NCBI GenBank assembly: GCA_023474835.1
Contig: JAMCXQ010000034.1
Coordinates: 1-34,718, forward strand
Source of the DNA: Patescibacteria group bacterium
Lineage (GTDB): Bacteria > Patescibacteriota > Minisyncoccia > Minisyncoccales > CG1-02-41-26
Length of the DNA: 34,718 bases
Reading direction: 5' to 3'
A program made the translations under genes and the position numbers. Of the stretch, positions 1 through 34,718 are shown piece after piece. Under the pieces are notes generated by a model. The model worked only from the letters and a program-made list of their open reading frames with translations, did not search any database and was not told where the DNA came from. Position 1 is the first letter of the stretch; every line of letters starts with the position of its first letter.

Positions 1-121
1 ACAAATCAACCAGTTTTGTTGAATATGGGAAAGTTGAAAGGTAAAAGAATTTTTAAGGAATTCTAATATGTTGACATAACCTGCCCAAATGTTGCGGAAG
101 ATCTGCCCTTTCCTTTTATTT

Positions 122-811
122 ATGGAATTAAAAATTCAAAAAGAGATATTTGAAACGTTTCCGGATTTTATTGCCGGCGTTATTTCAATAAAAGGGTGCG
201 ACAATCAAGGTGGCGTGCCCGAGATTGCCGAGCTTTTGAGAAAAACAGAGAAAAGCCAGATTGAAAAGTTTAGCGGGCTGGAATCGTTCAGCCAGCACCC
301 GCAGATTTTGGCTTGGCGCTCGTGCTATCGTAAATTCGGCGCTGACCCGCACCAATATCGCTGCTCGGTGGAGGCCTTGGTGCGCCGGGTTCTGAAAGGC
401 GGTCAATTGCCCAATATCAATAAACTGGTTGATTTGTATAATTATATTTCGCTTAAATATGTTTTGCCCTCTGGCGGAGAAGACGCGGACAAGGTAGCAG
501 GGGATTTGCTTTTGGGGTTTGCTGACGGTGCGGAGCAGTTTGTCCGGCTGGGGGGCGTTGAAAATGAACCGCCGCAAAAAGGCGAGGTGGTTTACAAAGA
601 CGAAAAGGGCGCGGTTTGCCGCAAATGGAACTGGAGAGAGGCCGACAGAACCAAGCTCACCGAACAAACGCGAAACGCCATAATTATGGTTGAGGCGCTT
701 TCCCCGGCCGTGAAAAGCGAAGTGGAAACCGCCACCGGCGAATTGGCCGGCTTAATCAAAAAACACTGCGGGGGCGAGGTTAATCTGTACCTTGTAGCCA
801 AAGATAGTTGA
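122..811 (+). CDS. B3/B4 domain protein (PheRS-beta editing-domain-like, trans-editing family)
   Basis: Motifs WRxxYRKFGADP, SVEALVRR, LPNINKLVDLYNYISLKY and CRKWNWRE are typical of stand-alone B3/4 proteins. ATG 122 is preferred over 89. Confidence 0.85.
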   Translation: MELKIQKEIFETFPDFIAGVISIKGCDNQGGVPEIAELLRKTEKSQIEKFSGLESFSQHPQILAWRSCYRKFGADPHQYRCSVEALVRRVLKGGQLPNINKLVDLYNYISLKYVLPSGGEDADKVAGDLLLGFADGAEQFVRLGGVENEPPQKGEVVYKDEKGAVCRKWNWREADRTKLTEQTRNAIIMVEALSPAVKSEVETATGELAGLIKKHCGGEVNLYLVAKDS

Positions 812-840
812 AGGCGAAAAAAATGAAAAGAACAGCGTCA

Positions 841-866
841 ATTCCCGCTTTTGCGGGGATTTTTTA
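841..866 (+). terminator. Probable intrinsic terminator
   Basis: TTCCCGC-TTTT-GCGGGGA hairpin followed by a T run, just after the B3/4 gene. Confidence 0.55.
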
Positions 867-910
867 TTAAAGTTGTTGCGAAAAAGAGATTTTTCGGTTA
901 TAATACCAAT

Positions 911-1444
911 ATGAATTGCCCGAATTGCCAAAATCAGGAATTGGAAAAGATTGTCTTTCACCAAACCAAGGTTGATTTCTGCGATAAGTGTTTGGGTATG
1001 TGGTTTGACGCGGATGAATTGAGGGCTGTGAAAGACGACAAAGATGAAAATCTGAAATGGCTTGACATTGATTTGTGGAAAGACGAAAAACAATTTCAAT
1101 TAAGCCAAAGCCAAAAGGCCTGCCCTAAAGACGGCAGTCCTATGTATGAAACGCAATACAACGATTCGGGCATTGGCGTGGATGTTTGCAATTTGTGCCG
1201 TGGAATTTGGCTTGACCGGGGGGAGTTCAAAAAAATCATTGATTATCTGAAAGAGAAAGCGTATTACGAAACCGCCTATCACTTTTGGAAAAATTTGGCA
1301 AAAGAAGTTTCCGAAGTTTTCATTGGCCCTCAAGGCCTCAAAGATGAAATAGCTGACGTTTTGATTTTGCTGAAAATTTTGAATTACAAATTTCTTGCCA
1401 AGCATCCCTATTCGGCAAATATAATCGCGTCGCTGCCAAAATAG
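911..1444 (+). CDS. Double zf-TFIIB-like zinc-ribbon protein
   Basis: Two copies of CPxC/D...VDxCxxCxGxWxDxxE. Promoter-like TTGCGA(876)-17-TATAAT(899) lies just upstream of ATG 911. Confidence 0.8.
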   Translation: MNCPNCQNQELEKIVFHQTKVDFCDKCLGMWFDADELRAVKDDKDENLKWLDIDLWKDEKQFQLSQSQKACPKDGSPMYETQYNDSGIGVDVCNLCRGIWLDRGEFKKIIDYLKEKAYYETAYHFWKNLAKEVSEVFIGPQGLKDEIADVLILLKILNYKFLAKHPYSANIIASLPK

Positions 1445-1464
1445 GTAAATAAATAAAACCCAAA

Positions 1465-1560
1465 ATCAGAAACCAGAATAACGAAAAAATACCCAATACC
1501 TAAATCCCAAAAATTAGGAATTGGGTATTAAAATATTTTTTCGGCATTCGGGTTTCGGTA
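1465..1560. repeat. Long imperfect inverted repeat built from 7-bp units
   Basis: Pairings AATACCCAAT(1488-1497)/ATTGGGTATT(1520-1529), CGAAAAAATA/TATTTTTTCG and GAAACC/GGTTTC. Confidence 0.6.
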
Positions 1561-1570
1561 TTTTTAAAAT

Positions 1571-2128
1571 ATGGCCATGATTTTTTACGCAATTATCGGC
1601 GTTATCGCCATTATTGTCATCTGGCTCATTGCCAGTTTCAACTCGCTTGTGCGCCTGAAAAACCAGTCGCAGGAGGCCTGGAGCGACATTAACGTTCAGT
1701 TAAAAAGAAGATACGATTTAATTCCCAATTTGGTGCAAACGGTCAAGGGATACGCGGCTCATGAAAAGCTGGTTTTTGAAAACGTCACCCAGGCAAGGGC
1801 TGCGGCAATCAACGCCCAAACGGTTGCCCAAAAAACGCAAACCGAAAATGTTTTGTCGGGCGCTTTAAAATCGCTGTTCGCTGTGGCGGAAGCGTATCCG
1901 CAATTGCAGGCATCGGTGAATTTTCTGGAACTGCAAAGGGAATTGACCGACACCGAAGACAAAGTCCAGGCGGCCCGAAGGTTTTATAACGGCAATGTGC
2001 GGGATTTGGCGATTAAAATTGAAAGTTTCCCGTCGAACATCGTGGCCGGCGCTTTTCTTTTCAAGAAAATGGAGCTGTTTGAGCTGGAAGAAACAGCAGC
2101 CAAAGAGCCGCCCAAAGTGCAGTTTTAA
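1571..2128 (+). CDS. lemA: LemA family protein
   Basis: N-terminal TM helix; AWSDINVQLKRRYDLIPNLV, AVAEAYPQL and ARRFYN motifs. Confidence 0.95.
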   Translation: MAMIFYAIIGVIAIIVIWLIASFNSLVRLKNQSQEAWSDINVQLKRRYDLIPNLVQTVKGYAAHEKLVFENVTQARAAAINAQTVAQKTQTENVLSGALKSLFAVAEAYPQLQASVNFLELQRELTDTEDKVQAARRFYNGNVRDLAIKIESFPSNIVAGAFLFKKMELFELEETAAKEPPKVQF

Positions 2129-2146
2129 TTTTTTGAGCGGCAAATT

Positions 2147-2174
2147 TTGACTTTTTGACTGTTTGATGTAGAAT
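2147..2174 (+). promoter_or_regulatory. sigma70-type promoter of the TA operon
   Basis: TTGACT(2147)-16 bp-TAGAAT(2169), 11 nt before ATG 2186. Confidence 0.55.
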
Positions 2175-2185
2175 AAAAAAGAAAT

Positions 2186-2392
2186 ATGGAACAACAAATT
2201 GTTTTTGAAAAAAAGAAAAATCAGGTTGTTTTGGATAGCCGTTCTTTTTTTGCCCTGCAGCAAAAAGCCGCTTTTTTGGCTGGTATTTTAGATTTTATTG
2301 AAGATAAAGCCCTGGGCTATTTGATGAAGGAAACAGAAAACGAAGAAAACATTTCTTTGAAAGAAGCCAAAAAAATAGCTCGGGGGTTTTAA
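2186..2392 (+). CDS. Putative type II antitoxin
   Basis: 68 aa with an acidic C-half (EDKALGYLMKETENEENISLKEAKK), directly upstream of a RelE-like gene. Confidence 0.7.
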   Translation: MEQQIVFEKKKNQVVLDSRSFFALQQKAAFLAGILDFIEDKALGYLMKETENEENISLKEAKKIARGF

Positions 2393-2399
2393 TCGCAGA

Positions 2400-2672
2400 A
2401 TGATAGTATTTTTTAAGAAAACTTTTCTTAAAGATTTTGCCAGATTGCCTCAAAATATTCGGGCGGAAGTCAAAGAGATTTGTTTTGACGTTTTTCCGAA
2501 AACTAAAAATTTGAGCGAATTTAAGGATTTTCCCTTCCGTAAAATGGAGGGTTTTCAATTTTATTGGCGTATTAAAGTGAAAGATTTTCGGATTGGTTTT
2601 AAAAAAACCGACGGGGAAGTTGTTTTTATGCGGGTTTTGTCAAGAAAGGACATCTACAAACTTTTTCCTTAA
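2400..2672 (+). CDS. RelE/ParE family toxin
   Basis: 90 aa; F.K.F.KD..RLP, KMEG, YWRIKVKDFRIGF and VLSRKDIYKLFP. Confidence 0.85.
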   Translation: MIVFFKKTFLKDFARLPQNIRAEVKEICFDVFPKTKNLSEFKDFPFRKMEGFQFYWRIKVKDFRIGFKKTDGEVVFMRVLSRKDIYKLFP

Positions 2673-2675
2673 AAT

Positions 2676-3578
2676 ATGGCAACATTATACAGCCAAGCCA
2701 ATTCCAATATCCGCAAGACCTGGGTTTTAATGTCCGCCTTTTTTGTTTTTATTATTTTTCTGGGCTGGCTTTTGAGCCGGTATTTCCAGGGTCCGGCTAT
2801 TTTGTATTTTGCCGTGTTTTTGAGCGTTTTGATGTCCGTGGCTTCCTACTGGTGGAGCGATAAAATCGTTTTATCAATGGTCAAGGCCAAGCCGATTGCG
2901 GAAAAAGACAATCAGGAACTTTACCATATCGTGGAAAACCTTTGCATTGCCAGTGGTTTGCAAATGCCCAAAATTTACATTATACCCGAAGCCCAGGCAA
3001 ATGCTTTTGCCACAGGCAGGGACGAGAAGCACGCGGTAGTGGCGGTTTCGGCCGGGCTTTTGCAGAAATTAAATAAAACGGAATTGGAAGGAGTGATTAG
3101 CCACGAGTTGAGCCACATAAAAAACAAAGACACGCTGTTGCAGGCGGTTGTCGTGATTTTGGTGGGGGCGGTGGCCATAACGGCCGACTTCTTTTTGCGC
3201 TTTGGCACGGTTGCCCGAATGTCCGATGACGAGGATTCCAAAGTCGGCTTAATTTTTATGGTTTTGGGTTTGATAGCGGCGATTTTGGCACCCATAGCCG
3301 CCACCCTGATTCAACTGGCGATTTCCAGGAAAAGAGAATTTTTGGCGGACGCTTCCGGCGCCCTGCTGACCCGTTATCCGGAAGGATTGGCAAGCGCTTT
3401 GGAAAAAATATCAGCCGACCCAACGCCAATGCAAAAAGTCAATAATTCAACCGCCCATTTGTTTATCAGTTCGCCTTTCAAAGGCCGGCAAAAAACAACT
3501 TGGCTTGTTAAATTATTTATGACCCATCCGCCCGTTGAAGAAAGGGTAAGAGCCCTAAGGGGTTTGGGGATAAAATAA
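2676..3578 (+). CDS. htpX: HtpX-type M48 membrane zinc metalloprotease
   Basis: ANAFATGR, HELSH zinc motif, ISRKREFLAD and THPPVEERV; TM segments; near lemA. Confidence 0.95.
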   Translation: MATLYSQANSNIRKTWVLMSAFFVFIIFLGWLLSRYFQGPAILYFAVFLSVLMSVASYWWSDKIVLSMVKAKPIAEKDNQELYHIVENLCIASGLQMPKIYIIPEAQANAFATGRDEKHAVVAVSAGLLQKLNKTELEGVISHELSHIKNKDTLLQAVVVILVGAVAITADFFLRFGTVARMSDDEDSKVGLIFMVLGLIAAILAPIAATLIQLAISRKREFLADASGALLTRYPEGLASALEKISADPTPMQKVNNSTAHLFISSPFKGRQKTTWLVKLFMTHPPVEERVRALRGLGIK

Positions 3579-3627
3579 TCTTTGACATTGATTTTCTGTT
3601 CTTTTTTGTTAAGATATAAAAAACATT

Positions 3628-3876
3628 ATGGCTGTGAAAGCAATGGGAAACAATTTAATAAATGTTTCTGAAAAATTATTGAAAGGACAGGGCGGCGCAG
3701 TGATTTTGGGATTGAAGCAGTATAAAGAATTTTTGAAATACGAAATGGAAAAAGAGCGCATTGATGAAACTATTCGCGACGGGCTGGCCGCAAAAAAGAA
3801 AGGGGAAACTGAAACTATGGAAAGTTTTCTTAAAAAAGATTATCCGCAGCTATATGCAGATGTCTGGGGGATATAA
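3628..3876 (+). CDS. Putative antitoxin-like small protein
   Basis: 82 aa; VILGLKQYKEFL...ETIRDGLAAKKKGET resembles small antitoxins. Has its own promoter-like TTGATT(3588)-16-TAAGAT(3610) and is followed by a toxin remnant. Confidence 0.6.
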   Translation: MAVKAMGNNLINVSEKLLKGQGGAVILGLKQYKEFLKYEMEKERIDETIRDGLAAKKKGETETMESFLKKDYPQLYADVWGI

Positions 3877-3984
3877 AGAACATTGGTTTTTTGGATAAAT
3901 TTTGATTTCAGGGTAAAATTTATCTTCCTTTCAGACAAGGAAGTTTTGTTTTTAGAAGCTGGAATCCATGATATGTATCGCTAG
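3860..3984 (+). pseudogene. C-terminal remnant of a RelE/YafQ-type toxin
   Basis: SGGYKEHW plus, after a one-base shift in a T6 run, FWINFDFRVKFIFLSDKEVLFLEAGIHDMYR*. This matches the YafQ-like C-terminus (..W.F.IN.D.R..F......GxHD.Y). The N-terminal half is absent. Confidence 0.65.
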
Positions 3985-3993
3985 TTCCAATGA

Positions 3994-4078
3994 GGTGGGG
4001 TACGAAAGTGGCTTAATCGAACGGCCTGGAGCGCCGTGCCCCGTAAGGGGCTCGTGGGTTCGAATCCCACCCCCACCG
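3994..4078 (+). tRNA. tRNA-Ser(GGA)
   Basis: Acceptor GGTGGGG/CCCCACC; anticodon arm ACGGC-CTGGAGC-GCCGT; long variable arm GCCCC-GTAA-GGGGC; T arm GTGGG-TTCGAAT-CCCAC; G discriminator; CCA not encoded. Confidence 0.95.
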
Positions 4079-4223
4079 CAAAATAATGAGCGAAGCGAAT
4101 ATATTTTGCGAGAGGGGAGCGAGCCAACTGCTTGGCTCGCGAAGGGATTCGAAGGGCGAGCCATGCCCCGTCCCAAACGGGGCCGCGAGCCCAGGGCGTA
4201 AATCCCATCCCCACCGCAGAATA
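4079..4223. repeat. Structured mini-element ending in a duplicated tRNA-Ser 3' end
   Basis: 4063-4085 is repeated at 4201-4223 (21/23 identical). Internal hairpins: GCGAGCCAA-CTGC-TTGGCTCGC and GCCCCG-TCCCAAA-CGGGGC. Confidence 0.75.
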
Positions 4224-4249
4224 TAATCTTGTTAAAAAATTTTTATTTT

Positions 4250-5884
4250 ATGACCACCAAATACATTTTTGTTTCGGGCGGAGTGATTTCCAGTTTGGGC
4301 AAGGGAATCACCGCCGCTTCCATAGCCAATCTTTTGCAGGCCAAGGGCTACAAAACCACCAATGTCAAGTGCGAAATGTACGTCAACATTGACGCGGGCA
4401 CCATACGGCCAACCGAGCACGGCGAAGTTTTCGTGACCGGCGACGGCATTGAAACCGACCAGGACATCGGCTCATACGAAAGGTTTTTGGGCTTTGACTT
4501 GGGAAAAGAAAACTTTTTAACCACCGGCCAAATTTATCAGGAGGTTATCAAAAGAGAAAGAAACCTGGAATACGACGGCGAAGATGTTGAAGTGGTGCCG
4601 CACGTGCCCGAAGAAATAATCCGCCGTATAAAAGAAGCGGGCGAAAAAGCCAAAGCCGAATTTGTCATTGCGGAGCTTGGGGGCACGGTGGGGGAGTACC
4701 AGGGCGTTTTGTTTTTGGAAGCCAACCGGATGATGAAGCTGAAAAATCCCAAAGACATAATGCATATTCATGTTTCTTATCTGCCCATTCCTTCAACAGT
4801 GGGGGAAATGAAAACTAAACCGGTGCAGTATTCGGTGCGCACTTTGAACGCCGCGGGCATTCAGCCGGATTTCGTGGTTGGCCGGGCAGAAAAGCCGATG
4901 GACGACAAAAGAAAAGAAAAAATTTCGCTTTTTTGCGGGGTGCCCAAAGGAAACGTCATTTCCAACCCCGACGTTTCGTCAATTTACGAAGTGCCTTTGG
5001 TTTTGGAAGAGCAGAAAATGGCGGATAAAATCCTGGCTTATTTTGGCAAAAAGCCCCGAAAAAACGATTTAACGAAATGGAAAAACCTGGTCAAAAAAAT
5101 AAAAACGGTTTCAAACGAACTCAAAATCGGCATTGTCGGCAAATATTTTCAAACCGGTGATTTCACTTTGGAGGATTCCTATGTTTCAATAATTGAGGCG
5201 ATAAAGCACGCCTGCTGGGTGTGCGGGGTTAAGCCGAAAATCCAGTGGTTGGCCAGCGAAAAATACGAAAAAGACGGCTCGTCGGTGGCCGAGCTGAAAG
5301 AATACAGCGGCGTGATTGTGCCGGGCGGTTATGGCTCGCGGGGCACTTCGGGCAAAATTTTAGCCATTGAATATTTACGCAAAAACAAAATCCCGTTTCT
5401 GGGCCTGTGCTATGGAATGCAGCTGGCAGTGGTTGAATTCAGCCGCAATGTCGCCGCGTTTTCGGGCGCCAACACCACGGAAATTGACCCGAAAACGCCT
5501 CGTGCGGTTATCTGCTTAATGAGCGAGCAAAAGGAACTTTTGAGAAACAGGCAATACGGCGACACCCAGCGTTTGGGCAATTACGACTGCGAAATCACGC
5601 CGGGCACTTTGGCAAGCCGGGCTTACAAAAAACAAAACATTGTTGAACGCCACCGCCACCGCTACGAATTTAACAACAAATACCGCGATGTTCTGCAAAA
5701 CAAAGGTTTGGTTATAAGCGGCATAAATCCGCAAAGAAATTTAGTGGAGATTATTGAACTGAAAAATCACCCGTTTTTCCTGGGCACGCAGTTCCATCCG
5801 GAATTTAAGTCCCGGCCGCTTGACCCCCATCCCTTGTTTGTGGAATTTGTCAAAGCGAGCAAAAGCCGCGAAATTAGCAGGTAA
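4250..5884 (+). CDS. pyrG: CTP synthase
   Basis: KYIFVSGGVISSLGKG, HGEVFV, GEMKTKP, GLCYGMQ, ERHRHRYE and QFHPEF. Confidence 0.98.
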   Translation: MTTKYIFVSGGVISSLGKGITAASIANLLQAKGYKTTNVKCEMYVNIDAGTIRPTEHGEVFVTGDGIETDQDIGSYERFLGFDLGKENFLTTGQIYQEVIKRERNLEYDGEDVEVVPHVPEEIIRRIKEAGEKAKAEFVIAELGGTVGEYQGVLFLEANRMMKLKNPKDIMHIHVSYLPIPSTVGEMKTKPVQYSVRTLNAAGIQPDFVVGRAEKPMDDKRKEKISLFCGVPKGNVISNPDVSSIYEVPLVLEEQKMADKILAYFGKKPRKNDLTKWKNLVKKIKTVSNELKIGIVGKYFQTGDFTLEDSYVSIIEAIKHACWVCGVKPKIQWLASEKYEKDGSSVAELKEYSGVIVPGGYGSRGTSGKILAIEYLRKNKIPFLGLCYGMQLAVVEFSRNVAAFSGANTTEIDPKTPRAVICLMSEQKELLRNRQYGDTQRLGNYDCEITPGTLASRAYKKQNIVERHRHRYEFNNKYRDVLQNKGLVISGINPQRNLVEIIELKNHPFFLGTQFHPEFKSRPLDPHPLFVEFVKASKSREISR

Positions 5885-5888
5885 ATTT

Positions 5889-6278
5889 ATGGATTTTTCT
5901 TTGTCAAAAAGAATTCAAAAAGCCCCAAAACCTGTCAGCGACAGCCAGCCGGCTGGAAAGCCGGACTTCCAAAGGCCGCGGGTTTCAAAAAACATTTTTG
6001 GCGTGAGCGGTTTTGCTTCGCGGCTGAAAATGCAAAAAAGTTTGGCAAAATCATACAGCGAAATAAAAAAAGTGCCGGTTTGGAAAATTGACAAAACCAA
6101 AGAACAGGAAATTTTTCAGCAGTTTTTCCCCGATAAAACCCAGAAACCGTTTTTCAGGAAGCCGGATGTTGCGGAAAACCTGCGTTCGTGGAGTAAAGAA
6201 AAAATCTGGGCAAAAGGCAGGCAAAAAGCCGACCTGATTGAAAAAATCCAAATCCTCAAAAAAGCCAGCGGAGTTTAA
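5889..6278 (+). CDS. Hypothetical basic protein
   Basis: ORF starting 4 nt after the pyrG stop; no recognisable motif. Confidence 0.55.
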   Translation: MDFSLSKRIQKAPKPVSDSQPAGKPDFQRPRVSKNIFGVSGFASRLKMQKSLAKSYSEIKKVPVWKIDKTKEQEIFQQFFPDKTQKPFFRKPDVAENLRSWSKEKIWAKGRQKADLIEKIQILKKASGV

Positions 6279-6319
6279 GCGTTTCAAGCTGCGCCTTAAG
6301 GCGCAGCTTGAAACGCTTA
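6276..6319. repeat. Perfect 44-bp palindrome
   Basis: TAAGCGTTTCAAGCTGCGCCTT|AAGGCGCAGCTTGAAACGCTTA, with no spacer and no mismatch. Confidence 0.95.
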
Positions 6320-6328
6320 CCTATTTTT

Positions 6329-7114
6329 ATGGCATACCAGCATTACAGAACCAGGGCGATTTTTCTGGCGAAAGAAGACAGGGTTGAGGCGGACCAGATT
6401 TTTTTTGTTTATACAGCCGACTTGGGGAAGCTGGAAATAACCGGCAAGGCAATCCGCAAGATAGATTCAAAGCTGCGTTCGGGCGCTGGTTTGTTTTATT
6501 ATTCGGAAATTGAATTTGTGCAGGGCAAAAACCAAAAAACATTAACCGACGCGGTTTTAATTGATAAATTCCAGAACGTTTTGAACGAGCCGGCAAAGTT
6601 ATCCATTGCCGCCCAAATCTGCCAAATCGCCCATTCCCTGCTCGGTTTCGAGCAGCCTGATGAAAAGGTTTGGGTCTTGCTCTTGTTTTCTTTGCAGGGT
6701 TTGGGAAACTTACCACTTACCGCTTACAGCTTACAGCTTACTTACTATTATTTTTTTTGGAATTTGCTCACTTTGTCGGGTTATTCTCCTCAGCTGCGTT
6801 TTTGCGCCGTTTGCAATAAAAAACTTATGCCTGAAACGTTTTTTTTCTCGCCGGGGGAGGGCGGAGTGGTTTGCTGGCAGTGTTTTGGAAAAATAAGAAA
6901 AGCAAGGGAGCAATGCTTGAAAGAGCAGGGGATAAACGGGTTAAAAGCAAAAGACATACTGGCCAAAGAGGCCCTGGAAATTACCGTTGGAGCCGTGAAA
7001 ATTTTACGACTGATTTTAGACGCGCGGTTTAATCCGATAAAGCAGGTTATGGGGGAGGCAAAGGACTTTGAAAACCTGCGCCAAATCACCGAACTGCAAA
7101 AAGAATTTTCATAA
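6329..7114 (+). CDS. recO: DNA repair protein RecO
   Basis: N-terminal OB fold (EADQIFFVYTADLGKL..GKAIRKIDSKL); C-terminal GYSPQLRFCAVC...GGVVCWQC zinc motif. Confidence 0.92.
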   Translation: MAYQHYRTRAIFLAKEDRVEADQIFFVYTADLGKLEITGKAIRKIDSKLRSGAGLFYYSEIEFVQGKNQKTLTDAVLIDKFQNVLNEPAKLSIAAQICQIAHSLLGFEQPDEKVWVLLLFSLQGLGNLPLTAYSLQLTYYYFFWNLLTLSGYSPQLRFCAVCNKKLMPETFFFSPGEGGVVCWQCFGKIRKAREQCLKEQGINGLKAKDILAKEALEITVGAVKILRLILDARFNPIKQVMGEAKDFENLRQITELQKEFS

Positions 7115-7239
7115 CCGCTTGGGATATAATGACAAAAGATAATTAAATAACAACTGTGGGAAACTGCCCCTTGCAATTTGTGGCAGTTTTATTATAATTC
7201 AGGAAAGGTCGTAATCAAGATTTAGTAAAAATAATTTTT

Positions 7240-7593
7240 ATGGAGAACAAAGATAAAATCATTGAATTGATTATTTCAAAAAAGAAAACGCCAAAAGAAA
7301 TGGCAATAATTCTAAAAATCACTGAAAGACAAGTTCATTTTTTATTAGAAAAATGGGGAGTTCAAATCCCTAGGAGAAAGTATAAAAGGGTTCCTATACC
7401 AGATCGTGAGACGCTTTTACGTCTTTATGAACAGAATAAAACAACTTCTGGTGTGTCAAAAGTTATGGGAGTGGGTATTAATACAATTGCAAGGTGGATG
7501 AAAGAATTAAAAATACCTACAAAAAGATTACAAATGAGCGAAAGTGAAAAGATTAAGCTTTTGGAATACCACATAAATAGGTTAAAGATATAA
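7240..7593 (+). CDS. Putative DNA-binding protein with two HTH-like segments
   Basis: TPKEMAIILKITERQVHFLL and TTSGVSKVMGVGINTIARWM. Promoter-like TTGCAA(7171)-16-TATAAT(7193). Confidence 0.65.
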   Translation: MENKDKIIELIISKKKTPKEMAIILKITERQVHFLLEKWGVQIPRRKYKRVPIPDRETLLRLYEQNKTTSGVSKVMGVGINTIARWMKELKIPTKRLQMSESEKIKLLEYHINRLKI

Positions 7594-7698
7594 AAGATAC
7601 GTAATCGGCTTAAATGTAGATTATCGAAGGGCGCATGCTATAATTTAATAATCACGATTGAAAAAGGTCGAAAGATTATGTTCAGTAAAAAAATAATT

Positions 7699-7995
7699 AT
7701 GGAACAATCTATCCAACAAAATCAATTTCAGATAAAGGCTGGCGACAGCGAAATTAAGGGAGTATATGCTAATGTTATGCAGGTTCAACATTCAAAAGAG
7801 GAGTTCTGCTTGGATTTTTTGAATATTTTTCCACCATTAGGAGTACTAACCGCAAGAATTATTATCAGCCCCGGGCATTTAAAAAGAATGATTAAGGTTT
7901 TAGACAATGTTCTGACTAAATACGAAAAAGAATTTGGTTCTATTGGAGAAGCACAGGAGCCGCCAAAACCAGAAGTTGGTTTTGTAATGAAATAA
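7699..7995 (+). CDS. DUF3467 domain protein
   Basis: KGVYAN...HSKEEFCLDF...ARIIISPGHLKRM..L......YEKEFG.I pattern. Alternative start at 7678. Confidence 0.8.
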   Translation: MEQSIQQNQFQIKAGDSEIKGVYANVMQVQHSKEEFCLDFLNIFPPLGVLTARIIISPGHLKRMIKVLDNVLTKYEKEFGSIGEAQEPPKPEVGFVMK

Positions 7996-8037
7996 AAAGA
8001 GCGAGGGTTTGCCATTTTCTAGAAACGGCACCCTCGC
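7994..8037 (-). terminator. Hairpin with minus-strand U tail (possible end of a ~50-nt antisense RNA)
   Basis: GCGAGGG/CCCTCGC and TGCC/GGCA stems. An internal A-C on + is G-U on -. TCTTTTT follows on -. Confidence 0.5.
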
Positions 8038-16710: not shown

Positions 16711-18414
16711 ATGTCCGAAAAAAAACTTAGCGGGCGCGCTAAAGAACAACTTGTAATATTAAACAAGGATAGTGTTGGGCGTGAAACAGAAAGGAAAAAT
16801 AAGTTTTTTGAGCAAATAAAACAGAAAGTTGATATAGCCAAATCATTGTTGGATTTTGTCGAAGAACACAGAAACGACGATATACCCACGTTAAAAAGCG
16901 CTTGCGAGAAAAAAAAGAAAGAGACGGCTGAAATTTTCGCCGATAGTTTAGAAAAAAGGCAAAAGCAGGTTTTAAAGTTAGACAAGGCCTATATTGACGC
17001 AAATGAAAAAATGAAGGATGTTGAAAGAGAAATCCATTTACCGCGAGGGCAAAGTGAAAAAAGCGAATTTAGTCAAGAAAACAAAAAGAAGCTGAAACTT
17101 TTGGAGGAAAAGTTCCGAAAAATATCAGACCGAATGTTGACTATCCAGGGAAGGGTGGAGTTTTTCCTGCACAGCCATAGGGACGCTGATTTTGTTGTGA
17201 AAGCCAATTACTTTTTGGATGGTTTAATCATGAAAAAAAAAGAAGTCATTGAACACAAAGAAACTTTTTCTGCGGATCCGGTGTTTTTTTTCCGTGATGC
17301 CCTGGGTTATGATAATTATAAAGCTATCAGGTTAAAAGATAAAATCAGGGCGGATTTTTCGGGCTTTGATGCCAATATCATTTTACCCTCAAAGGATTTT
17401 GAAGCGGTTACCGGCGAGCCGCCGGATGTCGTCGCTCAACATATCGTTCATTCAGTTTTTAATTTGATTAAGGACACAGAGAACTTGGAGGATTATATCA
17501 AACATGAGGCAAAACATAGTTTGTTTGAGCTTTTTATAGATAATAAAGTGCCAAAACCGCAGAGGTTTTTAACTAACATCCAAAAACACATAAACGAGTT
17601 TGGAAACTTGGAGGAAACGGGGGCTGAAACTTCAAGAATGGAGAAACAGAAAAAGTCAATGCAAACATCAGTTGAGAATTATATTTTTGATGTTTTTGAA
17701 GAGTTAATTGTTGAGATGGATAGTATGGAAACAGGCCAAGTCGGCAGTTTTTTTTCCTATATGTCGGAAGTTTCAAAAGGGCTCTCGAGTTTTTTGAGTT
17801 TTCCTTTGAGTCCGGAGTTAAAGGAGATACTATCTGGTTTCTGTGATGTTTTGAAAAAACAATTCGCGGCTTTATTGAGCGAACTTTCTACCGCTTTTTT
17901 TGTCGGCGGCAAGACCGGCAAACTTGATGATGTAAAAATGGCGCTTGTTGTTTTGAGCCCGGAGGAAATCATAAGAAAAAGAAAGCTAACAAAATTCACC
18001 GAATATATTGTCGGTAAGCGGCAATATGATTTGCATAGCGGCATCGAAGGGCTTGTTGGCACTGATTTGTTGTTTAACGCGCAACAGCTGGACAATTCTT
18101 TGGCAGCCAAAACAATATGGGAGAATAAGCTTTGCGGTTTTTTTGAACCGTCAAATATAAAGAAAGCAGCCAGCATTTTGCAGACAAACCAAAATAGTCT
18201 GCGTCTTGAAAATAAAGAAAGGCAGATGATGGTTATCATGTTGCACAGATTGAGCAAAGAGCGTTTGCATAAAATCATAAAAAACATAGATAATTTTCCT
18301 GATTTTCACCAGGATATTCAAATTATCGCCGAGAAACTTGATTTGGACATTTTGCTTGATTTTGTGGATAACGTTATCCGGCCGAAATTTGAGCCTGGAG
18401 TTTCAGAAAAATAA
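16711..18414 (+). CDS. Large hypothetical protein with coiled-coil N-terminus and HExxH motif
   Basis: Long uninterrupted ORF between metG and tatD; YIKHEAKHSLFE. Confidence 0.7.
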   Translation: MSEKKLSGRAKEQLVILNKDSVGRETERKNKFFEQIKQKVDIAKSLLDFVEEHRNDDIPTLKSACEKKKKETAEIFADSLEKRQKQVLKLDKAYIDANEKMKDVEREIHLPRGQSEKSEFSQENKKKLKLLEEKFRKISDRMLTIQGRVEFFLHSHRDADFVVKANYFLDGLIMKKKEVIEHKETFSADPVFFFRDALGYDNYKAIRLKDKIRADFSGFDANIILPSKDFEAVTGEPPDVVAQHIVHSVFNLIKDTENLEDYIKHEAKHSLFELFIDNKVPKPQRFLTNIQKHINEFGNLEETGAETSRMEKQKKSMQTSVENYIFDVFEELIVEMDSMETGQVGSFFSYMSEVSKGLSSFLSFPLSPELKEILSGFCDVLKKQFAALLSELSTAFFVGGKTGKLDDVKMALVVLSPEEIIRKRKLTKFTEYIVGKRQYDLHSGIEGLVGTDLLFNAQQLDNSLAAKTIWENKLCGFFEPSNIKKAASILQTNQNSLRLENKERQMMVIMLHRLSKERLHKIIKNIDNFPDFHQDIQIIAEKLDLDILLDFVDNVIRPKFEPGVSEK

Positions 18415-18422
18415 AATTAACT

Positions 18423-19235
18423 ATGCTAATTGATACCCACAGCCATTTGAATTTCAGGGCGTTTGAACAAGACCGTGGCGAGGTGATTTCGCGTTGCTTG
18501 GAGCAGGGGATTTGGATTTTGAATGCCAGTTCAAACTACGAAACGTCAAAGCTGGCAGTTGAAATTGCCGAGAGATACGAAAAGGGAGTTTATGCTTCCG
18601 TCGGCCTCCATCCTTTGAACGCCACGGTGAATTTAAGCGAACACGCCGAAGACAGAATCGAGGAAAATTTTAATGCTGGAAAATACCGCGAGTTGGCCAA
18701 GTCAAAAAAAGTCGTGGCAATAGGGGAAATCGGTTTGGACTGTTGGTATGAGCCGAAAAGCAAAACAAAAGCCGAACAATACGGAAACAAACAAAAAGAA
18801 GCGATGTTGGCTCAAATGGATTTGGCTGGTGAAATAGATTTGCCGGTTATCTTCCATTGTCGAAAAGCGCATCAAAATCTCATAGAGATTTTGAAATCCG
18901 AAGCCAGAAATCCGAAACTTAAGGGAATGGTGCATTGTTTTACCGGAAACTGGCAACAAGCGCAGGAGTATCTGGCAATGGGTTTGTATTTGGGTTTCAA
19001 CGGGATTATTTACAAAATGGATTTATCTGAAGTAATAAAAAAAACGCCGCTGGACAGGATTTTGCTGGAAACCGACTGCCCGTTTTTAAGCCCGCCTTCA
19101 GTCTCCGACCGCAACGAGCCCGCTAATGTGAGATATATCGCCCGAACAATCGCTGAAATCAGGGGCGAACCGCTGGAAAAAATAGCGGACGCGACAACTA
19201 AAAATGCCAAAAAATTGTTCAATATAGCGTTATGA
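18423..19235 (+). CDS. tatD: TatD family DNase
   Basis: LIDTHSHL, VGLHP, AIGEIGLD, FHCR, VHCFTG, LLETDCPFL and RNEP. Confidence 0.96.
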   Translation: MLIDTHSHLNFRAFEQDRGEVISRCLEQGIWILNASSNYETSKLAVEIAERYEKGVYASVGLHPLNATVNLSEHAEDRIEENFNAGKYRELAKSKKVVAIGEIGLDCWYEPKSKTKAEQYGNKQKEAMLAQMDLAGEIDLPVIFHCRKAHQNLIEILKSEARNPKLKGMVHCFTGNWQQAQEYLAMGLYLGFNGIIYKMDLSEVIKKTPLDRILLETDCPFLSPPSVSDRNEPANVRYIARTIAEIRGEPLEKIADATTKNAKKLFNIAL

Positions 19236-20302
19236 AAATCATTTTACTTATTATCGCTTTAATGGCCGTGGTTTTTGTTATCGGCTTTTTGATGTTGAGC
19301 AACAACGGCGTTTTTGTTGTCCAGCGCCAGAGTTTGCTGGCTCAGATACAAAGCGAAAAAAATGACTTGCCGTTGCCGGCAACCGATGTTGACGCGGCCA
19401 ACCCGGAAGTTTCTTTGATTTTCGTTGGCGATATAATGCTCTCGCGGGGCGTGGCGCAAAAAATCAAGGAAAAAAACAGCTATGACTACCCTTTTTTGCA
19501 GGCGGGCGATTATCTGGGAACGGGGGACATTGTTTTTGGCAATTTGGAAACAACGGTTTTTGACGGCAGAAAAATCGGGACGGGCGAAATGGTTTTCAGG
19601 GCAGATGTTCCGGCGGTCAGCGCCATAAAAAGAGCGGGTTTTACGGTTTTGTCTTTGGCAAACAACCACACAATGAACTTCGGCGGTAAGGGTTTGCAAA
19701 AAACAATGCAAAATTTAGAAAATGTCGGCTTGCAATACGCGGGAGCGGGCAATAACATTGACGAAGCATACCAGCCGGTCATTATGGAAAAAAACGGGCT
19801 GAAATTCGCTTTTTTGGCTTTTACCGATACTGATGTTATTCCAAATTCCTATGGCGCCACAGCCGGCAAACCGGGCGTGGCTTTTATGGATAAAACTTTA
19901 ATGGAAAGGGCGGTTGAACAGGCCAAAACACGGGCCGATTTCGTCATTGTTTACATACACTCGGGCAATGAATACCAAAAAAACCCCAGCCAGCGCCAAA
20001 CTGATTTTGCCCGCGCCGCCATTGACGAAGGCGCTCACTTGGTTGTCGGCTCGCACCCGCACATTGTCCAGCCAGCGGAAACATACAAAGGCAAATACAT
20101 TTTTTATTCTTTGGGAAATTTTGTTTTTGACCAGCGCTCTCAAAATACCAAAGAAGGTGTTATAATCAAAACAGTGTTTGACAGAAACGGTTTGGTTAAT
20201 ATCGAGCCGCAGGCGGTTTTAATCAGGGATTTTTCCCAGCCGGCGATTTTGCAGGGGGAAACGGCTGACAAAATCATTTTACGGCTTGGTTTGGCAAACT
20301 GA
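19232..20302 (+). CDS. CapA / PGA_cap family metallophosphoesterase-like protein
   Basis: N-terminal TM helix; VGDIML, GNLET, SLANNH, HSGNEY, GSHPH and YSLGNFVFDQ. Confidence 0.93.
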   Translation: MKIILLIIALMAVVFVIGFLMLSNNGVFVVQRQSLLAQIQSEKNDLPLPATDVDAANPEVSLIFVGDIMLSRGVAQKIKEKNSYDYPFLQAGDYLGTGDIVFGNLETTVFDGRKIGTGEMVFRADVPAVSAIKRAGFTVLSLANNHTMNFGGKGLQKTMQNLENVGLQYAGAGNNIDEAYQPVIMEKNGLKFAFLAFTDTDVIPNSYGATAGKPGVAFMDKTLMERAVEQAKTRADFVIVYIHSGNEYQKNPSQRQTDFARAAIDEGAHLVVGSHPHIVQPAETYKGKYIFYSLGNFVFDQRSQNTKEGVIIKTVFDRNGLVNIEPQAVLIRDFSQPAILQGETADKIILRLGLAN

Positions 20303-20310
20303 ATAAATCT

Positions 20311-21099
20311 ATGAACGAAAAATTTGCTCCTAAAATCACGGAAACAGAAAAAGAAAAAATAAAACAGGAATTGAAAAAAATCCTTGCGGGCGGCGAAAAA
20401 GAAAACAAGATGCCCGACGCGGTTTTTATTTTGAGCGGCGGCATAAAAGAAACTGTTGAGCCGGAAAACAAATACGATTTTTTGAACCAACGCCGTTTCC
20501 GCTCAAATTCTTATCTTGACGAAGACCCGCACGGCGCGATTACCGGAGCTGAAGCCAGGGTAGTGGCCGCGGCAGAGCTCGGCAAGTTTTTCCCTGAAAT
20601 GGTTTTTGTTGCAACGAGCCATGGCAGGCAGGATGAGCCGGCGCACGCGGCCGTGCAAAAAGCTGAACTGATACGATTGGGCATAGAGGGAAAAAGAATT
20701 TTTTCTGAGGAAAAATCGGTTAATACCATTACGGAATTTGTTGAAATGATAAAAATGGCTTTTGAAAATAACTGGCAAGATTTGGCCGTCATTACCAGCG
20801 GTTATCACGTAAAAAGATGCCAAATGCTGTGGGATAAGCTGGACGGTTTAATCGCGAACAGCAATGCCGGCGATGATTACAAAAATGAATTTCAGCGAAA
20901 TTTGGCAAAATTTCAGGAAAAAGGCGGCAATATCCGTTTTGTCGGCGCCGAGGACGTGCTGATGGCCGTAAATAATGATTACAGGGTTTTAATTGAAGAA
21001 GCGTATCAAAGCGAAGGATACAAAAAAAGAGTTGGGCTTGAAGAAAAAGGCATAAAGGACCTGGAAGAAGGAAAATACAGATTTTATATGAAAGTTTAA
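20311..21099 (+). CDS. YdcF/ElyC/SanA (DUF218) family protein
   Basis: AVFILSGG, EEKSVNT and ITSGYHVKR motifs. Confidence 0.8.
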   Translation: MNEKFAPKITETEKEKIKQELKKILAGGEKENKMPDAVFILSGGIKETVEPENKYDFLNQRRFRSNSYLDEDPHGAITGAEARVVAAAELGKFFPEMVFVATSHGRQDEPAHAAVQKAELIRLGIEGKRIFSEEKSVNTITEFVEMIKMAFENNWQDLAVITSGYHVKRCQMLWDKLDGLIANSNAGDDYKNEFQRNLAKFQEKGGNIRFVGAEDVLMAVNNDYRVLIEEAYQSEGYKKRVGLEEKGIKDLEEGKYRFYMKV

Positions 21100-21100
21100 T

Positions 21101-21598
21101 ATGGAGCTTCAAAACAAAGAACTTCACCGGATTGTCATTACCGCCATTATTATAAAAGACGGCAAGTATTTGATTACGCAAAGAAACCGCAGCAAAAAGG
21201 CCTGGCCCGGCTTGTGGACAGTGCCGGGAGGGGGTATGGAGGTTGGCGATTACATAAACACGCCCAAAACCGCCGGGGATTGCTGGTATTTTGCAGTAGA
21301 AAAAACCCTCAAACGGGAAGTAATGGAGGAGGTGGGATTGGAGATTGGCAAAGTCAGGTATCTTTTGGATTTGGCGTTTATCCGGCCCGACGGCGTGCCG
21401 GTTATAACTCTGAGTTTTTATTGCAATTGGCAAACAGGAGATGTGCGGCTTAACGAAGAAAACATTGATTATAAATGGGTTAGTTTTGAGGAAGCCAAAA
21501 AATACGAGCTTATCCCCGGCATTTTGGGCGAACTGGAAATGGTGGATAAAATCATAAAAGGTCGTAACCCCGATGAAATAGAATATCGGGCTATTTAA
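21101..21598 (+). CDS. NUDIX hydrolase
   Basis: YLITQR..KKAWPGLWTVPGG...LKREVMEEVGL Nudix box, with an insertion. Confidence 0.92.
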   Translation: MELQNKELHRIVITAIIIKDGKYLITQRNRSKKAWPGLWTVPGGGMEVGDYINTPKTAGDCWYFAVEKTLKREVMEEVGLEIGKVRYLLDLAFIRPDGVPVITLSFYCNWQTGDVRLNEENIDYKWVSFEEAKKYELIPGILGELEMVDKIIKGRNPDEIEYRAI

Positions 21599-21611
21599 TT
21601 TTGGGTTAATT

Positions 21612-22232
21612 ATGCTTAAGAAAGACACAATTTTTTTGATTATAGTTATAGTGGTTGGCTTGGGCGCTATAGCCGCTGGCGCCTGGCAATGTTTTATAGC
21701 GCCATATCTTGATGAAGTAAGGGTGGTAAAAATGAATTATGCGGAACAGACATATAAAGTGGCTGTTCTTGAAAGCGAACGAGCCGCCCTGGAACAACAA
21801 TTAGACAAATTAGAGACGCTTTTACTCAAAAATAATACCAATCCCACGTCATCTAAAGTCGCTAACAATAATAGTGATATTGTCAAACGTTCTCTGCGGG
21901 TGATTTCACCCAATGGCGGGGAAACGTTGTGCATCGGCGAAAAAATCACTATTAAAATTGACATTCGCAATGTTGAAGTAATGTCGCTCGTTTTGGTGGG
22001 TTATAATTCGTCCGGGGAAAGCTATAATTATATCGGCGATTTTTCCGGCTTAAATGAAAGCGGCAAATATGGTGAATGGGCGCTTGACTGGCAGACTGGC
22101 GATTTTGAAAACCAATACAGCGACTTAAATGATAATATTGGCTATAAGTTGAAAGTTGAAAGTGCTGACGGCGGTGTTCACATAGAGGATTTAAGCGATA
22201 AGATTTTTCATATCATTAGCTGCCAGGGTTAA
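21612..22232 (+). CDS. Membrane-anchored hypothetical protein (coiled coil plus beta-sandwich domain)
   Basis: N-terminal TM helix, short coiled coil, and the SLRVISPNGGE...DLSDKIFHI motif pair of small Ig-like domains. Confidence 0.7.
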   Translation: MLKKDTIFLIIVIVVGLGAIAAGAWQCFIAPYLDEVRVVKMNYAEQTYKVAVLESERAALEQQLDKLETLLLKNNTNPTSSKVANNNSDIVKRSLRVISPNGGETLCIGEKITIKIDIRNVEVMSLVLVGYNSSGESYNYIGDFSGLNESGKYGEWALDWQTGDFENQYSDLNDNIGYKLKVESADGGVHIEDLSDKIFHIISCQG

Positions 22233-22278
22233 TTTTGTTGAGGTGAGCTTGCCGCCAAGGTTGTATTTGAATTATTCT

Positions 22279-24069
22279 ATGGATAATCAGGTTCAGCAAA
22301 TCAAAGAGCGGATTGACATTGTGGAGTTGGTTTCCAGCTACTTAAAGCTGGAAAAAACCGGCATTAACTGGCGGGCAAAATGCCCGTTTCATCAGGAAAA
22401 AGGCCCGTCGTTTTTCGTTTCGCCAACCCGCCAAAGCTTTAAGTGCTTTGGCTGCGGGGTCGGGGGCGATGCGTTTGAGTTTGTCATGAAAATCGAAGGC
22501 ATTGAATTCGGCGACGCTTTGCGGACATTGGCGAAAAGGGCCGGCGTGGAATTGAAACAATTCCACGCGCATCCCGAACTGGCAACCAAAAGAGCGCGGC
22601 TAACGGAGATTTGCGAACTTGCCTGCCGTTTTTACGAAAAGCAGCTGGCCGCTTCCCAGGCAGGCAGGCAGGCAGGGGATTATCTACAAAAAAGGGGATT
22701 GACAGGTGAAACGATAAAAAAGTGGCGCCTGGGGTATTCGCCCGACGAATGGAGGGGCTTATCCGATTTTTTGGTGAGCCGCAACTACGCGAGAGACGAA
22801 ATAGTGGAAGCGGGTCTGGCAGTTAAATCCGAAAAATCGGATACTCCTTACGACCGGTTCAGGGGCAGAATAATGTTTCCGGTTTTTGACTTGCAGGGCC
22901 AGGTGGCCGGGTTCGGGGGCAGAATCACCGAAGAACAGAAACAACTGGCCGGCGCTGAGGCGGGCGCGAAATACCTGAACACCGCCAACACCGAGCTTTA
23001 CGACAAAAGCCGGGTTTTATACGGCCTGAATTTCGCCAAAACCGAAATCCGTAAAAAAGACGCCTGCATTTTAACCGAAGGCTACATGGACGTGATTTTG
23101 TCGCACCAGGCCGGTTTTGAAAACACGGTGGCCGCCAGCGGCACTGCCCTGAGCCCTTACCAGCTGCAGATTATCAAAAGATACACGGAAAACCTGCTGG
23201 TTGCTTTTGATATGGATTTGGCGGGCGGTTTGGCGACCCAAAGAGGCATTGATTTGGCGCAAAAACAGGGTTTTGAAATCAAAGTGATTTTAATGACCCT
23301 TGAAAAAGACCCAGCCGACATCATTCAGCAAAATCCAGGCGACTGGGAAAAAGCAGTCAGCAACGCCCAGGAAATTATGAGCTTTTATTTCTCAACAGCC
23401 CAAACAAGATATGACGCTGTAACCCCCAAGGGCAAAAAAGAAATCGCCGATTTTTTATTGCCGCAAATCAAGAAAATTTCAAACAGCATTTTGCAAAATC
23501 ACTGGGTAAGAAAACTGGCAGACATTATCGAGGTTTCCGAACAAGCGGTTTTTGAAGAATTGAAAAAAACGAATTTATCCCGGGCCGAAGGGCAAAACGA
23601 TTCAAGCCGCAGCCAGCCCGCAGCCAATCCCGTTCCCAAGGCAAAGGAAAGGAAATTCCTTTTGCAGGAAAGGGTTTTGTCGCTGGTTTTGAAAAACCCG
23701 GCGCATTTGAATTTGCTCACTGACGACCGGCTGGATTGTTTTTCCGCGGAATTCAAAAACATTTTCGCTTTTTTCAAAACCAGGCAAGTCCAAACGGCGC
23801 AGGACCTGTCGCAAATAACAAATGACCTGCAAAGCCAGGAGCAGGGTATTAGGCTTGTTTTGGAAAGCTGCCTTTTTTTGTCCGAGCTTTACGAAACCGA
23901 AGACAGCGAAGCGGAAATGCAAACCTGCCTTTCCGTTTTGGCCGGCCTGCGAAAACAAAGGGCGCTCGCTGACCTGGCTTTGGCCATTAAGCAGGCGGAG
24001 CTGTCGGGGGACGAGGCAAAATCAGCCGCTTTAATGCAGGAGTTCAACCAATTAGCAAAAATTAAATAG
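22279..24069 (+). CDS. dnaG: DNA primase
   Basis: CPFHQEK..SF...CFGC zinc finger, DRFRGRIMFP, KYLNT, EGYMDV and FDMDLAG (TOPRIM). Confidence 0.97.
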   Translation: MDNQVQQIKERIDIVELVSSYLKLEKTGINWRAKCPFHQEKGPSFFVSPTRQSFKCFGCGVGGDAFEFVMKIEGIEFGDALRTLAKRAGVELKQFHAHPELATKRARLTEICELACRFYEKQLAASQAGRQAGDYLQKRGLTGETIKKWRLGYSPDEWRGLSDFLVSRNYARDEIVEAGLAVKSEKSDTPYDRFRGRIMFPVFDLQGQVAGFGGRITEEQKQLAGAEAGAKYLNTANTELYDKSRVLYGLNFAKTEIRKKDACILTEGYMDVILSHQAGFENTVAASGTALSPYQLQIIKRYTENLLVAFDMDLAGGLATQRGIDLAQKQGFEIKVILMTLEKDPADIIQQNPGDWEKAVSNAQEIMSFYFSTAQTRYDAVTPKGKKEIADFLLPQIKKISNSILQNHWVRKLADIIEVSEQAVFEELKKTNLSRAEGQNDSSRSQPAANPVPKAKERKFLLQERVLSLVLKNPAHLNLLTDDRLDCFSAEFKNIFAFFKTRQVQTAQDLSQITNDLQSQEQGIRLVLESCLFLSELYETEDSEAEMQTCLSVLAGLRKQRALADLALAIKQAELSGDEAKSAALMQEFNQLAKIK

Positions 24070-24078
24070 AAAATAACA

Positions 24079-25260
24079 ATGAAAAGACAAAAACCAAAAC
24101 TAAAACAAAAAAAGAATTATCGCAAAAAGCCGGCAACAAAAACGGAAAAAGTCCGTTCGCGCCGGCCCGTAAAATCCGCCAAAAAACAGGGAAAAACCAA
24201 AAAGATGAATTTATTTTCCGAACAGGCCGTAAAGCCGGTCATTGACAAGGCGAGAAGCAGGGGATTTATCACCACCAACGAAATTCTAAGAGCTTTTCCG
24301 GCCCTGGAAAAGGACGTTTCAGGACTGGAGCAATTTATTGACGGTTTGCAGGCCCAGGGCGTTGACATTATTGAAAGAAGCGGTTTTTTGGAAACTCAAG
24401 CCCCAAAGAAAGACAAAAACGCCATGCAAAACAAAATCGACTCCGTGCAGATGTATCTGAAAGAAATCGGCAGTATGAGCATGATTACCGCCAAAGAAGA
24501 AAAGGAGCTGGCAAAACGCATTGAGCTTGGCGATCTTGAAGCGAAAAAAAAGCTGGCGCAGGCGAACTTGCGCCTGGTGGTTTCCATTGCCAAAAAATAC
24601 GTGGGCCGGAGCCCGAATTTGAGCCTGCTTGATTTGATTCAGGAGGGAAACCTGGGGCTTTTCCGGGCGGTTGAGAAATTCAACTGGCAAAAGGGCTATA
24701 AATTTTCAACTTACGCCACCTGGTGGATACGCCAGGCCATAACCAGGGCTTTGGCCGACCAGTCCCGCACCATCAGAATACCCGTGCATATGGTGGAAAC
24801 GCTGAGCAAATACGAAAAAGTGAAAAAGCGGCTTTTACAAACGTTGGGCAGGCCCCCTTTGGCCGAGGAGGTGGCCGCGGAAATGGGCCTGGAAGTTGAC
24901 AAAGTGCATCAGCTGCGCAAAATCAAGCAAAAATCCGTTTCTTTGGAAACGCCGGTGGGCGACGACGAAAAAGACAGCACTTTGGCGGAATTCATCCAGG
25001 ATGAAAAAACCCCTTTGCCTTCGGTTGAGGCGGCGCGCAATTTGCTGAAAGAACGGCTTGATGAAGTATCAATTGAATTAACCCCCCGGGAAAGAAAAAT
25101 TTTGGCAATGAGATTCGGCCTGGAAGACGATGTTACGCGCACTTTGGAAGAGGTAGGGGAGGAGTTTGGCGTCACGCGAGAGCGCATCCGGCAAATCCAG
25201 GCAAAGGCTCTTGAAAAAATCCGCCGTTTGCAGGGCGTGAAAAAGCTAAGGGATTATTAA
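24079..25260 (+). CDS. rpoD: Primary RNA polymerase sigma70 factor
   Basis: [46 protein letters not shown] and [16 protein letters not shown]; follows dnaG. Confidence 0.96.
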
Positions 25261-25263
25261 AAT

Positions 25264-26160
25264 ATGACGAATTTGGAAAAACCCGGCGGCAATAAAGAAA
25301 CGGAATTTGATTTGTCAGGTACGTTTGACCGGAATGTGTTTGACTTTTTGCCCAAACATATACAAAATGATTTGCGGTTTATTCTTGAAAGATCGCTGGC
25401 CGTTGATAAGGCCACAATAAAAGAACGGTTAATCGAATTTATAAATGGCTATGAGGGCTTTTGCGATTTACAGAAATCCTTGTCTTCCCCGCAGAATAAA
25501 ATTGAGGCCAATATAATTCTGGAGCCGGAAAATCCTATCGTGCGAGAACATCGCTTGCACGTTTCTGCTGTTTTGCTTAAACAAGTTTCGGGCGAGGCGC
25601 CCCAGTATGCTGGTTATATAAGTTTATTTTTCCATTGCGACGGCAAGAAAAACGAGATTTATATTTTAAGCCGTGAGTTGAAAGAGCAAGGAATGGGTTT
25701 TGGTTTGGATTTAGAATGTCAAATTGAAGATTTCTGCCGTAGGGCAGGCATTTGGAATATTAGAAACAGGCCTACTACTGCGCCGTACGGATATGTGGGC
25801 GGTTATGTTTGGGCGAAATATGGCTACGAGTTTGACGATTCTTCGGATGTTGCGAATGTAAGGGATGATATAAAGCGTTTTGCAAAAGAACAAAACATTA
25901 TCATCAAAGAAAGCGACTTAAATAGATGTAAAAGGCCCATAGATTTTGCTTCATTGAAAGGTAAAAACGAAAATGGCGATGAGCTGCCAGCGGGCAAACT
26001 GTCCCTTCTTGAGCATTCCCAATGGCACGGCCGGCGTGATTTGCAGTTTGACAGTCAGGGTACCAAGGACTTTGTGGCTTATTTGAAACAGCGCGGCCGC
26101 CGCGACCTGATAGAGAAATTTTACCCGATGTTTCTTGAAAAAATAAGCAAAAGAGCTTAA
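25264..26160 (+). CDS. Hypothetical protein with GNAT-like domain (paralogue 1)
   Basis: QGMGFG acetyl-CoA-loop-like motif and VGGYVWAKYGYEFD. Confidence 0.65.
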   Translation: MTNLEKPGGNKETEFDLSGTFDRNVFDFLPKHIQNDLRFILERSLAVDKATIKERLIEFINGYEGFCDLQKSLSSPQNKIEANIILEPENPIVREHRLHVSAVLLKQVSGEAPQYAGYISLFFHCDGKKNEIYILSRELKEQGMGFGLDLECQIEDFCRRAGIWNIRNRPTTAPYGYVGGYVWAKYGYEFDDSSDVANVRDDIKRFAKEQNIIIKESDLNRCKRPIDFASLKGKNENGDELPAGKLSLLEHSQWHGRRDLQFDSQGTKDFVAYLKQRGRRDLIEKFYPMFLEKISKRA

Positions 26161-26177
26161 AACTGCGAACTTTTAAT

Positions 26178-27113
26178 ATGTCCGGTTTTGAAAAACCAAA
26201 AGAGAAGGCAGATGAACGAACAGTTGGTTTGGCCAAAGAAATTTTTAACAGCGAGAAAGCGCTTGATGATTTGCGGCAAGAGCTTTCTGTTCCCGATCGT
26301 AAAATAGGATGTTCTTTTGACGCGAAAGTGGAAAAGGTTATCAGGGATGGCAAAAATGAATTCGGGGTTTTGCAAGTAAGGATTTACCTAGCGGAAAAAA
26401 CAGATAATGCCCCGCGTCAAATTGGTTATTTCAGTTTTTCTTTTGGCAAGCACCACGCGGTTTCGCAGGAACTTTACATAGAATTTAACGAGTTAATCGG
26501 AGAGAAACAGGATAAAGGGCTTGGTTTGGAGCTTGAATGCAAAATTGAAAATTTCTGCCGTTCGCATAATATCTGGGATATTTATAATACCGCAACCAGC
26601 GCCCCGGCCGGAGTTTTTGGCGAAAGCAGATTTATTGGCGGTTATTTTTGGGCGCGTATGGGTTTTGATTTTGATGAATTCAAAGAATCTACAAGGCACA
26701 GAATTGAATCTTGGAGAAAGGATTTAATTGAGTTTGCTCAAAACAAAAAAATCGACATTTTATTTGACCCGCTGGAGCTTACCATGCCTTTTGAGTTTGC
26801 CGGAGCAATGGGCTTGGACGAAGATAACCATATTGTCAGTTTGGGCAAGAAATTTTTTATAGAGGGCGAGATAAAATGGTTTGGCCACAAGGACTTGCGT
26901 TTTAACAGCCAATGTTCCAGGGATTTCGTTGGTTATTTGATGTTGAGGAACCGGTTTGATTTGCTGGAAGAATATTTCATTGAACCCCTTGACGCAGAAA
27001 GAGACAAAGAGTTTATTGATTATTTGGCGGCTGAATTGGCTGAAAAGGGCAAGGCGGATTTGTTCACAAAATATTTTCCGCAAATTCTTGAAAAAGACAT
27101 AGAAATAGAGTAA
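26178..27113 (+). CDS. Hypothetical protein with GNAT-like domain (paralogue 2)
   Basis: QDKGLG and IGGYFWARMGFDFD; collinear motif similarity to 25264-26160. Confidence 0.65.
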   Translation: MSGFEKPKEKADERTVGLAKEIFNSEKALDDLRQELSVPDRKIGCSFDAKVEKVIRDGKNEFGVLQVRIYLAEKTDNAPRQIGYFSFSFGKHHAVSQELYIEFNELIGEKQDKGLGLELECKIENFCRSHNIWDIYNTATSAPAGVFGESRFIGGYFWARMGFDFDEFKESTRHRIESWRKDLIEFAQNKKIDILFDPLELTMPFEFAGAMGLDEDNHIVSLGKKFFIEGEIKWFGHKDLRFNSQCSRDFVGYLMLRNRFDLLEEYFIEPLDAERDKEFIDYLAAELAEKGKADLFTKYFPQILEKDIEIE

Positions 27114-27144
27114 ATTAAAAGTGTCAATTTGCTCTGTACAATTC

Positions 27145-27360
27145 AATATTCCGCGGTGGGTCAAAGCCAACTGCTTGGCTTTGACGGCCGATTTAGGAAA
27201 TCGTCCCCGATTTCCGTTAAAAATCGGCCAGGCACATTATATTAAGCCAACTGCTTGGCTTTGACGGCCGATTTAGGAAATCGTCCCCGATTTCCGTTAA
27301 AAATCGGCCAGGCACATTATATTAAGCCAACCGCATAGTTCATTTGAAATAAAATAGTTT
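27145..27360. repeat. Structured element starting with a duplicated tRNA-Asn 5' end and containing an exact 80-bp tandem duplication
   Basis: AATATTCCGCGGTGG at 27145-27159 and 27361-27375. 80-bp unit at 27164-27243 and 27244-27323, plus 8 bp. Hairpin GTCAAAGCCAA-CTGC-TTGGCTTTGAC. Confidence 0.9.
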
Positions 27361-27365
27361 AATAT

Positions 27366-27437
27366 TCCGCGGTGGCGCAATGGTAGCGCGAGGGACTGTT
27401 AATCCCCAGGTTGTAGGTTCGAATCCTACCCGCGGAG
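27366..27437 (+). tRNA. tRNA-Asn(GTT)
   Basis: Acceptor TCCGCGG/CCGCGGA; D stem GCGC/GCGC; anticodon loop CT-GTT-AA; T arm GTAGG-TTCGAAT-CCTAC; G discriminator; CCA not encoded. Confidence 0.96.
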
Positions 27438-27483
27438 CAAACGTGCCGACTTCGGCAAATATCCACCACATAATACATAAAGC

Positions 27484-27513
27484 AAAAAGGCTCGGGTAAA
27501 ACCGAGCTTTTTT
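27484..27513 (+). terminator. Intrinsic terminator after tRNA-Asn
   Basis: AAAAA-GGCTCGG-GTAAAA-CCGAGCT-TTTTT. Confidence 0.8.
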
Positions 27514-27574
27514 GTTTTCTCTGTTACGGTTAACTTCTGGAAGACACTCTTGTTTTTTGTTATAGTTATGAAAT

Positions 27575-28273
27575 ATGAAATTAAGAGATGTAAGAAGCCT
27601 CCATTTTATTCCTGCGCATAAAACTGCCTTCCTTGAGCATCTTTTTAAGGATGTTCAAACAAGGCCAGATGCGATTGTTTTTGATTTGGAAGATAGTGTT
27701 AAGCCTGAAGCCAAAGACCTAGCCAGAGAAAATCTGATTAAAGTTATTAAAGAGAACAAGGATAAATTAAAGGATTATGTAATTATAATTAGACCAAACA
27801 GAGAAGGCACTCCTTATTATAAAAAGGATGTAGAAGCTATTCAGTTACTTAATCCTGATGCCGTTCTACTGCCAAAAGTTGAGGATAGAAAAGAAATAAA
27901 AAGAGCAAGAAAGCAATATAAAAACAAGTCTTTAATAGTAGCAATTGAAACTCTTGTTGGGATAGAAAATATAGATAGCATATTAAGTAATTTAACCGAA
28001 TTTGATGCTGTGGTTGCTGGATATGAAGATTTGTCTGCTGATCTAAAAATTGAAAGGCCAAAAGACCTGTCATTAACAAACCCGCTTACCTATTTAATTT
28101 TTGAAGTTTATATAAGTGCTAGAAAGCACAGTGTTATTATTTTTGACGCTGTTTGCAGGTATTTTAAACATGAGGACTTACCTATTTTAGATAGGGAGTG
28201 TGATTTTACTTCTAACTTACGATTTGCTGGAAAATTTTCGATCCATCCCAATCAAATTAGTTTGATAGGGTAA
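27575..28273 (+). pseudogene. HpcH/HpaI aldolase / citrate lyase beta (CitE-like) protein, 3' end cut by IS
   Basis: RSLHFIPA, DAIVFDLEDSV, LLPKVE, IETLVG, GYEDLSADL and GKFSIHPNQI. The stop codon lies inside the IS inverted repeat. Confidence 0.75.
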
Positions 28274-29121
28274 AGTTCAATTTTCGTACCAAAAATTCTT
28301 CAAAAATGTTGATTTTAAGCCCGAAACCCGCTCTTTGAAATTCAAATTTCTGTGATTGTATTTCCAGACATATTCTCCAAGGAAGAGAGGCAGTTTTTCT
28401 CGTCTAATTCCACCCTTGGCCGATAGCTTTCTTTTCAGATATCCCCAGAAACCTTCAAGGCCGTTAATATGGTGCCCTTTGCCGTCAGTGTATTCTTTTT
28501 TACCGTGGTCAACCAATCGGTGAACATATCCTTTAGCGGCTAATCCAGTGTAAGCCCTCCAACCATCAGAGCAAACCACCGAACCCTTAATGACTTGTTT
28601 TTCAATGAGTGGTTCCAAATCCTTGGCTTCCGTGTCCTTGACTATTTCAGCCCAGACCTTTCCTTCGCGGCACAAAATGCCAAACACCGGCTGCTTGATT
28701 GTTCCAAACCCCCGTCTGTTCTTGCTGTATTTACAACGTTCCGACAATCTCCTGTTTTTCATCTGACCGCCCAAGTATGTTTCGTCTACTTCCACTATTC
28801 CAGAAAAAACATCAGGCACCTCTTTAGCCATCGCTATCCTTAACAGAGTTAAAATTTTCAACAGTTTGTATTTGGAAATTTCAACTCTGGCAAGAATGGT
28901 ATCGGTGGAATGTTCCAACAAAAATTCTTCAATGATATTTTTTAAGATTGCTGGCTTTAATTTAAATGGATGATTTTGAAAAGTGAAGACCGAACGGCAT
29001 TGTTTACATTTTAACCGATTATCGTTTAATTGCCAAAAGTCCTTTCCTTTACAGGTTTTGCATTTGATGACCATACCTAATTTCATTGTAGTGTATTAGG
29101 TACGATTTTCAAACTTTACCC
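28268..29121 (-). mobile_element. IS1595-family insertion sequence (IS1016-like), ~850 bp
   Basis: Imperfect terminal IRs GGGTAAAGTTcaatttTCGTACC (28268-28290) and GGGTAAAGTTtgaaaaTCGTACC (reverse complement of 29099-29121) enclose the transposase. No 8-bp target duplication is visible. Confidence 0.88.
28277..29086 (-). CDS. IS1595-family DDE transposase
   Basis: N-terminal CKTC/CKQC zinc ribbon; VEVDETYLGG, KQPVFG, VCSDGWRAY and HINGLEGFW. Confidence 0.93.
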   Translation of the reverse strand: MKLGMVIKCKTCKGKDFWQLNDNRLKCKQCRSVFTFQNHPFKLKPAILKNIIEEFLLEHSTDTILARVEISKYKLLKILTLLRIAMAKEVPDVFSGIVEVDETYLGGQMKNRRLSERCKYSKNRRGFGTIKQPVFGILCREGKVWAEIVKDTEAKDLEPLIEKQVIKGSVVCSDGWRAYTGLAAKGYVHRLVDHGKKEYTDGKGHHINGLEGFWGYLKRKLSAKGGIRREKLPLFLGEYVWKYNHRNLNFKERVSGLKSTFLKNFWYEN

Positions 29122-29139
29122 TATAATTCTATTTAAAAT

Positions 29140-29172
29140 AAGCGTGGCATGAGTTGTCACGCTTTCTTTTTC
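29140..29172 (+). terminator. Intrinsic terminator downstream of the IS
   Basis: AAGCGTGGCA-TGAGT-TGTCACGCTT followed by TCTTTTT. Confidence 0.65.
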
Positions 29173-29183
29173 TCAAAAAACTA

Positions 29184-29211
29184 TTGACAAAACTTTTGTA
29201 ATGAGTAGTAT
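29184..29211 (+). promoter_or_regulatory. sigma70-type promoter of the T-box leader
   Basis: TTGACA(29184)-16 bp-TAGTAT(29206). Confidence 0.65.
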
Positions 29212-29249
29212 AAACACATAAAAGAAAAAGTAATTTGTAATTCAATTAA

Positions 29250-29484
29250 AAGCGTTGACGGGGAGAATGGGCCCCCGAGCTGAACGGTGAAACTTGAAAA
29301 AGCGCGTAGCCGTCTCCGGAAGCTGTCCGTTATCATACAGCAGCCGATGTTAGTCGGCGCGACAAGGTTTGGCCTGCCATCAGGCGGGCTGAATAAAACA
29401 AGGTGGCACCACGTTTCTGTTTCTACAGAACCGTCCTTGTAAGATTTTTGCGATGTGCAGAAATTTTACAAGGGCGGTTTTTTT
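29250..29484 (+). promoter_or_regulatory. T-box riboswitch, Trp specificity, transcriptional
   Basis: T-box AAGGTGGCACCACG (29400-29413) pairs with CGTCCTTGT (29432-29440). Competing terminator 29431-29477 plus T7. Stem II, IIA/B pseudoknot and Stem III are recognisable. UGG specifier at 29268-29270; the downstream gene is trpD-like. Confidence 0.88.
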
Positions 29485-29553
29485 ATAAATCGTTCTGTTG
29501 TTCTGTTAGTTAAATAATAATGGTTCATTCACAATAAAAAAGGAGAGTGTGTT

Positions 29554-30882
29554 ATGTACACCACAGACATTAAACTGGATGGCAAATATTTGGATAAACA
29601 TTTAATGATGGAGTCGTTGGCAGTTCAGGAATACAGCTTTTCAAATGAAGCTAGAGCTCATCAGGATTTGCTGCAAAACGCTGATCCAATGATTTTGGCA
29701 AAGATTGCTGAATCTGTTAAAAATGGAGGACTATCCTTTGAGGATTCCTTTGTCGGTATGCTGTTGGTTTTGGCGGCAACTAATAATCATATCCGCTTGG
29801 CTATTTTCCCCAAAATGACTTTCCCTGAAGCTATTTCAAAGGGAACGGGATTTTTGACAATAATGGCTCAAAAAGAGTTTTCTTACGGATTAACTCCGGA
29901 AGAAATCGCAGGTATGGTTGGGGCGGCAACGCTTGACATCATATTTAGATGCCCCGCATTTGAGGTGTTAGAAACATGCGGGATGGGCGGAGATAGAGGT
30001 TTTGGAACCAAAAAAGTAAAAACTATCAATGTTTCAACGTTAAGCGCTATCGTGCTTGCCGCAATGGGTTATGAGGTATTCAAACATGGTTCTCATGGGA
30101 ATACCACAAAAATAGGTTCAGTGGATATCCCTGTCAACTTCGGGGCAAAAATATGCCTTCATTCAAAAAATGCGATTGTGGATTTATTTGAAGAAACGGG
30201 CTTTTGGTTCAGCGATGCGCATAGTGTAAAAACTATCCACTATTTGTCTCATCTTCTGATGATTGAGACAATAAATCATATTATTGGTCCGATGACAATA
30301 CCTCTTGCCCACGGAGCTCGCTTGTTAAAGGTTATGGGGGTTAACCATCACGTTTCTCCTGAAACTATAGCAAGAGCATACACGATTTTGCATAAAAAGG
30401 GCTTTCTAAATCTTGGCGGGGTTATTGTTTTAGCTGGAGTAGACACCGTGCCGAACGAACAGCAATTGCAGGATGGTAGATGGGCTCAAAAACATAGTTT
30501 TTTGGATGAAGTTTCCCCAATTGCCACTGTCGCAAGTTTAGCTACAGGTGAAAATTTTGTGGGCAATTTCTTGTTTACCGATGATAGTTTTGGCTGTGGG
30601 GTATTAGCGCCTGAGAAATTAAAAATAAAGAACGAAGAGCAGGATTTGATGCGGGCGAATGAACTCGCCATAAGAGGAGAAGATGAAATTCTAACAGATT
30701 ATTTGGCAAGAAATGCCGCTATTGGATTAATGTTACTGAAGGGTAACGTCAACGGAGAGGATATCAATAATCTGCCGGCGTTTTACAAAGAATGCCTACA
30801 GAGCATTAAATCCGGCGATGCGTTTGAGAAGTTACTGGAATACATTGAAGCGTCTGGCGGCTCTTTCAGAAGTTGGCTTTAA
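29554..30882 (+). CDS. trpD: Divergent anthranilate phosphoribosyltransferase (TrpD-like) with N-terminal extension
   Basis: ETCGMGGD, KTINVST, KHGSHG..TKIGSVD and LDEVS correspond to TrpD DxCGTGGD, TFNIST, KHGN and DE motifs. AGGAG SD and Trp T-box lie upstream. Confidence 0.75.
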   Translation: MYTTDIKLDGKYLDKHLMMESLAVQEYSFSNEARAHQDLLQNADPMILAKIAESVKNGGLSFEDSFVGMLLVLAATNNHIRLAIFPKMTFPEAISKGTGFLTIMAQKEFSYGLTPEEIAGMVGAATLDIIFRCPAFEVLETCGMGGDRGFGTKKVKTINVSTLSAIVLAAMGYEVFKHGSHGNTTKIGSVDIPVNFGAKICLHSKNAIVDLFEETGFWFSDAHSVKTIHYLSHLLMIETINHIIGPMTIPLAHGARLLKVMGVNHHVSPETIARAYTILHKKGFLNLGGVIVLAGVDTVPNEQQLQDGRWAQKHSFLDEVSPIATVASLATGENFVGNFLFTDDSFGCGVLAPEKLKIKNEEQDLMRANELAIRGEDEILTDYLARNAAIGLMLLKGNVNGEDINNLPAFYKECLQSIKSGDAFEKLLEYIEASGGSFRSWL

Positions 30883-30912
30883 TAATATATTAAAGCCAAA
30901 TGCGTTAAGTAA

Positions 30913-31755
30913 TTACTTAGCGCATTTCTTTTTTTGTATAATGGCCTTTACAAAACCTTTTGTTTTAACAAGATCTATCTTAGCTTGCCATGGCTTTAAA
31001 TTCACCTCCGTTTTTTTTGATCGCTTTGCCCCCGATTTTAGAGATGTTGCTACGATTACACCGTTGGCGTATCGCAGAAGTGTTTTTACATTCTCTTTTG
31101 TAGCTCCACTGCCGACAAAAATTGGAAAGTCGTCCCCTGCTACCCCTCTTGCTTCTTTTAACTCGTCAAGATTGGGCATATCCCCTGTCCACTTTCCAGT
31201 AATGATTAAACCATCAGAGCCATTTTGTTTCGCTTCTCTGACGGATTGGGTAATAGTTTTTTGCTCAAGCATTTCCGCGTGTTTAACATGAATATCGGTT
31301 AGCAACGCAACGTCTAAGGCGCCAATATTTTTTCTGAATTTCAAAACATCTTCTGGATTAACCATTATTCTCCCGTAGTCAGTTTTGACGCTATCAACAA
31401 AAACAGGCACTCTTATAAATTGACAATTGCAGATTTTTGCAATTGACAAGGCCGTTTTATAATCATTCCATAAAACGCAAATTCCCAATGGAATTTTAAT
31501 TTCATTTTTTATTTTAGATATTAAAAATGTCATTGTTGCAACAGTTTCTGGTCCCACAAAAATTTTATGCGGAATATCATAATTATTTTCTACCATTATG
31601 GCGTCAACCCCGCCTTTTTCTAATGTTTTTGCATCCCGTAACGCCTTTTTCAAACAAACATTAACCTCAGGAAAATTCTTATACCCCAAAAGCGGCGGGA
31701 AATGGACCATTCCTATTATTATATTTTGTTTTTTGTTGAATATTTTTTCTAGCAC
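30913..31755 (-). CDS. BtpA/SgcQ family TIM-barrel protein
   Basis: IIGMVHFPPLLG, GVDAIMVEN..D.P, DIHVKHA, DGLIITG..TG and VGSG; GTG start. Confidence 0.92.
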   Translation of the reverse strand: MLEKIFNKKQNIIIGMVHFPPLLGYKNFPEVNVCLKKALRDAKTLEKGGVDAIMVENNYDIPHKIFVGPETVATMTFLISKIKNEIKIPLGICVLWNDYKTALSIAKICNCQFIRVPVFVDSVKTDYGRIMVNPEDVLKFRKNIGALDVALLTDIHVKHAEMLEQKTITQSVREAKQNGSDGLIITGKWTGDMPNLDELKEARGVAGDDFPIFVGSGATKENVKTLLRYANGVIVATSLKSGAKRSKKTEVNLKPWQAKIDLVKTKGFVKAIIQKKKCAK

Positions 31756-31762
31756 AAATAAA

Positions 31763-32707
31763 TTATCTTTTATTTAGGCGGAATATTAAGTTGATAAAAT
31801 CCTCAATAAACTTTTGCCCATCAATTTTAACAGCCACTTTAACATTGGGGTTTTTCGACGCTGCAATTCGTCTTTCCGCAACTGACATTCCAAAAGTATA
31901 TTCCCCATTTGTTTCAATTTTTATATCCATTTCTTCAAGTTGGAAAGCATCTGGATTTATCAAGTAATAAGCCGCTAATGGGTCATACATCAAAGCTCCT
32001 GCTATTCCATCAAATTTTTTGAGATTTTCAATGTAAGGAATTAACATTTTAGATAAAGTTTTGCCAATTAATCCGCTTTGCCCAATTTCTCTAATTGCGT
32101 TTTCTGGTAAAATAATGTCATTGCAAGCATCTAACGGAATTAGAACTTTTTCTACTTCTGAATCAAAAATAATTTTTGCGGCTTCTGGGTCAACAAAAAA
32201 ATTAAATTCCGCTACCCTGTTTTTATTGCCTGGCACAGTAATAGCTCCACCCATTATAATTACTTGCTTAATCATTTTTGGTAAAGATGGGTCTTTTAAA
32301 AAAGCTTTTGCGATATTGGTCAATGGCCCAAGAGTTAGCAGGGTTATTTCTTTGGGATCTTGTTTGACAATTTCAATAATTTTGTCAGACGCCTCATCTA
32401 TCGTTGGTTCTAACGGTAAACTTTCAGCACCAGAACCGTCTAATCCAGAAATTCCATGCACATTTGCCTTAATTAAATCTCGCTCAATGGGCTTTGATGC
32501 TCCAGCGTAAAGTGGAATATGCTCTTTTTTGGCTAAATTCAAAATATACTTGGCATTACGCGTGGTGTTTTCAATGGTGCTATTTCCAGCCACAGTAGTT
32601 ATTGCCAATATTTCTATCTGTGGAACAGCAAAAAGCATCAACAAGGCCATGGCGTCGTCATGGCCTGGATCCGTGTCAATAATAATTTTGTTTTTTTCTT
32701 CTACCAT
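31763..32707 (-). CDS. Nucleoside hydrolase (IUNH family)
   Basis: IIIDTDPGHDDAMA Ca-binding motif, TTVAGN, HGISGL, LGPLTN, MGG and AEFNFFVDPEAA. Confidence 0.95.
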   Translation of the reverse strand: MVEEKNKIIIDTDPGHDDAMALLMLFAVPQIEILAITTVAGNSTIENTTRNAKYILNLAKKEHIPLYAGASKPIERDLIKANVHGISGLDGSGAESLPLEPTIDEASDKIIEIVKQDPKEITLLTLGPLTNIAKAFLKDPSLPKMIKQVIIMGGAITVPGNKNRVAEFNFFVDPEAAKIIFDSEVEKVLIPLDACNDIILPENAIREIGQSGLIGKTLSKMLIPYIENLKKFDGIAGALMYDPLAAYYLINPDAFQLEEMDIKIETNGEYTFGMSVAERRIAASKNPNVKVAVKIDGQKFIEDFINLIFRLNKR

Positions 32708-32782
32708 AGAGATTAGAGGTTCAAATTATCTTTGTATCTCTTTTAAAATAAATTATAGCATTTGATTAGAATAAAATAAATC

Positions 32783-32819
32783 AGGGGAGTATTCAACTAA
32801 TTGAAATTCTCCCCTTTTT
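32783..32819. terminator. Hairpin between the EamA and nucleoside hydrolase genes (probable terminator)
   Basis: AGGGGAG..TTCAA-CTAA-TTGAA..CTCCCCT with A/T-rich flanks. A minus-strand TGC-TATAAT (32760-32752) follows, a possible promoter for the hydrolase. Confidence 0.55.
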
Positions 32820-32831
32820 GAATTGGTTATT

Positions 32832-33821
32832 TTATTTTTTCTTTCGTAGATAAAAAACACCTAAAAAGGTAACAATCGCCCCTGCGGAACGCATTGCCCA
32901 AGAAGTCCATTCTTCGGGGATTCCATTACCGAATGCTCCTGGGGACAAAATATTACCTATTGCAGTGATGGGCACGCCCATCGCAATCTTGGAGTTAATC
33001 AGTAAAAATACTACGGTTAAAGATTCGAATTTTAAGGCTTTTTGAGATAAGACATTATAAAGAGAGGCCAAAACCATCGTGATAGCAATCCACACAAAAG
33101 CGTTGAGATTTAGCATGCTTCGCATTTCTAACAAATCACAGAATTTCCCTCTTATTAACGCTAGGGAAGGTACGAGAATTGTGGCCACAGCGCTAAGCCA
33201 TATAAACCGCCATAAGCTAAAGGTCACGGCATCAGCGCTTTTTACTCCTTTCTTTCTGGTTCCATCCCCGAAAGCATTCAAACCAGAACATACAATAGCA
33301 ATAAGCACAACGCCCCAAACAGTAATTTTGATATTATCGGATATATGCTGTATGGAAGCCATGATAGAACCGAGAATTACTAAACTCGCTGGTAATAAAA
33401 TATTTTTTCCTTTTATATTTTTCTTAATCACATCGTACATTGCCATGTAAAAGACAGCACAACATCCTAATATCAAAATTAAAGAAGGATCTAACATTTG
33501 GCTGCCTCTAAGATAAAACAGAGTAGAAGTAGCTCCAAAAATTCCTGACAAAGCGGCATACTTGTGCATATTTCTTGTCCCAAAAGTAAATCCTGGATAT
33601 TCTGGATCTAATTGCTTCCCAAATATTTTATTACATATTAAAACGCATATGATATACACCCATGATCCTACCACTAAGTAAAACGAAGCAGCTGTAATTT
33701 GATCTTGAGAGGTAATCACACTGCGTACGATGTAGTTATCTATCGCTGCGTTTAGCGAAGTGAATAACGCTGCGATTAGAGCGATGGTCAAGACCCCTTT
33801 CGATACTTTTTCTCTATTCAT
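32832..33821 (-). CDS. EamA/DMT-like membrane transporter
   Basis: About 10 hydrophobic segments in two halves; GGAGG SD overlapping the trpS 3' end. Confidence 0.65.
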   Translation of the reverse strand: MNREKVSKGVLTIALIAALFTSLNAAIDNYIVRSVITSQDQITAASFYLVVGSWVYIICVLICNKIFGKQLDPEYPGFTFGTRNMHKYAALSGIFGATSTLFYLRGSQMLDPSLILILGCCAVFYMAMYDVIKKNIKGKNILLPASLVILGSIMASIQHISDNIKITVWGVVLIAIVCSGLNAFGDGTRKKGVKSADAVTFSLWRFIWLSAVATILVPSLALIRGKFCDLLEMRSMLNLNAFVWIAITMVLASLYNVLSQKALKFESLTVVFLLINSKIAMGVPITAIGNILSPGAFGNGIPEEWTSWAMRSAGAIVTFLGVFYLRKKK

Positions 33822-33823
33822 TT

Positions 33824-34718: not shown

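Follow-up and report, generated by a model that had tools for sequence, protein, structure and literature searches.

The gene for tRNA-Asn(GTT) occupies positions 27366–27438 on the forward strand of contig C20, a 34,718-nt stretch that was analysed as a whole and is called the window here. The genome comprises 647,082 bases in 35 contigs, has a G+C content of 44.5% and carries 43 tRNA genes. The tRNA-Asn gene is intact (Rfam tRNA, 70.4 bits). It begins within a 15-mer, AATATTCCGCGGTGG, at 27361–27375, which consists of the five nucleotides upstream of the gene and nt 1–10 of the tRNA. The same 15-mer is found 216 nt further upstream at 27145–27159, and no further copy is present in the genome. 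The duplication of the tRNA 5′ end reported in a preliminary description of this DNA is therefore an exact pair and unique. The distal copy is a 5′ stub of the gene and ends in GGTGG. Just upstream of it we found a match to a sigma-70-like promoter at 27115–27142 (+; TTAAAA, 16 nt, TACAAT), which is a consensus match only, with 3 sites in the region as compared to 1.2 in shuffled sequences.

The two copies of the 15-mer are separated by 201 nt of hairpins. The preliminary description had recognised the hairpins and treated the insert as one structure. The hairpins are as described, but the insert in fact contains two 80-nt units and the start of a third, in a perfect tandem repeat (80 nt × 2.1, 27164–27331) that had been overlooked. 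All parts lie on the forward strand. The first unit has a hairpin with an 11-bp stem and a CTGC loop (hp1, 27160–27185; GTCAAAGCCAA-CTGC-TTGGCTTTGAC). It is followed by a longer hairpin, in which an A / GTTAA internal loop separates an outer stem of 9 bp from an inner stem of 8 bp capped by a TCCC loop (hp2, 27186–27229; GGCCGATTT-A-GGAAATCG-TCCC-CGATTTCC-GTTAA-AAATCGGCC), and by a tail of AGGC and ACATTATATT (27230–27243). The second unit (27244–27323) is an exact copy of 27164–27243 and consists of hp1 lacking its outer 4 nt (27244–27265), hp2 (27266–27309) and the tail (27310–27323). The first 8 nt of a third unit (27324–27331) end the array. A spacer (27332–27360) leads to the intact gene and includes a TAAAAT hexamer (27350–27355) located 10 nt before the tRNA. 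This hexamer resembles the −10 box of relatives, also in its spacing; the promoter scan gave no −35 partner for it.

Among public sequencing runs, the locus was seen in two DNA runs of one study, as contigs only, and no RNA run is listed for it. One contig from run X1 holds a single 80-nt unit, skipping 80 nt between window positions 27163 and 27244, and another contig bridges the junction between units. As assemblers collapse exact repeats, the one-unit contig may be such a collapse, and we give it no weight as proof of polymorphism.

Some further features were noted along the way. In six relatives (L027–L032, in G003, G017, G016, G019, G033 and G034) the anticodon loop of tRNA-Asn is split by a group I intron (Rfam Intron_gpI, 42–99 bits, at or above the gathering score in four of the six), while the tRNA-Asn described here has no intron. 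We considered a group I intron remnant as the origin of the insert and rejected it, the relatives' intron being located in the anticodon loop and unrelated to the element. Elsewhere in the window there is a full-length DUF3800-V RNA at 8822–8917 (−; 74.3 bits against a gathering score of 37.4) and a match to the whole T-box leader model at 29246–29441 (+; 45.7 against a gathering score of 93) upstream of an ORF at 29554–30882. A pair of 49-nt inverted repeats, 71% complementary (28255–28303 and 29086–29134), surrounds a 269-aa ORF (28277–29086, −), and this unit could be insertion-sequence-like. The window also holds a perfect 22+22-nt palindrome lacking a spacer at 6276–6319.

Both hairpins of the unit are part of the minimum-free-energy fold, and one unit (27157–27235) is far more stable than expected (z = −7.4). 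Folded as DNA, the whole insert gives z = −9.3 relative to shuffles. The GCGGT/ACCGC pairing proposed to close the structure is present in the fold of 27140–27365, with 5 bp only.

A BLAST search with the flanks of tRNA genes against the genome returned the same architecture beside many tRNAs, often with quite different sequence. From 13 clear copies we built a covariance model, R1, with an RNAalifold consensus of 22 pairs, 13 of which show compensatory double changes among these copies. R1 finds 23 copies in this genome at E<0.01. In an alignment of 100 copies from 20 genomes, 97.8% of the modelled cells pair and 19 of the 22 pairs change on both sides. None of 500 shuffles scored as high and slid registers reached at most 57% pairing; the alignment was fitted to R1 itself, which somewhat favours the structure. 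The suggestion that the family is defined by its structure, with stems exchanged between copies, is thus borne out. The loops had also been thought to be conserved, and so they are within one subfamily of this genome; across the family, what persists is the geometry and the asymmetric internal loop of hp2, TTTAG / CGTTAA, which is nearly invariant.

The ends of the element could be defined from the 100 copies. On the left, a G-run (...TGG|G or ...GGG|G) precedes the element in every case. On the 3′ side of hp2 there is NGG, often a third hairpin of one of several unrelated types, and then (CT)ACAT(T). The latter marks the right end: it is present in copies with other tails as well, and the similarity between paralogues stops there. 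The two ends are not inverted copies of each other, i.e., there are no terminal inverted repeats. These ends and the variable length of the flanking repeat (10 to 36 nt) both speak against a classical MITE.

The distribution of the element is patchy. Of the 39 genomes and 28 genera of the taxonomic family, 19 and 12, respectively, gave R1 matches, with 1–21 copies per genome, whereas in an even sample of the order searched with stricter filters the element was found in 2 of 121 genomes, one of them the genome studied here. Copies on contigs C20 and C17 share a 76-nt stretch at 100% identity, which suggests recent spread. A tighter sequence pattern gave three matches in viral contigs, none of which fits R1, and no larger relatives. 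The same kind of search in metagenome contigs gave 98 matches; one of the 80 examined fits R1 and has no tRNA within 350 nt. No Rfam covariance model matches the element, and a scan of the whole window at E≤5 gave only tRNAs at these places. In those parts of the literature on hairpin, MITE and REP-type mobile elements at tRNA genes that were available to us, we found no description of it. To this extent the element appears to be undescribed, as had been thought possible. A possible link between a short stable mini-hairpin motif and the elements was dropped, as this motif is only weakly enriched near tRNAs (9 of 116). A different repeat of ~100–270 nt (L238, 645–920) occurs in some 70 places in G016 (74 matches).

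Copies are concentrated at tRNA genes. Within ~300 nt of a tRNA gene lie 21 of the 23 R1 copies of this genome, as compared to 3.8% of the genome that is this close, and 39 of 78 copies in the other 19 genomes, which agrees with the tie to tRNA genes first noticed at two genes in the window. The 14-mer GCCAACTGCTTGGC, common to the elements at tRNA-Asn and tRNA-Ser, occurs seven times in the 647-kb genome (expected ~0.002), each time 25–192 nt from a tRNA gene. Background frequency of this 14-mer, positions away from tRNAs or a lack of compensatory changes would have spoken against a family, and none of the three was observed. Of the two exceptions in this genome, one lies at the 3′ end of an ORF whose translated end reads as ruvA-like, and the other is hp1 alone. 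This hp1-like hairpin (G000, contig C14, 3642–3668) is flanked by an A-run and a T-run, lies between two genes and looks like a two-way terminator.

At least 12 tRNA species are occupied, and in this genome some 14 tRNA loci besides tRNA-Asn carry the element. Among the 100 copies, 23 are located upstream of a tRNA on the same strand, 11 just downstream on the same strand, and 7 otherwise near a tRNA. In another 19 cases the element is inverted and directly adjoins base 1 of the tRNA (11 at Lys, 7 at Arg and 1 at Glu); these tRNAs all begin with a GCCC-like sequence, and the opposite strand thus reads ...GGGC. No tRNA lies within 300 nt of the remaining 40, most of which also lack a repeat; some of the loci end at contig ends.

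Same-strand copies upstream of a tRNA are preceded by a copy of that tRNA's own 5′ part. An exact repeat of at least 12 nt of the 5′ flank was found downstream for 22 of the 100 copies, as compared to 7 of 100 in an upstream control, and by our reading the control matches are mostly copies inside tandem arrays. The right edge of the repeat is the entry point. In most cases this is the GG of the D-loop; other entry points are position 10 (tRNA-Asn in the window), position 7 (a tRNA-Met) and the anticodon TGG(G) of tRNA-Pro(TGG), where copies in two genera have repeats of 33–36 nt. The G-runs used for entry at tRNA genes correspond to unpaired parts of the cloverleaf, namely the D-loop GG, the junction after the acceptor stem and the anticodon loop of tRNA-Pro(TGG). 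The left edge lies 0–6 nt upstream of tRNA base 1, and farther upstream only within tandem arrays. Repeat length at tRNA sites varies from 10 to 36 nt. A non-tRNA insertion on contig C11 has a 13-nt repeat. On contig C15 and at the third unit on C17 the stub does not match the adjacent tRNA, which indicates that a stub and its element can end up beside a foreign tRNA.

Relatives carrying the site with and without the element show that this is an insertion, as the preliminary description had supposed. These comparisons were made within one genus, and the flanking DNA differs by 20–30%, so junctions outside the tRNA could not be defined base by base; for tRNA-Gln(CTG), G016 versus G156, the upstream DNA was too diverged to place them. 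The tRNA-Val(TAC) gene of G016 carries the element together with an 18–19-nt repeat of tRNA nt 1–18/19, while in the same neighbourhood of G155 and G154 the gene is uninterrupted. The tRNA-Pro(TGG) gene of G155 has the element after the anticodon and an exact 36-nt repeat that starts at tRNA nt 1, and G156 and G154 have the empty site. For both tRNA genes, the filled allele equals the empty allele plus the element plus a repeat from tRNA base 1 to the unpaired G-run. In G155, the ~90 nt of conserved DNA upstream of tRNA-Pro(TGG), with its TTGATA and TAAAAT hexamers, adjoins the distal stub and not the intact gene. This places the entry of the element inside the gene and makes the intact copy behind it the rebuilt one.

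No empty allele was found for the window's own tRNA-Asn site. By analogy with tRNA-Pro(TGG), where the distal stub is the copy next to the conserved ancestral upstream DNA, the promoter match at 27115–27142 is probably the ancestral tRNA-Asn promoter. The match and the analogy together point to the distal copy of AATATTCCGCGGTGG as the ancestral member of the pair.

We consider it likely that a small, non-autonomous mobile DNA element, one that splits tRNA genes and restores them in the process, gave rise to the tRNA-Asn insert. The element would have entered the gene after GGTGG (tRNA position 10), with a duplication that reaches from 5 nt before the gene as far as this position. The old promoter would now face a 10-nt tRNA stub, with a complete tRNA-Asn behind the element. 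Tandem duplication of the 80-nt core would have come later. The best promoter match being located just before the distal stub, the intact tRNA may be transcribed from the old promoter through the 216-nt insert and freed by RNase P; the TAAAAT hexamer at 27350 tempers this suggestion.

The strong conservation of structure by compensatory change could also be that of a functional RNA. The hp1-hp2 pair would then be a leader or trailer, cut free by RNase P or RNase Z, with a protein-binding or regulatory role, and the stub might act as a guide-like 5′ segment. The very stable fold (z = −7.4) and the nearly invariant TTTAG / CGTTAA internal loop would suit such an RNA, as would the placement of copies where the promoters and the processing of tRNAs would express and trim them. 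The orientation of the copies argues against this, since 34 lie on the same strand as the nearest tRNA and 26 on the opposite strand, and an opposite copy would produce the complementary RNA with different loops. So does the fate of the copies: 20 of the 39 genomes of the family have none and the copy number ranges from 1 to 21. At tRNA-Lys(CTT), G155 has an intact inverted copy, whose orthologue in G016 has decayed and was missed by R1, and G156 lacks it; such decay also suits a mobile element. Furthermore, one copy is located inside a Nudix-like reading frame, and Rfam has no match. We therefore regard a functional RNA as rather unlikely. The copy in the Nudix-like ORF (L040, 320–394; G020, contig C49) lies within the apparent Nudix box.

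RNA could alternatively be an intermediate of the insertion. The RNA of the element would be joined to, or copied beside, a tRNA fragment reaching from the mature 5′ end to a loop, and the chimera would be copied into DNA and recombined into the gene. tRNAs are cut into fragments at loops and junctions, the entry points lie in cloverleaf loops or junctions, and the repeat has tRNA nt 1 as its exact left edge in both of the independent filled/empty comparisons. Several other repeats, however, take in 3–6 nt upstream of the mature end, and a repeat is also present at a non-tRNA site. In addition, the reverse transcriptase domain RVT_1 has no match in G000, G020, G016 and G018, the four richest genomes (21, 16, 10 and 9 copies, respectively, in the family census; completeness 94, 90, 100 and 95%). 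It does have a match in 6 of the 19 element-bearing genomes. RNA-mediated insertion is thus quite improbable, and the mixed orientation and the missing RVT_1 in the four richest genomes favour single-stranded DNA over RNA.

For the mobile DNA element we favour, an enzyme acting in trans may recognise the hairpins as folded single-stranded DNA, and the tRNA gene may be hit while it is itself single-stranded and folded. We prefer this mode of recognition in view of the asymmetry of the internal loop, the occurrence of copies in both orientations and the location of entry points in loops; as to the enzyme, our confidence is low. To our knowledge, HUH single-strand transposons make no target repeat, and we know of no transposase that leaves repeats of 10–36 nt bounded by the first base of a gene. 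A live alternative for the origin of the repeat is template switching during replication across the folded tRNA gene, using GG microhomology.

Among the candidate enzymes are transposases of the Y1 type. This genome has two RAYT-like Y1_Tnp matches, on contigs C8 and C27. In NCBIfam they score best with the model of the REP-associated transposase, but do not reach its cut-off. One of the genes may be frameshifted and in the other the N-terminus is missing; each has hairpins of its own on its flanks, unrelated to the element. Intact homologues are present in G016 and G018. Of the 19 genomes with the element, 14 have a Y1 gene, and so do 7 of the 20 without it. This is a moderate co-occurrence among related genomes that are not independent samples, and G008 has seven copies of the element and no Y1 match. 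In the RAYT-like gene at L041 1204–1982 (G000, contig C8) the N-terminal part seems to be shifted in frame at a T-run, and a ~28-nt G5/C5 hairpin is located before, inside (in frame) and after this gene.

REP, BIME and REPIN sequences with their RAYT (Y1 HUH) transposases resemble the element in several respects: they are short, abundant hairpin repeats whose structure is kept, they form subfamilies and tandem clusters, and they coexist with Y1 genes. The element likewise consists of short imperfect palindromes in many copies with the structure kept. A RAYT gene is normally flanked by its own REPs, unlike the situation here, where none of 35 Y1 matches in the 14 genomes holding both has an R1 match within 5 kb. 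REP hairpins have a GTAG-type tetranucleotide alongside; hp1 follows TGG/GGG, and CTAC is found after the third hairpin in some subfamilies only. We know of no REP repeats that target tRNA genes or make target repeats.

Miniature derivatives of IS200/IS605 share with the element the lack of terminal inverted repeats, end-proximal hairpins with unpaired bases, and insertion right after a short motif, presumably into single-stranded DNA. They make no target repeat, in contrast to the 10–36 nt seen at tRNA genes and the 13 nt at one other site. As to a cognate TnpA/TnpB, this genome (94% complete) has the two Y1_Tnp matches described above, and no TnpB-type domain was found in it. In the element, hp1 abuts the target, which leaves no room for a guide segment.

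A tRNA piece repeated up to the end of the gene, with the tRNA left intact, is a hallmark of island and prophage integration, and the element shares with these the entry inside a tRNA gene and the repeat from the crossover to the gene end. The copies could then be scars of classical integrative elements, i.e., remnants of tyrosine-integrase islands or prophages that lost their interior. Such islands span kilobases and carry their own integrase gene; each targets a single tRNA and uses the 3′ part of its gene. The element is ~100–200 nt in length, has no gene, and repeats the 5′ part, not the 3′ part, of 12 or more tRNA species, where the same 75-nt hairpin pair, in places 100% identical, recurs at many different tRNAs. 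This genome does have one tyrosine recombinase (PF00589), encoded on another contig than the window, but it is Xer-like. Copies at non-tRNA sites and the viral contigs, with no larger relatives and none of three pattern matches fitting R1, also speak against scars, and we hold this explanation to be highly improbable. An integron attC site was rejected as well: the integron core site is of the GTTRRRY type, which GTTAAAA or GTTAAGA in hp2 does not fit, and the Xer-like recombinase scores 68 bits with the integron-integrase model, for which the cut-off is 265.

Two other systems were compared. Casposon and CRISPR-spacer integration yields long target duplications from two separate cuts, and some casposons enter the ends of tRNA genes; their duplications have a fixed length and depend on Cas1, whereas the repeat of the element varies in length. 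Mitochondrial double-hairpin elements are mobile two-hairpin units with conserved structure that lie in intergenic regions near tRNA genes. They differ in being organellar, and the descriptions available to us, on which this comparison is based, report no gene-restoring duplication.

The preliminary description had assigned a structure at the other tRNA gene of the window to the same family, inserting at either end of a tRNA. The tRNA-Ser(GGA) gene at 3994–4079 (+) is followed by an AT-rich spacer hairpin that recurs in relatives (4080–4109, +) and by an element at 4110–4220 (+; z = −4.9), which we call type B. It forms a tRNA-like Y, in which an acceptor-like stem closes hp1 (4119–4140) and a long arm. 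The two elements do share a hairpin core with different outer stems, as claimed (GTCAA/TTGAC at tRNA-Asn versus GCG/CGC at 4119–4140). The similarity of the TCCC and TCCCAAA loops, on the other hand, is weak, and the arm carrying the latter corresponds in alignment to tRNA-Ser's own variable arm. The two elements have no more than the 16-nt hp1 core in common, and the structure at 4080–4220 has a different architecture, so the idea of a single family inserting at either end is not supported.

We assign the tRNA-Ser element instead to a second family, whose members mostly follow tRNAs with a long arm (class II). It aligns lengthwise with tRNA-Ser itself, and its 3′ end (4201–4218) is an imperfect copy of the tRNA-Ser 3′ end, T-loop to 3′ end (4063–4080). 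Type B relatives are present in at least four genera, with a conserved spacer hairpin and with longer forms that carry a G+C-rich insert of ~100 nt. Long-arm tRNAs make up 10 of the 11 hosts identified (four Ser, five Leu, one of them by eye, and one Tyr); the remaining host is tRNA-Arg(CCG)-like, by eye. At a tRNA-Leu of G016, a type B insertion has a 19-nt repeat of the tRNA 3′ end and is absent in G155 and G154. The second family is a mirror of the first at the other end of the gene. In Rfam, seven type B loci gave tRNAs and weak chance matches only.

The repeats could reflect a mode of transposition that has not been described. A hairpin element of ~100 nt would find its target in the unpaired loops of a folded tRNA gene, or of the tRNA itself, and integrate after a G-run there. 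Structure, and not length, would set the extent of the duplication, from tRNA base 1 to the loop, and the split gene would thereby be rebuilt. The second family would mirror this from T-loop to 3′ end at mostly long-arm tRNAs. A host activity, or one of tRNA processing, could serve as the machinery in place of a classical transposase. We offer this tentatively, as a possible but doubtful extension of the mobile-element reading.

Taken together, the element is best read as a small hairpin mobile DNA that has the habit of splitting and rebuilding tRNA genes, and it forms a scattered, apparently undescribed family favouring these genes. tRNA genes are essential and mostly present in single copy in genomes of 0.5–1 Mb, and the element enters them repeatedly without killing them. 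How split tRNA genes survive is a testable question on a new insertion chemistry or repair route, and the rule that the repeat extends from the start of the gene to an unpaired G-run makes a sharp prediction for candidate mechanisms. The stubs and the long structured leaders are a possible source of error in the assembly of genomes of candidate phyla and in the annotation of their tRNAs, and a compact tRNA-homing element that leaves genes working may be of interest to builders of insertion tools.

Follow-up and report, generated by a model that had tools for sequence, protein, structure and literature searches.

A probable tryptophan-specific T-box leader with an ultrashort Stem I and an intrinsic terminator in a Patescibacteria genome

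Described short-Stem-I T-boxes and the locus

T-box leaders are divided into classes I to IV in PMC10482949 (2023), passages of which define class III by a short Stem I, a penta- or hexanucleotide apical loop and a requirement for Stem II, and state that classes III and IV "mostly regulate translation initiation". According to passages of 10.1101/2023.02.28.530422, ultrashort T-box RNAs all regulate ileS and respond to tRNA-Ile, and this source and PMC7583486 both describe control of translation through a Shine–Dalgarno sequestrator. The class III ileS T-boxes in passages of PMC7583486 and PMC12990946 come from Mycobacterium tuberculosis, M. smegmatis and Nocardia farcinica, with structures 6UFG, 6UFH and 6UFM; the latter source, a 2026 review, still equates the ultrashort form with the ileS translational class in its passages on this form. 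Passages of the T-box database paper (TBDB; PMC7778990) report a translational model applied to Actinobacteria and to matches with a truncated Stem I, and the main text does not contain the word Candidatus. More generally, review passages treat T-boxes with an intermediate or ultrashort Stem I as translational and mostly actinobacterial, and argue that a transcriptional T-box could not capture tRNA quickly enough without the elbow-binding platform. These passages agree with the premise of the original prediction for the DNA analysed here, that an ultrashort Stem I is chiefly known from Ile-specific translational leaders of ileS. A full-text literature search returned no T-box riboswitch paper with candidate phyla radiation (CPR), Patescibacteria or Saccharibacteria. 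Among the matches listed for T-box riboswitch with metagenom-, none concerned CPR leaders as judged by title and abstract, supplements and TBDB entries lying outside the scope of this search; in a wider search (T-box, Stem I, Parcubacteria, Microgenomates, Patescibacteria, CPR), "t-box" occurred in none of the matches listed.

We analysed a stretch of 34,718 nt, here called the window, from a Patescibacteria group bacterium (GCA_023474835.1, contig JAMCXQ010000034.1, positions 1–34,718, forward strand), whose genome comprises 647,082 bases in 35 contigs and is 93.8% complete. The T-box leader occupies window positions 29252–29484 on the plus strand. Comparison of its sequence with that of relatives suggests, with a probability that we put at roughly 0.85, that it senses tRNA-Trp and, by transcription attenuation, governs one TrpD-like gene. 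Immediately upstream of the leader is a transposase gene of the IS1595 family. A promoter-like site found by consensus scan (TTGACA, 16-nt spacer, TAGTAT; 10 of 12 matches) lies at 29184..29211 (+), about 35 nt ahead of the leader, a position that fits; seven such sites in the region against 5.6 expected make this weak evidence for the site.

The first check proposed with the original prediction was a search with the Rfam family RF00230. With reporting by E-value, this profile matched positions 29246–29441 at 45.7 bits against a gathering cut-off of 93, with an E-value of 5.7e-9 on the 501 nt searched (1.8e-9 per genome). By the gathering cut-off the leader falls outside the family, and an Rfam scan of the window at gathering thresholds missed it, reporting only a tRNA and a DUF3800-V RNA. 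The alignment runs from end to end of the model (model positions 1–219), with distal Stem I alone missing: 4 nt stand for its 72 consensus positions, and it is because of this reduction that the score stays under the cut-off. The other marks of the family are present. A 7-nt UGGNACC bulge sits within an antiterminator that competes with a terminator; a UGG codon and a UGGC bulge match the anticodon CCA and the G73-CCA end, respectively, of both tRNA-Trp genes of the genome; and a K-turn (by sequence only), a Stem II S-turn and a IIA/B pseudoknot can all be assigned. The leader region folded with a z score of -5.0, and 0 of 200 shuffles folded equally well. The sole other RF00230 match in the whole source genome (67.5 bits) lies before serS. 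Its Stem I is short as in the Trp leader, with 8 nt in place of 74 distal positions and UCC as the codon shown in the apical loop; the bulge of this match reads UGGC, and a terminator is present.

Leader anatomy and expression platform

The elements of the leader and of the unit that it precedes are listed below; they were read from the sequence unless another basis is given.

29252..29280 (+): ultrashort Stem I of 29 nt, with a K-turn, a C-C mismatch, a 4-bp stem and the apical loop AGAAUGGG (sequence, Rfam alignment and homologues)
G29252-C29253 / G29279-C29280 (+): closing stem of Stem I
29254-56 (+): bulge GUU
G29257-A29258 opposite G29277-A29278 (+): tandem GA
C29259 opposite C29276 (+): mismatch
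29260-63 / 29272-75 (+): inner stem GGGG/CCCC
29264-71 (+): 8-nt apical loop, with UGG at 29268-70
29268..29271 (+): predicted specifier UGG (Trp) with the purine G, at the 3' end of the apical loop (gene context and codon placement in other short-stem leaders)
29284..29313 (+): Stem II, with base helix ACGGU 29284-88 / GCCGU 29309-13 and a variable distal hairpin CUU-GAAA-AAG (covariation)
29289-91 / 29306-08 (+): S-turn-type flanks GAA / GUA of Stem II
29317-20 / 29326-29 (+): Stem IIA, CGG(A) / (U)CCG (sequence and covariation)
29322-25 / 29338-41 (+): IIB pseudoknot between loop GCUG and CAGC, IIA and IIB together spanning 29317..29341 (covariation)
29343..29358 (+): additional linker hairpin, GCCGA 29343-47, UGUUAG, UCGGC 29354-58 (covariation; an insertion in the Rfam alignment)
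29368..29393 (+): Stem III by position, UUUGGCCUGCC-AUCA-GGCGGGCUGAA (RF00230 alignment; minimum-energy and centroid folds)
29398..29440 (+): T-box sequence and antiterminator, with helix A1 ACAAGG/CCUUGU and an extended helix A2 (folding and RF00230 T-box alignment)
29400-13 (+): T-box sequence AAGGUGGCACCACG (sequence and Rfam alignment)
29404-10 (+): 7-nt bulge UGGCACC
29431..29484 (+): intrinsic terminator, a 21-bp hairpin at 29431-29477 followed by U7 at 29478-84 (energy, terminator scan and fold)
29554..30882 (+): the putatively controlled gene, encoding a divergent TrpD-like protein of 442 aa (PF00591, 71.9 bits)
30898-30927: second terminator, which closes a one-gene unit (terminator scan)

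This anatomy reproduces most of what had been predicted: a Stem I of about 29 nt with a K-turn, a 4-bp stem and UGG in the terminal loop; a Stem II formed by ACGGU/GCCGU with GAA/GUA bulges; a GCUG/CAGC pseudoknot; and a UGGC-bulged antiterminator with a strong terminator. Two points need amendment. The predicted Stem IIA, CGGA/UCCG, is present in the window, but its fourth pair (A-U) is a standard pair in only 9 of the 24 leaders described below. The prediction had also named GCCGA/UCGGC as Stem III and a hairpin at about 29368–29393 as an extra one. Both hairpins exist, but Rfam treats 29343–58 as an insertion and places 29371–90 on Stem III, so the two labels had been swapped, which is a labelling point only. 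A hairpin also stands at the Stem III place in other leaders, but it is poorly alignable.

Related leaders were collected in two ways. RF00230 run over 101 related genomes gave 25 matches in 20 genomes, two of them above the cut-off, and we sorted these by Stem I length by eye. The AGAAUGGG loop, which played no part in this search, occurred in four of the 25: L002, which is the window leader, L015, L017 and L021. A search pattern made of the loop and the 3' side of the K-turn, which fixes the loop and three inner stem pairs, then gave 10 loci in species-representative genomes and 16 in metagenome contigs. The former are labelled Collierbacteria, Gribaldobacteria, Dojkabacteria, Woesebacteria, Saccharimonadia, Saccharibacteria and Parcubacteria, and two carry proteobacterial labels. 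The 30 leaders reduced to 25 distinct ones, of which 24 are full length and one ends at a contig end.

We propose the following mechanism for the window leader. Stem I, with its K-turn and 4-bp stem, would present UGG and the following purine in the apical loop to the anticodon of tRNA-Trp. The distal part of Stem I on which a tRNA elbow could dock is absent. If the solved ileS complexes are a guide, the Stem II S-turn and the IIA/B pseudoknot may instead grip the anticodon helix. The 3' end of an uncharged tRNA-Trp, G73-C-C-A, would then pair with UGGC in the 7-nt bulge, and this pairing would stabilize the antiterminator and let RNA polymerase read through into the gene. With charged tRNA-Trp, or with none, the 21-bp terminator and U7 would form, and transcription in vivo would stop at about position 29484.

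The two alternative folds are mutually exclusive, as the 5' strand of the terminator is the 3' strand of the antiterminator, with 29431–40 common to both. In the window the terminator has a folding energy of -30.5 kcal/mol and the antiterminator one of -14.4 kcal/mol, the latter computed by folding the leader after cutting it ahead of the 3' half of the terminator. The same arrangement recurs throughout the collection. A terminator of 17–27 bp (-21.6 to -33.3 kcal/mol) that overlaps the antiterminator and is followed by at least four U was found in all 24 leaders, and the bulged antiterminator was the best fold in 20 of them when cut in the same way. These terminators, and the position of the ribosome-binding site in the window, bear out the terminator-type control that had been predicted: the start codon at 29554 is 69 nt past the U-run, and the sequence GGAG at 29542–45 lies about 58 nt beyond the terminator, in neither of the two helices.

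The leader could instead sense tRNA-Trp and act mainly on translation, or on both levels, the hairpin and U-run then serving as a sequestrator or stability element. The short-Stem-I T-boxes in the published passages cited above are all translational, and in five of the 24 leaders (L026, L035, L039, L040 and L051) the start codon lies only 6–20 nt past the U-run, so that a translational component may exist in those five. In the window, however, the GGAG is free of both alternative helices, and a sequestrator needs no U-run, whereas U7 is present here and at least four U in all 24 leaders. We therefore give the translational alternative a small probability. The window leader most likely acts by transcription termination, a conclusion drawn from its sequence features. 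Counting against it, termination with a short Stem I would be kinetically hard if the elbow platform were needed for fast tRNA capture.

Tryptophan specificity and covariation

The genes downstream of the collected leaders point to tryptophan. Taking the first sizeable open reading frame, we found Trp-family genes downstream of 16 of the 24 leaders. TrpD-like genes (PF00591) follow ten leaders, four of these genes scoring slightly below the Pfam cut-off; trpS follows three (TIGR00233, 262–326 bits, above the cut-off); trpB or a trpB-like gene follows two, L015 (TIGR01415, 635 bits) and L021 (PALP, a full-length copy of which scores as trpB at 613 bits); and a gene with the anthranilate synthase I N-terminal domain (trpE) follows one. 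A PEP-synthase-like gene follows one further leader, the gene after six leaders has no Pfam match (one of these is then followed by a GATase gene), and one leader has no downstream DNA. R1, a covariance model built from the 24 leaders, found two more leaders: downstream of L072 come an MBL-fold gene and trpS, in that order, and downstream of L073 a TrpD-like gene. The loop that carries the predicted Trp specifier UGG is thus common to leaders before trpS, trpB, trpB-like, trpE and TrpD-like genes.

In the source genome, the TrpD-like protein scores 96.1 bits against TIGR01245 (trpD), under the cut-off of 199. All 24 of its PDB sequence matches are anthranilate phosphoribosyltransferases (best E 6e-12), and an alignment of 482 residues with the 493-aa protein encoded after L035 shows 33% identity. 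By tblastn, neither TrpB nor TrpE was found in this 93.8% complete genome, and two TrpRS-like genes were. One of the two lies in the window from position 33824 and adjoins a tRNA-Trp gene just beyond the window end; between the TrpD-like gene and this TrpRS-like gene are genes for BtpA and an inosine-uridine nucleoside hydrolase. The orphan TrpD-like enzyme thus adjoins BtpA, the nucleoside hydrolase, a second trpS and a second tRNA-Trp.

The tRNA side of the proposed pairing agrees with this gene context. Both tRNA-Trp(CCA) genes of the source genome have G73 and an encoded CCA, as required by the predicted pairing of UGGC with a GCCA end. The bulge reads UGGC in 23 of the 24 leaders and UGGU in one (L032). 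For other genomes we located tRNA-Trp genes by pattern search. In four of them, that of L032 included, the tRNA-Trp gene that we inspected (one per genome) has G73; in one of the five genomes searched (G104) the pattern gave no tRNA-Trp. Covariation between the bulge base and the discriminator was not observed; UGGU of L032 faces G73, which amounts to a U-G wobble.

Several triplets fit in an 8-nt loop, and the specifier might be AUG, GAA or GGG, with a different tRNA being sensed. tRNA-Glu, which commonly has G73, would fit the UGGC bulge too. The genes after leaders with this loop nevertheless include trpS, trpB, trpE and TrpD-like ones, and none for Met, Glu or Gly. Other short-stem leaders, compared by eye, also speak against a different triplet: the synthetase encoded downstream fits the codon that stands, with one base after it, at the 3' end of their loop. 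UCC or UCA is found before serS in seven of them, with one more before an unknown gene; GAC is found before AspRS, and AAC before a non-discriminating AspRS. UGG-G of the window loop occupies the same place as these Ser, Asp and Asn codons. We consider a specifier other than UGG very improbable.

How far the leaders are independent bears on the constancy of the loop. The pattern collected 22 of the 24; an invariant loop is an independent finding only where a model found the leader, as RF00230 did for four and R1 for three. Within the GTDB family, R1 found the Trp type in 4 of 39 genomes, all four of them already known; among 151 genomes sampled evenly across the phylum, it found the loop in three others. 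L072 and L073, with inner pairs GAG/CUC and GGAGG/CCUCC, keep AGAAUGGG and were out of the pattern's reach.

The helices are conserved by compensatory change, as seen in the comparison of homologous leaders that had been proposed with the original prediction. Stem I has 4–6 contiguous pairs in all 24 leaders. Its outer pairs, whose 5' partner was free in the pattern, are kept in all 24 and vary between G-C, A-U, U-A, C-G and G-U; these were counted by script, since the MAFFT alignment is wrong in the K-turn and at these pairs. For the named helices in the MAFFT alignment of the 24 leaders, 94.2% of cells hold standard pairs, more than in any of six controls in which the 3' partners were slid by 1–3 columns (23.6–48.7%), and 14 of 21 pairs changed on both sides. 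None of 500 shuffles reached any of five covariation measures, a count not to be read as a probability, given that the leaders share ancestry and most were picked by the pattern; the slid partners make the fairer control. By helix, both-sided changes affect four of five pairs in the Stem II base (95.7% of cells paired), all four in the pseudoknot (95.8%) and four of five in the linker hairpin (95.8%). In Stem IIA three pairs are invariant or nearly so, and GAA and GUAG of Stem II are close to invariant. RNAalifold, run on four leaders, also suggested that the specifier region pairs with the T-box region over a long range. We rejected this helix, as each of its pairs is either invariant or weak and it is incompatible with the local helices that covary.

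These data also bear on whether the leader might be what decay left of a canonical T-box, no longer functional and deprived of distal Stem I, for instance by the neighbouring IS1595 insertion. A transposase gene directly upstream and an Rfam score under the cut-off would fit such a history. The short architecture is, however, shared by 24 distinct leaders of many lineages, in which compensatory changes preserve it, the serS leader of the same genome is short too, and all functional elements of the window leader are intact, which makes decay highly improbable. A longer Stem I, raised with the original prediction as an alternative, in which CGGGGA 29259–64 pairs with UCUCCG 29313–18, encloses Stem II and leaves another loop to present the specifier, is extremely improbable and we reject it on pairing counts: all six pairs can be drawn for just 2 of the 24 leaders, the window leader and one other; at its second position the long helix has no pair in 19 of 24, and the base concerned has a local partner in every one of the 24. 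The long helix would also break the K-turn and the local Stem I hairpin, and it is the hairpin that covaries, not the long stem.

Relation to known classes and biological meaning

The closest described RNAs are the class III ileS T-boxes. Like them, the window leader lacks the double T-loop that binds the elbow: its Stem I is short, has a K-turn at the base and presents the predicted specifier, with a purine after it, in the apical loop. It also shares with them a Stem II S-turn, a IIA/B pseudoknot and a canonical T-box bulge; the Stem II domain of class III is present and covarying. The differences lie in output, specificity, detail and host. Where class III ileS leaders use a Shine–Dalgarno sequestrator, respond to Ile and precede ileS in actinobacteria, this leader ends in an intrinsic terminator with U7, leaves its Shine–Dalgarno sequence free about 58 nt downstream, carries UGG before a TrpD-like gene and belongs to a CPR-type genome. 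It also has a covarying extra linker hairpin and an apical loop of 8 nt, against 5–6 nt for class III in passages of PMC10482949.

With class I leaders (RF00230, for example that of Bacillus subtilis tyrS) it shares the K-turn, the Stem II S-turn, the IIA/B pseudoknot and Stem III, as well as a T-box sequence with a UGGN bulge and a competing antiterminator and terminator. In place of a long Stem I with an interdigitated double T-loop platform for the tRNA elbow, it has a 29-nt Stem I that ends in a terminal loop, and it lacks the specifier internal loop with its S-turn, the AG bulge and the distal-loop platform. Trp-specific class I T-boxes occur before Firmicute trp genes.

Class IV leaders, which have an intermediate Stem I (for example Actinomyces odontolyticus ileS, in passages of PMC10482949), resemble the window leader in having no elbow platform and in having Stem II, but their specifier lies in a side bulge, whereas that of the window leader is predicted in the apical loop, with a terminator as output. 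Three CPR leaders (L007, L014 and L020, the last before trpE) have UGGG in a side bulge below a small extra hairpin and are class IV-like.

The design that joins a short Stem I to a terminator is widespread in CPR, and the window leader is one member. The suggestion that this leader represents an unusual T-box class therefore holds for its combination of Trp codon, ultrashort Stem I and terminator, but not in the sense of a one-off, as the form is common in CPR genomes and serves several amino acids. We see about an even chance that CPR bacteria use, as their usual form, an undescribed T-box class that combines class-III-like decoding without elbow contact with an intrinsic terminator and serves many amino acids, of which Trp, Ser, Asp and Asn have been seen; in such a class the conserved linker hairpin may replace the platform. 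If this is true, the elbow platform would be dispensable for co-transcriptional tRNA sensing, and the Trp version would mark the orphan TrpD-like enzyme as part of a tryptophan-starvation response in organisms without a Trp pathway.

The covarying family raises the question of whether the anticodon and clamping by Stem II alone are enough for tRNA capture within the time window of transcription. For annotation, such leaders lie under the Rfam cut-off and are consequently missed in CPR genomes. The Trp leaders, if they act as proposed, would link an uncharacterized TrpD-like family to tryptophan limitation in organisms that have no Trp pathway.

TrpD-like genes behind Trp leaders

The gene lying directly 3' of Trp leaders most often encodes a TrpD-like protein, which was found behind 10 of the 24 distinct full-length leaders sharing the Trp-type loop and behind one further leader recovered with the covariance model built from them.

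Window 29554-30882 (+): TrpD-like gene following the leader
L026, L035, L037, L038, L040, L041, L042, L046, L051 and L073 (related leader loci): TrpD-like genes

This family of roughly 440-505-aa proteins is uncharacterised. The alignment from the PDB sequence search revealed that the window's TrpD-like protein retains the GxGGD, KHG and DE motifs; the Arg of its GxRTxFN stretch is not conserved. Searches with tblastn found neither TrpB nor TrpE in the window's genome.

Gene content around the leader

In the downstream DNA, genes for BtpA and an inosine-uridine nucleoside hydrolase share a Trp-centred neighbourhood with a 329-aa ORF lacking any Pfam match, with a TrpRS-like gene and with the gene for a tRNA-Trp. 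In all, the genome (647 kb) contains two TrpRS-like genes and two tRNA-Trp(CCA) genes, the latter differing from each other.

Window 30913-34718 (-), continuing at C20:34719-35127: Trp-centred neighbourhood
Window 28277-29086 (-): IS1595-family transposase gene, directly upstream of the leader's putative promoter
Window 29140-29164: hairpin with a T-run, between the transposase gene and that promoter
Window 8822-8917 (-): DUF3800-V RNA (RF02964), 74.3 bits

Other T-box leaders

L001 1501-1681 (G000:C33:11874-12054) (+): serS leader of the window's genome, a short-Stem-I T-box with terminator
L032, leader and 4575-6080 (-): Trp leader preceding a gene that encodes a fusion of TrpRS with a YbaK-like editing domain

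The serS leader has UCC in its apical loop and is adjoined by a cobalamin riboswitch (L001 1314-1406, -), which precedes a gene for a 416-aa exported-looking protein. The L032 leader has a UGGU bulge; the tRNA-Trp of that genome still carries G73. Three further leaders (L007, L009 and L014) carry UUGGG within a short or intermediate Stem I, together with a UGGU bulge, and may be specific for Trp or Leu; they are followed by small ORFs without Pfam matches or by acylphosphatase and NUDIX genes.

An additional covarying hairpin (window 29343-29358, +), flanked by the pseudoknot on one side and Stem III on the other, has a conserved UGUUAG loop. A hairpin also occupies this linker position in short-stem leaders for Ser, Asp and Asn.
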